Assembly (NCBI GenBank): GCA_900316875.1
Contig: ONEP01000091.1
Location: 1 to 61,267 of the forward strand
Length of the DNA: 61,267 nucleotides
From: Candidatus Ruminimicrobium bovinum
GTDB lineage: Bacteria > Elusimicrobiota > Endomicrobiia > Endomicrobiales > Endomicrobiaceae
Reading direction: 5' to 3'
Shown: positions 1 through 61,267 of the stretch, in pieces
How the letters are laid out: each line of letters opens with the position of its first letter
Numbering within the stretch: the stretch's first letter is position 1
The notes under the pieces: generated by a model
Database searches by the model: none
What the model was told of the DNA's origin: nothing
Seen by the model: only the letters and a program-made list of their open reading frames with translations
Position numbers and translations under genes: made by a program

Positions 1-1
1 A

Positions 2-109
2 GCTTTGTTACAAAAGACAATTGAAATATTACCAAAGCAAGAAATAGAAAAATATTATATGAAAAGAACAAGACCAAGATTACAAAATAAACCATTAAAG
101 AAAAGATAA
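2..109 (+). CDS. 3-prime end of an unidentified ORF running off the left edge (...ALLQKTIEILPKQEIEKYYMKRTRPRLQNKPLKKR*)
   Basis: Hand translation of frame 2 is open from the window edge to TAA at 107-109. No family recognised. Confidence 0.3.
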   Translation, partial: ALLQKTIEILPKQEIEKYYMKRTRPRLQNKPLKKR

Positions 110-132
110 TAATAAAAAAATTATTATTATTC

Positions 133-161
133 TTGATTTGATATTAATTTTGTTGTATAAT
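133..161 (+). promoter_or_regulatory. Sigma70-type promoter of the first ATPase gene (TTGATT-17-TATAAT with extended TG)
   Basis: TTGATT at 133-138, a 17-nt spacer, and TGTATAAT at 154-161. GGAG RBS at 205-208 and ATG at 215. Confidence 0.5.
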
Positions 162-206
162 TTTTATTACGAAAAAGTGCGTAAATACGCATTTTTCCGT
201 AATAGG
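154..206. repeat. Copy A of a 53-nt module: extended -10 box plus a 38-nt imperfect palindrome (ATTACGAAAAAGTGCGTAAATACGCATTTTTCCGTAAT)
   Basis: Matches copy B at 1518-1570 in 47 of 53 positions by hand alignment. The palindrome is at 166-203, with core GCGTA-AA-TACGC and outer arms ATTACG/CGTAAT. Confidence 0.85.
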
Positions 207-214
207 AGTTTAAA

Positions 215-1516
215 ATGGAAATAAAAAGAGACCAGTATTTAAACAAGTTAATAGCAAGCCAAAATAACAGAATGATAAAAATTATTACCGGAATAAGACG
301 TTGCGGTAAATCTTATTTGTTGTTTAAAATTTTTAAAAATTATTTGATATCACAAGGGATAAAAAAAGAGAATATTATAACTCTTGCATTGGACGATGAA
401 AAAAATTCCCGCTATAGAGATTGTAAAGTTCTTTACGAATATCTTAGAGAAAAAATAAAAGATAAAAGAAAAAAATATTTTATTTTTTTAGATGAAATAC
501 AGCTTGCCATAACAAAAGAAGAATTGAATAAAAATTATGATAAGTATGTAAAATTATACGGCGTATTAAACGGATTGCTACATTTAGATAATGTTGATGT
601 ATATGTAACAGGCAGTAATTCAAAACTTCTATCAAAAGATGTTTTAACGGAGTTTAGAGGCAGAGGCGATGAAATAAGAGTATACCCGTTAAGTTTTGCC
701 GAATTTTATTCTGCTAAGAAAAAGAAGTTTGATGTTTACAAAGCTTGGGATGAATATTGCCTTTATGGAGGTTTGCCCGATGTTACTTTACAGGAAAATA
801 TTGAAAAAAAGTCGGACTATTTAAAATATCAGGCAACAAACATTTATCTTAACGATATTATTGAAAGATATCGTATTAAAAATAAAGATATTTTAGAAAC
901 TTTGATAGAAATTATTTCTTCAAATGTAGGCTCTCTTACTAATCCTGTAAGATTAGCCAATACTTTTAATACCGAACTGAAAATTTCAGTTACCGATAAA
1001 ACTATCAGTACATATTTAGATCATCTTGAAGATGCTTTCTTAATACAGAAAACAAAAAGATATGATGTTAAAGGTAATCGTTACATAGGAACGCCCTTAA
1101 AATATTATTATACCGATATAGGGATAAGAAATTCTTTAATAAATTTCAGACAAGATGAACAAGACCATATAATGGAAAATGTTATTTATAATGAATTAAA
1201 AATCAGAGGGTATTCCGTGGATGTCGGTATTGTTGAGATAAACGAAAAAAATAAAAAAAATATAAGTCAGCGTAAGCAGTTGGAAGTGGATTTTGTTTGT
1301 AATAAAGCAAGTAAAAGATTTTATATTCAAGCGGTATTTGCTCTTCCCACACGAGAAAAAACCGAGCAGGAAACAAAATCTTTAGTCAATATAAAAGATT
1401 CTTTCAAAAAAATAGTTGTAACAAAAATGCCATCTCCCGTATGGAGAAATAATGATGGTATATTGATAATGGATATACAAGAATTTCTATTAAATCCTAA
1501 CAGCTTAGATTTGTAA
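215..1516 (+). CDS. AAA_14/DUF4143-type ATP-binding protein (P-loop ATPase with a C-terminal restriction-endonuclease-like module)
   Basis: Walker A GIRRCGKSYLL and Walker B-like YFIFLDEIQ. The C-terminal LEVDFVCNK motif is typical of this family. ATG with GGAG RBS. Confidence 0.8.
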   Translation: MEIKRDQYLNKLIASQNNRMIKIITGIRRCGKSYLLFKIFKNYLISQGIKKENIITLALDDEKNSRYRDCKVLYEYLREKIKDKRKKYFIFLDEIQLAITKEELNKNYDKYVKLYGVLNGLLHLDNVDVYVTGSNSKLLSKDVLTEFRGRGDEIRVYPLSFAEFYSAKKKKFDVYKAWDEYCLYGGLPDVTLQENIEKKSDYLKYQATNIYLNDIIERYRIKNKDILETLIEIISSNVGSLTNPVRLANTFNTELKISVTDKTISTYLDHLEDAFLIQKTKRYDVKGNRYIGTPLKYYYTDIGIRNSLINFRQDEQDHIMENVIYNELKIRGYSVDVGIVEINEKNKKNISQRKQLEVDFVCNKASKRFYIQAVFALPTREKTEQETKSLVNIKDSFKKIVVTKMPSPVWRNNDGILIMDIQEFLLNPNSLDL

Positions 1517-1517
1517 T

Positions 1518-1570
1518 TGTATAATTTCTATTACGGGAAAGTGCGTAAATACGCATTTTATCGTAATAGA
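1518..1570. repeat. Copy B of the 53-nt extended -10 plus palindrome module, directly after the stop of the first ATPase gene
   Basis: TGTATAAT at 1518-1525 and palindrome at 1530-1567 (ATTACGGGAAAGTGCGTAAATACGCATTTTATCGTAAT). The GGAG and ATG that follow copy A are absent here. Confidence 0.85.
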
Positions 1571-1647
1571 AAAGTTGTTTTAAACACTATTTATATATGC
1601 AAATATATCGTAAAAAATAAAATAACAAAATATCTACAGATTTTATT

Positions 1648-1771
1648 ATGAAATTTAAAAATTCAATGCAGTTTAAAGCATACATTAAAAAGGTTTCAAT
1701 GCTAAAGATGTTTCATTAGTGGCACATTTGAACTAATAGAAGATATTCTATCTGCTTTATCAAATAAATAA
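1648..1771 (+). pseudogene. Decayed gene fragment, possibly the N-terminus of an AbiEii/AbiGii-type nucleotidyltransferase toxin plus a frame-shifted C-terminal scrap
   Basis: MKFKNSMQFKAYIKKVSMLKMFH* (1648-1719) recalls, from memory, the N..MQLKA.IKN start of AbiEii-family proteins. A second frame reads ...ELIEDILSALSNK* and ends at 1771. No intact ORF of 60 aa or more lies in 1574-1954. Confidence 0.25.
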
Positions 1772-1882
1772 TCAAAAAATATTAATAATAATTTATTAGT
1801 CTCGTTAAAACCTCCAACACCAAAAGTTGAACCTAAAACAACTCTAAAAAATTTTAAAAAGTTGAAAAGAATTTTTTAAAAC

Positions 1883-1930
1883 TTGACTTTACTCAATGGA
1901 TTGAGTAAAATTACTCAGTTGGCTGAGTAA
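1883..1930 (+). promoter_or_regulatory. Promoter (TTGACT-17-TAAAAT) overlapped by two tandem 20-bp palindromic operator-like sites (TTACTCA-N6-TGAGTAA, twice)
   Basis: TTGACT at 1883-1888 and TAAAAT at 1906-1911. Palindrome 1 at 1889-1908 fills the spacer. Palindrome 2 at 1911-1930 covers the predicted start site. The palindrome starts are 22 bp apart. Confidence 0.6.
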
Positions 1931-1954
1931 AATAAAATTGGAGTAAAAATAAAT

Positions 1955-3151
1955 ATGAACCGAACATATAAAAGAAACCAGTATAAATTAATTTTATCAA
2001 GACTGAAAGAGCCGAGAAAATTTATTCAAATTTTGTTCGGTGCAAGACAAGTCGGTAAAACAACTTTAATTACTCAAGTGTTGGAAGACATAAACAAAGA
2101 GTATATTTTTGTATCTGCAGATAATGAAATAAATGCAAGTTCCGTTTGGCTTACACAGCAATGGGAAACTGCAAGAATAAAATTGAAATCTTCTTCAAAA
2201 AAAGAATTGATTCTTGTAATTGATGAAATTCAAAAAATAAAAAATTGGAGTGAAGTTGTAAAAAGTCAGTGGGATTATGATACAAGAAACAAAATAAATA
2301 TTAAAGTTGTTTTGATTGGTTCTTCATCAATTCTTGTTCAAAAAGGTTTAAGTGAATCTCTTGCCGGAAGATATGAGATTATAAGAATACCACACTGGTC
2401 TTATAAAGAAATAAAATCTGCATTCGGTTTGTCTTTAGATGAATATGTTTTTTTCGGAGGATATCCCGGAAGTATAGATTTAATTAAAGATGAAAAAAGA
2501 TGGAAACAATATGTTAAAGATTCTTTAATAGAGCCCGCAATAACTAAAGATGTGTTATTAATGTCAAACATAACAAAACCGGCATTGTTAAGACAATTGT
2601 TTCAGTTAGGCAGTATTTATTCCGGACAAATTTTGTCTTATACAAAAATATTGGGACAATTACAGGATGCCGGAAACACAACAACATTAGCAAATTATCT
2701 TAATTTGTTGAATGTTGCAGGATTGTTATGTGGGTTACAAAAATACTCAAAAAATCAAATTCAAACAAAAAGCTCTATACCAAAATTTCAGGTTTATAAC
2801 AGTGCTTTGGTATCTGCATTTGAAACGGAAACTTTTAAAGAAGTAAAATCCGACTTGAACAAATGGGGAAGATATTGTGAAATTGCAGTCGGGACACACA
2901 TGTTAAATGATTGTATATGTAACGGATACAAACTTAATTATTTCAGAGAAGGAAACTACGAAGTTGATTTTGTTGTAACAAAAGATAATAAATCCGTTGG
3001 TATTGAAGTTAAAAGCGGTAGAAATACAACAAATTTATCCGGTATGGAACTTTTTAATAAGAAGTTTAAACCTTATAAAACTCTTCTTGTCGGACAAAAA
3101 GGAATAACTTTTGAAGAGTTTTTATCATTAACTGTTGCCGATTTGTTTTAA
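1955..3151 (+). CDS. AAA_14/DUF4143-type ATP-binding protein, a second and divergent paralogue
   Basis: Walker A GARQVGKTTL and Walker B ILVIDEIQ. C-terminal YEVDFVVTK...GIEVKSG nuclease-fold-like motif. GGAG RBS. Confidence 0.8.
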   Translation: MNRTYKRNQYKLILSRLKEPRKFIQILFGARQVGKTTLITQVLEDINKEYIFVSADNEINASSVWLTQQWETARIKLKSSSKKELILVIDEIQKIKNWSEVVKSQWDYDTRNKINIKVVLIGSSSILVQKGLSESLAGRYEIIRIPHWSYKEIKSAFGLSLDEYVFFGGYPGSIDLIKDEKRWKQYVKDSLIEPAITKDVLLMSNITKPALLRQLFQLGSIYSGQILSYTKILGQLQDAGNTTTLANYLNLLNVAGLLCGLQKYSKNQIQTKSSIPKFQVYNSALVSAFETETFKEVKSDLNKWGRYCEIAVGTHMLNDCICNGYKLNYFREGNYEVDFVVTKDNKSVGIEVKSGRNTTNLSGMELFNKKFKPYKTLLVGQKGITFEEFLSLTVADLF

Positions 3152-3291
3152 TTGTTTCATCAAATCTTAAATAGAAATTAAAAAATTCTAATTTTCGGAA
3201 TCCGGCAGGGAACTTTTTCGAGATAAAACAGATTTATAAAAGTAAAAATTAAAAACCATAAAACCCAATAACATTTAAATGCCTTATATTT

Positions 3292-4407
3292 TTATTTTAA
3301 ACGGGATTTTATTTCCGTTATTTTTTTATAAGCTTTTTCTATTGTTTCAGGTAAAATTTTACCGCTTTTTACGGCATTAAAAACTATATCGTTAAATTCT
3401 TTTACCATATTGTTATTGCTTTTAATATTATTTGCAAAAAGCAAAATATCGTTACCGGCATTAATTGCCGTTATTATACTGTCTTCCAAAGTATAATTAT
3501 CGGATATTGCTTTCATTTGCATATCGTCGGTAATGACAAGTCCGTCAAAACCTATTTCTTCTTTTAAAATATCGGTTATAATTTTTTTGGATAAAGTTGC
3601 AGGGTAAATTTCATCTAAATTTTCATTAAAAACATGTGCAATCATAACGGCATTTAGTAAACCTTCATCATCTAAAGCAATATACGGTTCAAGTTCAATT
3701 TTGTCCCATGTTGAAGTAATATCGGTAAATCCATTATGTGAATCGCCTATTGCACTGCCGTGTCCCGGAAAATGTTTAGTAACCGTTAAAATATTATATT
3801 TATTATGTGCTTGTATATATGCTTGTGAATGTTTTGCGACAATTTGCGGATTATCGGAAAAAGCTCTTTCCCTTTTATATATAATTGGAGAATCTTTATT
3901 TATAGCCAAATCAAGACATGGTGCAAAATTAACGTTTATACCGAATTTTTTTAAATTCTTGGCAATTTTTTTAGCTTGTTTAAATGTAAGTTTTATATTG
4001 TCTTTTTCTCCTAATTGTTTATGCGACAATACTTGTGCCTTAAAGCCCATTGAAGACGGTAACCTTGTAATTTGTCCGCCTTCTTCATCTATACAAATAA
4101 ACAATTTTTGCGGTGAAAGTTTTTTTATTTGTTTAATTAATTTTTTTAATTGTTTTGGTGATTTAATATTTTTTGTAATATCTTTTTCATTAGCTTTTAT
4201 CTTTGCACTATCTTTTAAAAAAACAACTACTCCGGAAAGTCTTTCATTTATTATATCGTCATAAATAGGATTGTCTTGTGTAATTTCGGTTCCGTTAAAA
4301 CCTACTATTATCATTTGTGCGATTTTTTTTCTTAAGTCCGTATCGGAAGCGTGTGTAACAGATATGAAACAAAACAGTAACAGAAATGTTATTAATATTT
4401 TTTTCAT
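3292..4407 (-). CDS. Exported glycoside hydrolase family 3 protein (NagZ-like beta-N-acetylhexosaminidase)
   Basis: N-terminal signal peptide, the KHFPGHG motif and VITDDMQMKA (GH3 nucleophile region). Confidence 0.85.
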   Translation of the reverse strand: MKKILITFLLLFCFISVTHASDTDLRKKIAQMIIVGFNGTEITQDNPIYDDIINERLSGVVVFLKDSAKIKANEKDITKNIKSPKQLKKLIKQIKKLSPQKLFICIDEEGGQITRLPSSMGFKAQVLSHKQLGEKDNIKLTFKQAKKIAKNLKKFGINVNFAPCLDLAINKDSPIIYKRERAFSDNPQIVAKHSQAYIQAHNKYNILTVTKHFPGHGSAIGDSHNGFTDITSTWDKIELEPYIALDDEGLLNAVMIAHVFNENLDEIYPATLSKKIITDILKEEIGFDGLVITDDMQMKAISDNYTLEDSIITAINAGNDILLFANNIKSNNNMVKEFNDIVFNAVKSGKILPETIEKAYKKITEIKSRLK

Positions 4408-4570
4408 CGGAATATTGTACCAAATTATAATCTCTTGTAAAAGGAAACTTTGCCTTTAAAACAAAACATTAATAAAGAATGTTATTTCCCGACGTATTAT
4501 ATATAAAATTTGACATAAGTATTAATTTTACCTTCTAATCTTTTGCCGTTTTTGGTATCATACTAACATT

Positions 4571-5902
4571 ATGGAAAACAAGTTGGCACAAAATTTTAAA
4601 TTTTTCGGTTTAATAAAATTTGCATTACCGACAATGATAATGGTATTTTTTGTATCGTTATATGTTATGGTTGACGGTGTATTTGTTTCCAGGTTTGTTA
4701 ACACAAGTGCATTTGCCGCAATAAATATAGTTTATCCGTTGTTCAGTTTATTGTTTGCAATATCAACCATGCTTGCTTCCGGAGGAAGTGCTTTAGTTGC
4801 AAAAAAGATGGGTGAACAAAAAAACAAACGGGCAAAACAATATTTTTCTTTAATAGTTATTTCTTCGGCAATAATCGGTTTAATTTTTGCATTAATATGT
4901 TTAATATTTATAAAACCCATACTTTATATTTTAGGTTCAAATGATTTAATTTATGAATATTGTTACGATTATATTGTTCCTATTTTAATTTTTTCACCTT
5001 TATGTATATTGCAAATGATATTTCACTCGTTTTTTATTGCGGCAGGTAAACCTAAAATTGGGCTTATTGCCACTTTTACAGGAGGAACAACAAATATAAT
5101 TTTTGACTATATTTTTATTGCCGTAATGGGTATGGGCATTTCCGGAGCAGCTTACGGAACAATTGCAGGTTTTATTGCACAAAACACAATAGGTTTTTTT
5201 TATTTTACATTTAAAAGAAAAGGCGCATTATATTTTGTTAAACCGAGTTTAAATTTGCTTGCAATTGTTAAAAGTTGTTATAACGGTATTGCGGAATTTA
5301 TAGGAAATTTATCCGTATCGGTAACTACTTTTTTGTTTAACATAGAAATGATGAAATATATCGGTGTTGACGGTGTTGCGGCAATTACAATAGTCCTTTA
5401 TGCCGAATTTATTTTAACATCAATTTTTTACGGATATTCTTCAGGAGTTGCACCGATATTCAGTTACAATTACGGAAGCAAAAACACATACCGACTAAAA
5501 AACACTTTTAAAATAAGTATGATTTTTATAATTTTATCTTCCGTTTTAATTTATTTATTTTCAATACCGGCAGCCCCTTACATAATAGATATTTTTGCAA
5601 AAGAAAATATGCATGTGTTTTATATTGCATTAAAAGGATTTTTTATTTTTGCCGTTTCGTTTTTGTTTACCGGAATAAATATTTTTTCGGCAGCAATGTT
5701 TACCGCATTTTCCAACGGAAAAATTGCTTCAATAATTATGTTCCTTAGAACTCTTGTATTTTTAAGTTTGGCAATTTTGTTATTACCTTTAATTTTGAAT
5801 ATTAACGGAATTTGGTTGGCCGTTCCGACAACAGAATTTCTTTCAATATTGGTATCAATATTTTATTTTTTAAGATACAGAAAAATATATAACTTCTGCT
5901 AA
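4571..5902 (+). CDS. MATE family efflux transporter
   Basis: About 12 hydrophobic segments. N-terminus FALPTMIMVFFVSLYVMVDGVFVSRF is typical of MATE/NorM proteins. Confidence 0.8.
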   Translation: MENKLAQNFKFFGLIKFALPTMIMVFFVSLYVMVDGVFVSRFVNTSAFAAINIVYPLFSLLFAISTMLASGGSALVAKKMGEQKNKRAKQYFSLIVISSAIIGLIFALICLIFIKPILYILGSNDLIYEYCYDYIVPILIFSPLCILQMIFHSFFIAAGKPKIGLIATFTGGTTNIIFDYIFIAVMGMGISGAAYGTIAGFIAQNTIGFFYFTFKRKGALYFVKPSLNLLAIVKSCYNGIAEFIGNLSVSVTTFLFNIEMMKYIGVDGVAAITIVLYAEFILTSIFYGYSSGVAPIFSYNYGSKNTYRLKNTFKISMIFIILSSVLIYLFSIPAAPYIIDIFAKENMHVFYIALKGFFIFAVSFLFTGINIFSAAMFTAFSNGKIASIIMFLRTLVFLSLAILLLPLILNINGIWLAVPTTEFLSILVSIFYFLRYRKIYNFC

Positions 5903-5950
5903 ATAAATTTTTATAGTAAATATTCACTGAATTTTGTAAAATATCCTTCA

Positions 5951-7723
5951 ATGAGAAAAATAAAATTTTTAATATTATCCATGTTTTTTTTCTGTTGCCT
6001 GTTTACATCAACAGGATGTTTTGCTGCTGAAAAAGAACAAATTACAATTACTATTTTAAAAGGCGACAACCTTAATAATTATAAACAACAAATATCAAAA
6101 GCTTTAAAAGAAAAACTGAATAAAGAAGTAGTAATAAAAGTTTTGAATTATGATATTTTCATGATTGATATGGATAGAGGCAACAGCGATTTTTATAAAG
6201 GGTCTCCTTTAACTTATGTTTATTCATTATCAAATACGGTTATATTAAAATCACTTTATAAAATTAATGACCAGTGGAAAACCTGTTATTTACCTGTTAT
6301 ACTTGCAAGAAAAGATAGAAATATAAACACAATACAAGATTTGCAAGGTAAAAAATTTTATTTTACAAATCAAAATTCCGCATCAGGTTATTTGTACCCG
6401 AAATTATTTTTAATTGAAAATAACATAACTATAGAAAAGGAATTTGCAAACGATAATTCACCGAGTGCAAAAGATGTTTATAATTATGTTATAAGCGGAA
6501 AATGGGATGCCTGTTGTTCTTTCTACGGACTATTTGAAAATGATCCTTTATTTAAGGATGACAGTTTAATAAGAATTATTGAATCTCCCGTATATAATGA
6601 AAATAAATGGATAAATGGCGAATTTCAAAATAAATATATGCAGACCATTAATTTTGTAAAAGAAAATTTAATGGAATTGTTTGATGATGATGATGATGAT
6701 ATTTACGGATTGTTTGAAAATACACCGTTATTTCAAGACAATTCGTTATTCCAAAATAATTCTTTAATAAAAGTTTTTGAAATAAACTCACCTATACCTA
6801 ACGACCCTTTATGGGTAAACAGGGAGTTTCAAAAAAAATATCCGGAAATCGTTAATGTTGTAAAAGAAACATTTTTGGAATTGTTTAAAGATAACGAAAC
6901 AATAAGATTTGCTCCTGCAAAAGACAGTGATTATAATTCAATAAGAAGAAAAGTAAGAATATTAGGTATCATAGAAAACAAAGATTTTATATCCGTAGAT
7001 AAATTTCTTGGCCTTTTTACAAAAAATCCGAGAATTTTGGATTTTGTTTTAAAATACAGTTTACATATTATACTTGTAAATTTAATATTCGTAGCAATTA
7101 TAATTATTATAGTTTATATAATTTTTAAAAAGACAATAGTAAAAAAATATTATTCGGAGCATAAATTATTAAACGATAAATATAACGATTTATTAAAACA
7201 TTTGAAAGAAGAAAATGATTTTAATTTAAAAATAACAAAACTTGAAAATGAAATAAAAATTGCTTTTAAGGATTTTTCTAAATTTGTGCAAGATTCAATT
7301 ATGGTTAAATATGTTGCTACCGGTGAATTTTTATATAACAAGTATAAAAACACGAATGCGATGGAACCGTCGGCAATAGCAAACTGTTATGTTAAGGCAT
7401 TTGAAAGAATTGTTATGGTTAGCGCTTACGGTTTTGAAACTTTTGAAAAGCAAGATGATATAAAAGTTCCGGACGAGCAGCAAAATATTAAAAATAAAAT
7501 AGATCCGAAAAAAATATTGGATAACGGTATCAGAGATATAAGAGAAAAAGCAAATTTGAACAACAGAGAATATAAAAGTTTACAAAAATGTAAAAGTATA
7601 AGAAACAAAGTTGCACATTTAAAACCTGTTTCAACGGAAGAAGTTGTATCCATAAGAAAAACTCTTTTGGGCGAAATTCCTTATACGAACGGAATTTTAG
7701 CAAAATTAGCACCATATCTTTAA
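5951..7723 (+). CDS. Lipoprotein-type PhnD-family substrate-binding domain, one TM helix, coiled coil and a HEPN-like C-terminal domain (fusion protein)
   Basis: Signal/lipobox FTSTGC. PhnD-type motifs FTNQNSASGYLYP and SPIPNDPLWVNREF. TM helix LHIILVNLIFVAIIIIIVYIIF. C-terminal KSIRNKVAHL (R-x4-H) at nt 7601-7618. Confidence 0.75.
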   Translation: MRKIKFLILSMFFFCCLFTSTGCFAAEKEQITITILKGDNLNNYKQQISKALKEKLNKEVVIKVLNYDIFMIDMDRGNSDFYKGSPLTYVYSLSNTVILKSLYKINDQWKTCYLPVILARKDRNINTIQDLQGKKFYFTNQNSASGYLYPKLFLIENNITIEKEFANDNSPSAKDVYNYVISGKWDACCSFYGLFENDPLFKDDSLIRIIESPVYNENKWINGEFQNKYMQTINFVKENLMELFDDDDDDIYGLFENTPLFQDNSLFQNNSLIKVFEINSPIPNDPLWVNREFQKKYPEIVNVVKETFLELFKDNETIRFAPAKDSDYNSIRRKVRILGIIENKDFISVDKFLGLFTKNPRILDFVLKYSLHIILVNLIFVAIIIIIVYIIFKKTIVKKYYSEHKLLNDKYNDLLKHLKEENDFNLKITKLENEIKIAFKDFSKFVQDSIMVKYVATGEFLYNKYKNTNAMEPSAIANCYVKAFERIVMVSAYGFETFEKQDDIKVPDEQQNIKNKIDPKKILDNGIRDIREKANLNNREYKSLQKCKSIRNKVAHLKPVSTEEVVSIRKTLLGEIPYTNGILAKLAPYL

Positions 7724-7731
7724 CGACAATC

Positions 7732-8616
7732 ATGGCAAACTATATAGAAATAAATTCAAAAACGGCTTGTAATAAAGTTGACAGCAATTTCCTTCCATTC
7801 AATTGGGATTTAAATATTTACAGAGGTTGCGAACATAAATGTCAATATTGTTTTGCTTTGTATTCTCACAAATATATCAATTCAACCAATTTTTTTGATA
7901 ATATATATGTAAAGAAAAACATAGTAGGATGTTTTGAAAAACAAATATCTTCAAAAAAATGGAAAAGAACCATTGTTAATATCGGTGGAGTTACGGACAG
8001 TTATCAACCTGCGGAAAAACAATATAAATTAATGCCTGAAATTTTAAAACTATGTATAAAATATAAAGTTCCCGTAACTTTATCAACAAAATCAAAACTT
8101 ATATTAAGAGATTTTGATTTGTTTGCAGAATTATCAAAATTTGTTCCTGTCAATATAGCATGTACTATTACAACTGTAAATGAAAAAGTAAGAAAACTTA
8201 TTGAACCTAATGCCGCAACATCATTGGAGAGATTCAATAATTTAAAAGAATTTTCAAAAACAAATGTTAACACAGGTATATTTATTATGCCGATAATTCC
8301 GGAGCTTACCGATTCATATAATAATTTAAGTTTGTTATATAAAATTGCAAAACAAAATAACGTAAATTATGCAATTACTGCTATTTTAAATTTAAGAGGA
8401 GAAACAAAAATACAGTTTTTAAATTTTATTAAAAATAAATTACCGCATTTATATGGAAAAATAAATTCTTATTATAAAAGTGCTTATGTAAATTCCGCAT
8501 ATAAAAAAAGATTAAATACGATGTTAAACAGAATAACCGAAAAATATCCGTTAAAAGAAAAAGAAATAAATTATCCGGATTATAAAAATATTGATGAACA
8601 GTTTTATCTGTTTTAA
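7732..8616 (+). CDS. Radical SAM protein, SPL (spore photoproduct lyase-like / DNA-repair photolyase-like) family
   Basis: YRGCEHKCQYCFA (CxxxCxxC) near the N-terminus. The size and layout are typical of the SPL-like radical SAM family. Confidence 0.75.
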   Translation: MANYIEINSKTACNKVDSNFLPFNWDLNIYRGCEHKCQYCFALYSHKYINSTNFFDNIYVKKNIVGCFEKQISSKKWKRTIVNIGGVTDSYQPAEKQYKLMPEILKLCIKYKVPVTLSTKSKLILRDFDLFAELSKFVPVNIACTITTVNEKVRKLIEPNAATSLERFNNLKEFSKTNVNTGIFIMPIIPELTDSYNNLSLLYKIAKQNNVNYAITAILNLRGETKIQFLNFIKNKLPHLYGKINSYYKSAYVNSAYKKRLNTMLNRITEKYPLKEKEINYPDYKNIDEQFYLF

Positions 8617-8703
8617 AATTTAAAGTTTATTGATAGTAGAAATAAAAAAAAGTATAATCAAAAGAAACTTAAAAATTAAATTTTTAATAAAATAGGAGTT
8701 TTT

Positions 8704-9672
8704 ATGAGATTAGGTATTGTAGGTTACGGAAACCTGGGAAGAGGTGTAGAAAATGCCGTTAAGCAAAACCCTGATGTAGAACTTGTTGCAATATTTACAA
8801 GAAGAAATCCTAAAGATTTAAAAGTAAAATCTAATGCTGCCGTTGTAAATGTGGCGGAAATTGAAAATTGGAAAGATAAAATAGATGTTTTAATTTTATG
8901 CGGAGGAAGTGCAACCGACTTACCTGTTCAAACTCCGAAATATGTAAAAATGTTCAACGTAATAGACAGTTTTGATACACATGCAAGAATTCCCGAACAT
9001 TTTGCCAATGTAGATAAAGCAGCAAAACAGGCAGGAAAAATAGGAATAATTTCGGTCGGTTGGGACCCGGGACTTTTTTCACTTAACAGAATGTATGCAA
9101 ATGCTATTTTACCTGACGGAAAAGATTATACTTTTTGGGGTAAAGGCGTAAGCCAGGGGCATTCGGACGCCGTCAGAAGAATAGAAGGTGTTTTGGATGC
9201 AAGACAATATACAATTCCCGTTGAAGCTGCCGTTAAAGCGGTAAAAAACGGTGAAAACCCTACACTTACAACAAGGCAAAAACATACAAGGGAATGTTTT
9301 GTTGTAGCAGCGGAAGGTGCCGATAAAGCAAAAATAGAAAAACAAATAAAACAAATGCCGAACTATTTTTCCGACTATGATACCACGGTTCATTTTATTA
9401 CCGCAGAAGAAATGAAAAAAAATCACTCCGGACTTCCGCACGGCGGTTGTGTTATAAGAACAGGACAAACAGGCTTAACAAAACATGTAATAGAATATAA
9501 TATAAAACTTGAATCAAATCCGGAATTTACATCAAGTGTTCTTGTGGCATTTGCAAGAGCAGCTTACAGATTAAATAAAGAAGGACAATCCGGAGCAAGA
9601 ACAATATTTGATATTGCACCTGCATATTTAAGCGCAAAATCCGCAGAAGAACTTAGAAAAACAATGTTATAA
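8704..9672 (+). CDS. ddh: meso-diaminopimelate D-dehydrogenase
   Basis: N-terminus MRLGIVGYGNLGRGVE (Rossmann fold), SVGWDPG and WGKGVSQGHSDA motifs. AGGAG RBS. Confidence 0.9.
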   Translation: MRLGIVGYGNLGRGVENAVKQNPDVELVAIFTRRNPKDLKVKSNAAVVNVAEIENWKDKIDVLILCGGSATDLPVQTPKYVKMFNVIDSFDTHARIPEHFANVDKAAKQAGKIGIISVGWDPGLFSLNRMYANAILPDGKDYTFWGKGVSQGHSDAVRRIEGVLDARQYTIPVEAAVKAVKNGENPTLTTRQKHTRECFVVAAEGADKAKIEKQIKQMPNYFSDYDTTVHFITAEEMKKNHSGLPHGGCVIRTGQTGLTKHVIEYNIKLESNPEFTSSVLVAFARAAYRLNKEGQSGARTIFDIAPAYLSAKSAEELRKTML

Positions 9673-9722
9673 ACCGCTAAAAACGATTTACAACTAATTA
9701 GTAATTAGCGATTTTAAAAATT

Positions 9723-9757
9723 AAAAAACAGGAAGAATTTTTCTTCCTGTTTTTTTA
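9723..9757. terminator. Bidirectional rho-independent terminator between convergent ddh and guaB
   Basis: AACAGGAAGAA (9727-9737) pairs with TTCTTCCTGTT (9741-9751). An A-run lies upstream and a T-run downstream. Confidence 0.8.
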
Positions 9758-9839
9758 TTACATATTAAGTTTATATTATTGTCGTTTCTATACATCTATA
9801 CTTCAATACTTCTATTCCTCAAAAATTCCTACGGAATTT

Positions 9840-11348
9840 TTAGCTTTGCATTGATGTGTTTTTAACTATAACATCGTGTGCCGAACCTTCGCTTATTGTT
9901 GTTTGGCTGACAAGCGTAAGTTTTGCCTTTTGTTGTAATTCTGAAATTGATAAAGCACCGCAATTACACATTGTATGTGTTATTTTTCTTAGAGTTACGG
10001 AAATACCGTCATGTAAATGACCTGCATAAGGAACGTAAGAATCCACACCTTCTTCAAAACTTAAAGATTTTTTCCCGCCCAAGTCATATCTTTGCCAATT
10101 CCTTGCTCTGTTTGAACCTTCACCCCAATATTCTTTAACATAATTTCCGTTTACGACAAGTTTATTTGAAGGGGCTTCATCAAACCTTGCAAAGTATCTG
10201 CCGAGCATAACAAAATCGGCACCCATTGCCAAAGCCAACGTTATGTGATAATCCTGCACTATTCCGCCGTCGGAACAAATAGGAATATAAATACCTGTTT
10301 TTTTATAATATTTATCTCTTGCTTTTGCAACTTCTATTGTTGCTGTTGCCTGACCGCGCCCTATACCTTTTTGTTCGCGAGTAATACATATTGAACCGCC
10401 GCCGATACCTATTTTTACAAAATCAGCCCCTGCTTCGGCAAGAAAATTAAAACCGTCTTCATCAACCACATTACCTGCGCCTACTTTTATATTTTTACCG
10501 AAAGTTTTATGAATATCTTTAAGGGCTTTTGCCTGCCAGTAAGAATAACCTTCACTTGAATCCAAAACAAAAACATCGGCACCGGCTTTAATTAATTCCG
10601 GAACTCTGTCCATATAATCCCTTGTATTAATACCTGCACCGACGATATATCTGCGGTTTGAATCAAGCAATTCCAACGGGTGTATTTCATGTGTGGCATA
10701 ATCTTTTCTGAAAACCAAAGAAACCAAATTTCCTTTTTTATCAATAATGGGTAACTGATTAATTTTTTTATTCCAAATAATTTCGTTTGCTTTGCTTAAC
10801 GTTATTCCTTCCTGACCTGTTACCATATCGGAAAGAGTTGTCATATATTGAGCAACTTTTGAGTTCGGTTTACAGTGTGAAATTCTAAAATCCTTGGATG
10901 TTATTATTCCGACAAGTTTCCCGTGAGCCGTTCCGTCTTCGGTTACGGCACATGTGGAATGTCCCGTTTTTTTACTTAAAGCAATAACTTCTTCCAATGT
11001 TTGGTCCGGACGAACATTTGAATCCGATGTTACAAAACCCGCTTTGTAAGATTTAACTCTTGAAATCATATCCGCCTGATTTTGAATACTTTGGCTTGCA
11101 TAGATAAAACTTATACCTCCCTCTTTTGCAAGAGCAATAGCCATTTTATCGTCTGAAACCGCCTGCATAACTGCAGAAACCATAGGTATATTTATACTTA
11201 AAGATGATTTTTCTTTTTTCTTTTTATTGAATTTTACAAGAGGAGTTTTTAAACTGACATTATCCGGAATACAATTTTGATCCGAATATCCCGGAACCAA
11301 AAGATATTCGTTAAAAGTATGAGACGGTTCATCAAAATAAAATGCCAT
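9840..11348 (-). CDS. guaB: IMP dehydrogenase
   Basis: Catalytic loop [11 protein letters not shown], an inserted CBS pair, and the GADFVMLG motif. Confidence 0.95.
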
Positions 11349-11369
11349 TTTATTTCTCCTTAATTAAAT

Positions 11370-12557
11370 TTAAAGATTGTTTAACTTTTGCAACAATTCT
11401 GTTTTATATTCGTCAAATTTTATTTTATCTTGTCCTTTTAAAGTTATATTCGGGGGCGTTTTTAATTTTAAAAAGTTCAAAAATTTTACGTTCAATTGTA
11501 TTCTGAAATCCAAATGAGGTCCGGTTGCAAGCCCCGTTGCACCGACATAACCTATAACTTGCCCCTGTTTAACACGAACACCTTTTTTTATACCTCTGCC
11601 GTATTTTGATAAATGCCCGTAATAAGTGCTGTAACCGTTAGGATGTTTTATTATTACCAAATTACCGTAGCCGCCGCTTTTTTGCGATTTTATCACAACT
11701 CCGTCACCTATCGCTGATACGGGTGTTCCCGTAGGTGCGGCATAATCTATACCTTCATGCGGTCTGTAATATTTTAGTATCGGATGAAACCTTGCTTTTG
11801 TAAAATAAGAACTTATTCTTTTAAATTGAAGCGGAGCTTTTAAAAAACTGCTTTTTATCGACTTGCCGTTCTCATCAAAATAATTTTCATATCCTTTTGA
11901 ATCCTTAAAAGCTATTGCATTAAAAGTATGTGTTGCGGTTTTATATTGTCCCGCCAAAATTTTTGCAGATATTATATTTTGTGTTTTTGTTAAAGTTTCA
12001 GTTTCATAAATTATTTTGAATTTATCCCCGTTTCTTGTATCGGTTAAAAAGTCAAATTGCCATGCAAACATATTTGCAAAAGAAATAATTATATTCGGAC
12101 TTATATTTTCAGCTGCCATTGAATTCCATAAAGAATTTTCTATTGTTCCCGATATTTCATAACGGTTTTTTGTTGTTTCCAATTGAATTTTTTGTCCATT
12201 AATTATATTATCCGTTGACTTTGTAAGTTCATAAAAAAACAATTCGCTTGAAGGAAAATATTTAAAATTTTGCCATGACGGAACAACCGTGGAATATGTA
12301 ACTTCATAAAAATCGTTCGGCTTACAATTATTTATATTGACCATTTTTTTAAGTTCTGCCAAAATTTCGGTAATTTCCGAAGGTTGTAATTTACTTTTAT
12401 GCAAAAGATCGTTAAAATTAGTGCCCTGATAAAAAACAAAAGTTTCAACTTCCGGAATTTCTTCAACCGGTTGTTGTTCCGTTACCTGTTCCTGTTTTTT
12501 CGAACACCCCGCAAATATAAAAAATATTAATATAACACAGCTTAAAAATTTCTTCAT
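11370..12557 (-). CDS. M23 family (LytM-type) metallopeptidase, lipoprotein
   Basis: HEGIDYAAPTGTPV and GPHLDF zinc motifs. The start was moved to ATG 12557 so the product begins MKKFLSCVILIFFIFAGCSKK (lipobox). The longer track ORF (to 12623) overlaps the recN stop. Confidence 0.85.
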   Translation of the reverse strand: MKKFLSCVILIFFIFAGCSKKQEQVTEQQPVEEIPEVETFVFYQGTNFNDLLHKSKLQPSEITEILAELKKMVNINNCKPNDFYEVTYSTVVPSWQNFKYFPSSELFFYELTKSTDNIINGQKIQLETTKNRYEISGTIENSLWNSMAAENISPNIIISFANMFAWQFDFLTDTRNGDKFKIIYETETLTKTQNIISAKILAGQYKTATHTFNAIAFKDSKGYENYFDENGKSIKSSFLKAPLQFKRISSYFTKARFHPILKYYRPHEGIDYAAPTGTPVSAIGDGVVIKSQKSGGYGNLVIIKHPNGYSTYYGHLSKYGRGIKKGVRVKQGQVIGYVGATGLATGPHLDFRIQLNVKFLNFLKLKTPPNITLKGQDKIKFDEYKTELLQKLNNL

Positions 12558-12600
12558 AATCATAATATCATACCTAAAATATTCGTTAATTTTCAACTGT

Positions 12601-14250
12601 TTATTTAACCAACTCTTTTGCATGTTTTATTGCATATTCGGTAATTTTTTCACCTGAAATCAGTGTTGCAATTTCTTTTATATGTTCCTGTTCGTTTAAA
12701 ACTTTAACCTTTGTTACCGTTTTATTATCAACAATATCTTTGTAAACTTTTATGTGTTTGTCGGCATTGGAAACTACCTGTGCCAAATGGCTTATTAATA
12801 TTACCTGTTTTTGTTTTGAAATATTTTTTAATTTTTTACCGATTTTTTCACCGGTTAAACCGCTTACACCGGTATCTATTTCATCAAAGATAATTGTTCC
12901 TACACTGTAAAAATTCGATAAAATTACCGCTATTGCAAGTAATACCCTTGACAATTCCCCGCCGGAAGCAACATCGGCAAGCGGTTTTAATTGCTGACCT
13001 AAATTTGAATTGAATAAAAATTCCACTTTATCGTAACCGTTGCGACTTAACGAAGCATGTTTAACATCAATTGCAAATTGTGCATTTTTCATATTCAAAT
13101 CTTTCAATTGTTTTACTATATCATCGGAAAGTTTTTTTGATACGGCTTTTCTTTTATTTGAAATTTGTAAACAAATATCTTCAACTTCTTTTTGTGCGGA
13201 TTTAATTTCTTTTTCAATACTATCCAAATTGGAATCGTAAAATGTTATTTCTTTAATTTTTGTTTCAAGTTCGGTTTCAAAAGCAATCAGTTCGTCAACA
13301 GTTTTTTTATATTTCGATTTTAACTGTTTAATAAGCTGTTGGCGTTCAAGCAAGTTATTCAATGCATTCGGATCGGAATCGACGGTATTTGCAATATCAT
13401 ATACTTCATTATAAACTTCATTCAATTGAGCAATTGCACCGTTAATCATTTTTGAAATGTTTTCCGTATTTATACCCAAAGAATTTAAGGTATCCGTTTT
13501 TTTTGCAACCTGTTCCGCCAAATCCAAAACGGAATTATCACGTTTGTAAAGCAAAAATGAAATTTCATTTGAAAGTGCTATTATTTTTTCGGCATTTTTT
13601 AAAGAAGGCAGTTGCTGCTGAATTTGTTGTTCTTCATCGGGTTTTAATGCCGCTTTTTTTAATTCATTTAACTGATAATTATAAATATCAAGTTTTATTT
13701 CTTTATCTTTTTGAGATGAAATTAAATTTTCTTTCTTATTTTGAAGTTCGGATAGAATTGTATATTTTTCATTAAGTTCCGATAACAATTTTTTATTTTC
13801 GGCAATATCGTCAACCAGTTGCAGTTGATAATTACCGTCAAACAGCATATTACTTTTATGTTGAGCATAAAAATCAATAAGGTATTTTCCTGTTTCCGTT
13901 AATGCGGTTAAACTTACGGGGGTGTCATTTATAAAAATTTTATTTTTGCCGGAAATATCCAGTTGCCTTCTTATTATAAGTTCATCGGTTTGTTCAAGAC
14001 CGTATTTTTCAAATACGGAATTTATTTTTTTGTTTGAAGAAATATCAAAACTTGCCGTTATCGTACATATTTTTTGTCCGTTTCTTATTGCCGATGATGA
14101 TGCCCTTTCACCTAACAATAAATCGACAGCTCCTATTATTATTGATTTTCCGGCGCCTGTTTCACCCGTTAATACTGAAAGACCTTTTGTAAAGTCAATC
14201 GAAATATCCTCTATCAAAGCATAATTTTTTATCGATAAATTATTAAGCAA
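12601..14250 (-). CDS. recN: DNA repair protein RecN
   Basis: N-terminus LNNLSIKNYALIEDISIDF, Walker A GETGAGKS, a long coiled coil, and C-terminal signature ASGGELSRVLLA with IFDEIDTGVSG. TTG start with GGAGA RBS. Confidence 0.9.
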   Translation of the reverse strand: MLNNLSIKNYALIEDISIDFTKGLSVLTGETGAGKSIIIGAVDLLLGERASSSAIRNGQKICTITASFDISSNKKINSVFEKYGLEQTDELIIRRQLDISGKNKIFINDTPVSLTALTETGKYLIDFYAQHKSNMLFDGNYQLQLVDDIAENKKLLSELNEKYTILSELQNKKENLISSQKDKEIKLDIYNYQLNELKKAALKPDEEQQIQQQLPSLKNAEKIIALSNEISFLLYKRDNSVLDLAEQVAKKTDTLNSLGINTENISKMINGAIAQLNEVYNEVYDIANTVDSDPNALNNLLERQQLIKQLKSKYKKTVDELIAFETELETKIKEITFYDSNLDSIEKEIKSAQKEVEDICLQISNKRKAVSKKLSDDIVKQLKDLNMKNAQFAIDVKHASLSRNGYDKVEFLFNSNLGQQLKPLADVASGGELSRVLLAIAVILSNFYSVGTIIFDEIDTGVSGLTGEKIGKKLKNISKQKQVILISHLAQVVSNADKHIKVYKDIVDNKTVTKVKVLNEQEHIKEIATLISGEKITEYAIKHAKELVK

Positions 14251-14333
14251 AATTTTCTCCGAATTTTCTAAATAAAGGATTGTCGGGTATTTACGGTAAA
14301 AATATATAAAATATTTCTTTCTTTAATTACAAT

Positions 14334-14762
14334 TTAAAGTATTTGTTTTAATAAAGCGGATATTCTTTTGCCGTCTGCTGCACCTTTAAGTGCAGATACG
14401 GCGGCTTTCATTACCGTTCCAAAATTTTTATCCGAACAAGAAGCCGCAACTTCTTTAAGTTTTGCAATCAATTCCTCATCTGACATTTCGGCAGGAAGAT
14501 ATCCTTCTATTATTTTAAGTTCTTTTCCTTCTTTTTCCGTCAAATCGGTTCTGCCTGCTTTTTGGAAAGTTTCAATAGATTCTTTTCTCTTTTTTGCTTC
14601 ACTTCTGAGAACCTTTATAATTTCTTCATCGTTAATTTTTATATTTTTCATTTCTCTTATATTTATCTCATTAAGTATGGCTCTAACCGTATTTAAACTT
14701 ACCATATCTTTCGCTTTCATATATGTTTTTAAATCTTCTTTAAGTTTTTCTATAATTGTCAT
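14334..14762 (-). CDS. yqeY: GatB/YqeY domain-containing protein
   Basis: The size and the LKEDLKTYMKAKDMVSLNTVRAILNEI pattern are typical of YqeY. Confidence 0.8.
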   Translation of the reverse strand: MTIIEKLKEDLKTYMKAKDMVSLNTVRAILNEINIREMKNIKINDEEIIKVLRSEAKKRKESIETFQKAGRTDLTEKEGKELKIIEGYLPAEMSDEELIAKLKEVAASCSDKNFGTVMKAAVSALKGAADGKRISALLKQIL

Positions 14763-14792
14763 TTTATACTCCCAACAAAAACATGTAAAAAA

Positions 14793-15350
14793 TTATTTTA
14801 TTGCTTTTCCGTCAGAAAATGCAGTTCCGGCAATTTCGCTTATTTTTAAATATTTATGTCCGACACCGTCATAAGATATAGGTTGTAACTTCAACGGATC
14901 AATTTGACCTTTATCATTTAAAATTTCTTCTTTTGCGCTTACATTAACAATTTCACCTATAATATTTCCGTTGTCATCAAATTTTAACAAATTACATTCC
15001 AAAGTCATCGGAAGTTCGTTTATTACGGGCGCATCAACAAAAGAACTTTTTGTTATGCTAAAACCAGCTTTTTCTATTTTATCCGAAATATCGTTACCTG
15101 AAACTATGCCTAAATAATCACATTCTTTTACATGTTTAACATCCGCAAAACTTATTGTAAAAGCTTTTTTAATTTTTATATTTTTTGTTGTTTTATGACT
15201 TTCATCCAAACAAATAATAACTTTTTTATAATCGTATATTCCGCCCCACGCCGCATTCATTGCATTGGCTTTATTATGCTCGTCATAAGCCGCAACTATT
15301 AATACAGGCATAGGGTAAAACCATGTTTGTTGCCCGAAATTTTTTCTCAT
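14793..15350 (-). CDS. Flavin reductase family protein (FMN-binding split barrel)
   Basis: The PMPVLIVAAYDE...NAMNAAWGG pattern is characteristic of anaerobe flavin reductase-like domain proteins. Confidence 0.7.
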   Translation of the reverse strand: MRKNFGQQTWFYPMPVLIVAAYDEHNKANAMNAAWGGIYDYKKVIICLDESHKTTKNIKIKKAFTISFADVKHVKECDYLGIVSGNDISDKIEKAGFSITKSSFVDAPVINELPMTLECNLLKFDDNGNIIGEIVNVSAKEEILNDKGQIDPLKLQPISYDGVGHKYLKISEIAGTAFSDGKAIK

Positions 15351-15373
15351 ATAAACTCCGTAAATATTTTTAA

Positions 15374-16030
15374 CTATTGTACCGGATAAGCTTTTCCGCC
15401 ATGAATCAAATATTTTTTACCGTCAATAACAACGGTAGTATCATCCGTTGCCGGTGCAACCGAAGGTGTTGCAGGTGCAGCAGGTGCAGCAACAGCAGGT
15501 GCGGAAGGAGCAACAGGCGCAACGGCAGCCGGAGCTACGGAAGGTTGATAATTGTCTTGAGTATCGGAAATTATAAAACATAAATCATCTTCGGAATCGT
15601 AAACATCCGTTATTGCAACCTTGTCTTCATTTTCTCTCATTTTAAAAATAAATTTAACTACATTATTATTTTTCTTTGAAAATTTTCCGTCTTTGCCGAA
15701 ATATTTCGGAATTTCTCTGCTGATATCATCTTCATAATATCCGTCAAAACCTTCGCTGTCGGCAACTTTTAAAAAAGGAATCGGTCTCATATCATGCTCC
15801 ACACCTTTAATAACAATTTTACAAGTAATATATGCAAGCGGATAAGACGAATTGTTTATCATTTTAATTTCTTCATACATTCTCCTTTGAACAAGAGAAC
15901 CGATAGTTGTTTCATAAACATAAGCACCCGAAGCATCACGACTTATAGCGGGATTTTGTGCCGAATAAACAAAAGAAACGGCAACTAAAACAACTGCAAT
16001 ACAAACTGCAAAATTTTTAATTAAATTCAT
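15374..16030 (-). CDS. Secreted hypothetical protein with an Ala/Pro-rich linker and a short C-terminal module
   Basis: Signal peptide ending VYSAQN, linker PSVAPAAVAPVAPSAPAVAAPAAPATPSVAP. No family recognised. GGAGG RBS and a consensus promoter upstream. Confidence 0.6.
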   Translation of the reverse strand: MNLIKNFAVCIAVVLVAVSFVYSAQNPAISRDASGAYVYETTIGSLVQRRMYEEIKMINNSSYPLAYITCKIVIKGVEHDMRPIPFLKVADSEGFDGYYEDDISREIPKYFGKDGKFSKKNNNVVKFIFKMRENEDKVAITDVYDSEDDLCFIISDTQDNYQPSVAPAAVAPVAPSAPAVAAPAAPATPSVAPATDDTTVVIDGKKYLIHGGKAYPVQ

Positions 16031-16064
16031 TTTTTTCCTCCATTCTTAAATAAACAATAAAAAA

Positions 16065-16093
16065 ATTATAATTATTTTTTTATTCCGTGTCAA
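16065..16093 (-). promoter_or_regulatory. Perfect-consensus sigma70 promoter (TTGACA-17-TATAAT) for the secreted protein gene
   Basis: The minus strand reads TTGACA (16093-16088), the 17-nt spacer CGGAATAAAAAAATAAT and TATAAT (16070-16065). GGAGG RBS and ATG at 16030 follow. Confidence 0.7.
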
Positions 16094-16129
16094 TCAAAAA
16101 TTAAAAATTATAAATTGTAAAAGATATTT

Positions 16130-16528
16130 CTAATTGTTATAATCCTTAAATTTTTGAAAAATAAACTTAGCAAGGTTTACATTGTTCGAAATTATTTCTA
16201 TTGTTGATGATTTGTCATCTTTTTCTTTTACAAAAAAACCGACTTCCGTGGAATCCAAACAAAATTCATAAAGCAGCGAACACTGACTTGCAACTACATA
16301 TAATTTTTTATCATTTTTAAAATTTGTTTTAAGATGTTTTTCAAATATAAACAAATTACATTTATTGTATGCTTTTTGCGCAGGTAAATTTATATCCATT
16401 GCAAACCTGCCTTCCCGTTCGTTTTCAAAATTTGCAACAGAGTATCCTGCTATTCTTTTCGGGTAATCAAGAACTGAGCATGAACAAAACAAAACAAAGC
16501 ATAATAATATCAAAATCAAATTTTTCAT
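16130..16528 (-). CDS. Hypothetical exported protein or lipoprotein
   Basis: N-terminus MKNLILILLCFVLFCSCS resembles a signal/lipobox. No family recognised. Confidence 0.5.
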   Translation of the reverse strand: MKNLILILLCFVLFCSCSVLDYPKRIAGYSVANFENEREGRFAMDINLPAQKAYNKCNLFIFEKHLKTNFKNDKKLYVVASQCSLLYEFCLDSTEVGFFVKEKDDKSSTIEIISNNVNLAKFIFQKFKDYNN

Positions 16529-16533
16529 AAAAA

Positions 16534-17295
16534 TTATTTTATATTATAAAGTTTCAATGTATTTGCAAATGTGGTTTCACAAACTTCTTCAAAAGAAACA
16601 TTTTTAACTTCGGCAATTTTTTTTGCAACTTCAACAACATAAGCAGGTTCGTTTCTTGTTCCTCTGTATTTCTGAGGTGCAAGGTAAGGGCAATCGGTTT
16701 CAACTAAAATTTTATCCAAAGGAACATTTTCAATAACTTTTGTAAGTTTGTTGGATTTGGGATAAGTTGAAGGTCCGTCGATACCTATTAAAAAGCCCAT
16801 ATCAAGCACAACTTTTGCCTGTTCAAAACTTCCGGAAAAACAGTGTATTACACCCTTTGGTAAACCGGTAAAACTTTTAAAAATTTCCACCATATCATCA
16901 TAAGCATCTCTACAGTGAACACAAATCGGTTTATTTATTTCCAAAGCTAAATTTATTTGTTTTATAAAAACTTCTTTTTGCAACTTACCGTCATAATTTT
17001 CGTAATGGTAATCGAGCCCTATTTCACCAACTGCCACACATTTTTTATCATTCAATAAAGTTTTTAATTTATCAAAAAGTTCATCGTTAAATTTATCGGC
17101 ATCCTGCGGATGAAGCCCGAACATTGAATAAATTTTTTCATTTTTTGAAAGCTCGGCTACTTTATCCCAAAAGGGAGGTTCGCAACCCACTTCTATTATG
17201 TATTCAAGTCCGTTTGCAAATGCTCTGTTTAAAACTTCATTTCTATCCGTATCGAATTTTGTATCGGTTGTATGTGCATGAGAATCTATTAACAT
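16534..17295 (-). CDS. tatD: TatD family metal-dependent hydrolase (DNase)
   Basis: N-terminus LIDSHAHT, GEIGLDYHY, HCRDA and ETDCPYLAP motifs. Confidence 0.9.
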   Translation of the reverse strand: MLIDSHAHTTDTKFDTDRNEVLNRAFANGLEYIIEVGCEPPFWDKVAELSKNEKIYSMFGLHPQDADKFNDELFDKLKTLLNDKKCVAVGEIGLDYHYENYDGKLQKEVFIKQINLALEINKPICVHCRDAYDDMVEIFKSFTGLPKGVIHCFSGSFEQAKVVLDMGFLIGIDGPSTYPKSNKLTKVIENVPLDKILVETDCPYLAPQKYRGTRNEPAYVVEVAKKIAEVKNVSFEEVCETTFANTLKLYNIK

Positions 17296-17307
17296 AAAAA
17301 CCTCTGT

Positions 17308-18573
17308 TTATACAGCTTTTAAAGCATTTTCCAAATCTTCAATAATATCATCAACATTTTCAAGCCCTACGGAAAACCTAACCATTCCCGGGTTTATTCC
17401 GCATGCTACCAATTGCTCATCGGTAAGCTGTCTGTGTGTAGCGGATGCAGGGTGCAAAACACAAGTTCTTATATCTGCAACATGAACTTCGTTTGAAGCC
17501 ATTTTTAAATTATCCATAAATTTTATTGCAGGTTGTTTGCCGCCTTTAATTGTTACAGACATTACTCCGCTTTGTCCTTTGGGTAAATATTTTTGTGCCA
17601 AATCATAATATTTATTGCCTTTCAACCCCGGATAATTTACCGATTCTATTTTAGGATGTTTTTCCAAATATTTTGCTACGGTTATTGCATTTGAACAATA
17701 TCTTTCCATTCTGACGGCAAGTGTTTCTACACCTATATTTAATAAAAATCCGGAATGTCCCGAAGGATATGCACCGAAATCTCTCATAAGTTGCATTCTT
17801 GCTTTTATAATATACGGTGCAAACGGATATTTTTTTGTGTAAACGGTTCCATGATAAGATTCGTCGGGTTCGGTAAATTCCGGAAACTTTCCGCAAGTAA
17901 AATCAAACTTTCCGGAATCTATAATTACTCCGCCTACCTGCAAAGCATGTCCGTCCATATATTTTGATGTTGAATGAACAACAATATCTGCTCCGTAATC
18001 TATAGGTTTACAAAGTATGGGTGTTGCAAAAGTATTATCAACTATTAAAGGAATTTTATTTGCATGCGCAACTTTGGCAAATTTTTCTATATCGAATATT
18101 TGCAAAGAAGGATTTGTTAATGTTTCTCCGAAAATTGCTTTAGTATTCGGTTTTATTGCTTTTTGTATTTCTGCTTCCGTTGCATCCACACTGACAAAAA
18201 TACACTCTATACCGAGTTTTTTAAGCGTAAAAGCAAAAAGGTTTATTGTTCCGCCGTAAATAGCCGATGTACTTACAAAACTGTCCCCCGAGTTACAAAG
18301 GTTAAGTATTGAAAGTAACGATGCCATTTGCCCCGAAGATGTACACATTGCGGCAACTCCGTGTTCAAGGTCTGCAATTTTCTTTTCTACAACATCCACG
18401 GTCGGATTTGTAAATCTTGAATATATATGGTTTTTTGTAGGGTCATCGAAAACTTCCGCAATTTCCTGTGTTGAATTATAACGAAAAGTAGTACTTTGAT
18501 ATATCGGCATAACTCGCGGACCGCCGTTTACCGGAGTGTATCCGGAATGCAAACATTTTGATTCGTCTTTCAT
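17308..18573 (-). CDS. metY: O-acetylhomoserine aminocarboxypropyltransferase / sulfhydrylase (PLP-dependent)
   Basis: PLP-lysine motif HSTSKYMDGH, N-terminal IYQSTTF and C-terminal VRFSVGLE, all typical of MetY/CysD. Confidence 0.9.
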   Translation of the reverse strand: MKDESKCLHSGYTPVNGGPRVMPIYQSTTFRYNSTQEIAEVFDDPTKNHIYSRFTNPTVDVVEKKIADLEHGVAAMCTSSGQMASLLSILNLCNSGDSFVSTSAIYGGTINLFAFTLKKLGIECIFVSVDATEAEIQKAIKPNTKAIFGETLTNPSLQIFDIEKFAKVAHANKIPLIVDNTFATPILCKPIDYGADIVVHSTSKYMDGHALQVGGVIIDSGKFDFTCGKFPEFTEPDESYHGTVYTKKYPFAPYIIKARMQLMRDFGAYPSGHSGFLLNIGVETLAVRMERYCSNAITVAKYLEKHPKIESVNYPGLKGNKYYDLAQKYLPKGQSGVMSVTIKGGKQPAIKFMDNLKMASNEVHVADIRTCVLHPASATHRQLTDEQLVACGINPGMVRFSVGLENVDDIIEDLENALKAV

Positions 18574-18703
18574 CTTTATTACCTCTTAATAATTTTTATT
18601 AACCGTTAATACCTTCAATTATCGTAGAATTATATAAAATTGGGAAAATATTTAACAGTATCAAAACGTTAAATTTGTACTTAAATTATACCGTTTATAT
18701 ATG

Positions 18704-18740
18704 TTGACGAAAAATTATTATTTAGATAAAATAATCTAAA
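18704..18740 (+). promoter_or_regulatory. Promoter of the pal-tol operon (TTGACG-17-TAAAAT) with a 7-6-7 palindrome over the -10 box
   Basis: TTGACG at 18704-18709 and TAAAAT at 18727-18732. Palindrome TTTAGAT-AAAATA-ATCTAAA at 18721-18740. GGAGG RBS before ATG 18773. Confidence 0.5.
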
Positions 18741-18772
18741 TATTTGTTAGAATAAAAATAAACGGAGGATAT

Positions 18773-19303
18773 ATGAAAAATTTATCTGTAATTATGTTGT
18801 TGGCATTATGTTTATGTATCGGAGCTTGTGCAAAAAAACAAACAACAAACCCTGACGGTACTTTGGGAGGAGATGATGCTTTTTCTTCTCAAGGTGAGCC
18901 GATATCAATTGATGATATAAGATTTACGGATGAACCTTCTTTAAGAAATTCTGCTACGGATAAAAGAGCCGGCTTAGCTACCATATATTTTGATTACGAC
19001 AGTAATTCCATAACCGAAGAAGCAAAAGAAATTTTAAAAGAAAATGCAAAATATTTAAAAAACAATGCAAATTTAAAACTTGTTGTTGAAGGTCATTGCG
19101 ACGAAAGAGGAACTTCCGAATATAATTTATCATTGGGACAAAGAAGAGCATTAAAAGTAAAAGAATATTACGTTCAACTTGGTATTTTGCCAAGCAGAAT
19201 AGCTACAATTTCTTACGGTGAAGAAAAACCCGAGGATAAAAGAAGCAATGAGTCTGCTTGGGCTAAAAACAGAAGAGCCGAAACAAAAGTTATCGTTAAG
19301 TAA
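18773..19303 (+). CDS. pal: Peptidoglycan-associated lipoprotein Pal (OmpA family)
   Basis: Lipobox LCIGAC. OmpA-C motifs IYFDYDS, VEGHCDERGTSEYNLSLGQRRA and NRRAE. Confidence 0.9.
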   Translation: MKNLSVIMLLALCLCIGACAKKQTTNPDGTLGGDDAFSSQGEPISIDDIRFTDEPSLRNSATDKRAGLATIYFDYDSNSITEEAKEILKENAKYLKNNANLKLVVEGHCDERGTSEYNLSLGQRRALKVKEYYVQLGILPSRIATISYGEEKPEDKRSNESAWAKNRRAETKVIVK

Positions 19304-19308
19304 ACTAA

Positions 19309-19998
19309 ATGAAATACAATAAATTTATATTTTTTTTACCGGTTTTATTTTTTATATCGGGGTGCGCGGCGTTAAACCAACAAACCGATTCCGATTTGCG
19401 AAGCGAAGTTGCACAATTACAGGTTGCCAATAAAAATTTACAGGAAAAGCAAGTAGATTTATATTCCAAATATGATGCAAGTTTAGCGACGATAGATACA
19501 ATGAATGCTTCAATACAGGCGCTTAACAAAACGGTTTCTTCATTAAAACAAAAAATTCAGGATTTGGAATTTATCCAGAAAAACAATCAAATTTCGGACA
19601 CAAAGCAACCCGACTTGCAGGCAAGTCCGTCGGAAGTTTATAATAATGCTTATAATGATTTTCTTGTCGGAAGGTATGAACTTGCGGAAATGGGTTTTAA
19701 ATCATTTTTAAAAAAATATCCGGAACATGAATTAGCCGTACATGCTCAATATTATATAGGAGAATGTTTATATTCAAGAAACAGTTGGGCTGATGCTTAC
19801 GAAGAATATAAAAAAGTGGAATCTTCTTATCAAACTTCCGAATTTGCATCCTCGGCAAGATTAAAAATGGCTTTATGTTTGGAACTTTTGGGAAAGAAAA
19901 ACGAAACGGTTATAGTATTGAAATCCATATTGCAGGATTTTCCGAAAAGTGCCGAGGCATTTACGGCTAAAGAAAAGCTGAAAGTATATGCAAATTGA
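19309..19998 (+). CDS. ybgF: Tol-Pal system protein YbgF/CpoB (coiled coil plus TPR)
   Basis: Lipobox-like ISGCA, an N-terminal coiled coil, and a C-terminal TPR region YNNAYNDFLVGRYELAEMGFKSFLKKYPEHELAVHAQYYIGECLY. Confidence 0.8.
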   Translation: MKYNKFIFFLPVLFFISGCAALNQQTDSDLRSEVAQLQVANKNLQEKQVDLYSKYDASLATIDTMNASIQALNKTVSSLKQKIQDLEFIQKNNQISDTKQPDLQASPSEVYNNAYNDFLVGRYELAEMGFKSFLKKYPEHELAVHAQYYIGECLYSRNSWADAYEEYKKVESSYQTSEFASSARLKMALCLELLGKKNETVIVLKSILQDFPKSAEAFTAKEKLKVYAN

Positions 19999-20752
19999 TA
20001 AATCAAATAAACTTTTTCCTTTTTTTGTTTTTTCGCTTTGTTTACATTTGGTTGTATTATTTGCAATTTTTTATAACACAAAAAAAGAAGAAAATTTTAT
20101 ACAAATTCCGATAGATGTTAATTTTATTTCACCTGTAGAAACAAATAATTTTGCAAATAACAACCCGGCTAAGTCCGAATCCGCAACTGAAAAATATGAA
20201 AAGAAAGCCGTGGTGAAGGAAACAAAAAAAGAAATTGATAATGACAGTATAAAAATAGAGAAGAAGTCAAAGAAAAAAGAAGCAAAGAAAAAAACTGAAG
20301 AAAAAAAACAAAAAGTTAAAGAAAAACCGAAAAAAGAAGTAAATAAGGAAGTAACCAAAGAAACTTCAGTTCAAAAAGAAAATGATGTTTTTGCGGATGC
20401 AAAAACAGGCAGTGATACGGATCCTTTTAATGTTCCTTCAAACAGCGGAAGCAAAGGCGTTATGTTTGAAAACACAAACTTTAAATTTTCTTACTATGCA
20501 AATTCCATAGTTAAGAAAATAAGAAGAAATTGGCAATGGGCCGGTGCATACAGGGCATTAAGAGCCGTTATATATTTTAAAATTAACAGAGATGGCGATG
20601 TTGTTGCCACAAGAATAAAAGAATCTTCCGGAAACAGCGACTTTGATGAAAATGCAACAAGAGCAATTATATTATCAAGTCCTTTTGCTCCTTTACCGGA
20701 GGCATATACGGAAGATGATTTAGGAGTTTATTTTGAATTTAAATTTAACTAA
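19988..20752 (+). CDS. tolA: TolA/TonB-family energy transducer (TM anchor, Lys/Glu-rich linker, TonB-C-like domain)
   Basis: N-terminal TM helix, a KKEAKKKTEEKKQKVKEKPKKE linker, and a C-terminus typical of the TolA/TonB C-domain. Positioned between ybgF and tolB. Confidence 0.7.
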   Translation: MQIDKSNKLFPFFVFSLCLHLVVLFAIFYNTKKEENFIQIPIDVNFISPVETNNFANNNPAKSESATEKYEKKAVVKETKKEIDNDSIKIEKKSKKKEAKKKTEEKKQKVKEKPKKEVNKEVTKETSVQKENDVFADAKTGSDTDPFNVPSNSGSKGVMFENTNFKFSYYANSIVKKIRRNWQWAGAYRALRAVIYFKINRDGDVVATRIKESSGNSDFDENATRAIILSSPFAPLPEAYTEDDLGVYFEFKFN

Positions 20753-22034
20753 ATTAACAAACATCTTTTTTGTAACATTATTCATTTTGTTTTCATATTT
20801 TACGGCAGGTTTTTGTCAGGACGACATTTATTTGTCTTTGTCCGGAAGCAATGCAAGCAGGTCGGGAATAGGGCTTGCGGATTTTGTTCCCGTAAACGGA
20901 ACATTTGAAGAAATGGAAACAGCAAAAGATTTTAGAGATGTATTGGAAAACGATTTAATTTTATCAAGACATTTTAATGTAGCTACGGCAAATACTTCAT
21001 ATAAATTCGACATGAAATCTCATTTTTCTTATTGGGCACAAAAAAATGTTTCCGTAATTTTAACAGGAGAAGTTTCCGTAGTTGAATTGACAAAATTAAT
21101 AATTACGGTTAAGATGTATGACGTTGACAGCAGGCAGCTTATTTGGGAAGACAAATATAATAATACTACGGTAAATTATAGAATCGTAGCTCATCAAATA
21201 AGTGATGAAATTGTAAAAAGGTTCACCGGAGAAGTTGGAATTGCCACTTCAAAAATAGCATTTTCAAATAACAATACAAAATATAAAGAAATTTATGTAA
21301 TAGATTATGACGGCTATAATTTAAGAAGAATAACAAAAGACAACGGAATAAACATTCTTCCGAAATGGGTTCCGCATACAAACCAAATAATTTACACAAC
21401 TTATCTTTACAATAACCCGGACTTATTTCTTGTGGATATAACCAAAAATAAAAGAAAGGCACTTTCCACAATTCAAGGTTTAAATGCCCCTACATCATTT
21501 GCACCTAACGGGAAAACAATGGTTGCAACTTTATCAAGAGGAAATTTTCCTAATTTATACCTTTTGGACAGTAACGGTGTTGTTTTAAGAAGATTGACGG
21601 AAGGAAAATATATTGACACAAGCCCGTCGTTTTCACCGAGCGGTAAAGAAATAACATTCATTTCCGACAGAGCGGGATATCCGCAGGTTTATATAATGGA
21701 TATAGACGGAGTAAATTTAAGAAGACTTACTTCAAAAGGACCTTGTGATACTCCGGTATGGTCCCCTAAAGGTGATAAAATTGTTTTTACAATGAAAGCA
21801 GACAGATTTTATGATATTTTTATTTATGATTTACCGAAAGCCAAATTATTCAGATTAACGGAAGCTCAGGGAAACAATGAGTCACCGGTATGGTCTGCCG
21901 ACGGAAGATTTATAGCATTCAGTTCCACAAGGTCGGGTAAAAGTGAAATATATATAATGGGAGTTGACGGCTCGGGCATTAGAAAATTGGCCGATATTCC
22001 GGGAAGTTCTTTCACTCCGGCGTGGTCTAACTGA
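20733..22034 (+). CDS. tolB: Tol-Pal system beta-propeller protein TolB
   Basis: Repeated P.WSP.G..I.F.S.R.G...IY blades (e.g. SPSFSPSGKEITFISDRAGYPQVYIM and SPVWSADGRFIAFSSTRSGKSEIYIM). TTG start 6 nt after AGGAG. Confidence 0.9.
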   Translation: MNLNLTKLTNIFFVTLFILFSYFTAGFCQDDIYLSLSGSNASRSGIGLADFVPVNGTFEEMETAKDFRDVLENDLILSRHFNVATANTSYKFDMKSHFSYWAQKNVSVILTGEVSVVELTKLIITVKMYDVDSRQLIWEDKYNNTTVNYRIVAHQISDEIVKRFTGEVGIATSKIAFSNNNTKYKEIYVIDYDGYNLRRITKDNGINILPKWVPHTNQIIYTTYLYNNPDLFLVDITKNKRKALSTIQGLNAPTSFAPNGKTMVATLSRGNFPNLYLLDSNGVVLRRLTEGKYIDTSPSFSPSGKEITFISDRAGYPQVYIMDIDGVNLRRLTSKGPCDTPVWSPKGDKIVFTMKADRFYDIFIYDLPKAKLFRLTEAQGNNESPVWSADGRFIAFSSTRSGKSEIYIMGVDGSGIRKLADIPGSSFTPAWSN

Positions 22035-22054
22035 TTTTCATTTTTGGAGAAATT

Positions 22055-22705
22055 ATGTTTGAAAATAAAAGCATTTTTGAAATTTTATCAATGGGCGGGG
22101 CAACCCTGTATGTATTGTTGTTTGCTTCAATAATTTCGGTTACCGTAATTATTTTTAAAATACTTGAATTTAAAAGTAAAAATAAAATTTCGGTTCAAAA
22201 CTTTATGAAAAAAATTCATAAGCTTCTGCAAGAAAATAATAATATTACGGAAGTAATTTTATTTTGTAAAAGAATAAATTCTCCTGTAGCAAATATTGTA
22301 AAAGCCGGTTTAACCCAATTCTTGCATACGGGAAAACCAAATGTAAAAGAAGCAATGAAAAGAGAAATCTTATTGGAAACGGTAAAATTGGAAAGATATA
22401 CAACAATAATAGGAACTATCGGAAGCGTGTCGGTTTATATAGGTTTATTCGGAACGGTAATAGGTATTATTCATTCATTTCATAATATTTCACTGGCAGG
22501 TTCCGGAGGAATAAGTGTTGTTATAGGCGGTGTGGCAGAATCGTTAATTGCAACGGCAACCGGTTTATTAGTTGCAATACCTGCTGTTGTAGCATATAAT
22601 TTTCTTTCAAAAGCAATTGATAATTTTACGGTTGATATGGAATATGCCGTATCTGCAACGGATGATATTATAAAGTTATTACCAAAGGAATCGGTTTATA
22701 AATAA
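22055..22705 (+). CDS. tolQ: MotA/TolQ/ExbB proton-channel protein
   Basis: Three TM segments and the conserved SVYIGLFGTVIGII and GGVAESLIATATGLLVAIPAVVAYN regions. Confidence 0.85.
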   Translation: MFENKSIFEILSMGGATLYVLLFASIISVTVIIFKILEFKSKNKISVQNFMKKIHKLLQENNNITEVILFCKRINSPVANIVKAGLTQFLHTGKPNVKEAMKREILLETVKLERYTTIIGTIGSVSVYIGLFGTVIGIIHSFHNISLAGSGGISVVIGGVAESLIATATGLLVAIPAVVAYNFLSKAIDNFTVDMEYAVSATDDIIKLLPKESVYK

Positions 22706-22707
22706 TA

Positions 22708-23112
22708 ATGAAAAGAAAAAATAAAATAGTTTCAGATATAAATATAACTCCTTTTACCGATGTGGTTTTGGTGCTGCTTATAATTTTTATGATAACAACA
22801 CCAATGTTGTCAAATAACGAAATAAAAATTAATCTGCCAAAAGCGGAAGTTACCGAAAATGCAAAATCTAAAAATATAGAAATTACGGCGGATAAAGACG
22901 GTTTTATATATATCGATAACAAACAAGTTCACATGGCATATCTTGAAGAGGCAATTTTTAAACTTACAAGATCAAACCCCGATAAAGCCGTAGTTATTAA
23001 AGGCGACAAAAATGTTCAATACGATTTAATAATTCAAATAATAGATAAGGCAAAAAAAACGGGGGTTACAAAATTTGCATTAGCCGTTGATACAAAAAGT
23101 TCAAAAAAATAA
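22708..23112 (+). CDS. tolR: ExbD/TolR biopolymer transport protein
   Basis: The INITPFTDVVLVLLIIFMITTP motif with the conserved Asp in the TM helix. Size about 134 aa. Confidence 0.85.
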   Translation: MKRKNKIVSDINITPFTDVVLVLLIIFMITTPMLSNNEIKINLPKAEVTENAKSKNIEITADKDGFIYIDNKQVHMAYLEEAIFKLTRSNPDKAVVIKGDKNVQYDLIIQIIDKAKKTGVTKFALAVDTKSSKK

Positions 23113-23114
23113 AA

Positions 23115-24437
23115 ATGAAAAAAGTTTATATTTTAATATCTGTATTATTTGTATCTTTTTTAATAAATTATTTTTGCTATGCTCCGAATTTAATTGATAT
23201 TGCAACCGGACAAACGGTAAATTCTTTTCATTTACAATGGCCTTTATTAAGACTTTTTATTGAGCCGTTTTATGCATTCGCATACCATATTTTGACCATG
23301 GAACGCTCAGGTTACATTTTTGCACTTGTCTCATGGTTTGTTTGGACAACAGTTTTTGCAATAGTTTTTGCCAAAGCAAAAAATTTAAGCAGAAAAGCGA
23401 AAATTTTTTTCCCCGTATTTTCCGTATTTTTAGTGGCTTCAATAATTTGTCTTGTAATACTGTTACCGGTTCAAGGACCTAAAATTATACCGTCCTCGAA
23501 TAATTACACTGTTTTTGATCCGCATTCGCATACAATTTCATCAAGAGATGTAATTTCAAATATTTATTCAAGTATGAATTTTCATTTTTCACAGGGTTAT
23601 ACGGACTTTTTTATAACGGAACATGATACTACAAGAGGTTTCTTTTTATTCCCTTCGGGACAAAAAAGGAACCATGTTTTTCCAGGAATACAAATAAGAA
23701 CAACCGAAGGAATTTCGGTTTTACTTCTTTCTTCAAAATTTTTTCGTTACGAAGATTTCGCAAAAAATTCTCTTAAAGATTTAATAAATTTGGCACACAA
23801 AAACAATATGCTGGTAATTATGCCGCATTGGTGGAAATGGCACAGACCTGATTTAAATGAAGTTGTATCCTGCGGAATTGACGGATTTGAAATATACAAC
23901 TGCGGGTACAGATATATTACGGATTCAACAAGAAAGGAACTTATTGATATATGCAAACAAAACAACTTACTTATGTTGGGTTCAACCGATTGGCACGGCT
24001 ACGGTTATATGACAAACGTTTGGTCCGTAATAAGAAATGACGGAAACAAAAATTTATTTGAATTGTTAAAAGAAAAACCGCAAGTACAGGTTATAGTTCA
24101 TAATGTCAGAGGAAATCAATCGATCATAAGATATATTTTTGAACCGTTTTATGCACTAATAAATTATTTAACTTATACTAAAGCAAAATATATTTTAAGT
24201 TTTTATATGATAATATCTTTTATATTTGTATTTTTATCAATTTTTAAATTTAAAACAATAATCCGCTTTATAAGTTTATTATTTGCATTGTTTTTCGACT
24301 GTGCATTATTTTATTTTGCAAATTTATTTACCGCAAATACACACAGCGTAATACTACCCGAAACAATGATTCCTGTTCTTATAGGTTTTGTTTTTGTATG
24401 GCTTATCCTTTGGGGAACAAGTGGAAAAAATCTTTAA
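23115..24437 (+). CDS. Polytopic membrane protein with a central PHP-type (polymerase/histidinol phosphatase) metallo-phosphoesterase domain
   Basis: PHP motifs DPHSHT, ITEHD, MPHW and GSTDWHG, flanked by N-terminal and C-terminal clusters of TM helices. Starts 3 nt after the tolR stop. Confidence 0.65.
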   Translation: MKKVYILISVLFVSFLINYFCYAPNLIDIATGQTVNSFHLQWPLLRLFIEPFYAFAYHILTMERSGYIFALVSWFVWTTVFAIVFAKAKNLSRKAKIFFPVFSVFLVASIICLVILLPVQGPKIIPSSNNYTVFDPHSHTISSRDVISNIYSSMNFHFSQGYTDFFITEHDTTRGFFLFPSGQKRNHVFPGIQIRTTEGISVLLLSSKFFRYEDFAKNSLKDLINLAHKNNMLVIMPHWWKWHRPDLNEVVSCGIDGFEIYNCGYRYITDSTRKELIDICKQNNLLMLGSTDWHGYGYMTNVWSVIRNDGNKNLFELLKEKPQVQVIVHNVRGNQSIIRYIFEPFYALINYLTYTKAKYILSFYMIISFIFVFLSIFKFKTIIRFISLLFALFFDCALFYFANLFTANTHSVILPETMIPVLIGFVFVWLILWGTSGKNL

Positions 24438-25878
24438 TTTAAAAAACACTATAATTTTTGTATGTTTTTCAATTTTCTGGAAAATATTTTTGGCAGCTGC
24501 TTTATGTTTGCATCCTGATGAAGCATATTATTGGTTATGGTCGACAAAACTGCAATTAAGTTATTATGACCATGCTCCTATGGTTGCATACTTTATAAAA
24601 CTTACAACTTTATTTTCATCATCGGAACTTGCAGTTCGATTTTCCACAATAATAGTAACGGTTATTTTAAGTTTTTTACTGTGGAAATTGGTAAAAGAAT
24701 TATTTAAAAATGAAGTTATTTCTTCGGCTTCGGTAATAATTTTACATTCAATGCCGATTTTATTTTCGGTTTCAATTATAACAACACCGGATACTCCGGT
24801 ATTTTTGTTTTTATCGTTAGCAACTTTTTTTGTTTGGAAATTAATAAAAACCGAAAATCAAAACTATTGGTATATAATAGGATTATTTTTCGGTTTATCC
24901 ATGTTATCAAAATATACGGCTTGTTTATTTTTAATGAGTCTGTTTATTTATATGTTACTCGATAAAAAATTATATTGGTTCAAAAGTTACCAATTATATT
25001 TGGGATTAATAATTTCTTTTATTTGTTTTTTACCGGTAATATATTGGAACTGGCAATATAACTGGGCATCTTTTTCCTATCAAATAGGACACGGGTTATC
25101 AAATGAAGGAATAAGATTTAATTATATAGGCGAATATTTGGCAACACAAGCAGGTGTTTTCAACGTTTTTTTATTTTTACCGATTTTGTATATCGGTATA
25201 AAATATTTATTTTCAAAAAACACAAAAAATATATTTCTTGCTTCATTTTCAGTTCCGGTAATTTTATTTTACGTAATAACCGCATTAAAAAGATTACCCG
25301 GAGGCAATTGGCCAATACCCGCATATTTTACATTTGCAATAATTGCGGCGGTATATTTTTTGGACGGCAGTAAATTTAAAAAAAAGATATTAAAGATAAG
25401 TATTATTTTTAATATAGTAATATCCGTTTTAGTAGGCCTTCATGCAAAATTTACAATATTTCCCGTTGAACTTATATCCGAGGATGCTGCTGTTGCCGAT
25501 ACTACAAATTGGTTTTACAGTTATGATGAATTAACAAAAAAATTGTTAAATGAAAATTATTCTTTTGTTATGACGCCTTCTCATCAACTTTCATCAACAA
25601 TAGCATACTATTCAAAAAATAAAATAAAAACTGCGGTTTTGCCGCATCAAACAAAAAAAAGTCAATATGATTTATGGCCGTTACCGGATGAATTTAGAAA
25701 TTCAACCGGAGCATTTGTTTACGAATATAAAAATGAAGATTCTTATATTAATGTAAAAAATTATTTTAATAATGTTTCCTACAAAACAAATTTATTTGTA
25801 TATTTCAGACATCATTTAATTATCAAACAATTTGTAATAAAACAAACAGGCAATATAAAAAGTGATTTTAAAATTTAA
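24388..25878 (+). CDS. Glycosyltransferase family 39 / ArnT-like GT-C membrane glycosyltransferase
   Basis: The HPDEAYYWLWS motif in the first loop and more than 10 TM helices followed by a soluble C-terminal domain. The track start is TTG 24388. GTG 24421 is an alternative start. Confidence 0.7.
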   Translation: MFLYGLSFGEQVEKIFNLKNTIIFVCFSIFWKIFLAAALCLHPDEAYYWLWSTKLQLSYYDHAPMVAYFIKLTTLFSSSELAVRFSTIIVTVILSFLLWKLVKELFKNEVISSASVIILHSMPILFSVSIITTPDTPVFLFLSLATFFVWKLIKTENQNYWYIIGLFFGLSMLSKYTACLFLMSLFIYMLLDKKLYWFKSYQLYLGLIISFICFLPVIYWNWQYNWASFSYQIGHGLSNEGIRFNYIGEYLATQAGVFNVFLFLPILYIGIKYLFSKNTKNIFLASFSVPVILFYVITALKRLPGGNWPIPAYFTFAIIAAVYFLDGSKFKKKILKISIIFNIVISVLVGLHAKFTIFPVELISEDAAVADTTNWFYSYDELTKKLLNENYSFVMTPSHQLSSTIAYYSKNKIKTAVLPHQTKKSQYDLWPLPDEFRNSTGAFVYEYKNEDSYINVKNYFNNVSYKTNLFVYFRHHLIIKQFVIKQTGNIKSDFKI

Positions 25879-26305
25879 CATTTCCGATTTCAACAAAACA
25901 CTCATCGATAAAATTATTGAAATAGAAAAACAATCCGAATATTCACATTGGACCAAACAAATGTTTTTGGATGAGTATAAAAATAAATTCTCCGTATTTA
26001 AAATTATAAAAAAAGATAATCAAATTATAGGATTTATAATTTACAGAATTGTATTTGATGAAGCCGAAATTTTAGATATTGTAATTGATAAAAATTTCAG
26101 AGGTATAAAAGCGGGTAAATATATTTTAAACTTTGCGATTAAAGATATTAAGGAAAAAAATTGTAATGTTATTTTTTTGGAAGTTCATCAAAATAATATT
26201 GTTGCTCAAAACCTTTATAAAAATGCAGGATTTAAACAATATTCGTTAAGAGAAAAATATTACAACAATTCTTCTAACGCACTTTTAATGAAATTAAATT
26301 TTTAA
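25862..26305 (+). CDS. rimI: Ribosomal-protein-alanine N-acetyltransferase (GNAT)
   Basis: GNAT motif A FRGIKAGKYIL, LEVHQNNIVAQNLYKNAGF and REKYY are typical of RimI. GTG start overlaps the upstream stop. Confidence 0.7.
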   Translation: MILKFNISDFNKTLIDKIIEIEKQSEYSHWTKQMFLDEYKNKFSVFKIIKKDNQIIGFIIYRIVFDEAEILDIVIDKNFRGIKAGKYILNFAIKDIKEKNCNVIFLEVHQNNIVAQNLYKNAGFKQYSLREKYYNNSSNALLMKLNF

Positions 26306-26306
26306 G

Positions 26307-27005
26307 TTATTTACACGGAAGCGTTACTGCAACGGAAGTTCCTTCATTTTTTCGGCTTTCAATATTTATTGTTCCGTCACAAGCTTCAACTATTTGTAAA
26401 GCAACCGAAAGCCCCATCCCCATGGCTTTAGCTGTTTTTGTAGAGAACATAGGGTCAAAACAATTTTCAAGCGTTTGTTCATCCATTCCTATACCGTTAT
26501 CTTTAACCGTAACTGTTACTTTATTATCCGAAATTGCCATATTTACATCAACTGCACCGCTATTTTCCATTGCATCTTTTGCATTTTTTATTATATTAAA
26601 AAAGACAAGTACCATTTTATCTTTATCGGCATAAATATTTGCGGATGTTAAATTTGTTTTAAATGTTATTTTATCAGTTTTTGAATTTTCAATTGCCTGC
26701 TCAATTATCTGCTTTAAATCACACTCGGTTTTTGTTATTTGTTTTACTCTTGTTTTATCCAACAAATCAGTAATAAGCTGGTTTAAATGCTTAACTTCGG
26801 ACGACAATAATTCCAACATTTTATTAGGGACTTCGCCTTCAATTTTAAAAACTTTTGAAAAATAATATGAAATATTCGACAAACCGCCGAGACTGTTTTT
26901 TAAATCATGTGAAGCAATTGAAGCAAACCTTGCAATTACTTTATTTTTTTCGGTATTCAATTCTTTTTTCGTTAAATTATAAACTTTATTTTCCATTATT
27001 TGCAC
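26307..27005 (-). CDS. Small soluble histidine kinase (HisKA plus HATPase_c, no sensor or TM region)
   Basis: H-box ASIASHDLKNSL, N-box NIIKNAKDAM, G1 DNGIGM and G2 GMGLSVAL. Confidence 0.85.
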   Translation of the reverse strand: MQIMENKVYNLTKKELNTEKNKVIARFASIASHDLKNSLGGLSNISYYFSKVFKIEGEVPNKMLELLSSEVKHLNQLITDLLDKTRVKQITKTECDLKQIIEQAIENSKTDKITFKTNLTSANIYADKDKMVLVFFNIIKNAKDAMENSGAVDVNMAISDNKVTVTVKDNGIGMDEQTLENCFDPMFSTKTAKAMGMGLSVALQIVEACDGTINIESRKNEGTSVAVTLPCK

Positions 27006-28071
27006 CGCCTATAATATCAGTAACCTGTTCCAAAAGTTGTTGCGGTAAATACGGTTTTGCTATATAATAAAAAGTATTTTCTTCCAAAGAAGATAAAATT
27101 CCCGTATTGTTAACCAAATAAAGAATTTTTTCGTTAGGCATTAATTGATGAATTTGTTTATGAAATTCTAACAATAAATCTTCATTATTAATATTTACTA
27201 TTACTATATCAAAAAAATCATTTTTCAACTCGTCTAAAAATTTTTGTTGAGTTTCATATTCAAATACGTTGTATTTATCTTCAGGAAATAACTGTTTAAA
27301 ATTAACGTCATTTATGGCAATAGCAGCTATATTTAATTTTCTTGCCCTGCCCGTAATTAAATAAAAAATATTATTAATATTAACAGGCGTTTCTAAAAAG
27401 TTTACAGGTTGATCCGTTAAATTTTTAATGTTATCAATAAAAGATTCGGCACTTTTCGGACCTGTTAAAATAATTTTAGGTAATTTATCGTTTAAAGATT
27501 TTATATTATTTATTATTGTTTGTGCCTGTTGGTCAACACTATCGTTAATACCAATAATTAAATTATCCGGATAGTGTCTTTTCATAAAACTTATATCGGC
27601 CGTTGTTTTTTCTATAAAAACTGTATTTAAGCCGTCTTGTTTTAAGTTGGATAAAAAATTTCTGGAAATATTTTTCTTTTCATCAATAACCACAACAAAA
27701 GGTTGATTTGATAATTCGGTTATTATATCTAACATCTTTTCTATTTCAAAGGGCTTCGTTAAACAAAAATTTGCACCTAATTCCAAAGCTTCAACTATCA
27801 ATTCATTTAAAGCATAAGCTGTCATTATAATACAAATTAAGTCCGGCTGAATTTGCTTTACGGCTCTTATAACGTCGGTCCCCGTAATATCGGGCATTCT
27901 CATATCGGAAAAAAGCATATCAAATTGTTCTTTTTTCACCATTTCAATAGCTTCGGTACCGCAAGATGCCGTTTTTGTTTCGTATCCGTATAAATCCAAA
28001 ATACTTGAAGTAGATTCCCTTAATGCTTCTTCATCATCAACTATTAAAATTTTCAAATGTTTTTCATCCAT
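26986..28071 (-). CDS. Response regulator: canonical REC domain followed by about 240 aa with no recognisable output domain (possibly two degenerate REC-like repeats)
   Basis: KILIVDDEEALRE...MLFSDMRMPDITG...IIMTAY...LTKPF. The C-terminal segments VVVIDEKK...IIGIND...KIILTG...FLETP and IAAIAIND...DIVIVNIN...YIAKPY look REC-like. Confidence 0.8.
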   Translation of the reverse strand: MDEKHLKILIVDDEEALRESTSSILDLYGYETKTASCGTEAIEMVKKEQFDMLFSDMRMPDITGTDVIRAVKQIQPDLICIIMTAYALNELIVEALELGANFCLTKPFEIEKMLDIITELSNQPFVVVIDEKKNISRNFLSNLKQDGLNTVFIEKTTADISFMKRHYPDNLIIGINDSVDQQAQTIINNIKSLNDKLPKIILTGPKSAESFIDNIKNLTDQPVNFLETPVNINNIFYLITGRARKLNIAAIAINDVNFKQLFPEDKYNVFEYETQQKFLDELKNDFFDIVIVNINNEDLLLEFHKQIHQLMPNEKILYLVNNTGILSSLEENTFYYIAKPYLPQQLLEQVTDIIGGANNGK

Positions 28072-28085
28072 AAAAAACCCTTTTT

Positions 28086-29669
28086 TTATTTAATCGGTAA
28101 CAAAACTATAAATTCGGTTCCAACACCCACTTTGCTTGTAACGGTTATTACTCCGCCATGGGCTTCTATTATTTCTTTTACTATAGGTAAACCTAAACCG
28201 ATACCTTTTAATTTTGTTGTAAACAAAGGTTCAAATAACTTTGCAATTGTTTCATCAGTCATTCCCGAAGCCGTATCAGATACTTTTATCATAAATTTAT
28301 TATCCGTCGATACTGATGACGATAAGGTAATTGTTCCGCCTGTTTGCGGCATTGCATCCCTTGCATTTGCAATAAGGTTTATTAAAACCTGTACTATTCT
28401 GTCCGGATCGACTGAAACAATAAATCTGCCCGATTGATCTATAACTTTAATATTTTCGGCAACAGGAACCGATTTTATGGCTTTATCTATTAACACACCT
28501 ACATCTATTTCCAATTTATTTATCTGTTTAGTTTTTGAGTAATCAAGAAGCTCGGTAATAATTTTGTTTGCTCGAACAACTTCATCGGATAACATTTGAA
28601 TCATCTTCTTTTCTTTTTCATTTGTATAATTTCCCATTTTTAATAAAAAGTAAGAAATATTTTTAATACTTGCCAGCGGATTTCTTAATTCATGTGCAAC
28701 AGATGAAGATAATCTACCGATAGTTGCAAATTTTTCGGCACTTATCAAATCTTTTTGTATGCTTTGAACTTTATCCAAAGTTTTTTCAAGTTCGCGACTT
28801 CTTTCTTCAAATGCAATCTTAAGTGTCAATAAATTTTTCTTTTCTCTGTTTAATTCTTTTATTTGAGCTTCCATATCCGACGCCATTGAATTAAATGAAA
28901 TAGCCAAATCTCTGAATTCATCTTTCGATATTAACGGAACTCTGTAACTTAATATCCCTTTTGCTATTTGATTTGTTCCTATTAACAATTCGTTGATAGG
29001 CCGTATAATTATTTTGATTAAAAATATTGATATTATAATTGCGGCTAAAATTACAACTACCGTCAAAATAATGATACTTCTTTTAACTTTGGATATCTGA
29101 TATTTTATTCTTTCCAAAGTAAGCCCTACACGAACAAGCCCGATTACTTTAGTAGTTTTTGCTTTCGGCATCATCATTGGATTTGTCGGTATAAAAGTAT
29201 ATGACCCCGTATTATATGATACCATGGGAACAAATATTTCAACTACATCACCTATTTCTTTGATATTTAATATTTTTGTTTGTAAACCGTTTTTATCGAG
29301 AGAAGCAATATATTTTTGATCAAAAGAAGATGCCGTAACAAAATTATTAATATCTGTTGTGGAAACCAACGATTCAGCTAAAGTATTACCAAGTTCGTCA
29401 TAAATAACGGCATAAAGGACATCGTCTTTTTTTATTGTATCTTTTGTTAAACTTAAAAGAAAATCATGATTTTTGGCAACAACACCGTATTCACAAGAAC
29501 CGGCTAAACCGTGCGCTATTATAATACCTTTATTTTCTATTGAACTTTGTAACAACAATGATTGTCCGTTGATAAAAAACCAACTTAACACTACGGAGGT
29601 AATTATGATAACTATTGAAATTACTAACGTGAATTTAAAACTGAGACTGTATCTCATTTCACTTTTCAT
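28086..29669 (-). CDS. Membrane sensor histidine kinase (periplasmic loop, HAMP, HisKA, HATPase_c)
   Basis: Two TM helices bracket a loop of about 170 aa. HAMP is IIRPINELLIGTNQIAKG...FNSMASDM. H-box SSVAHELRNPLASI, N-box LIANARDAM, G2 GIGLGLPIV. Confidence 0.9.
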   Translation of the reverse strand: MKSEMRYSLSFKFTLVISIVIIITSVVLSWFFINGQSLLLQSSIENKGIIIAHGLAGSCEYGVVAKNHDFLLSLTKDTIKKDDVLYAVIYDELGNTLAESLVSTTDINNFVTASSFDQKYIASLDKNGLQTKILNIKEIGDVVEIFVPMVSYNTGSYTFIPTNPMMMPKAKTTKVIGLVRVGLTLERIKYQISKVKRSIIILTVVVILAAIIISIFLIKIIIRPINELLIGTNQIAKGILSYRVPLISKDEFRDLAISFNSMASDMEAQIKELNREKKNLLTLKIAFEERSRELEKTLDKVQSIQKDLISAEKFATIGRLSSSVAHELRNPLASIKNISYFLLKMGNYTNEKEKKMIQMLSDEVVRANKIITELLDYSKTKQINKLEIDVGVLIDKAIKSVPVAENIKVIDQSGRFIVSVDPDRIVQVLINLIANARDAMPQTGGTITLSSSVSTDNKFMIKVSDTASGMTDETIAKLFEPLFTTKLKGIGLGLPIVKEIIEAHGGVITVTSKVGVGTEFIVLLPIK

Positions 29670-29692
29670 AAAATTGCCAGATATTTAAAGAA

Positions 29693-29765
29693 AGCCGACG
29701 AAAGGGTTTGAACCTTCGACCTACGGTTTACAAAACCGTTGCTCTACCAGCTGAGCTACGTCGGC
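29693..29765 (-). tRNA. tRNA-Thr (anticodon UGU)
   Basis: Hand-folded cloverleaf: acceptor GCCGACG/CGTCGGC, D arm GCTC-AGCTGGTA-GAGC, anticodon arm ACGGT-TTTGTAA-ACCGT, variable loop AGGTC, T arm GAAGG-TTCAAAC-CCTTT, discriminator T. No CCA is encoded. Confidence 0.93.
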
Positions 29766-29887
29766 ATGCATATAAAGTATACTACATATTCTCGGAGTCA
29801 TTAGAATATCAAAATATAAAGCTTTTGTCAAACAAAACCGAAACTTTATTATATAATTTATCAATTATCAAATGATATATTAATAAT

Positions 29888-30340
29888 CTATTTATTTTTA
29901 TCTTCAAGTTTATATTTTTTTCTTAAATTTTCTTTTATCTGTTCAGCTATAAAGGTTAGATTATTTTCTTTTGAACATTTTATTATCAATGCTATCTTAG
30001 GATATGTACTTGAAGAAATATATGTAGCCGATTGAAATCTTCCGTAATGATTTGTATATGCACCGGTTTCTGTTTTTGAATTATCTTTTGAATTTATGAT
30101 ATCAAACGTTTTATAGCCGTTTTCAATACAAATTTCCGCTGCTCTTAATAAAGCATAATCTTGTGCCGTTGTTGTTGAAACATCTGAATTTCCGTTAAAA
30201 GTTACTTCGTACATATTTTGTTGTAAAAGACTATCGTAATAACCGACACTTTCGGGAGAACTTGCCCTTTTATACGTTGTAGCACAAGACGAAATTAATA
30301 TTATACTAAAAAGCATAAAAACTATTTTAAATTTAATCAT
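29888..30340 (-). CDS. Small lipoprotein, function unknown
   Basis: Lipobox LISSCATT. The mature part contains ...YEVTFNGN...DYALLRAAEICIENGYKTFDI. No family is firmly recognised. Confidence 0.55.
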   Translation of the reverse strand: MIKFKIVFMLFSIILISSCATTYKRASSPESVGYYDSLLQQNMYEVTFNGNSDVSTTTAQDYALLRAAEICIENGYKTFDIINSKDNSKTETGAYTNHYGRFQSATYISSSTYPKIALIIKCSKENNLTFIAEQIKENLRKKYKLEDKNK

Positions 30341-30488
30341 TAAAAAATCCCCCTTTTAACACTGAATATTGATTTTACAAAATTTAATTATTGTTTACTA
30401 CAGTGAATTGGAAGATTGTAATAAAAAAGGCAATTTTATCTTTTAAAAAACGGTAAAATGTATTCCGTTAGAATAATAAAACTTAAAC

Positions 30489-30524
30489 AAAAAAGAGCAG
30501 AAGAAAAATCTTCTGCTCTTTTTT
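30489..30524. terminator. Rho-independent (bidirectional-type) terminator downstream of the OMP gene
   Basis: AGAGCAGAAGA (30494-30504), loop AAAA, then TCTTCTGCTCT (30509-30519), flanked by an A-run and a T-run. Confidence 0.8.
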
Positions 30525-30597
30525 ATTATTTTATATTCCGTTTTTAAACTTTTAAGCATTTAAGCTTATCAGCCCAAAATTGCCTTTCGGCAATTTT

Positions 30598-31191
30598 TTA
30601 GAAATGGTATGAGAAACCTACACTTATTATTGAACCGTCGTTTGCATTAAATCCGAATATATTAGCTTCTTGATCGTTAAGATTTTTATCACCTTTTACA
30701 TGTGTATATCCGAGTTCTGCAAAGTTAAGTGTGCAACCGATTGACCAAGTTTCGTTTATGCTGTATGTTATAACAGGTGCTATTGCTATTCCATAACCGT
30801 CAATTGTAGCATCGGCATCATCTGCTTTTGCACTTACAAAAAAGAGTTTACCTTTGGCTAAAACATCAAAAGAACCTATTGAAAATAATTTATATCTTGC
30901 AAAAGGTGCAATTTCAACTGCCGTTACTTTACTGTCTCCAATATTTATTTTTCTAAATTCTCCGGAATTTTCGTCAGATGAATAACTTAAATCAATACCG
31001 ATATCCCAAGTTTCATTTATGCTGTATCCGAATTCAGGACTGATTGACCAGGAAACTGATGAATCTTTAGGTCCGTTTGTCATACTGACATTTTCATACC
31101 CTAAACTTCCGCCGATCCACATATCTTTTGCTGCAAAAACAGGTGCTACAAGTGCTACTGCCAACAACATTGCCAATAAACTTTTTTTCAT
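30598..31191 (-). CDS. Small outer-membrane beta-barrel protein (OmpW/porin-like, about 8 strands)
   Basis: Signal peptide ending PVFAAKD, alternating hydrophobic strands and a C-terminal FSYHF (terminal Phe, OMP sorting signature). Confidence 0.75.
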   Translation of the reverse strand: MKKSLLAMLLAVALVAPVFAAKDMWIGGSLGYENVSMTNGPKDSSVSWSISPEFGYSINETWDIGIDLSYSSDENSGEFRKINIGDSKVTAVEIAPFARYKLFSIGSFDVLAKGKLFFVSAKADDADATIDGYGIAIAPVITYSINETWSIGCTLNFAELGYTHVKGDKNLNDQEANIFGFNANDGSIISVGFSYHF

Positions 31192-31216
31192 TTTACTTTT
31201 TCTCTCCTTTTGTTTT

Positions 31217-31238
31217 AAGTCGGTAAATTTACCGACTT
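31217..31238 (-). promoter_or_regulatory. 5-prime UTR hairpin immediately upstream of the OMP gene RBS
   Basis: AAGTCGGTAAATTTACCGACTT is a near-perfect stem of about 9 bp. It lies between the predicted start site and the AAAGGAGAGA RBS. Confidence 0.55.
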
Positions 31239-31262
31239 TATTTTTAACTAACTATGTTAGGT

Positions 31263-31291
31263 ATTATACATTAAAAAATTTTGCAGTGCAA
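31263..31291 (-). promoter_or_regulatory. Sigma70 promoter of the OMP gene (TTGCAC-17-TATAAT)
   Basis: The minus strand reads TTGCAC (31291-31286), a 17-nt spacer and TATAAT (31268-31263). Confidence 0.65.
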
Positions 31292-31556
31292 ATTTTTTTA
31301 GTTTAAAGTTTAGAGCTGAGAGCTTAGAGTTGAACGACAAACAAAATTTTAGAAATATTTTCTTTTTGAAAGTGCCTTAGGAACTGCTTATGAATGATAT
31401 ATTTTTAGGTAAGAATTTTTTACTTTAATTCTTAGGGCGACATTGTTCGTGGCGTTTTTCGTTACATTAGGTTGTTAGAAAAACACAGTTGGAGCCCGTG
31501 CCTAAAAAATACGAGTGAATAGTTCCGGCACAGAAAAAAGAAAAATACTTTTAAAG

Positions 31557-31598
31557 AAAAAACTCACGGATTGCCACGGCAACAAGTTGCCCCGCAAT
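31557..31598 (-). terminator. Candidate terminator hairpin after the 305-aa gene (interrupted stem, displaced U-tract)
   Basis: The minus strand reads ATTGC-GG-GGCAA-CTTG-TTGCC-GTG-GCAAT (31598-31570), then CCGTGAG and TTTTTT (31562-31557). The 7-nt gap before the U-run weakens the call. Confidence 0.35.
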
Positions 31599-31636
31599 GA
31601 TGAAATAAAAAGAGTTAAAAATTTTAAAATGTAATT

Positions 31637-32554
31637 TTAATTTTTGGTAAAAATTGATTTCAATTTCAAGCTCATCCACCACGGTTTCTTTTTTGTTGAA
31701 AGAACTTTTAATTTTTTACCGCTTTTAACTTTTGCAACTCCGGTAATTAAATCGGCATATTTTAAATAAACCGTATAAACTTCTTCTTTTTTTATTACAT
31801 TTTTTACAGTAACGGGAATAGAAATCATTTCATTATCTTTTCTTGCACCGATTAAATGACCTAAATAGTGAGCTATATCTCTGGTATCGGTAATTGTTGC
31901 AAGAACAACATCTTCGGCAACAATATTATCAATTTTTTTGCCCAAATCATCTTCCATAATAACGGTATCAAGTTTTATTTCGCCCGCATCATTTGATTTT
32001 ATTGTTTCGGAAATTATTATATGCTCGCTGTTAGGAAGTCTTTTAAATTCTCTTAAAGTTAATTCTTGTGCAATTATTTCAATTTCCACATCTTCCAAAA
32101 CAAAAAACTCTTCAATCATATTTTTCATATCTTCCAAAGATATAATTTGATGCTGTTTTAATTTATCGGTTATAAATATCGCAAAATCGGTATCCACCAT
32201 TCTTGTATATTGTTCTATTGTGCCGGGTTCCAAACGATAATAAAAAATTGCTTTTTCAAACGAAAACCAATCCATTGATACTTCCTGTTCGTAAACAACG
32301 GGGTTATATGTCATTACCGAACTAAACCTTAACAAGTCTAAATTTTTGTTATTCGTAATTATATGGATAAGCCCGTAAATATTTTTTTGTTTGTTTTTTA
32401 TTTTGGCTTTATATGCTGTTATGTTTTTTAACATAACGCCTATATTTATAATTGCCTGTTCCAAATTACCGCCGGCAACTTCCAATGCCTGCTCGGCTTC
32501 ATGCTGGCTACAACCCGTATCTTCCATTAATATTTTTATATTTTCCGTAATCAT
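31637..32554 (-). CDS. Hypothetical protein with an N-terminal UBA/TS-N-like helical module
   Basis: The N-terminus ILMEDTGCSQHEAEQALEVAGGNLEQAIINI resembles the UBA / EF-Ts N-terminal fold signature. The rest is unassigned. Starts 3 nt after the xer gene stop. Confidence 0.5.
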   Translation of the reverse strand: MITENIKILMEDTGCSQHEAEQALEVAGGNLEQAIINIGVMLKNITAYKAKIKNKQKNIYGLIHIITNNKNLDLLRFSSVMTYNPVVYEQEVSMDWFSFEKAIFYYRLEPGTIEQYTRMVDTDFAIFITDKLKQHQIISLEDMKNMIEEFFVLEDVEIEIIAQELTLREFKRLPNSEHIIISETIKSNDAGEIKLDTVIMEDDLGKKIDNIVAEDVVLATITDTRDIAHYLGHLIGARKDNEMISIPVTVKNVIKKEEVYTVYLKYADLITGVAKVKSGKKLKVLSTKKKPWWMSLKLKSIFTKN

Positions 32555-32557
32555 AAG

Positions 32558-33451
32558 TTAAACCCTTGGATGTGTTTTATCGTAAACCTTTCTTAAACTT
32601 TCAAGTGTAACATGTGTATAAATTTGTGTAGTTGCCAAATTTTTATGTCCTAACATTTGCTGAACACTTTTTATATCACAACCCCTGTCAAGTAAATGTG
32701 TAGCAAACGAATGCCTTATTGTATGCGGTGAAACTTTTTTTATAAATCCCGCCTTTACAAACCAATTATGTAAAATTTTTCTTGCTCCTCTTGATGTTAT
32801 TCTTACATTATCTTTGTTTAGGAACAAAGGCGAATTAAAGCCGTCTGTTTGTTTCCTTTGATCAAGATATTTTTTTATTGCAATGCAGCATTTATAACCT
32901 ATAGGAACTATTCTTTCGGTTGAACCTTTCCCGAACACTTTTACCGTTCCGTAAAGCAAATCAATATCTTTTAAATTCAATGATACCATTTCTTCTATTC
33001 TTATACCGGAAGAATATAAAAGCTCAAGCATTGCCCTATCACGTAAAGAAATATCTTCCATATCAAAAAGTTTTAACATATCCTGTTCGGTTAAAAATTT
33101 AGGTATTTTCTTTTCGGCTTTCGGTGTTGACATTGCCGATATCGGATTTATTTCAATATATGAATTCAAAACCAAAAATTTATAAAAAGATCTTAATGTT
33201 GCAAACTTTCTGATAATGGAACTTTTTTGCAGTTTCTGATTATACAAATAAGCCAAATATGCCCTGATAATATTTCTTGAACATTTTGTAAGTCCTACAC
33301 CGTTATAATTTGTATTCAAAAAATCGACAAATAAATACATATCGGTTTTATATGATTTGGCAGTAAGTTTTGAATAATTCCTTTCACCCTGTAAATATTT
33401 AATAAATTCCGTTATTTCTTTTATTTCAGAAATTTCTGCTTTAGTATTCAT
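32558..33451 (-). CDS. xerC: Tyrosine site-specific recombinase, XerC/XerD family
   Basis: N-terminal SAM-like domain. Catalytic residues lie in LLYSSGIRIEE (R), HTIRHSFATHLL (HxxR) and LGHKNLATTQIYTHV (H, Y). XerC and XerD cannot be told apart by eye. Confidence 0.85.
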   Translation of the reverse strand: MNTKAEISEIKEITEFIKYLQGERNYSKLTAKSYKTDMYLFVDFLNTNYNGVGLTKCSRNIIRAYLAYLYNQKLQKSSIIRKFATLRSFYKFLVLNSYIEINPISAMSTPKAEKKIPKFLTEQDMLKLFDMEDISLRDRAMLELLYSSGIRIEEMVSLNLKDIDLLYGTVKVFGKGSTERIVPIGYKCCIAIKKYLDQRKQTDGFNSPLFLNKDNVRITSRGARKILHNWFVKAGFIKKVSPHTIRHSFATHLLDRGCDIKSVQQMLGHKNLATTQIYTHVTLESLRKVYDKTHPRV

Positions 33452-33553
33452 TTTTAGATTATAGCATTTTTAACAATTTTCGAAGCAAATTTTGCGGACA
33501 AAAGTTTTATAATATAGTATAATACTGTTTTAAAACAAATTGAGGAACTTTTT

Positions 33554-34465
33554 ATGAAAGAAGAGATTATACAAAAAATATCGGAATTGAAAAAACAAAG
33601 AAATGCGGTAATACTTGTGCATAATTATCAAAAAAAAGAAGTGCAGGATATTGCCGATTTTACCGGTGATTCGTTGGAACTCAGCAGAAAAGCCGCAAAT
33701 ACAACGGCAGATGTTATTGTTTTTTGCGGGGTTCATTTTATGGCGGAAACCGCCTCAATATTAAGCCCTGATAAAAAAGTTTTGTTGCCGGATTCGGCTT
33801 CAGGTTGCCCGATGGCCGATATGATAACTGCCGAGCAGCTTATTCAATTTAAAAAAGAAAATCCCGGTGCAACCGTAGTTACATATATAAATTCTTCGGC
33901 TGCTGTAAAAGCAGAAACCGATATTTGTTGCACATCATCAAATGCAATCAATGTAGTTAAAAGTGTTAAAAACGACAAAATAATTTTTTGTCCCGACAGA
34001 AATTTAGGTTCTTATGCACAAAAAGTATTAAATAAAAAACTTATTTTGTGGAACGGTTTTTGCCCTACACACATGAAAATGTTGCCGGAATATGTTGCAT
34101 TGCAAAAAGAAATACATCCGAATGCTTTGTTTTTGGTTCATCCGGAATGTCCGCCGCAAACGGTTGCACTTGCCGATGAAGTTTTATCCACCACCGGAAT
34201 TTTAAATTATGTAGCAAAAAGCGATGCAAAAGAATTTATTATAGGAACCGAAAACGAAATAACATTCAAATTACAAAGACAATATCCCGATAAAAAATTT
34301 TATCCTGTTACGGATTTGGCAGTGTGTCCGAACATGAAGAAAAATAACCTTGAAAAAGTTTTAAATGTTCTTGAAGAAATGACAAACGAAGTGAAAGTTC
34401 CTAAAGAAATTGCAGATAAAGCAATTATACCTATACAAAGAATGTTAGAGGTTAAACCTTCATAA
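33554..34465 (+). CDS. nadA: Quinolinate synthase
   Basis: VILVHNYQ, DFTGDSLELS, VHFMAETA and HPECP motifs. Confidence 0.92.
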   Translation: MKEEIIQKISELKKQRNAVILVHNYQKKEVQDIADFTGDSLELSRKAANTTADVIVFCGVHFMAETASILSPDKKVLLPDSASGCPMADMITAEQLIQFKKENPGATVVTYINSSAAVKAETDICCTSSNAINVVKSVKNDKIIFCPDRNLGSYAQKVLNKKLILWNGFCPTHMKMLPEYVALQKEIHPNALFLVHPECPPQTVALADEVLSTTGILNYVAKSDAKEFIIGTENEITFKLQRQYPDKKFYPVTDLAVCPNMKKNNLEKVLNVLEEMTNEVKVPKEIADKAIIPIQRMLEVKPS

Positions 34466-35181
34466 TGGAAAATTTAGGAAATTTTCCGGTCATTACAAGT
34501 TTTATTGCAGGGATTTTAACTTTTATAAGTCCTTGCATTTTACCTTTGATTCCCGTATACATCACACTTATTACCGGTTTTTCCATAGACCAATTAAATA
34601 ATAAAAAAAATATCTTACCGGCACTTTTATGTTCACTTACATTTATTGCCGGGTTTACCACAATTTTTGTAATACTCGGTTTATCGGTAACGGTAATAGG
34701 ACAAATTGTTTTAAACAACATAAATCTTTTAAGATGGATAGGCGGAACGGTAGTAATAATTTTCGGAATACATCTTTTGGGAATTATTAAAATTCCTCTC
34801 TTATACAAACAATTTTCCTGGACAGATAAAATTAAAAAAACTTCAAATTATTTTACAATTTATTTAATAGGTTGTGCCTTTGCTTTAAGTTGGACACCTT
34901 GTGTTGACCCGATACTTGCTTCAATACTTTTACTTGCATCAACAAGCCAAACTATAGGGCAAGGAACTTTTTTATTACTTGTTTATTCCGCGGGACTTGC
35001 CGTTCCTTTTATTTTAACGGCATTGTTTGTTAACAAATTTTTATTTTTATTTGAAAAGATAAAACAACATTATAAACTTATTGAAATAATTACCGGAAGT
35101 TTGTTGATTATAGTCGGTATTTTGGTTATAACAAATAATTTTTCGTTGATTACAAACTATTTTGTAAAAATATTTAATTAA
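34465..35181 (+). CDS. ccdA: Cytochrome c biogenesis / thiol-disulfide transporter CcdA (DsbD family) membrane protein
   Basis: FISPCILPLIP and WTPCVDP conserved Cys motifs. Six TM helices. Confidence 0.85.
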   Translation: MENLGNFPVITSFIAGILTFISPCILPLIPVYITLITGFSIDQLNNKKNILPALLCSLTFIAGFTTIFVILGLSVTVIGQIVLNNINLLRWIGGTVVIIFGIHLLGIIKIPLLYKQFSWTDKIKKTSNYFTIYLIGCAFALSWTPCVDPILASILLLASTSQTIGQGTFLLLVYSAGLAVPFILTALFVNKFLFLFEKIKQHYKLIEIITGSLLIIVGILVITNNFSLITNYFVKIFN

Positions 35182-35184
35182 AAA

Positions 35185-35949
35185 ATGAATTTATCCGAAC
35201 AAGAAATAAAAAATTTTTTAGATAAAAAAAATCACAACATCAAAATAGAAATTTTTGATACTATTACTTCAACAAATGATTATGCAAAAAATGCCGTTTG
35301 GCAAAAACAAATAACCGAAAATTCTTTAATAACGGCAAATACTCAAACTGCAGGCAGAGGCAGATTTGACAGAAAGTTTTTTTCACCTGCACAAACAGGT
35401 ATTTATATGACTTTTGTCATATTTCCGGAAAAAGACGTCGAAGATATCTTACTTGTAACATTAACGGCTGCCGTTGCCGTTGTCCGAGCGATTAAAAATT
35501 TGACAGGTATTACCGTAAATATAAAATGGGTAAATGATATTTTTTTTAACGATAAAAAAATTGCAGGCATATTAACCGAAACCGTTTTTAACACACAAAT
35601 AAATAAAACAGAAAGTGTAATAATCGGCATAGGCCTTAATATTAACACCAAAATTTTTCCGGAAGAATTAAAAAATATTGCAACTTCTTTAAATGTCCGT
35701 ATTTCAAGAAATAAATTTATTGCGGAAATTACAAATAATTTTTTTGATTTATATAATAATGCAACCAACGAACAAATAATAACCGAATATAAAAAATATT
35801 TAATAACAAATAGAACTGTTATTTATTATATAGACGGGGAAAAATTTAAAGGGAAAATTGAAGGTATAAATAATAACGGAAATTTAATTATAAATTCAAA
35901 TAACAAACATGTAATTTTAAATTCCGGGGAGATTTTTTTTGATGAATAA
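35185..35949 (+). CDS. birA: Biotin--[acetyl-CoA-carboxylase] ligase (class I, no HTH)
   Basis: The GRGRFDRKFFSP motif (GRGRxGRxW type), KWVNDIF and KIAGILTE. Confidence 0.88.
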   Translation: MNLSEQEIKNFLDKKNHNIKIEIFDTITSTNDYAKNAVWQKQITENSLITANTQTAGRGRFDRKFFSPAQTGIYMTFVIFPEKDVEDILLVTLTAAVAVVRAIKNLTGITVNIKWVNDIFFNDKKIAGILTETVFNTQINKTESVIIGIGLNINTKIFPEELKNIATSLNVRISRNKFIAEITNNFFDLYNNATNEQIITEYKKYLITNRTVIYYIDGEKFKGKIEGINNNGNLIINSNNKHVILNSGEIFFDE

Positions 35950-36988
35950 TAAAATTAATAAAATTTTTAAACAGTATCCGAAAGATTTTATTTTAATTAC
36001 AAACCCTAAAGATATTTTTTATTTAACGGATGCGGAATTTGAAGGTTTTTGGCTGCTTTTGGCAAAGAAAAAACTTTTTGCAATTACCTCACAAATGATT
36101 AAAGGACAAATTGAAACCGAATTTAAAAATAAAATAAAAATTGTTACCGATACTTCTTTTATAAAAGCACTTGTTGCAATAATCAAGCAATATAACGTAA
36201 ACCGATTACTTGTCGATACCACGGAGCTTTCGGTTTCAACTTTTACTTTAATTGAAAAAATACTTAAATTAAGCAATATCACCGTTAAACAAATAAATTC
36301 CGTTACAAACAATTTAAGAATTATTAAAAACAAAGATGAAATAAACAATATTAAAACTGCATGTGAACTTGTTTCAAAAATATTTGAAACCGTTAAAAAT
36401 AAAATTATTTGCGGCATGAAAGAAATTGATATTCATTTTTTAATTGAACAGGAATTTGCAAAACATCACACGGTTGCAAGTTTCAAAACAATAGTTGCAT
36501 CAGGCCCTAATGCTGCAAATCCTCACCATATAAGCGGTGAAAGAAAAATTAAAAAAAACGATATTGTTTTAATTGATATGGGTTGTATTTGCAACGGATA
36601 TTGTTCCGACCTTACAAGAACTTTTTTCGTCGGTAAACCTACACAATATCAACAAAAAATATGGAACACGGTAAAACAAGCCCACGACGAAGCAATGGAA
36701 AAAATTAAACCGAATATAAAAGCTTGTGATATAGATTTAACGGCAAGAAATATTATTAAAACTGACGGATTTGAAAAATATTTTATACATACTACCGGAC
36801 ATGGTGTAGGTATTGATATACATGAAGCCCCTGCAATTTCGCACAAAAACGAAGCAATTTTAAAGGAAGGTATGGTTATAACTATAGAACCGGGGATTTA
36901 TTTAAAAAACAAATTCGGCGTCAGAATAGAAGATACCGTTCTTGTTACAAAAACGGGCTTTAAAAAATTAACTACTGCCGAATACTAA
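35939..36988 (+). CDS. M24 family Xaa-Pro aminopeptidase/dipeptidase
   Basis: Metal ligands in IDMGCICNGYCSDLTRTF, HGVGIDIHE, TIEPGIY and RIEDTV. Confidence 0.88.
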   Translation: MMNNKINKIFKQYPKDFILITNPKDIFYLTDAEFEGFWLLLAKKKLFAITSQMIKGQIETEFKNKIKIVTDTSFIKALVAIIKQYNVNRLLVDTTELSVSTFTLIEKILKLSNITVKQINSVTNNLRIIKNKDEINNIKTACELVSKIFETVKNKIICGMKEIDIHFLIEQEFAKHHTVASFKTIVASGPNAANPHHISGERKIKKNDIVLIDMGCICNGYCSDLTRTFFVGKPTQYQQKIWNTVKQAHDEAMEKIKPNIKACDIDLTARNIIKTDGFEKYFIHTTGHGVGIDIHEAPAISHKNEAILKEGMVITIEPGIYLKNKFGVRIEDTVLVTKTGFKKLTTAEY

Positions 36989-37704
36989 AAACCCGTCCTT
37001 GCAATTGATATTACAAAAATTTTTTTGGCACCTGCCTGTTTTAAAACTTTTGCACAGGAATTAACCGTAGCACAAGTTGTAACTATATCATCAACAAGTA
37101 AAATATTTTTGTTTTTTATTTTATCAATATATTTTTTATTAACGTAAAACGACTGCTGCAAATTTTCCTGCCTTGCTTTTCTGTTTAACAAAAATTGAGC
37201 TTTTGTATAAAATTTTCTTATCAAAATTTTATTATTGCATTTTATATTTATTTTTTTTGATATTTCTTCGGCTATTAAACCGGCCTGATTATAACCTCTT
37301 AAAAACCTTCTTGTTATAAATAAAGGAACAGGTATTACAATATCAGTTTGTTTATCCCAATTATTTTGTAAAATTACGTTGACCATCATATCTGAAAAAT
37401 CTTTTGCCAAAAAAAATCTGTTTGAATATTTAAAATTATGTATTAATATTTTAACGGATTTTTCATATTTATACGGTGCTTTTATTAAATCAAAATAATT
37501 TTTATTACGGGAACAATCGTAACAATGTTTTTGCGAATCTATTTGAACATCACATACAGAGCATTTTAAACCGTCGTTTTTAGGTAATTTATCCAAACAA
37601 TTATCACAAATATTACCGTTATAATTTATCGGTAAATTTTGTTTACAACACGAACATACTTTCGGAAAGAAAAAATTTATAAAATAATTTAAAATTTTTT
37701 TCAT
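36985..37704 (-). CDS. comF: ComF family protein (zinc finger plus phosphoribosyltransferase domain)
   Basis: N-terminal CSCC...CDNC and CSVC...CYDC motifs. PRTase motif ILLVDDIVTTCATV. Confidence 0.85.
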   Translation of the reverse strand: MKKILNYFINFFFPKVCSCCKQNLPINYNGNICDNCLDKLPKNDGLKCSVCDVQIDSQKHCYDCSRNKNYFDLIKAPYKYEKSVKILIHNFKYSNRFFLAKDFSDMMVNVILQNNWDKQTDIVIPVPLFITRRFLRGYNQAGLIAEEISKKINIKCNNKILIRKFYTKAQFLLNRKARQENLQQSFYVNKKYIDKIKNKNILLVDDIVTTCATVNSCAKVLKQAGAKKIFVISIARTGF

Positions 37705-39497
37705 TTTGTATTTTTATTTCTTATATGAGTTAGGGCTGTCCGGGCTTTTATGTGATTGGGATTTAACCTTAAAGTAAGTTCCCACATCCTTTCGGCTTCA
37801 AAATATTTCCCCTTTGCATATAAACTTAATCCTTCTTTATATTTTATATCGGCGGTTTTTTCATCAATTTCAACAATTTCTTCTTTTGTAACTTTTTCAT
37901 TTTGCTTTGTTTGAGCAGGAATACTGTTATTTTGTTTTAAAGTTAAAGAAAGGTTGTAAACGGCTTTGTCTATATAATCTTTTGCTTTTTGATAATAATT
38001 AAATGATGAAGTTCTGTTTGAAGACGTAACAAAGTTTTGCAGTTTTTCCATTTGTTTTATACATGCTATCCATTTTTTATTATCAAATTTAAGTATTCCG
38101 TCTTCCAATAAAGTATTTGCTTCAAGTTCAAATTTTTTCTGTTCCTGTTTTTCAAATTCATCTTTTAAAATATTTTGAACTTTATCATAATATTCGCTTA
38201 TTTCATTATTTTCTTTATCGAATTGTAAATATTTTGCCCATTCTTTTGATGCTTGTTCATAATTTGCTTCATAATAATACTTATATCCTGCCCAATAAGC
38301 ATAAGAAGCAAAATCGGTTTCTGCTGCCGAAACCGAATTGTCCGTCATTTGTTTTTTTATTTTGTTGTAGTAAAATAACGGAGAGTCGTAAGACGGATAA
38401 TTTATTATTAATTTTTGTAATAATTCGGTCGCATATAAATATTGTTTTTTTGAATAGAAATTTTTTGCTTCAACAAAAGTTTTATCAGCTTCCTTTTGAG
38501 ACAATTTTTCGGTAGCAAGCATTTGTTCGGCTTCAAGTTTTAATTGGTCATTATCCGATTTTACTTTATTTTTATTTGCCCATCTGAAAGCAAGCGAAAA
38601 TCTGTTTATCAAATCTATTTCATTAAAGTCCATACTATAATTTATAACAAAATAAGAAATTGCCAAACCGAAGCCCGCAGTAATGTGTTCGGGATAATAA
38701 CCTGCCCTTATGGAATATTTATTGAGAAGTTTATATTCCAAGCCGGTATATATATCGTTATACGAATCTTCATTTCTTATATCAACTGAAACGGTAAAAG
38801 TATCCTGCGATTGTAATCTTAATTTTGTGGGAATTGAAAGCATCGAACTTAATATAAAAATATTCTGAAAATCCTCTTTATACGTATCAAGTTTAATTCC
38901 CGTTCCGATAATATTATTTGCCGAAAGTCCCACACCTATTGTTGCCTGTGTTAAGTGTAAATCCACATTTTTAAAAAATTTAGATACGGAAAAATCAAAA
39001 CCTGCTCCGGAATCTTTTGCTTCATACAAATCCATAACAAAATACTTTGCATTTACACCTACGGAAGTTTCTATTTTTTGTATCATAAAAGATGCCGCTA
39101 AAATATATTCCCATTGATTTGTATTAATTATTTTTGCCGTATCAAAAATACTTTTTCTTATTTCAACATCACCGCTTGCCAAATTGATTGCAGAAAAACC
39201 CAAATGTAAATTATTTAATATTTTGATATTTGCAGATGCACTGTTGTATGATGACCCTTCAAATAAATTATATCTTGCCAAACTTACGGAATTATAATTA
39301 AAAAAAGACATTAACGAACCGTTATAAAAAATTATCGACGGTTCATTTAAATTATTTAAAACCGTTTCACCTTGTGCAAAAGAAGAAACCGACGGTCCGT
39401 GTGAAAAAAAATTTTTTCTTTGCCCGGCACAAATATTTACCGCAGCTAAAATTACCAAACTAAAAATAATAATTATTTTATTATTAATAATCTGCAT
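37701..39497 (-). CDS. Exported protein: N-terminal predicted beta-barrel-like region plus a C-terminal TPR/coiled-coil region
   Basis: The start was set at ATG 39497, giving a signal peptide MQIINNKIIIIFSLVILAAVNICAG. About 330 aa are strand-rich and alternating, ending FSLAFRW. TPR-like repeats follow (YYSKKQYLYATELLQKLIINYPSY; EGLSLYAKGKYFEAERMWELTLRLNPNH). Confidence 0.55.
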   Translation of the reverse strand: MQIINNKIIIIFSLVILAAVNICAGQRKNFFSHGPSVSSFAQGETVLNNLNEPSIIFYNGSLMSFFNYNSVSLARYNLFEGSSYNSASANIKILNNLHLGFSAINLASGDVEIRKSIFDTAKIINTNQWEYILAASFMIQKIETSVGVNAKYFVMDLYEAKDSGAGFDFSVSKFFKNVDLHLTQATIGVGLSANNIIGTGIKLDTYKEDFQNIFILSSMLSIPTKLRLQSQDTFTVSVDIRNEDSYNDIYTGLEYKLLNKYSIRAGYYPEHITAGFGLAISYFVINYSMDFNEIDLINRFSLAFRWANKNKVKSDNDQLKLEAEQMLATEKLSQKEADKTFVEAKNFYSKKQYLYATELLQKLIINYPSYDSPLFYYNKIKKQMTDNSVSAAETDFASYAYWAGYKYYYEANYEQASKEWAKYLQFDKENNEISEYYDKVQNILKDEFEKQEQKKFELEANTLLEDGILKFDNKKWIACIKQMEKLQNFVTSSNRTSSFNYYQKAKDYIDKAVYNLSLTLKQNNSIPAQTKQNEKVTKEEIVEIDEKTADIKYKEGLSLYAKGKYFEAERMWELTLRLNPNHIKARTALTHIRNKNTK

Positions 39498-40666
39498 TTT
39501 TCGGTTTCTTCTCTTTCCGTATATTTTTTCTTTATTATGCAAAGATATGTTCCGTTATAAAGAATATTTCCTTTATCATCTCTGCCGTCGTAAGTAACAT
39601 AATTGTTACCGCCTGATAAATTATTGACCGAAAAATTTCTTATTTTATCACCATATTCCGAATATATATTTATTTCAATTTTGCCGGAATCCGCCATGTA
39701 AAAAACTATATCGGTTTTTTCACCTTTTTGCGGATTGAAAGGATTTGGAGCATTGTAAACTTTTTTAATATTACCTCCGGTTATAAAAGTGTAAATTTGT
39801 TCTTCTTCCAACTTTGCTCCGTATTGGTTCTGCACGGATACTTTCCAATAATATCTTGTTCTCGGGGCAAGTTTTGCAATTTCATATTCCGTTTGTTCCG
39901 CCAAATCAACCTGTTTCATATCTGTTTTATTTGTTCCGTAATAAAAAGTATTTGTTAAAATATCTCCGTCGCTACCCGGTTGAACATTCCATTTAAAAAT
40001 TATATTTGTATCAAGTATTGCTTTTTTCTCATCGTCAATTTCTATATTTTCAGGAGAAATAACCGTAAAATTTTTGGGTCTTTCGGTTATTACAAGTTTT
40101 TGTGGATGTGTTATATATTCGTTAGGATAATAATCATTTTTAGCCGTAAAATAATATTCATACTGTCCGTAGTCCAAATTCAAATCGGTATAAAAATTAT
40201 TGTCTCCTTTGCTTTTTAAACTTTCTTCCGTAAAAGATTCTTCGGAATTTAATTTCCTGTAATAAATTTTCGGATATCCTGCCGATACTTTATTGTTGTA
40301 TGCATCAATATATTTTACATGTATGACGGTATTACCTTCGCTTTTAATTGAAATTATATCTTGTTTATCATACTCTAATAACGTTGTTTCTGTGTCGGGT
40401 TCATAATCAAATTCCGTCATATACGGTGTTTCAAGTTCCAATGCAACTTGTTCATTTTCATCAATATATACCTGTTTTGAATTACTTATGAAATCAATAT
40501 TTGAATCAAGATTATACCAAAGCAGTATTTGTGAAAATATTCCGGTGTTTATATTTTGATAAAGTTGTTTTGTATCCGTATTATAATTTACGGGAATTGA
40601 AAAAATAAATTGAACCAAATAAAGCGAAAATATTACCGTTAATAATAATTTAGAAAATTTTTTCAT
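39473..40666 (-). CDS. Secreted protein with an Fn3-like middle region and a C-terminal FlgD-Ig-like domain
   Basis: Signal peptide. The C-terminus is NAPNPFNPQKGEKTDIVFYM...IEINIYSEYGDKIRNF...YVTYDGRDDKGNILYNGTYLCII (FlgD_ig pattern). Confidence 0.65.
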   Translation of the reverse strand: MKKFSKLLLTVIFSLYLVQFIFSIPVNYNTDTKQLYQNINTGIFSQILLWYNLDSNIDFISNSKQVYIDENEQVALELETPYMTEFDYEPDTETTLLEYDKQDIISIKSEGNTVIHVKYIDAYNNKVSAGYPKIYYRKLNSEESFTEESLKSKGDNNFYTDLNLDYGQYEYYFTAKNDYYPNEYITHPQKLVITERPKNFTVISPENIEIDDEKKAILDTNIIFKWNVQPGSDGDILTNTFYYGTNKTDMKQVDLAEQTEYEIAKLAPRTRYYWKVSVQNQYGAKLEEEQIYTFITGGNIKKVYNAPNPFNPQKGEKTDIVFYMADSGKIEINIYSEYGDKIRNFSVNNLSGGNNYVTYDGRDDKGNILYNGTYLCIIKKKYTEREETEKCRLLIIK

Positions 40667-40689
40667 TAGTAAAATTCAAAATGTTAAAT

Positions 40690-41316
40690 TTATTTTGTTA
40701 TTACAAATACTGCTTGTTGTGCAAATAAATTCGGCATTACATGAACATATTTACTGTTACTTATAAAATATTTTTCTAAAATTTTATAACCGTTATAATT
40801 ACAAAAATTTTCAAAGTCTTTGATACTGAAAAATCTGATATTAGGGGTATCATTCCATTGATTAGGCAATGCTTTTGCAACCGGAGCCATACCTTTAAAA
40901 AAAAGCATACTTCTTAATGCTATGTGTGCAAAATTAGGAAATGAAACTATAATTTTTTTACCGATTCTTGTACATTGTTTAAAAACTTCATCTATTTTTT
41001 TTACCTGCTGCATACTTTGGCTTAAAATAACAAAATCAAAACTGTTATTAGGATACGAATCCAACGAATTATCTATATCTGAATGCAAAACACATAAACC
41101 TTTTTCAACACATTTATATATTGCATCCTCGGAAATTTCAACACCTTGTGCATTAACTTTTTTCGTTTGCTCCAAATATTGCATTAAATCCCCATTACCG
41201 CAACCCAAATCCAAAATTTTAGATTTCTCGGTAACAATATCGGCAATTTTAAAATGCGATAATAAAAGATTTTTATTACTTGCCACCTTCAAAAACCTCT
41301 TTGTATAAATTATCAA
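40690..41316 (-). CDS. metW: Methionine biosynthesis protein MetW
   Basis: SAM-MTase-like ILDLGCGNGDLMQYL. Size and position directly after metX. The start may be GTG 41286 rather than TTG 41316. Confidence 0.88.
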   Translation of the reverse strand: MIIYTKRFLKVASNKNLLLSHFKIADIVTEKSKILDLGCGNGDLMQYLEQTKKVNAQGVEISEDAIYKCVEKGLCVLHSDIDNSLDSYPNNSFDFVILSQSMQQVKKIDEVFKQCTRIGKKIIVSFPNFAHIALRSMLFFKGMAPVAKALPNQWNDTPNIRFFSIKDFENFCNYNGYKILEKYFISNSKYVHVMPNLFAQQAVFVITK

Positions 41317-42421
41317 TAAAATTTCTTATTAAATTTGTTTCATCTTTTACTTCAAGTAAAAATGCATCATGTCCGTAAGTAGAATATATATTACAATAAG
41401 TTACTTCCTGTCCTTTAGCTTTTAATTGTTTTACTATATTTTCGGATTGATACGGAGGATATAGCCAATCCGATTTAAAAGATATTACTAAAAATTTTAT
41501 ATTCAAATTTTTTTCTTCCGGTAAAAAATTATCTTTTTGAACATCAAAATAATCCATTGCTTTTGATAAATACAAATAACTGTTGGCATCAAACCTTTTT
41601 ACAAAAGAACTGCCCCTGTATCTTAAATATTCTTCCACTTCAAAATCCGCATTAAAGTCAAAATTTTCGTTAAGTTCAGGATTTTTAACGGGAAATTTTT
41701 TTTGCATGGAATAGTCGCTCATATATGTAATATGCCCTAACATTCTTGCAACGGCAAGCCCTTTATCAGGTTCGGGACCGCCGTAATAATGCCCTTTTTT
41801 CCATGCAACATCACCCATTATGGATTGCCTTCCAACTTCATTAAAAGCAATTTGCTGAGGAGTCGATTTTAAAGTTATCGCTATAGGAATTGCCGAGTAT
41901 ATATATTCCGGATAATCCATAACCCACTGTAAAACCTGCATACCGCCCATAGAGCCGCCTGCAACACATAAAAGTTTTTCTATGCCGAAAAATTCAACTA
42001 ATTTTTTTTGAGCTCGGACCATATCCGAAATTGTTATTGCCGGAAAATCGGTTCCGTATTCAATACCGGTAGCAGGATTTATTGATGAGGGTCCGGTTGA
42101 ACCCGCACAACCGCCCAACACATTTGAACATATAATAAAATACTTATCCGTATTGAATGCCTTACCCGGACCAACCAACATATTCCACCATCCGGGTTTT
42201 TCATCACCTTCATGATAACCTGCACAATGTGCATTACCGGTAAAAGCATGTGTTATCAAAACGGCATTTGTTTTTTTATCGTTTAATTTTCCGTAAGTTT
42301 CGTAAGCTATTGTAACTTCCGGTAATATTTTACCGTTTTCAAGAGTAAAATTTTTAAAAGTAAAATATTCGGTTTTAACTATACCTACATCTTTTTTCTT
42401 CACTTCAGCCCTCATTTTCAA
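41276..42421 (-). CDS. metX: Homoserine O-acetyltransferase
   Basis: Alpha/beta-hydrolase with NAVLITHAFTGNAH, nucleophile elbow AGGSMGGMQ and C-terminal GHDAFL. Confidence 0.92.
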   Translation of the reverse strand: MKMRAEVKKKDVGIVKTEYFTFKNFTLENGKILPEVTIAYETYGKLNDKKTNAVLITHAFTGNAHCAGYHEGDEKPGWWNMLVGPGKAFNTDKYFIICSNVLGGCAGSTGPSSINPATGIEYGTDFPAITISDMVRAQKKLVEFFGIEKLLCVAGGSMGGMQVLQWVMDYPEYIYSAIPIAITLKSTPQQIAFNEVGRQSIMGDVAWKKGHYYGGPEPDKGLAVARMLGHITYMSDYSMQKKFPVKNPELNENFDFNADFEVEEYLRYRGSSFVKRFDANSYLYLSKAMDYFDVQKDNFLPEEKNLNIKFLVISFKSDWLYPPYQSENIVKQLKAKGQEVTYCNIYSTYGHDAFLLEVKDETNLIRNFIDNLYKEVFEGGK

Positions 42422-42537
42422 TAAAATACATATCTTTATTATACTAAATATTAAACACTAAACAAAAAAAATAAAAATAACTTTTATTGTTATTTTTTTC
42501 ATACCGCGGTCTTAAACAATAATATTTTCAAATCAGT

Positions 42538-44037
42538 TTAAATCAAACCGTTTTTTGACATTAAAATAATACAATTTATTAAATTTGTATTTACATATAA
42601 ACTAAAAATTATAAAACATAAAAACAAAAATTTTATTATGTTCTTTAATATATCATTATTTACAATTTCTATCAAATTATAAAATAACACCAAACTCGGA
42701 ACTAAAAGTAAAGATAAATACTCGGCAACAAACCTTGCATTTGAACCTATATAAGAATTTATCAAAAAATATATAAATCCTACACTTAACATTATAATAA
42801 ATAATACATGAATATTTTTATTTTTTTTAGAAGTTTTTGTAAGAAAATTTTTAATAAATAATATAAAAATTACTATAGGATAAATAATAAAGCCGCCTAT
42901 CATAGGTTCAAAATAAGATACATTTTCATAATTTTTAAAAACACATAACGGATTAATTGAAGTAAATACAGGTAAATGAAAAAGATTTAAAAAAATATGT
43001 TTAATAAAATCTATCAATGAATGATTTAAATTTTGAGCAAAACCTTTTTGATAAATCGGAGAAAATTGATAAGTATATCCGAAATTAAAAATTGAATCAA
43101 ATCTAAAATAGTTGTATAGTGCCAAAATTATTCCGTATATAATAAGCGGCACAAAAAAACATAAATATTTTTTTATAAGATTGGAAGATTGGAAGTTTTG
43201 AAACTTTGAGAAATTATAAATATATTTTTTTGAATCCATTATTAAAATGGCAATAAAAATAAAAATTGCAAGTATTATACTTATTGGTCTTGCACCGATG
43301 GCAAGTGCCAAAAATAAACCTATTAAAAACATTTTTAAATTTTTATACTTAGCATCGGACAAAAGTAAAAAAACATACAATGCTGTAAGTGAGCAAAAAA
43401 CAGAGGTAAGTATCGGTATTAAATGAATTGTTATTGAAACATAAGTTAATACTATTCCACTTGCCAACCCAAATATAAGTATCGGTATTACGGTAAAATA
43501 ATTTTGTCTATTCAATAAATTTAATATTTTTCTATAAATTAATATGTGTAAAAGAAAAATAAATATAGATAAAATTAAAACAATAATATGGTCTGATATA
43601 AAATATTTTGTTGCTAAATAAAAAGGCAAATAAAATAATATTACCGGAGTTAATCCAAAATAAAGATAAACTTTATTTTTATAAATACTTGTGTCGTACA
43701 ACATTTTTACCGAAATATCAACTTTATCGGCTTTTAATAAACTTTTATCAATATTATTTGTTAAATCATTTATAAATTGTTCATCAATTCCCAAATCCAA
43801 TTTAAATTTTGTTAAATTAATAGTAAGCCAATTATAATAATTTCCGGTAAACGGATATATTTGCAATTGTTTTTTAGGATAAAAAAACTCGGGCTTTGTA
43901 GAATTTGTTACCAAAACAACATAAACAAAACATATAAATATAAAAGCTAAAACACCTAAAATATTATTGGCTTTAGCCGATTTATTAAAAATAATATACA
44001 ATAATAAAAATATCAAACTAATTGAAAATAAAATCAT
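42538..44037 (-). CDS. Polytopic integral membrane protein of unknown function (more than 10 TM; GT-C-like topology is possible)
   Basis: Hydrophobic throughout. No motif recognised. The next upstream gene on this strand ends 3 nt before its start. Confidence 0.5.
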   Translation of the reverse strand: MILFSISLIFLLLYIIFNKSAKANNILGVLAFIFICFVYVVLVTNSTKPEFFYPKKQLQIYPFTGNYYNWLTINLTKFKLDLGIDEQFINDLTNNIDKSLLKADKVDISVKMLYDTSIYKNKVYLYFGLTPVILFYLPFYLATKYFISDHIIVLILSIFIFLLHILIYRKILNLLNRQNYFTVIPILIFGLASGIVLTYVSITIHLIPILTSVFCSLTALYVFLLLSDAKYKNLKMFLIGLFLALAIGARPISIILAIFIFIAILIMDSKKYIYNFSKFQNFQSSNLIKKYLCFFVPLIIYGIILALYNYFRFDSIFNFGYTYQFSPIYQKGFAQNLNHSLIDFIKHIFLNLFHLPVFTSINPLCVFKNYENVSYFEPMIGGFIIYPIVIFILFIKNFLTKTSKKNKNIHVLFIIMLSVGFIYFLINSYIGSNARFVAEYLSLLLVPSLVLFYNLIEIVNNDILKNIIKFLFLCFIIFSLYVNTNLINCIILMSKNGLI

Positions 44038-44040
44038 TTT

Positions 44041-46161
44041 TTACAATTCATTTTTTTTATAATATTTCCACCAGGAAAAAGTTAAAAATTTTAAAAACAA
44101 AATAAACATTAAAGATTTTTCTATTCCCCATACCGGAATTAAAAAAGCTCCGCCCAATATTGCCGCAAATGCACCGCCTAAAGAATTTGAAGCATAAATT
44201 TTCATTTGTGAAGCTGTATCCCTAACATGTGAATAAATTTTTAAAATTTCTTCAAACTGCCATCCGCTTAAAATACCGGTTCCGAAAAGAAATATTAAAA
44301 TATTAAACCAATTAAGAAAATCCGTTTTTATTGCAACAACACATAAAATAATCCATAACAAATATGCAATTTCGCTTTGTGCAAATAATTTATTTACTTT
44401 CGGTTTGTTAAAACGGCAGCTTATTATACCTAAAATATTACCCGCAACAAATATTGCAATAAGAATACCAAACCACTTATAAATATGTCCCGCATAAATT
44501 TGGAAAGCCCAAAAACATACCATTTGAACCCAAACATCACTTGCACCTGCAATAAACGAAGTTATTTTATGAATATGCCTCGGTAAAAAAAATAATATTA
44601 CCGGTATAAGAAAAAATATGTAAGAATAATTTATAACCGTTTGCAAAAATTTAGCTAAAAACGGAGAAAATTTTGATTGCCAATACATAATGGAATATAT
44701 CATTGTCTTTTGAATTTTATCGGTATTTATCAATTTTTTCTTTGAAACTTTTTCTAATTGAAATTTAAGCCATTTTGTTTTTTGTGTATCCATTTTTTCA
44801 TCTACATAATATTTTGAAAGAACAAAAGTTGAACCTTGAACATGTTGCAACCTTTTTTTTAAATGCAACCTGTAAGGAATTTTATATTTTGTGGCTACCA
44901 AAATATTTTGTGTCCCGGGAATTATTTGAACATTTTCAAAAACATTTTTTAAAGTGTAATATACGGAGGAATTTAATTTGCTCATAAGCTCGTCCCAGTA
45001 AACAAGGTTCCCGGGCAATTTTAAAGCAATAAAACCGTCATCGGTTAAATGCTGTTTTGCTATTTCAAAAAAATCTTTTGTATAAAAACGATTGATATTT
45101 GTGTTTATCGGTAAATCCAAACCTATTAAAATAACATCGTATTGTTTATTATTAACTTTAAAAAAATCTCTTATATTTAAACTGTAAGTATGAATTCTTT
45201 CATCGTTAAAAACTTCATTAATTGCATAAATATTTTGTTTTAATTTTTCAATAATTACTTTATCCGGTTCAAGATAATCTATTTCATTAAATTTGTATTT
45301 TACTATTGACGACAGATATCTTATACCGCCTATAAGAAGCAAATTTTCAGGATTTGTATGATGTAAAATCGCAAGGTGTGCAAAATCTTCATCTTCAAAA
45401 ATTGTCGGACTCGGAAAAGCAAAGTTTAAAACCCCGTTATTGTAAAAAGCATCTTCTCCTTTTGTTTTTGTCCAAATATATTGCTGGTTTGCAAAATAAC
45501 TTATATCTACACTTTCAGCTGTTTTATAATTATTATGAATTGTCTTTTTTTCAAATTTATCGGTATAATTAAATGCAGTATAAATTATTAAACATAAACT
45601 TATAAACATTAAAATTTTTAAAAATATCCCATCACATAAAATAATTAAATCACAAAAAATCAATGAAATAATTATTGCAATTATAACGGCTGTTAAAAAA
45701 GAACTCATATAAAAAGAACAAATTATTCCGCCTGCAATAATACCTATATTATAAAATATGTTTAATATACTGAATTTACTGTTTGTAACAAATAAACTGA
45801 AAATTAAATTAATAAAAAAACTTACCGGGAAAATAACAATTAAAGAAAGTATCAACGAAAATTTTAAAGAAAATCCGTCTGTTATACTTGTAGGTGATAT
45901 TAAATTTGCACTTCTTATAAAAACAAAAGAAAAAATAACGGATATTATTAAACATAAAAAAAATATTACAATATTGCCGGTTTGTATTTGCAATTTTTTA
46001 TGTGCCGTAAAATTTGCAAAAGCAGATGCAAAAAGCCAATTTGCCAAAACAATAGCTATGGTAAATTCGTTCCCGTGAAATACGGGGGCAATTTCCCTAA
46101 GCAAAAAAACTTGCAACAAAATGCTTATTATACCGCACAAAATAAAATGAATAGGCAGCAT
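44041..46161 (-). CDS. Fused membrane / spermidine-synthase-like (aminopropyltransferase-fold) protein
   Basis: An N-terminal block of about 7 TM helices. The central soluble domain has LLLIGGIRYL...IDYLEPD and YDVILIGLDLP...FYTKDFFEIAKQHLTDDGFIALKLPG (SpeE-like SAM-MTase fold). More TM helices lie at the C-terminus. Confidence 0.7.
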   Translation of the reverse strand: MLPIHFILCGIISILLQVFLLREIAPVFHGNEFTIAIVLANWLFASAFANFTAHKKLQIQTGNIVIFFLCLIISVIFSFVFIRSANLISPTSITDGFSLKFSLILSLIVIFPVSFFINLIFSLFVTNSKFSILNIFYNIGIIAGGIICSFYMSSFLTAVIIAIIISLIFCDLIILCDGIFLKILMFISLCLIIYTAFNYTDKFEKKTIHNNYKTAESVDISYFANQQYIWTKTKGEDAFYNNGVLNFAFPSPTIFEDEDFAHLAILHHTNPENLLLIGGIRYLSSIVKYKFNEIDYLEPDKVIIEKLKQNIYAINEVFNDERIHTYSLNIRDFFKVNNKQYDVILIGLDLPINTNINRFYTKDFFEIAKQHLTDDGFIALKLPGNLVYWDELMSKLNSSVYYTLKNVFENVQIIPGTQNILVATKYKIPYRLHLKKRLQHVQGSTFVLSKYYVDEKMDTQKTKWLKFQLEKVSKKKLINTDKIQKTMIYSIMYWQSKFSPFLAKFLQTVINYSYIFFLIPVILFFLPRHIHKITSFIAGASDVWVQMVCFWAFQIYAGHIYKWFGILIAIFVAGNILGIISCRFNKPKVNKLFAQSEIAYLLWIILCVVAIKTDFLNWFNILIFLFGTGILSGWQFEEILKIYSHVRDTASQMKIYASNSLGGAFAAILGGAFLIPVWGIEKSLMFILFLKFLTFSWWKYYKKNEL

Positions 46162-46170
46162 TATATACCT

Positions 46171-48660
46171 TTAAGAATATATATATAAGAAATCTTTTAA
46201 GAAATGAATTACCTGTTTGCCTGTGTAAAAAGCAACATATTTATTTTTCCAAACAGGGTTAAATTTAGCTTTAAATTCTTTCAGCATGTTCATATCGTAT
46301 TTAAAATGTTCGGCAAAGACAAAAATTTTAACTTTCTTTGTAAAATCGTCATCTATTATTATTTTGTTGTCGGGCGTTAAGCCCATGTTAAACCATCTGT
46401 AACCGTTATCTTTTGCCCATATTACAGCACTAAATAAAATAAATTTGAAAATATCTTGCGGGCAATCAGTTCCGTACCTGATGTTTGAAACAAATGCTTC
46501 ATATTTATTTTTGCTTAACAACAAATATGCATAAGCGGAAATAAAATTATCTTTTTTGACTATTATATATTTGTTTGCTATATCTGCAGATACATCAAAC
46601 ATTTTATTTTTAACATTACCGAACTCTTTTTCCCACTGGTAATCCACAAAACCGATATATTTTTTATTTTTTACAAATTCTTCTTTCTCAATAACTTCAA
46701 AAGAATAATTTTCTTTTTTTATTTTTTCCGATAAAATTTTGATATCGGTAAGTGTTTCGGATTGCGGATTAAACTTATTTAACAAAATATTTGCATCCAC
46801 ACCGAATGAAGCAATATCAAGCCCTATATCATCATAAACTTTTAAATTTTTATATCCCAAATAAACAAAAGCAGGAACTATTCTTTTTAAATCCGTCATC
46901 TCTTTAAAATTCCATATAAGTTCACGGTTTGCTTTATTTATTCCTATCGGGTCACCGAAAACTATTGCACTGTTGTTTATTTGCGAATACATAAGAAAAG
47001 AATCATCGTTCATACTAAAAATTTTTTTATTATCAAAACCGTAACTGCCGTAAATATAATTCGATGAAGCGGTAAGTTTTTTTATGTCGTCAATTTCAAC
47101 CGATGTTTGTTTATATCTGTATCTTTTCCATGCTTCCGATATTATAACAAGTGCAATTGTTATAAGCATACCTATACAAATTCTTACGGCTCTTGAAGCA
47201 TCTGTTGCGGAAAATATTCCCGTCCAAAAATTTGTCCAACCGTAAATATCGGTTCTGTAAATAAAAAGGCATAACCATATTGAAGTTACGAATACACCGG
47301 TTATTGACCAAAACCACAACATATTAATTTTTACCGACAACAAACTTAACGGTCTGTAAAAATATTTTTTTGCCGGAATTATGAGTGCAAGCATAACTAT
47401 AAGAAACAAAATTTTTTCATATCCGTATCCGTTTATTAAAGCCAACGGAAAAAGCAAAGCCAACAAAGTAACGGCAAAAGTGTAAGCCCTTTTTATTCTC
47501 GAGAGCAATCCTTTTGAAATAAACAAAAGCATTATTCCTATAACACTTATTAAAAAATGAAGGGAATCCAAAATTATTGAAGGAATATATGCAACAAGTG
47601 TTTTTATTATTGAAGATGATACAGTTGTCACACCGGAAAATAAAATTATTGTTCCGCTGAAAAATATACTTACCGATAATGCCTGCGGTATAATGGAAGC
47701 CATTCTTCCGCCGTAAAACCTTGCAAGAACTTTAAACCTTTTTTTTGCTCTGAAAAATTCGTGGCTTGCAAGAAGAAGTAATGCTATTGAAAGAGGGAAA
47801 AAATAAAAAATTGCTCTGTATGCAAGAAGTGCACCCATAACATAAGAACTTTCCGTAGCTTGCGGTAACAACATAACAATGGCAGTTTCAAAAACACCCA
47901 TACCGCCGGGAACCTGACTTAATATACCGAGCATTTGTGCAACAAGAAAAATTTGCAATAATGTAATGTAAGGAATTTCGCCCGGAGGAAGTAAAATATA
48001 TAATGTGCAGGAAGCAATAATCCAGTCCGAACATGCAAGTAATATTTGCCATAAAGTTATTTTAATGTTTGGAAATGTTATAGTCCATTTGTTAAATAAT
48101 TTTATCGGATGAGATTTGAACAAACTAAGTAATACATATAAACAAATTATTGTTGAAAAAAATATTCCCAAAGGTAATGATGTATTAAAAAAGAAATTCG
48201 TATTTGAAAAATCTACAGGGAAAAAAGTAAAAACAAAACCGCCTATTATTAATAACCCGAACCATATTGTTGCCGACGAAAAAAATAAAACTTTTGTTAC
48301 ATTCATCATAGACACGTTGTATAACGAATATAACCTGTATCTTATTGAACCGCCGAACAACATTGAATAACCGGTATTGTTTCCCAAAGCATTACTTATA
48401 AAACAGGTAAATAGTACATTTTTAAATTTTAAAGGAACATTAATATATTTGAATGCAACTACATCATAACCGCCCAAAATTAAATAATACAATAAAGATA
48501 ATATTAATGCCATTGTAATTTTAACGGAAGGAATTGCTTTTAATGTATCAAGTATTTGTTGGTAACTGTAGTTTTTCATCTCGTGGCTTAACAAAACAAT
48601 AGCCACAATAAATATAATAACTCCCAAAGGTGCTATAAGAATTTTTAAAAACTTATTCAT
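46171..48660 (-). CDS. mprF: Bifunctional lysylphosphatidylglycerol flippase/synthetase MprF-like protein
   Basis: An N-terminal TM domain of about 500 aa. The C-terminal DUF2156-type domain has VFGDPIG, FVYLGYKNLKVYDDIGL, RWFNMGLTP and KAKFNPVWKNKYVAF. Confidence 0.8.
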   Translation of the reverse strand: MNKFLKILIAPLGVIIFIVAIVLLSHEMKNYSYQQILDTLKAIPSVKITMALILSLLYYLILGGYDVVAFKYINVPLKFKNVLFTCFISNALGNNTGYSMLFGGSIRYRLYSLYNVSMMNVTKVLFFSSATIWFGLLIIGGFVFTFFPVDFSNTNFFFNTSLPLGIFFSTIICLYVLLSLFKSHPIKLFNKWTITFPNIKITLWQILLACSDWIIASCTLYILLPPGEIPYITLLQIFLVAQMLGILSQVPGGMGVFETAIVMLLPQATESSYVMGALLAYRAIFYFFPLSIALLLLASHEFFRAKKRFKVLARFYGGRMASIIPQALSVSIFFSGTIILFSGVTTVSSSIIKTLVAYIPSIILDSLHFLISVIGIMLLFISKGLLSRIKRAYTFAVTLLALLFPLALINGYGYEKILFLIVMLALIIPAKKYFYRPLSLLSVKINMLWFWSITGVFVTSIWLCLFIYRTDIYGWTNFWTGIFSATDASRAVRICIGMLITIALVIISEAWKRYRYKQTSVEIDDIKKLTASSNYIYGSYGFDNKKIFSMNDDSFLMYSQINNSAIVFGDPIGINKANRELIWNFKEMTDLKRIVPAFVYLGYKNLKVYDDIGLDIASFGVDANILLNKFNPQSETLTDIKILSEKIKKENYSFEVIEKEEFVKNKKYIGFVDYQWEKEFGNVKNKMFDVSADIANKYIIVKKDNFISAYAYLLLSKNKYEAFVSNIRYGTDCPQDIFKFILFSAVIWAKDNGYRWFNMGLTPDNKIIIDDDFTKKVKIFVFAEHFKYDMNMLKEFKAKFNPVWKNKYVAFYTGKQVIHFLKDFLYIYS

Positions 48661-48663
48661 TAT

Positions 48664-49131
48664 CTAATATAAAATTTTATCTTTTTTATTATTCCATGCA
48701 ATAAAAGCATGTTCGGCATTACCGGTTTTTATCGGAATTAAATTAACCGATTTTATTTTTGTTTTTAACTCTTTATAAATTTTATTATCCTGAAACTTAT
48801 ATTTTTCCGCAATTTCTTTTGTGCCTGCATAATATACCGTTTTTATATTTGCCCAATAAATTGCAGCCAAACACATAGGACACGGCTGGCAGGAACAATA
48901 AATTTCACTGCCTGCCAAGTCAAATGTTTTTAATTTTTTTGCAGCTTTTCTTATGGCATCAATTTCCGCATGCAAAGTCGGGTCGCATTTTGAAGTGACT
49001 TTATTATAGCCGTAAGATACTATTCTGTTATCTTTAACTATCAAAGCGGCAAACGGACCACCGTTTTTTTTCGTTACATTTACAACAGCTAAATTTATAA
49101 CTTTGTTTATAAATTTATTAATGTCTCTCAT
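48664..49131 (-). CDS. CMP/dCMP-type zinc deaminase, guanine deaminase (GuaD)-like / nucleoside deaminase
   Basis: HAEIDAIRKA and CQPCPMCLAAIYWA zinc motifs. Overall resemblance to Bacillus GuaD, including the C-terminal AFIAW...Y. The start was set at ATG 49131, overlapping the mscL stop as TAATG. Confidence 0.8.
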   Translation of the reverse strand: MRDINKFINKVINLAVVNVTKKNGGPFAALIVKDNRIVSYGYNKVTSKCDPTLHAEIDAIRKAAKKLKTFDLAGSEIYCSCQPCPMCLAAIYWANIKTVYYAGTKEIAEKYKFQDNKIYKELKTKIKSVNLIPIKTGNAEHAFIAWNNKKDKILY

Positions 49132-49592
49132 TATTTTAAATCTGATGTACAATTAGGACATTTTGTTGCTTTTATATTAATTGTAGAAAAGCAATGAGGA
49201 CATTCCTTTGTTGTAGGTTCTGAAGGAGCCGGTGCCGGTTCTTCTTTCATTTTGTTTATAACTTTTAAAATTGAGAATATTGCCAAAGCAACTATTAAAA
49301 ATGAAATTATGCTGTTAATAAAAAAACCTATATTTATTGTTACGGCACCTGCTGCTTTTGCAGCTTCCAAAGATACATAAGGAGCTGCGGTTTCCGCACC
49401 GTCTTTTAAAACTACAAACCAGTTTGTAAAATCAATGTTGCCTAAAAGAATTCCCAAAGGCGGCATTATAATATCGGCAACCAAAGAATTTACAATTTTT
49501 GTAAATGCGGCACCGATTATAATACCTACTGCCATGTCCATTACATTTCCTCTTGCGATAAACTTCTTAAATTCATTAAAAAAACTTTTCAT
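49131..49592 (-). CDS. mscL: Large-conductance mechanosensitive channel MscL with a C-terminal CxxC...CxxC zinc-ribbon tail
   Basis: [40 protein letters not shown] is canonical MscL. The tail is [25 protein letters not shown]. Confidence 0.9.
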
Positions 49593-49665
49593 CTTTTTCT
49601 GTCTCCTTTTTATAATTTACTTCATAAATTTATTTTATGTTATACTAAAAATCTTATTACAATTT

Positions 49666-51459
49666 TTAAGGCATTTTTTTGAGTATATCAAAAGTTTTAT
49701 TATAAAATTTATTATAATCTTGTTTTGTTAAATTATCCGATTGTTTTGCATATAAAAACATTGTACATTCTTCCAATATACCGTCTACTTCGGTTATTAA
49801 ATTATCGTCAATATTTTTATCTTTTAAACCCATTCCTATTTTATATGAAGTTAAACCTTCCGCCGACTGTCCCAAGACGGATGCAAAATATTCAAGTAAT
49901 CCTTTATACATATTTTCGTAAAAATCTTTTGTGTTTTTTGCTTTCTTGGCTTTTTGAAAATATTTTTTTGACTTTCTGTATGCTTTTTTATTTTTTAACT
50001 TTTGTTGGTCTTTATTCAAATATGCCCTATATCTTAATAATAATTTTATTATTAAATACAATAATACAAGTAACCCTACAATTTTCCAAAACATTGCACT
50101 TGTAACAATTGCATAAATTTTAAACAAAAATGATAAATCCATATTTTGCGGCAATTGATTTTGTTTTGTGCTATCCGCTTCTATTGTTTGTTCCGCAACA
50201 GGTTGTTGAATTTTTCTGTCTTTGTTTTCATCAATTTGAACCTGTATTTGTTTCTGCGGTAAACTTTTTGTTATTTTTGTTTCCAAATCAAAATACTTCA
50301 TCGGAAGTATTTTGATTGTGCCCTCTCCTTGTTCCAAAGGCATAATTAATGTTGTAAACTGTTTACCTGTTTCTTTTTCACCGTCTTTAATTATCTGTTC
50401 GGAAGTTTCATATTTTTTTAAATTTTCAGATAACATTATTTCCGGTTCTTTAATTGTTTTTATATTTCCGTTTCCGGTTATTTTTATGATTAAATCAAAA
50501 GGTTCGTCAACTTTTTTTTGTTTTTTATCTACAAATGCACTTATATTATATTTACCTATCATATCAACATCGGCAGGAGTTTGTAACACTTTAATTTTTA
50601 TTTCATCGGTAGCAAGGTCAACGGCTCTTGCACTTCTGAAAAAACTTGCAAAAAAATCGTCGTGCATTTTTGAAAAATCTTCAATCGATACCTGCAACAT
50701 TGCTTTATCTATTGTAAGTGTTCCGGGTTTTTGCGGAAACAATTCGGTTGAAACTTCGGTTACAACATATTCTCTGCCTTTTATATATGTTCTGTAATTT
50801 TTTTGCGAAGTTTCACCTATAAAAAAACCGCTGAAATCGGGTCCCCTGTATGCAGGGTTTGATAAAATATTTACCGATGTATAAAAATAAAATGTATAAA
50901 TTATTTTTTCGTTCACATAAGCCGTTTTCTTATCGGTGGTTGCCTGCACAAAAACAGCTTTTGTTGTATCCAAATTATAAACAGGTTGTTTATTATTTTG
51001 TACCAGGTTACCGTTTGTCGACGAACTTGCATTACCGGCTGATGTTTGGCTTGCAGGAACCGAACTTACCGTTTTTGCTTTTTCAACCGTTATTTTAATT
51101 TCTTTTGTTTCATAACGTTCTCCCTGATAATTCAAAGTAAAAGGCGGAATATAAAATTCTCCCATTTTTTTAGGGCTTAATGTATAAACATAATATACCG
51201 TATTTTTTACTTTACCGTTGATTATGGAAATATTTTTAGATTGTGAAGTTGAGTAAATATTAAAATCATTTAATTGCGGAATTGTAAAATCAGGTAAAGA
51301 TTTTGAATCGGTGGTAAAAGATACGGTTAATTGAAAAGTTTCATTTAAAGCTACGGTTGTTTTTGATACGGAAGAATCCATTTGCAAATTATCCGCAAAT
51401 GCAAACACGAATATAAAAATACAAACTAAACATGAAAAAAATAATTTTTTTAATTTCAT
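49666..51459 (-). CDS. batD: BatD-like oxygen-tolerance protein
   Basis: Signal peptide from ATG 51459 (MKLKKLFFSCLVCIFIFVFAFA), Ig-like repeats, a TM helix near aa 450 and a cytoplasmic tail. Last position in the Bat gene order. Confidence 0.7.
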   Translation of the reverse strand: MKLKKLFFSCLVCIFIFVFAFADNLQMDSSVSKTTVALNETFQLTVSFTTDSKSLPDFTIPQLNDFNIYSTSQSKNISIINGKVKNTVYYVYTLSPKKMGEFYIPPFTLNYQGERYETKEIKITVEKAKTVSSVPASQTSAGNASSSTNGNLVQNNKQPVYNLDTTKAVFVQATTDKKTAYVNEKIIYTFYFYTSVNILSNPAYRGPDFSGFFIGETSQKNYRTYIKGREYVVTEVSTELFPQKPGTLTIDKAMLQVSIEDFSKMHDDFFASFFRSARAVDLATDEIKIKVLQTPADVDMIGKYNISAFVDKKQKKVDEPFDLIIKITGNGNIKTIKEPEIMLSENLKKYETSEQIIKDGEKETGKQFTTLIMPLEQGEGTIKILPMKYFDLETKITKSLPQKQIQVQIDENKDRKIQQPVAEQTIEADSTKQNQLPQNMDLSFLFKIYAIVTSAMFWKIVGLLVLLYLIIKLLLRYRAYLNKDQQKLKNKKAYRKSKKYFQKAKKAKNTKDFYENMYKGLLEYFASVLGQSAEGLTSYKIGMGLKDKNIDDNLITEVDGILEECTMFLYAKQSDNLTKQDYNKFYNKTFDILKKMP

Positions 51460-51464
51460 ACAGT

Positions 51465-52271
51465 TCACCAATTTTTTCCTTTTTTATTGGCTTTAACGGG
51501 AACATAATCCTTTGCTTTGCCTTGGTTTTGTTTATCCTGTTTATCAAAATAGTCTAACAAATGTTGGTTTTTATTTTGCTTTTGTTTGTCATTATTGTTT
51601 TGCTTATCCTGCCCGTTATCCTTATTATCTTTGTTTTGATTTTTGTCATTATCATTTTTATCGTTACCGTTTTTATCTTTATCCTGTTGATTTTTATCAT
51701 CATTGTTTTTGTCATCTTTATCTTGTTTATCATTATTTTGATTATCTTTGTTTTTATCTTTGTTGTCTTTATTATTCTGCTGATTTTGTTGGTTTTGCTG
51801 ATTGTTTTTGTCGTTTTTGTTATCTTTATTATCCTTATTATTTTGTTGCTGCTGTTTACTTTGGTCACTCTGTAAAAATTCAACATTATGTTTTGCGGCA
51901 ATATCGGAACTGTTAAGTTTTAAAGCTTCCTTATAATACTGCATTGCTTTATCGTTATCCTGCTTTCTGTAACAACAGTTGCCCATATTATATAAAACGG
52001 TACTTTTAAACTTTATATCTTTTGAATTTTTTAAAGCAGTATCATAACATTCCAAAGCTTTATCATAATCGCCTATTCTGTAATAAGAAGAAGCCAAGTT
52101 ATAATTAATAATCGGGTCATCGGGGTTTTCTTTTTGAGCTTGCTGAAATTTTTCAACGGCTTCGTTAAATTTTTGTTTTTGATAAAGTTTTGAACCTTTA
52201 TACAGTGTTTCATCCGCATAAGAAACGGTTACAAACAATAACATAAATAATATAAATAATATCTGTTTCAT
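51465..52271 (-). CDS. batC: TPR protein BatC-like with a roughly 100-aa N/K/D/Q low-complexity tail
   Basis: Signal/TM segment, then TPR repeats (YNLASSYYRIGDYDKALECY; LYNMGNCCYRKQDNDKAMQYYKEALKLN), then the low-complexity tail. Confidence 0.7.
   Translation of the reverse strand: MKQILFILFMLLFVTVSYADETLYKGSKLYQKQKFNEAVEKFQQAQKENPDDPIINYNLASSYYRIGDYDKALECYDTALKNSKDIKFKSTVLYNMGNCCYRKQDNDKAMQYYKEALKLNSSDIAAKHNVEFLQSDQSKQQQQNNKDNKDNKNDKNNQQNQQNQQNNKDNKDKNKDNQNNDKQDKDDKNNDDKNQQDKDKNGNDKNDNDKNQNKDNKDNGQDKQNNNDKQKQNKNQHLLDYFDKQDKQNQGKAKDYVPVKANKKGKNW
51564..51863. repeat. Low-complexity coding DNA (the N/K/D/Q tail of the BatC-like protein), open in several frames
   Basis: aa 137-236 of the protein are almost entirely N, K, D and Q with rare G. 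Three extra track ORFs (51512-51916, 51554-51901, 51561-51875) come from the same DNA. Confidence 0.85.
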
Positions 52272-52274
52272 TTT

Positions 52275-53261
52275 TTATTTGTCCTTACTTCTTACCGGAA
52301 TAAATAAAAATATTAAAAGGAAAATTATTCCGATTGTTAACGGATAATAAAACCTGTCTTCCAAATTATTGAAAATATTTGATGTGCCTTCCGTTTTATC
52401 AAGTTTATTAAGTTTGCCGACCAAACCGGTTAATGTAGGATTTTGGTTTAAATTATAATATTTTCCGCCGGTTGCCGTTGCAATGTTTTCCAATGTTGCA
52501 GAATCAAGTTTTGTAATAACGGTTTTACCTTTTTCATCTTTTAAATATTCTTTAAATTGTCCGTTTTCATAAGTAGGTATCGGTTCACCTTTATCTGTTC
52601 CTATACCTATTGTAAAAATTTTAGTTTGGCTTTCTGTTGCAAAATCAATTGCTTCTTTAATGTTACCTTCCAAATCTTCACCGTCGGTAATAATTATTAC
52701 CGCTTTTGTGTTTGAAGGAATTTTTTCCAAACTTTTACATGCCAAATTTATTGCCGCGGCGATATCGGTTCCGGCAAAAGGAACGGTATCGGTATCAAGC
52801 AAAGATAAAAACATTTCAAATACTTTCATATCCGAAGTTAACGGACATTGCCAATATGCTTTACCGGCAAAAGCAATTAAACCTATTCTTTGCCCTTTCA
52901 AATGTTCGGTTAAATCCTTAAATACCATCTTTGCACGTGTTAATCTGTCGGGCTTTAAATCCTGTGCTAACATACTGTTTGAAACATCTATTGCTATAAC
53001 AATATCACTTGATAAACTTTTTGCCTCAACCTGCTTTAAACCCCATTTAGGACGGGCTATTGCAAATGCAATAAAAATTAAAGCCAAAAAGAAACAAATA
53101 TTTTTAAGTAAATTTCTTTTAAAGTTTATATTTATTAAAGAAAAATTACTTGTAAAATTACAGATTGTTTTTGATGATAATTTATATGTAATAACATAAA
53201 TTATCAATAAAATAAATATTACGGCAAATAATCCTAAAAGCCATGAAAAATGTTCAAACAT
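52275..53261 (-). CDS. batB: VWA domain membrane protein, BatB-like
   Basis: Two N-terminal TM helices, MIDAS motif DIVIAIDVSNSM, a VWA core and a C-terminal TM helix. Confidence 0.8.
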   Translation of the reverse strand: MFEHFSWLLGLFAVIFILLIIYVITYKLSSKTICNFTSNFSLININFKRNLLKNICFFLALIFIAFAIARPKWGLKQVEAKSLSSDIVIAIDVSNSMLAQDLKPDRLTRAKMVFKDLTEHLKGQRIGLIAFAGKAYWQCPLTSDMKVFEMFLSLLDTDTVPFAGTDIAAAINLACKSLEKIPSNTKAVIIITDGEDLEGNIKEAIDFATESQTKIFTIGIGTDKGEPIPTYENGQFKEYLKDEKGKTVITKLDSATLENIATATGGKYYNLNQNPTLTGLVGKLNKLDKTEGTSNIFNNLEDRFYYPLTIGIIFLLIFLFIPVRSKDK

Positions 53262-53263
53262 TG

Positions 53264-54247
53264 TTAAGGTAACCTTTTAAAAACAGTTCTTCTTAATAAA
53301 AATCCCAATACCAAAAGCCAAAAACCGGGTATTAAAAATTTTAAATACTGTTCGTTATAATTTACCGACTTTGTCCATTCCTGTTTTGTTTTTTCCAATT
53401 TATCTATGCTGTCAAAAGCATTTTCCAAACCTTTTGAAGTTTTAGCTGCAAAATATTCTCCGTCGGCTTTTTTTGCTATTTCTTTTAATAATATTTCGTT
53501 TAGGTCATCTTGTGCCTGTATTCGCCTTGAACCGAAAAAAGAATCGTTAATTATATAGTAATCTTTAGTGCTTCCGATACCTACGGTATAAACTTTTATA
53601 TTTGTATCTTTTGCAAGTTGTGCGGCAACAAGCGGATCTATTTCACCGGAATTATTATTACCGTCGGTTAATAAAATAATAACTTTGCTTTTTGCTTCTA
53701 TTTTAGACAATCTGTTAACTGCCGTTGCCAATGCACTGCCGATAGCCGTTCCGTCGGCTTTTGTTATATCGGTATCAATGGAATTAACAAAATTTATTAA
53801 AGCATCTTTATCAAGCGTAAGCGGACATTGTGTAAATGCTATGCTGCTGAAAACCACTATACCTATTCTGTCGTTTACTCTTTTTAATATAAAATTTTTG
53901 GCTTGTTGTTTTGCCGAATCTATTCTTGAAATATTAGCCGAAGGGTCTATTGCCTGCATACTTGTTGATGTATCCATAACAAGCATAATATCTATACCTT
54001 CGGCAAAAAAAGTTTCATATTTTGACGAGCTTTGCGGCCTTGCAAGTGCGGCAATGCAAAAGCTTAACCCCAACAAAATAAATAAACTCGGGAGCCACAG
54101 AAATTTTACACGTAAACTCTTTTTGTTGTTAAAATAAGAAACGGAAGAAAATTTAACGGTAGTTTTTTTATAATATTTTTCCTTTAAGAAAAACAAAATA
54201 AAAATTACCGGTATTAAAGCAAGTAAGTAAACATATAAAAATCTCAT
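53264..54247 (-). CDS. batA: VWA domain membrane protein, BatA-like
   Basis: N-terminal TM helices, MIDAS motif DIMLVMDTSTSM, LLTDGNNNSG and a C-terminal TM helix. Confidence 0.8.
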   Translation of the reverse strand: MRFLYVYLLALIPVIFILFFLKEKYYKKTTVKFSSVSYFNNKKSLRVKFLWLPSLFILLGLSFCIAALARPQSSSKYETFFAEGIDIMLVMDTSTSMQAIDPSANISRIDSAKQQAKNFILKRVNDRIGIVVFSSIAFTQCPLTLDKDALINFVNSIDTDITKADGTAIGSALATAVNRLSKIEAKSKVIILLTDGNNNSGEIDPLVAAQLAKDTNIKVYTVGIGSTKDYYIINDSFFGSRRIQAQDDLNEILLKEIAKKADGEYFAAKTSKGLENAFDSIDKLEKTKQEWTKSVNYNEQYLKFLIPGFWLLVLGFLLRRTVFKRLP

Positions 54248-55107
54248 ATTCTTTCCACAAATCCTTTTGCTTTTACAAAATCGTCCTGCATATCTTGTTC
54301 GGACGGAACAACTTTTGCAAATTTAACAAAATCGCATGCTATTAAGTATTGTTTTAAATCTCTGTTAAAATCCGCCGGAGCATAATTTTTTAACAAATGA
54401 TATAATTCCGTTGTAGTTTTTTCCATACCGTCTATTTGATATACCCTTGAAACGTAAAATCTCAAAATATCCGATAGCTTGTCATAATATTCTTTTATTT
54501 GTCCTTTTTCTATAAGATTTTCTTCCTTTAACTTTTCAAGCTGACTTATTGCATATTCTTTCGGCGGTATTGCCATAATAATTTCTTCCCGTGTAGGTTT
54601 TCTGTTTCTTTTTTTGATATAAAGGTATATAAGGTAACCTGTTACTGCAATCAATACAAATATCAATAATAAAACTAAATACCAACTTATACCGTGTCCG
54701 TAAACAAAAATACCTTTAATATCGGCTATATCGGAACTTGGTTTCTGCGGGTCCATAACACTTTTTATTTCTATTGGAAGTGCCGTTGTTTTAATGAATT
54801 TGCTGTCGCCGTTTACAATGTAAGGAATATCAACGGATAATAATTCAACTTTACCCGCTTTAAAACTTGTTAAAACAAAATCAACTGCACCATTCGTACC
54901 CTGTTTTATATCAAGCAATTCAAAATCACCGAAATTTAAACCGGACAATTTTTCTTTATCCAAACTGTCAAGTGTTAAACCGTTTGCTTTTACGGATAAT
55001 ACGGCTCTGTCACCTACGGTTAAATTTTCTTTCGGCTCAAAAGTTTCGTCAAAAGCAAATATGTTTGATACAAAAAACAATAATAATAAAATTAATAATT
55101 TTTTCAT
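54244..55107 (-). CDS. Membrane protein with a BatD-like ectodomain and a DUF4381-like cytoplasmic tail
   Basis: Signal peptide, an Ig-like region, the TM helix WYLVLLLIFVLIAVTGYLIYLYI, and a tail ...LSDILRFYVSRVYQIDGMEKTTTEL...CDFVKFAK typical of the protein between DUF58 and BatA. Confidence 0.6.
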   Translation of the reverse strand: MKKLLILLLLFFVSNIFAFDETFEPKENLTVGDRAVLSVKANGLTLDSLDKEKLSGLNFGDFELLDIKQGTNGAVDFVLTSFKAGKVELLSVDIPYIVNGDSKFIKTTALPIEIKSVMDPQKPSSDIADIKGIFVYGHGISWYLVLLLIFVLIAVTGYLIYLYIKKRNRKPTREEIIMAIPPKEYAISQLEKLKEENLIEKGQIKEYYDKLSDILRFYVSRVYQIDGMEKTTTELYHLLKNYAPADFNRDLKQYLIACDFVKFAKVVPSEQDMQDDFVKAKGFVERI

Positions 55108-55108
55108 T

Positions 55109-55996
55109 TTAATATTTTTTTAATACTTTTGTTTCCCTGCTCTTAAAAAACTTTATAAGTTCTATTATATAAGGTTTATCCGTTCGTATATCTATCACAT
55201 CGGCCTTAGCCGTTTTAAAAGTATCGTTTAAATAATTTTCATGTTCGTTAAAATTTTTATAATATTCCGTCTGAACTTCTTTTGAAGCAAAATCAACATC
55301 AATAAGCATACCGGTTTCGCCATCTTGTAAAGTAAATATTCCTTTTTTTGGAATTTCGGTTTCTTTGGGGTCTGTAATTTTAACACAAACCAAATCGTGT
55401 TTGTTGGCTGTAGCTTTTAATAATTTATCAAAATTTTTGTCTTGAAAATCCGATATTAAAAAAATAAGTGCTTTCCTTTTACAAAGTTTATTCAAATATT
55501 GAAGGGCATTTTCAATATTTGTTTTTGTATTTTTAGGTTTATAACTCAGTATTACATCTATAAGCCGTAAAATATGTTTTCTGTTTTTTTGCGGCTTAAC
55601 ATATTGTTCAATAATGTCGGTAAAAGCAAGCAGTCCCGCTTTGTCATTATTTTTTAATGCGGAAAATGCAAGAACGGCAGTAAGTTCGGCTATCAAATCG
55701 TTTTTTGTTTTGTCACTGCTTCCGAACGTTCCGGAAGCACTTAAATCGGTAACAAACATAACGGTTTGTTCTCTTTCCTCGTCATATTTTTTAATATATG
55801 CTTTATCACGCCTGGCTGTAACGGTCCAGGATATTCTTCTTATATCATCGCCCGGAACATATTCTCTTACTTCACTGAATTCCAGCCCCTGTCCTTTAAA
55901 AACACTGTGATATTTACCCGAAAAAACATCATCGACAAGTTTTTTTGACCTTAGTTCTATTTTTTTTATTTTTGATAAAATTTCGGAACTTAACAA
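55109..55996 (-). CDS. DUF58 domain protein (the usual MoxR-partner protein of Bat clusters)
   Basis: The EVREYVPGDDIRRISW motif is characteristic of DUF58. A VWA-like C-terminal half. Confidence 0.8.
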   Translation of the reverse strand: MLSSEILSKIKKIELRSKKLVDDVFSGKYHSVFKGQGLEFSEVREYVPGDDIRRISWTVTARRDKAYIKKYDEEREQTVMFVTDLSASGTFGSSDKTKNDLIAELTAVLAFSALKNNDKAGLLAFTDIIEQYVKPQKNRKHILRLIDVILSYKPKNTKTNIENALQYLNKLCKRKALIFLISDFQDKNFDKLLKATANKHDLVCVKITDPKETEIPKKGIFTLQDGETGMLIDVDFASKEVQTEYYKNFNEHENYLNDTFKTAKADVIDIRTDKPYIIELIKFFKSRETKVLKKY

Positions 55997-56136
55997 TTTA
56001 TTTTCCTTAAAAAAATTAATTTATAATTTTTTAATGACAAATTTAATACTGCCTTTCAAAATACTATCCTTAATATTATACTATTAAATTAAAGAAAATT
56101 AAAATTCATTTAATAAAAATAATTTCATTTTCAAAA

Positions 56137-57153
56137 TTATTGAACGGATTTTAAAATGATATTTTGTTTTGTTTTTACTGCAGACCAATTTTTTGAAAGT
56201 TTATAATTTAACTGTTTTTTATCATTGATAAATTTAATAATACTTTTTATTTGAACGGCTCTTTTTTTATCGGGTAAAATTTCACGTAAAATCATATATT
56301 GCAAAAATTTACTTTTTTTTGAAAAAGTTTTTATGTTTAAAGTTATTTTATTTTTTTGTTTTGTTATATTTTTACCGATAAAGCTTTTAATTTTATCTTC
56401 CAAATATAAATTTTGGTTACGAATAATATTTGAAAGTTCATAAATATGTTTTACAACAAGCGGATTTATTTTTTTAAGTTCCGGAATTATACCGAGTCTT
56501 ATTTTATTCCTTGTATAGTCGAGTGAAAAATTGGATTTATCTATACTGCATTTTAAATTATTTTTTTTGATATGTTCTTCAATAAGCTCTCTGTTTATTG
56601 CCAATAACGGACGGATTATTGATAAATTTTTACCTATTTTTCTTTCACAAGGAATACCTGACAAACCGTTAGTACCGGTCCCCCGTATAAGCCACATTAA
56701 AACGGTTTCGGCATTGTCATTCATATTATGAGCCGTTGCTATTTTATTACATTTATTTTGTTTTGCTATTTCTTCAAGATATTTATATCTTAATTGCCTG
56801 CCTGCAGCTTCTATTGATATTTTATTTGAAGAAGCATATTTTTTTGTTGCAATGGTTTTTGAAATAAATTTTACTTTATATCTGTTTGCCAAGGAATAAA
56901 CAAGCTCTGTTTCTTTTTCGGATTCTTTTCTGAGTTTATGATTGAAATTAACTATTAAAAACTCTATTCGTAATATGTTTTTTAACTTATTAAAAAGGTC
57001 TGCCATTACAACCGAATCCGGACCGCCGGAAACCGCCAATAAAATTTTATCACCCGTAACAACAAGCTTGTTTTCAATTATATTTTGTTTAAAAATGTTC
57101 CAAATTTGCAATTTAGCACCTTCATTTTCAATATTATTTTCAATATTATACAA
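56137..57153 (-). CDS. tilS: tRNA(Ile)-lysidine synthase
   Basis: PP-loop LLAVSGGPDSVVM and the TAHNMNDNAETVLM motif. Confidence 0.9.
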   Translation of the reverse strand: MYNIENNIENEGAKLQIWNIFKQNIIENKLVVTGDKILLAVSGGPDSVVMADLFNKLKNILRIEFLIVNFNHKLRKESEKETELVYSLANRYKVKFISKTIATKKYASSNKISIEAAGRQLRYKYLEEIAKQNKCNKIATAHNMNDNAETVLMWLIRGTGTNGLSGIPCERKIGKNLSIIRPLLAINRELIEEHIKKNNLKCSIDKSNFSLDYTRNKIRLGIIPELKKINPLVVKHIYELSNIIRNQNLYLEDKIKSFIGKNITKQKNKITLNIKTFSKKSKFLQYMILREILPDKKRAVQIKSIIKFINDKKQLNYKLSKNWSAVKTKQNIILKSVQ

Positions 57154-57203
57154 TATATGGAAGTTAATTTGATATAATATAAATTTTACGGGATACTTTA
57201 ATT

Positions 57204-58163
57204 ATGAAAAAATTATTTATTATTTTATTAAAAATTATTTTTGTTTTAGCGGTTCTTGCAGGGTTAGGTTATTATGCAATAAATGCCGTGATGAGTTCTT
57301 TTGTAAGAGAAACAGGTGAAGTTTTGGTTCCGGATTTGCAAGGCAAAACTTTAATTGACAGTTTGGAAGCCCTTTCCCAAGCAAAATTGGCAATGATAAA
57401 AGAAGATGCCGAATATAACCAGGATGTTCCCAGCGGTGTTGTGATAAGACAGTTCCCTCCTGCCGGAACAAACGTAAAAGAAGGTAAAACCATAAGAATA
57501 ACAGTCAGTATGGGCGGTGAAATAGTTTATGTTCCCAATTTAACCGGAGAAACCATTCGTTCGGCAACTATTTTGTTAAGAGCATCCGGACTTGTTTTGG
57601 GGGAACTTACAAAAAAAGCATCCGTCAAATATGAAGAAGGTGTTGTTTTGCAACAGGACCCCGTTGCCGGTTCGACTGTTGAAAAAGAAACAACCGTTAA
57701 CGTTATCGTTTCAAACGGAGCACCTACAAACGGAGATGTTCTTATGTTTGACTGGATAGGCAAATCCGGTGAGGAAGCAAAACAATGGGCAATGGATAAC
57801 GGTTATGAAGTTTCCGTAATTGAACAACAAACAAAACTTGCAGACCCGGGATTTATTTTCAATCAAGCTCCTATGCCGGATGAAAAATTAACCGCAAATG
57901 CAAAAGTCACTTTTTATATAGGCGATTCCAAAAGTGTTTTTGAACAGAAGGAACAGGTTGTAACATATACATTGCCGGAAACCGGTGACAGCAAAAGAGT
58001 TCGTTTGATTTTAGTTGACGACAGAGGTGAAAAAGATATTTTTAACGGTGTCAGGAAGCCGGGGTCCGTAATTTCTATTCCGGTTAAAACTCAAGGTAAA
58101 GCGTCGGTAAAAGTATTTATAAATAATGTTTCAATTGAAACTATGGAATTGGAAAACAAATGA
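57204..58163 (+). CDS. Membrane-anchored PASTA-repeat protein without a kinase or transpeptidase domain
   Basis: N-terminal TM helix, then three PASTA-like repeats (VPDLQGKTLIDSLEAL...; VPNLTGETIRSATILL...; DWIGKSGEEAKQWAMDNGY...), then a beta-rich C-terminal domain. Confidence 0.75.
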   Translation: MKKLFIILLKIIFVLAVLAGLGYYAINAVMSSFVRETGEVLVPDLQGKTLIDSLEALSQAKLAMIKEDAEYNQDVPSGVVIRQFPPAGTNVKEGKTIRITVSMGGEIVYVPNLTGETIRSATILLRASGLVLGELTKKASVKYEEGVVLQQDPVAGSTVEKETTVNVIVSNGAPTNGDVLMFDWIGKSGEEAKQWAMDNGYEVSVIEQQTKLADPGFIFNQAPMPDEKLTANAKVTFYIGDSKSVFEQKEQVVTYTLPETGDSKRVRLILVDDRGEKDIFNGVRKPGSVISIPVKTQGKASVKVFINNVSIETMELENK

Positions 58164-58819
58164 AAAAATATTTAATAGCACCTTCAATATTGTCGGCAAA
58201 TTTCGCAAATTTACAAAAAGATATTGCCCTTGTGGAAAATACCGGCGCCGATTGGTTACACATTGACGTTATGGACGGTCATTTTGTTCCTAACATTACA
58301 ATAGGTCCCGGTGTAGTTAAAAATATAAAAAAATATTCTAAATTATTTTTTGATGTTCACTTAATGATTTCCGAACCCGAAAAATATTGGGAAAATTTTT
58401 ATAAAGCGGGAGCGGATTTAATAGTTTTTCATCAGGAAGTTTTAACCGATAAAAAAGTGTTGCTTGAAACAATAAAAAAATCCGGTATTAAAGCAGGAGT
58501 TTCAATAAAACCGAAAACTTCGGTTGAAGCAATAAAGGATATTTTACCTATAACCGATGTTGTTTTGGTTATGACGGTAGAACCCGGTTTCGGCGGACAA
58601 AGTTTTATGGCGGATATGCTGCCTAAAATAACACAACTAAGAAATTTGATAGATGTAAATAAATATAACTGCCTTATAGAAGTTGACGGCGGTATTAATG
58701 TTGAAACCGCAAAACAATGCCTTAAAGCAGGTGCAGATGTTTTGGTAAGCGGTAATTCAATTTTTGCAGCAAAAAACCCTACGGAAGCTTTACAAAACTT
58801 AAAAAACATAACATTATGA
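58160..58819 (+). CDS. rpe: Ribulose-phosphate 3-epimerase
   Basis: APSILSANFANL, HIDVMDGHFVPN, MTVEPGFGGQ and VDGGIN motifs. ATGA overlap with the upstream stop. Confidence 0.93.
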   Translation: MKKYLIAPSILSANFANLQKDIALVENTGADWLHIDVMDGHFVPNITIGPGVVKNIKKYSKLFFDVHLMISEPEKYWENFYKAGADLIVFHQEVLTDKKVLLETIKKSGIKAGVSIKPKTSVEAIKDILPITDVVLVMTVEPGFGGQSFMADMLPKITQLRNLIDVNKYNCLIEVDGGINVETAKQCLKAGADVLVSGNSIFAAKNPTEALQNLKNITL

Positions 58820-60249
58820 ATTTAAAATTTTCAATACTTAAATCAGTCAGGTATATTGTTTCTTTTAAAAATTTTCTTTATTGCACTCAGTGTCACAATT
58901 GGTTACTTTCTGCTGTAGTTAATAAACTTATTATCTTACTTCTTTTTTTCTGTTTCTTTATTTCTAATATTTTTGCACAAAATATTGAACAACAGGAAGA
59001 GATAATCGCAACCGAAATTCAAAACAGAAAAGATACAAATACAAAAGATAAAATTTTAAAAACCGATGAAGTTCTTCAAAAGGCAATAGCTGCATACGAT
59101 GCAAACGATTATGAAGGGACAAAACAAAACTATAATTTGTTTTTGGATAAATTGAAAGAATTAGATATTGATGAAACAACGGTAACTTTATTGTTATCCG
59201 ATTTTGAAAGAGTGATGAATAAAATAAAAATGATAAACGACATCGAATATAAAGAAAAAGTTCCGAATAAATTTAACAAAAATGAAATTTCTTTGGAATA
59301 TGACGAAGAAATATTGGATAAATGGATGACCGTATATACAACAGGACAAGGTAAAGAAAGGGTAAAAGCAGCACTTGAAAGAAGCGGCAAATATTCAAAA
59401 ATGATAAAAGATGTTTTAAAAGAATATAATCTTCCTCAAGAGTTACAATATTTACCGATAATAGAAAGTTTATTTAATAACAATACGGTATCAAGGGCAA
59501 AAGCCGTAGGATTGTGGCAAATAATGGCACACAGGGGACGTGCCTTGGGATTGCAAATAAATTATTGGATAGATGAAAGAAAAGATCCGGTTAAAGCAAC
59601 TAAAGCCGCAGCAAAATATTTAAAACAATTATATGCAATGTTTAACGATTGGCATTTGGCGCTTGCCGCATATAACAGAGGAGAATACGGAATATTAAGA
59701 GATTTAAAATTTTCAAATTCACCTTCGGCTTTGGAAATGAGTAAAAGAAAAGCAATTCCCAAAGAAACACAAAATTATGTTCCGCAGTTTATTGTTGCCG
59801 TTAAAATTGCACAAAATCCGCAAGAATACGGCTTTGAAGATATAAACTATCAGGAACCGGAAGAATACGACATAGTTTTAATAAATAAAGTAATAGATTT
59901 AAAAATAATTGCAAAATGTGCCGAAACCACAGTAGATGTTATAAGAGAATTAAACCCGGCATTGTTGGCATGGTGCACTCCGCACGGATATAAAAATTTT
60001 GAATTAAAACTTCCGTTAGGCAGCCAAAGCACTTTTTTGGAAAATATAAATAAAGAAAAGGACTTAAACCCGAGCCCGGGTTTTGTTCGCCATAAAGTAA
60101 AAAAAGGCGATTATATTGAAAAACTTGCAGCAAAATATAAAACTACCGTTAAAAGCATAAAAGAGGATAATCCTAAATTAAAGAAACAAAAATATTTAAA
60201 TGTTAATCAGGTTCTTGTAATTCGTCCGGGAAGAGCTTATTTTAAATAA
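58816..60249 (+). CDS. Lytic transglycosylase (SLT domain, MltD-like) with a C-terminal LysM
   Basis: Catalytic region LPIIESLFNNNTVSRAKAVGLWQIM and AAYNRG. LysM is HKVKKGDYIEKLAAKYKTTVKSIKEDNP. ATGA overlap with the rpe stop. Confidence 0.85.
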   Translation: MNLKFSILKSVRYIVSFKNFLYCTQCHNWLLSAVVNKLIILLLFFCFFISNIFAQNIEQQEEIIATEIQNRKDTNTKDKILKTDEVLQKAIAAYDANDYEGTKQNYNLFLDKLKELDIDETTVTLLLSDFERVMNKIKMINDIEYKEKVPNKFNKNEISLEYDEEILDKWMTVYTTGQGKERVKAALERSGKYSKMIKDVLKEYNLPQELQYLPIIESLFNNNTVSRAKAVGLWQIMAHRGRALGLQINYWIDERKDPVKATKAAAKYLKQLYAMFNDWHLALAAYNRGEYGILRDLKFSNSPSALEMSKRKAIPKETQNYVPQFIVAVKIAQNPQEYGFEDINYQEPEEYDIVLINKVIDLKIIAKCAETTVDVIRELNPALLAWCTPHGYKNFELKLPLGSQSTFLENINKEKDLNPSPGFVRHKVKKGDYIEKLAAKYKTTVKSIKEDNPKLKKQKYLNVNQVLVIRPGRAYFK

Positions 60250-60257
60250 GAGGTTTT

Positions 60258-61267
60258 ATGAAAATAGTAATAAAAATAGGAACAAGCACACTTACCGATA
60301 AAAACGGAAAATTAAATTTAAGTTATATTAATTCTTTTGCAAATGAAATATCAAAAATAAAAAAGCAAAAAGATATTGATATTATATTGGTAAGTTCCGG
60401 TGCAATAGGTGCAGGGCTCGGTTATTTGAATTTAACAAAAAAGCCGAAATTGTTAAGGCAAAAACAGGCACTTGCTTCCGTAGGACAACCGTTGATAATG
60501 CAGGCATACAGGCAGGCCTTTGAACCTTTAAATTTAGCGGTGGCACAAATGCTTCTTACAAGGTATGACTTTGATGACAGACAACACTATATCAATATAA
60601 GAAATTCAATAAACGAACTTTTATTAAGGAAAAACATTATTCCGATTATTAATGAAAACGATACCGTTTCCGTTGACGAAATAAATTTCGGTGATAATGA
60701 TACTTTAAGTGCAATAGTTGCATCATCTGTTCAGGCCGATATGTTGTTTATTTTAACCGATGTCGACGGACTTTATGAAGGTATTCCGAAAAAATCAAAA
60801 ATTATAAAACAGATTACAAAAATTACCGACGAACTTCTTGAAATTGCAAGCCCTCATTCAAGCAGCGGAAAAGGAACCGGCGGTATGAAAACAAAATTGA
60901 TTGCCGCAAAAATAGCTGCAAGTTCCGGAATAAAAACATTTATTACAAACGGAACAAAGTTGGATTTGATTTTACAAGCTGTTAACGGTAATTCAATAGG
61001 AACCGAAATTTTACCGAGCAGAAAATTGCAATCAAAAAAAAGTTGGATAGCTTTCGGTAAAAAAACAAAAGGTTTTGTTATAATTGATAACAATGCAACA
61101 ATAGCAATAAGAGATAAAAATAAAAGTTTATTGGCTTCCGGAATTATAAATTGCAACGGCAATTTTTCAAGGGGTGATACAATAAGTATAATGGTTTTAG
61201 ACCCTATAGAACAACATAACATAGAAATTGCAAGAGGCCTTTCAAATTATTCAAGTAACGATATAAC
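60258..61267 (+). CDS. proB: Glutamate 5-kinase (3-prime end runs off the window)
   Basis: Hand translation from ATG 60258 gives MKIVIKIGTSTLTDKNGKLN...ILVSSGAIGAG...NENDTVSVDEI.FGDNDTLSA...LTDVDGLY. A PUA-like end follows (GFVIIDNNATIAIRDKNKSLLASGI). Absent from the ORF track because no stop is reached. Confidence 0.9.
   Translation, partial: MKIVIKIGTSTLTDKNGKLNLSYINSFANEISKIKKQKDIDIILVSSGAIGAGLGYLNLTKKPKLLRQKQALASVGQPLIMQAYRQAFEPLNLAVAQMLLTRYDFDDRQHYINIRNSINELLLRKNIIPIINENDTVSVDEINFGDNDTLSAIVASSVQADMLFILTDVDGLYEGIPKKSKIIKQITKITDELLEIASPHSSSGKGTGGMKTKLIAAKIAASSGIKTFITNGTKLDLILQAVNGNSIGTEILPSRKLQSKKSWIAFGKKTKGFVIIDNNATIAIRDKNKSLLASGIINCNGNFSRGDTISIMVLDPIEQHNIEIARGLSNYSSNDI

Follow-up and report, generated by a model that had tools for sequence, protein, structure and literature searches.

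The known end points of bacterial transmembrane signalling are phosphorylation, second-messenger synthesis, methyl-accepting chemotaxis signalling and DNA binding. HEPN proteins have a four-helix up-down bundle fold, and HEPN RNases are metal-independent endoRNases that build a composite R/N/H site across a dimer interface. Membrane-anchored HEPN domains acting as sensors of surface stimuli were predicted as a class in 2013 (Anantharaman et al., PMC3710099, section 15), and the groups described there comprise DUF4145-type domains behind a "WP" transmembrane (TM) helix, Abi2/Swt1-type domains behind an all-helical outer domain, and a HEPN-2TM-Zn ribbon arrangement. The logic proposed for these groups is that a surface stimulus alters the conformation of the HEPN domain and, through it, RNA stability. 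A literature search found no experimental test of the membrane-HEPN predictions. We use the HEPN superfamily as it was defined in that work (PMC3710099; Pfam clan CL0291), in which the R-x4-6-H motif lies at the end of core helix 3 and an acidic residue lies in helix 2 (sections 6-7). The upstream acidic residue typically occurs as E-x3-[KR], the residue that follows the R is N, D or H, and a variable insert separates helices 2 and 3 (section 7).

The gene described here occupies positions 5951 to 7723 on the plus strand of the window, the whole 61,267-nucleotide stretch of DNA that was analyzed. The open reading frame is real, and its 590-amino-acid product consists of a signal peptide, a PtxB/PhnD-like binding domain, a TM helix, a stalk and a HEPN-like domain. 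All of the peptides quoted in the first-pass annotation were located in the product: the two binding-domain peptides, FTNQNSASGYLYP (residues 138-150) and SPIPNDPLWVNREF (residues 281-294), the hydrophobic helix (residues ~371-392), and the C-terminal peptide KSIRNKVAHLKPVSTEE, with R551 encoded at nucleotides 7601-7603 and H556 at nucleotides 7616-7618. Exactly two hydrophobic segments are present, at residues 3-26 and ~371-392. Domain-model searches detected no kinase, cyclase, MCP, HisKA, HATPase or GGDEF domain within the 590 residues, and the protein therefore differs from binding-protein-type sensor histidine kinases, which are defined by a cytoplasmic HisKA and HATPase_c output. The domain order was common to 30/30 homologues, such that the fusion of binding domain and HEPN-like domain was kept throughout. 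Seven contigs, drawn from more than one assembly, encode the identical 590-residue protein; three of these loci come from the ENA assemblies ERZ28614319 and ERZ931543 and from Logan run ERR2027891. We note that ERZ931543 and ERR2027891 are apparently one and the same sequencing run. The nine named genome matches were all rumen or gut metagenome-assembled genomes of Endomicrobiaceae or Ca. Ruminimicrobiellum. As in the membrane HEPN groups predicted in 2013, a cytoplasmic HEPN-like domain with an intact R-x4-6-H motif sits behind a single TM helix, and one of those groups likewise has an extracytoplasmic globular domain ahead of the helix. A periplasmic binding-protein ectodomain and a long stalk are, however, absent from all of them, and the literature search found no description of a receptor that joins a binding-protein ectodomain to a HEPN domain.

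The N-terminal signal peptide (residues 1-25; 5951..6025, plus strand) was identified from the hydrophobic segment at residues 3-26 and from the alignment of homologues. The first-pass annotation had read the sequence FTSTGC as a lipobox, but the residue at position -3 is Ser rather than Leu, Val or Ile, and Cys23 is found in 0 of the 28 aligned homologues. In those homologues the signal region ends in x-F-A, and the next residue is Q, K or E. Because the alignment shows this pattern and lacks Cys23, the segment is probably a type I signal peptide that is cut by signal peptidase I after x-F-A.

A periplasmic binding domain of the phosphonate/phosphite/arsenic-oxyanion type follows (residues ~27-345; 6029..6985, plus strand), as indicated by Pfam and by a profile search of the PDB. 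The PhnD-type assignment made earlier held, with Phosphonate-bd (PF12974) scoring 74.5 bits against a cut-off of 27 (E = 1.1e-20). When the family profile was searched against the PDB, PtxB (5o2j) was matched at an E value of 4e-12, with profile positions 29-269 aligned to chain residues 6-254, and the alignment spanned the whole two-lobe binding-protein fold. The signalling binding proteins ArrX and AioX were also matched by the family profile, and a weak match to the TtrS sensor kinase (E = 0.0023) was limited in its likeness to the ectodomain. All NCBIfam matches of the binding domain fell under the equivalog cut-offs; the PhnD equivalog TIGR03431 scored 51.8 bits against 261, and no ABC permease or ATPase gene was seen in the flanks of the window gene or of 8 homologous loci. 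A loop formed by S143-A144-S145-G146 (6377..6388, plus strand) is nearly invariant and aligns with the ASTSS loop of PtxB. By comparison with structures of PhnD and PtxB, it is a putative anion-binding loop.

Within the binding domain, a 66-residue insertion (residues 203-268; 6557..6754, plus strand) is a diverged tandem copy of the segment that follows it and ends in a poly-Asp linker. The DNA repeats behind the insertion pair positions 6524-6558 with 6704-6738 (77%) and positions 6584-6693 with 6788-6897 (71%). The insertion is present only in the cluster of the window copy, is a gap in all other aligned homologues, and lies in a region of low pLDDT in the AF2 model (residues 186-269). An assembly artefact was considered as the origin of the duplication and was rejected, as the 7 contigs with the identical protein come from more than one assembly. 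The insertion might impair sensing in the window copy.

The protein crosses the membrane once, by a TM helix at residues ~371-392 (7061..7126, plus strand) that reaches a Kyte-Doolittle maximum of 3.42 and is hydrophobic in all homologues. The C-terminal side of the helix is flanked by the basic sequence KKTIVKK, with a net charge of +4. A cytoplasmic helical stalk of ~45 residues follows (residues 393-438; 7127..7264, plus strand), and AF2 models the TM helix and the stalk together as one continuous helix from residue 371 to residue 438. Hydrophobic residues with a spacing of 3-4 run along the stalk (L407, Y411, L414, L418, F424, I428, L431 and I435), and the stalk is a probable dimeric coiled coil.

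The remainder of the protein is a HEPN-like cytoplasmic domain (residues 439-590; 7265..7720, plus strand), delimited by AF2, sub-threshold HEPN-clan matches and Foldseek. Its length is ~152 residues rather than the ~130 residues given earlier. No other region of the protein is as conserved as this domain, which has a mean pairwise identity of 88.6% among 30 homologues. R551-N552-K-V-A-H556 (7601..7618, plus strand), an R-x4-H motif with a polar residue after the R, lies at the end of model helix 109-126 and is the sole R-x4-6-H in the whole protein. An invariant acidic residue, E485 (7403..7405, plus strand; column E56 of the alignment), lies in the second core helix (model helix 44-64). The close homologues are too alike for conservation among them to be informative, and the deeper test is provided by four remote sequences. 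R551, N552 and H556 were invariant in the 30 close homologues and in the four remote relatives, which are ~30% identical, such that the polar residue directly after R551 was N in 34/34 sequences. E485 was also invariant across both groups, as part of E-x3-[KR] in 3/4 REC-linked relatives and of E-x3-M in the window protein. Of the 161 alignment columns, only 11 are invariant between the Elusimicrobia and REC-linked sequences, and R, N, H and E are four of them.

The remote relatives came from an exhaustive HMM search of 1.84 billion representative proteins, which gave six matches at E <= 0.001. Remote relatives of the C-terminal domain formed four clusters only among these 1.8 billion proteins, and three of the four clusters (P0032, P0034 and P0035) are full-length response regulators in which a REC receiver is joined to the HEPN-like domain. 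By eye, the receivers have the usual acidic pair, candidate phospho-acceptor Asp, Thr and Lys. Alignment of the close homologues with the REC-linked group by hhalign gave a probability of 99.1% (E = 5e-19; ~30% identity), and the last turns of the stalk (L-x-x-E-I-x-x-A-F) aligned with the linker that leads from REC to the domain in the remote relatives. On a mobile element, one REC-linked relative is encoded beside a divergent histidine kinase: the gene that overlaps it upstream specifies a membrane protein in which a DRHELKN motif and a weak match to HATPase_c were seen. The element also carries genes for a relaxase, an excisionase-like HTH_17 protein, a primase and ERF, beside a BREX PglZ gene. 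P0032, P0034 and P0035 are unannotated, and a literature search found nothing on them. A word-indexed mixed-profile search and a GTDB genome scan did not enlarge the family beyond the Ruminimicrobiellum clade and the four REC-linked clusters, metagenome and viral scans with the REC-linked profile returned no further members, and tblastn of P0033 against plasmids gave chance matches only. The window also encodes an orphan-output response regulator at positions 26986-28071, and homology with it was rejected (hhalign probability of 0.1%).

The AF2 model of the domain was all helical (pLDDT of 88.2, pTM of 0.84), with helices at model positions 20-36, 44-64, 109-126 and 133-144 and a poorly conserved insert at 66-104 that had low confidence in its middle and was shorter in the remote relatives. 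In the model, the third core helix ends with R122, N123 and H127, and the second contains E56, such that the placement of the motif, the acidic residue and the insert all match the published HEPN arrangement (PMC3710099). Foldseek against the PDB returned HEPN proteins as 17 of the top 50 chains (2q00/2jpu, 1ylm, 2hsb, 1wwp, 1wty, HepT 7bxo/6m6u/6m6w, MtlR 6kcr and Las1 7y16; rmsd of 5.6-12 Å), and these matches were weak, with E values of 1.3-7, all above 1, and TM scores of 0.36-0.54. The other top-50 matches were poor (rmsd >= 9 Å, TM < ~0.3), except for the de novo design 8ka6. The domain is thus modelled as a confident helical bundle for which HEPN proteins are the only consistent structural neighbours, though at Foldseek E values above 1. 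Unspecific matches only were found by Foldseek among viral predicted structures (BFVD). Sequence profile searches of the PDB with queries A2, A4 and P0033 returned no HEPN entry, and the only PDB profile match, OSTM1 (E = 0.4), was judged to be chance.

Among Pfam models, the window domain matched HEPN_Swt1 (PF18731; E = 0.0033, 18.1 bits against a cut-off of 27.5) and DUF4145 (PF13643; E = 0.062, 13.8 bits against a cut-off of 23.1). The remote relatives matched DUF4145 (E = 0.0017, 0.0052 and 0.096, with a best score of 18.8 bits against 23.1 for P0033), DUF3644 (E = 0.0051) and HEPN_Apea (E = 0.41), and P0033 also matched positions 324-384 of the 433-position Csm6 model, in its C-terminal part (E = 0.04). 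The R..H motif fell within most of the HEPN-matched stretches, and the HEPN_Apea stretch stopped at the motif. No HEPN-family model reached its curated cut-off with either the window domain or the remote relatives, and PADLOC and PHROGs gave no informative match for any of them. Because its scores lie under the gathering cut-offs, the domain is filed under neither HEPN_Swt1 nor DUF4145 and is at best a new family within the HEPN superfamily. The HEPN-like R-x4-H domain of the first-pass annotation is partly supported: neither the modelled fold, the motif conservation nor the context contradicted it, but all matches to named HEPN families were below cut-off.

The nearest genes encode a MatE-family transporter upstream (4571..5902, plus strand; 48-nucleotide gap) and a radical-SAM protein downstream (7732..8616, plus strand; 8-nucleotide gap in the window), and both are conserved neighbours. 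The models closest to the radical-SAM gene are the Rv2578c and PA0069 families, under their cut-offs. In some species, extra genes for a DUF805-like membrane protein and a small lipoprotein lie between the receptor and radical-SAM genes. A functional link to either neighbour was rejected because other genes intervene in several species, and for the same reason their closeness looks like shared descent within one genus. The Ca. Ruminimicrobiellum neighbourhood of MatE, radical SAM, DAP dehydrogenase, IMPDH and RecN genes was found in every locus with enough flank. The earlier observation that no ABC gene is adjacent extended to the homologues: none was present in the flanks of the 8 homologous loci long enough to include both neighbours, no homologue was seen in a phn/ABC operon, and no ABC ATPase signature (LSGGQ) occurred anywhere in the 61-kb window. 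Neither an MNT nucleotidyltransferase antitoxin nor a defence-island context was detected in the flanks examined, and there was no PADLOC match. With MatE and radical-SAM neighbours in all loci, the gene does not have the surroundings of a HEPN/MNT (HepT-MntA) or Abi-type system.

The best reading of the gene is a putative ligand-gated transmembrane HEPN RNase, with a new HEPN family in a new architecture. We consider it somewhat probable that the gene encodes a one-component transmembrane receptor with a predicted HEPN-type endoribonuclease output. The sensor-effector idea of the first-pass annotation was not contradicted by the checks on architecture, fold, conservation and context, and it lost the lipobox and fell short of the curated HEPN cut-offs. 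The wider proposal, that the receptor RNase is gated by an oxyanion and that the same HEPN family serves as a two-component output (histidine kinase to REC-HEPN), is plausible and is put forward more tentatively.

In the proposed mechanism, the cleavable signal peptide places the PtxB/PhnD-like Venus-flytrap domain in the periplasm, and the TM helix and stalk would hold the protein as a dimer. The periplasmic domain may bind a small oxyanion, such as a phosphite, phosphonate or arsenic oxyanion, and close on it, and the closure movement would be passed through the stalk to re-orient the two HEPN domains. Re-orientation could either form or break the composite R/N/H site at the dimer interface, and an outside chemical would in this way switch the cleavage of RNA on the cytoplasmic side of the membrane. 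Because an unregulated HEPN RNase would be toxic, yet no inhibitor gene was seen, the model needs tight autoinhibition.

The cytoplasmic domain might instead be HEPN-derived but non-catalytic, a regulatory or RNA- or protein-binding module that signals by holding or freeing a membrane partner. HEPN domains can be non-catalytic binders (PMC3710099), and the structural neighbours include MtlR (6kcr), for which such a role has been proposed. The gene is chromosomal, syntenic and single-copy and has no antitoxin beside it, which fits this alternative, and very high conservation (88.6%) over the whole surface is what one would expect of binding to a conserved macromolecular partner. The R-x4-6-H motif is typically missing from inactive HEPN domains, however (PMC3710099, section 6), whereas here precisely R, N, H and the E upstream of them have been kept across the ~30%-identity divide, and we regard a non-catalytic domain as unlikely. 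A domain that is not HEPN at all, a new helical signalling output with its R-N-x3-H likeness due to convergence or chance, would explain why every HEPN match was sub-threshold, why Foldseek gave E values above 1 and TM scores of no more than 0.54, and why the BFVD and PDB sequence searches were empty. Small helical bundles yield many weak, unspecific structural matches, and by a rough estimate the probability of a chance R-x4-6-H in a 150-residue domain is ~0.15. Five HEPN-clan models and no other coherent family were nevertheless recovered from sequences that share only ~30% identity, the motif lies inside most of the matched stretches, and the motif, the helix-2 acidic residue and the helix 2-3 insert fit the published HEPN description. 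A non-HEPN origin is thus distinctly unlikely.

It is highly unlikely that the protein is a defence or abortive-infection toxin, an RNase that is fired by a phage-linked envelope cue and arrests the cell. HEPN domains are mostly toxins of conflict systems (PMC3710099), a mobile element carries the only remote relatives, beside a BREX PglZ gene, and the window has two AAA_14/DUF4143 ATPase genes 3-6 kb upstream of the receptor gene. A role in defence is at odds, however, with the stable housekeeping neighbourhood in every Ca. Ruminimicrobiellum locus with enough flank, the lack of a PADLOC match, an effector domain that evolves slowly and is not diversifying, and a PtxB-like small-anion pocket, which would be odd for phage sensing. 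Least of all do we expect a membrane-tethered substrate-binding protein that serves a transporter encoded elsewhere and has an anchor and tail as its C-terminal part. The binding domain is indeed complete and its S-x-S-G loop conserved, but the flanks of the 8 homologous loci contain no ABC, TRAP or TTT gene and the 61-kb window contains no ABC ATPase signature. Moreover, the cytoplasmic part spans 200 residues, is more conserved than the rest of the protein and recurs behind receiver domains, none of which a plain anchor would require.

We therefore favor the receptor RNase. If this is true, a receptor with RNA cleavage as its immediate output would constitute a new, post-transcriptional and very fast class of output, and regulated RNA cleavage would rank with DNA binding and c-di-GMP turnover as a modular signalling output. 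It would also offer an experimentally tractable case of RNA degradation that depends on a stimulus and takes place at the membrane, as predicted from genomes in 2013. Because the domain also occurs behind a receiver domain, it may be a portable, input-agnostic predicted RNase module, and an RNase gated by ligand or phosphorylation could interest synthetic biologists. The receptor may mark how uncultured rumen Elusimicrobiota respond to reduced phosphorus or a related oxyanion. Generality is unproven because the family is very small, comprising one genus-level clade and a handful of mobile-element genes.

The REC-linked regulators share with the window protein a homologous output domain, the lead-in helix, and the conserved R-N-x3-H and E, but they have a shorter insert between core helices 2 and 3, and their input is a phospho-receiver paired with a histidine kinase rather than a fused periplasmic receptor. 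AioX and ArrX, which work with the kinases AioS and ArrS, and TtrS are likewise PF12974-family proteins that sense oxyanions and do not transport them (PMC8050422); their output is a histidine kinase, whereas the output here is a HEPN-like domain. Csm6 and Csx1 (CARF-HEPN) also fuse a small-molecule sensor to a dimeric, allosterically switched HEPN RNase, but these proteins are soluble, cytoplasmic and CRISPR linked and sense cyclic oligoadenylates, whereas here the sensor is periplasmic and the signal would cross the membrane. Ire1 and RNase L (KEN) combine a sensor, an RNase output of the HEPN class and ligand-driven dimerization or re-orientation, and Ire1 moreover spans the membrane once and cuts RNA there. 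This likeness is a functional analogy only: KEN is a circularly permuted HEPN domain (PMC3710099, section 7), whereas the helix order of the window domain is canonical, and Ire1 and RNase L carry a (pseudo)kinase between sensor and RNase that the window protein lacks. If the proposed reading is true, prokaryotes would have in this protein a counterpart of Ire1 that lacks the kinase.

The open reading frame at 5951-7723 on the forward strand, the longest frame at that place, encodes a predicted receptor of 590 residues. All peptides quoted in the first-pass annotation were found in its translation at the places reported, and the motif codons for R551 and H556 lie at 7601-7603 and 7616-7618, respectively. 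Hydropathy analysis indicated exactly two hydrophobic segments, an N-terminal signal sequence (residues 3-26) and a very hydrophobic helix at about residues 371-392 that is followed by KKTIVKK. Given these two segments and the basic flank, the protein should have its first 345 residues in the periplasm and its last 198 in the cytoplasm. A full-length AF2 model contained one continuous helix from residue 371 to 438 and rendered the binding domain poorly (mean pLDDT 62). The lipobox proposed earlier was not upheld, as the residue at -3 is Ser, Cys is present in none of 28 aligned homologs, and the signal sequences of those homologs carry x-F-A at their end, with Q, K, or E as the next residue.

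The first-pass annotation had also described a PhnD-type binding region, and this part was borne out. Pfam Phosphonate-bd matched residues 46-224 (E 1e-20), and the family profile aligned across the whole two-lobe fold of the solved phosphite-binding protein PtxB (5o2j; E 4e-12) and more weakly with PhnD and with ArrX and AioX, which are arsenic-oxyanion signaling proteins. A loop that is nearly invariant in the homologs, N-S-A-S-G-Y, was aligned with the A-S-T-S-S loop of PtxB. Because every NCBIfam equivalog score was far under its cutoff, the outer domain is, judged by sequence, a member of the fold family and not a PhnD ortholog. We conclude that the topology of the receptor is shown and that the identity of its outer domain is firm.

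The copy in the window carries a diverged 66-residue tandem duplication inside the binding domain (residues 203-268, window 6557-6754), which appears in the DNA as repeats at 6524-6693 and 6704-6897. The copies are joined by a DDDDDD linker, the first has lost the conserved IPNDPLW motif and reads SPVYNENKW, and the duplication is missing from the other homologs. Assembly error was ruled out as its source, since the identical 590-residue protein was found on seven contigs from more than one assembly. P0002, a homolog of 623 residues, has its own insertion of ~95 residues near the N terminus (columns 39-135 of the homolog alignment) that looks as if the first strand-helix-strand unit of the binding domain had been duplicated and had then diverged (EEEIAIVFLKGG...KIKVLNYDT). 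It is curious that so small a receptor family holds two internal duplications of independent origin.

A search of a 5.8-billion-protein index returned 30 receptor homologs at 58-85% BLASTP identity, all of which span the four-part architecture except the partial P0030, which keeps the transmembrane (TM) helix, stalk, and C-terminal domain. In another protein, P0031 (274 residues), the TM helix and stalk run into the first half of the HEPN-like domain, which is fused in turn to a formyltransferase C-terminal domain (PF02911); its contig is short (1,382 nt), and a chimeric assembly or a disrupted gene is the likeliest explanation. The receptor gene is present in nine GTDB species representatives, all rumen or gut metagenome-assembled genomes, named "Ca. 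Ruminimicrobiellum," Endomicrobiaceae, Elusimicrobium sp., or Elusimicrobia. The order MatE, receptor gene, and radical-SAM gene is kept at all loci with enough sequence to tell. In some species another gene intervenes, either one for a DUF805-like membrane protein between the receptor and radical-SAM genes (L009 6567-7427 and L012 6714-7616) or one for a small lipoprotein between MatE and the receptor gene (L012 4288-4734); we take the former to be DUF805-like from our own reading of its motifs FWLFTLN...RRLRDANLSPWW. Because of these insertions, we read the synteny as common descent and not as an operon bound to stay together.

In the window, the radical-SAM gene (7732-8616, forward strand) starts 8 nt past the receptor stop codon, and among NCBIfam models it comes nearest to the Rv2578c and PA0069 families, at about 200 bits and under their cutoffs. 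As there is no terminator-like site between the two genes, they are likely cotranscribed in this genome. Consistent with the earlier remark that ABC genes do not adjoin the receptor gene, no ABC permease or ATPase gene was found in the flanks of homologous loci long enough to judge, and the 61-kb window is free of LSGGQ signatures. A PADLOC defense search gave no match.

The remainder of the window (G+C about 29%) looks like ordinary chromosome, with Tol-Pal genes, a two-component pair, a Bat/MoxR-type operon, and genes for a XerC/D-type recombinase, NadA, an MprF-like protein, RecN, IMPDH, and diaminopimelate dehydrogenase. Two tandem paralogous AAA_14 plus DUF4143 ATPase genes (215-1516 and 1955-3151, forward strand) lie 3 to 6 kb upstream of the receptor gene and may be a strain-specific insertion, as the related loci L001 and L003 lack them at the corresponding place. 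The two-component pair comprises a histidine kinase (28086-29669, reverse strand) and a 361-residue response regulator (26986-28071, reverse strand) with a canonical receiver domain and an output region of ~240 residues that had no Pfam match at E <= 1e-5. This regulator was rejected as an inner-domain relative (hhalign probability 0.1%). Rfam yielded a single match at gathering score across the window, a tRNA gene (29693-29765, reverse strand).

Conservation within the receptor is highest in the inner domain, where mean pairwise identity is 88.6%; the binding domain has 67-75% and the TM helix 57%. When the inner-domain profile was run exhaustively with HMMER against 1.84 billion representative proteins, six proteins were returned at E <= 0.001: the representative of the receptor clade itself, a chimeric-looking fragment, and four remote relatives (E 1.6e-5 to 9e-4). 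Three of the latter are full-length response regulators, in which a receiver domain precedes the inner domain, and the fourth is a fragment. Profile-profile comparison joined the receptor group to the remote relatives over 135 columns (99.1% probability, E 5e-19). Across this divide of ~30% identity, 11 of 161 columns were invariant, including R551, N552, H556, and E485, in a deep test comprising four sequences and a tiny receptor family whose close members are very similar. The window inner domain alone matched HEPN_Swt1 (E 0.0033) and DUF4145 (E 0.062) below threshold, and the remote relatives gave weak matches to DUF4145 (E 0.0017, 0.0052, and 0.096), DUF3644 (E 0.0051), HEPN_Apea (E 0.41), and the C-terminal portion of the Csm6 model (E 0.04), a stretch that is the HEPN domain of Csm6. 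No HEPN model was matched above threshold by either group. Most matched stretches cover the R..H motif, and that of HEPN_Apea stops at it. The Pfam clan of the HEPN domains includes DUF4145; DUF3644, ApeA, and Swt1 are HEPN families (Anantharaman et al. 2013, PMC3710099).

An AF2 model of the inner domain, built from an alignment that included the remote relatives, was confident and all helical (pLDDT 88.2, pTM 0.84; protein numbering is model numbering plus 429). Helices at model positions 20-36 and 44-64, the second containing E56 (E485), are followed by a variable region (66-104; pLDDT <50 at 73-85) that is shorter in the remote relatives, a helix at 109-126 ending in R122-N123-x3-H127, and two last helices (133-144 and 153-160). 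In HEPN domains, the R-x4-6-H motif lies at the end of core helix 3 or the start of the loop to helix 4, helix 2 carries the conserved acidic residue, and the typical insert falls between helices 2 and 3 (PMC3710099), and all three rules agree with the model. Foldseek against the PDB gave no match below E = 1, and HEPN proteins made up 17 of the top 50 chains (all E > 1; TM-scores up to 0.54), among them PaREP1 (2q00/2jpu), YutE (1ylm), AF0298 (2hsb), 1wwp, 1wty, HepT (7bxo/6m6u/6m6w), MtlR (6kcr), and Las1 (7y16). Of these, 2q00, 1ylm, 2hsb, and 1wwp are confirmed HEPN structures, and MtlR and Las1 are HEPN families (PMC3710099). Apart from the de novo design 8ka6, the remaining matches listed superposed poorly (rmsd of at least 9 Å, TM below about 0.3). 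A BFVD search and PDB sequence searches with the inner domain were uninformative. The HEPN-like reading of the first-pass annotation was supported by motif placement and conservation, and its model and fold matches stayed below threshold. We conclude that the evidence for HEPN identity is convergent but subthreshold and that a HEPN fold is quite probable.

Relatives linked to a receiver domain (REC) occur in a two-gene module of kinase and REC/HEPN-like protein (L005 6287-8918 and L008 175-2774; also L006, L007, and L021). The gene for the REC-linked P0034 lies directly 3′ of, and overlaps by 8 nt, a gene with a 573-residue product, and the same type of partner gene is found beside that for P0035. 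Partner proteins are 573 to 577 residues long, with N-terminal hydrophobic segments in that of P0034, a DRHELKN motif similar to the H-box of kinases, and weak similarity to HATPase_c; the partner gene appears to encode a divergent membrane histidine kinase. The P0034 locus is, from its gene content, a mobile element beside a BREX-type gene, because it holds genes for a relaxase, two HTH_17 proteins, a primase, and an ERF recombinase and is adjoined by PglZ. Inspected by eye, the REC-linked receiver domains contain the acidic pair typical of receivers, an Asp that is a candidate acceptor, a Thr, and a Lys. A lead-in helix, L-x-x-E-I/V-x-x-A/I-F/L, is found both where the stalk of the window protein ends and in the linker between REC and inner domain; the inner domain therefore acts as an output module that two different inputs drive through the helix at its N terminus. 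We found no published account of a two-component system whose predicted output is an RNase.

One way in which the receptor could work is as a dimer held by its stalk. Ligand binding would close the Venus-flytrap domain, closure would be passed on through the TM helix and stalk, and a composite HEPN RNase site would be formed or released, such that RNA would be cut at the membrane upon the appearance of an oxyanion outside. No transporter, antitoxin, or kinase partners were seen for the receptor, and elsewhere the inner domain is used as the output of a two-component system. We lean slightly toward the whole chain, a receptor with an oxyanion-gated HEPN RNase output.

The nearest described idea dates from 2013, when three groups of HEPN proteins associated with membranes were predicted as possible links between stimuli at the cell surface and the degradation of RNA (PMC3710099). 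None of those groups has a binding-protein ectodomain, whereas the window receptor has one, and its inner domain stays under the cutoffs of the families named there. Ire1, RNase L, and the CARF-HEPN RNases are functional analogs. Proteins from the binding family of the outer domain provide sensors for histidine kinases, as in AioX/ArrX and the TtrS ectodomain, and a review of binding proteins in signaling never mentions RNases or nucleases (PMC8050422). Full-text literature searches for REC-HEPN, TM-HEPN, and related combinations brought up no relevant work. On these grounds, we class the HEPN-like family and its combination of input and output as new, inside a predicted but unexplored class.
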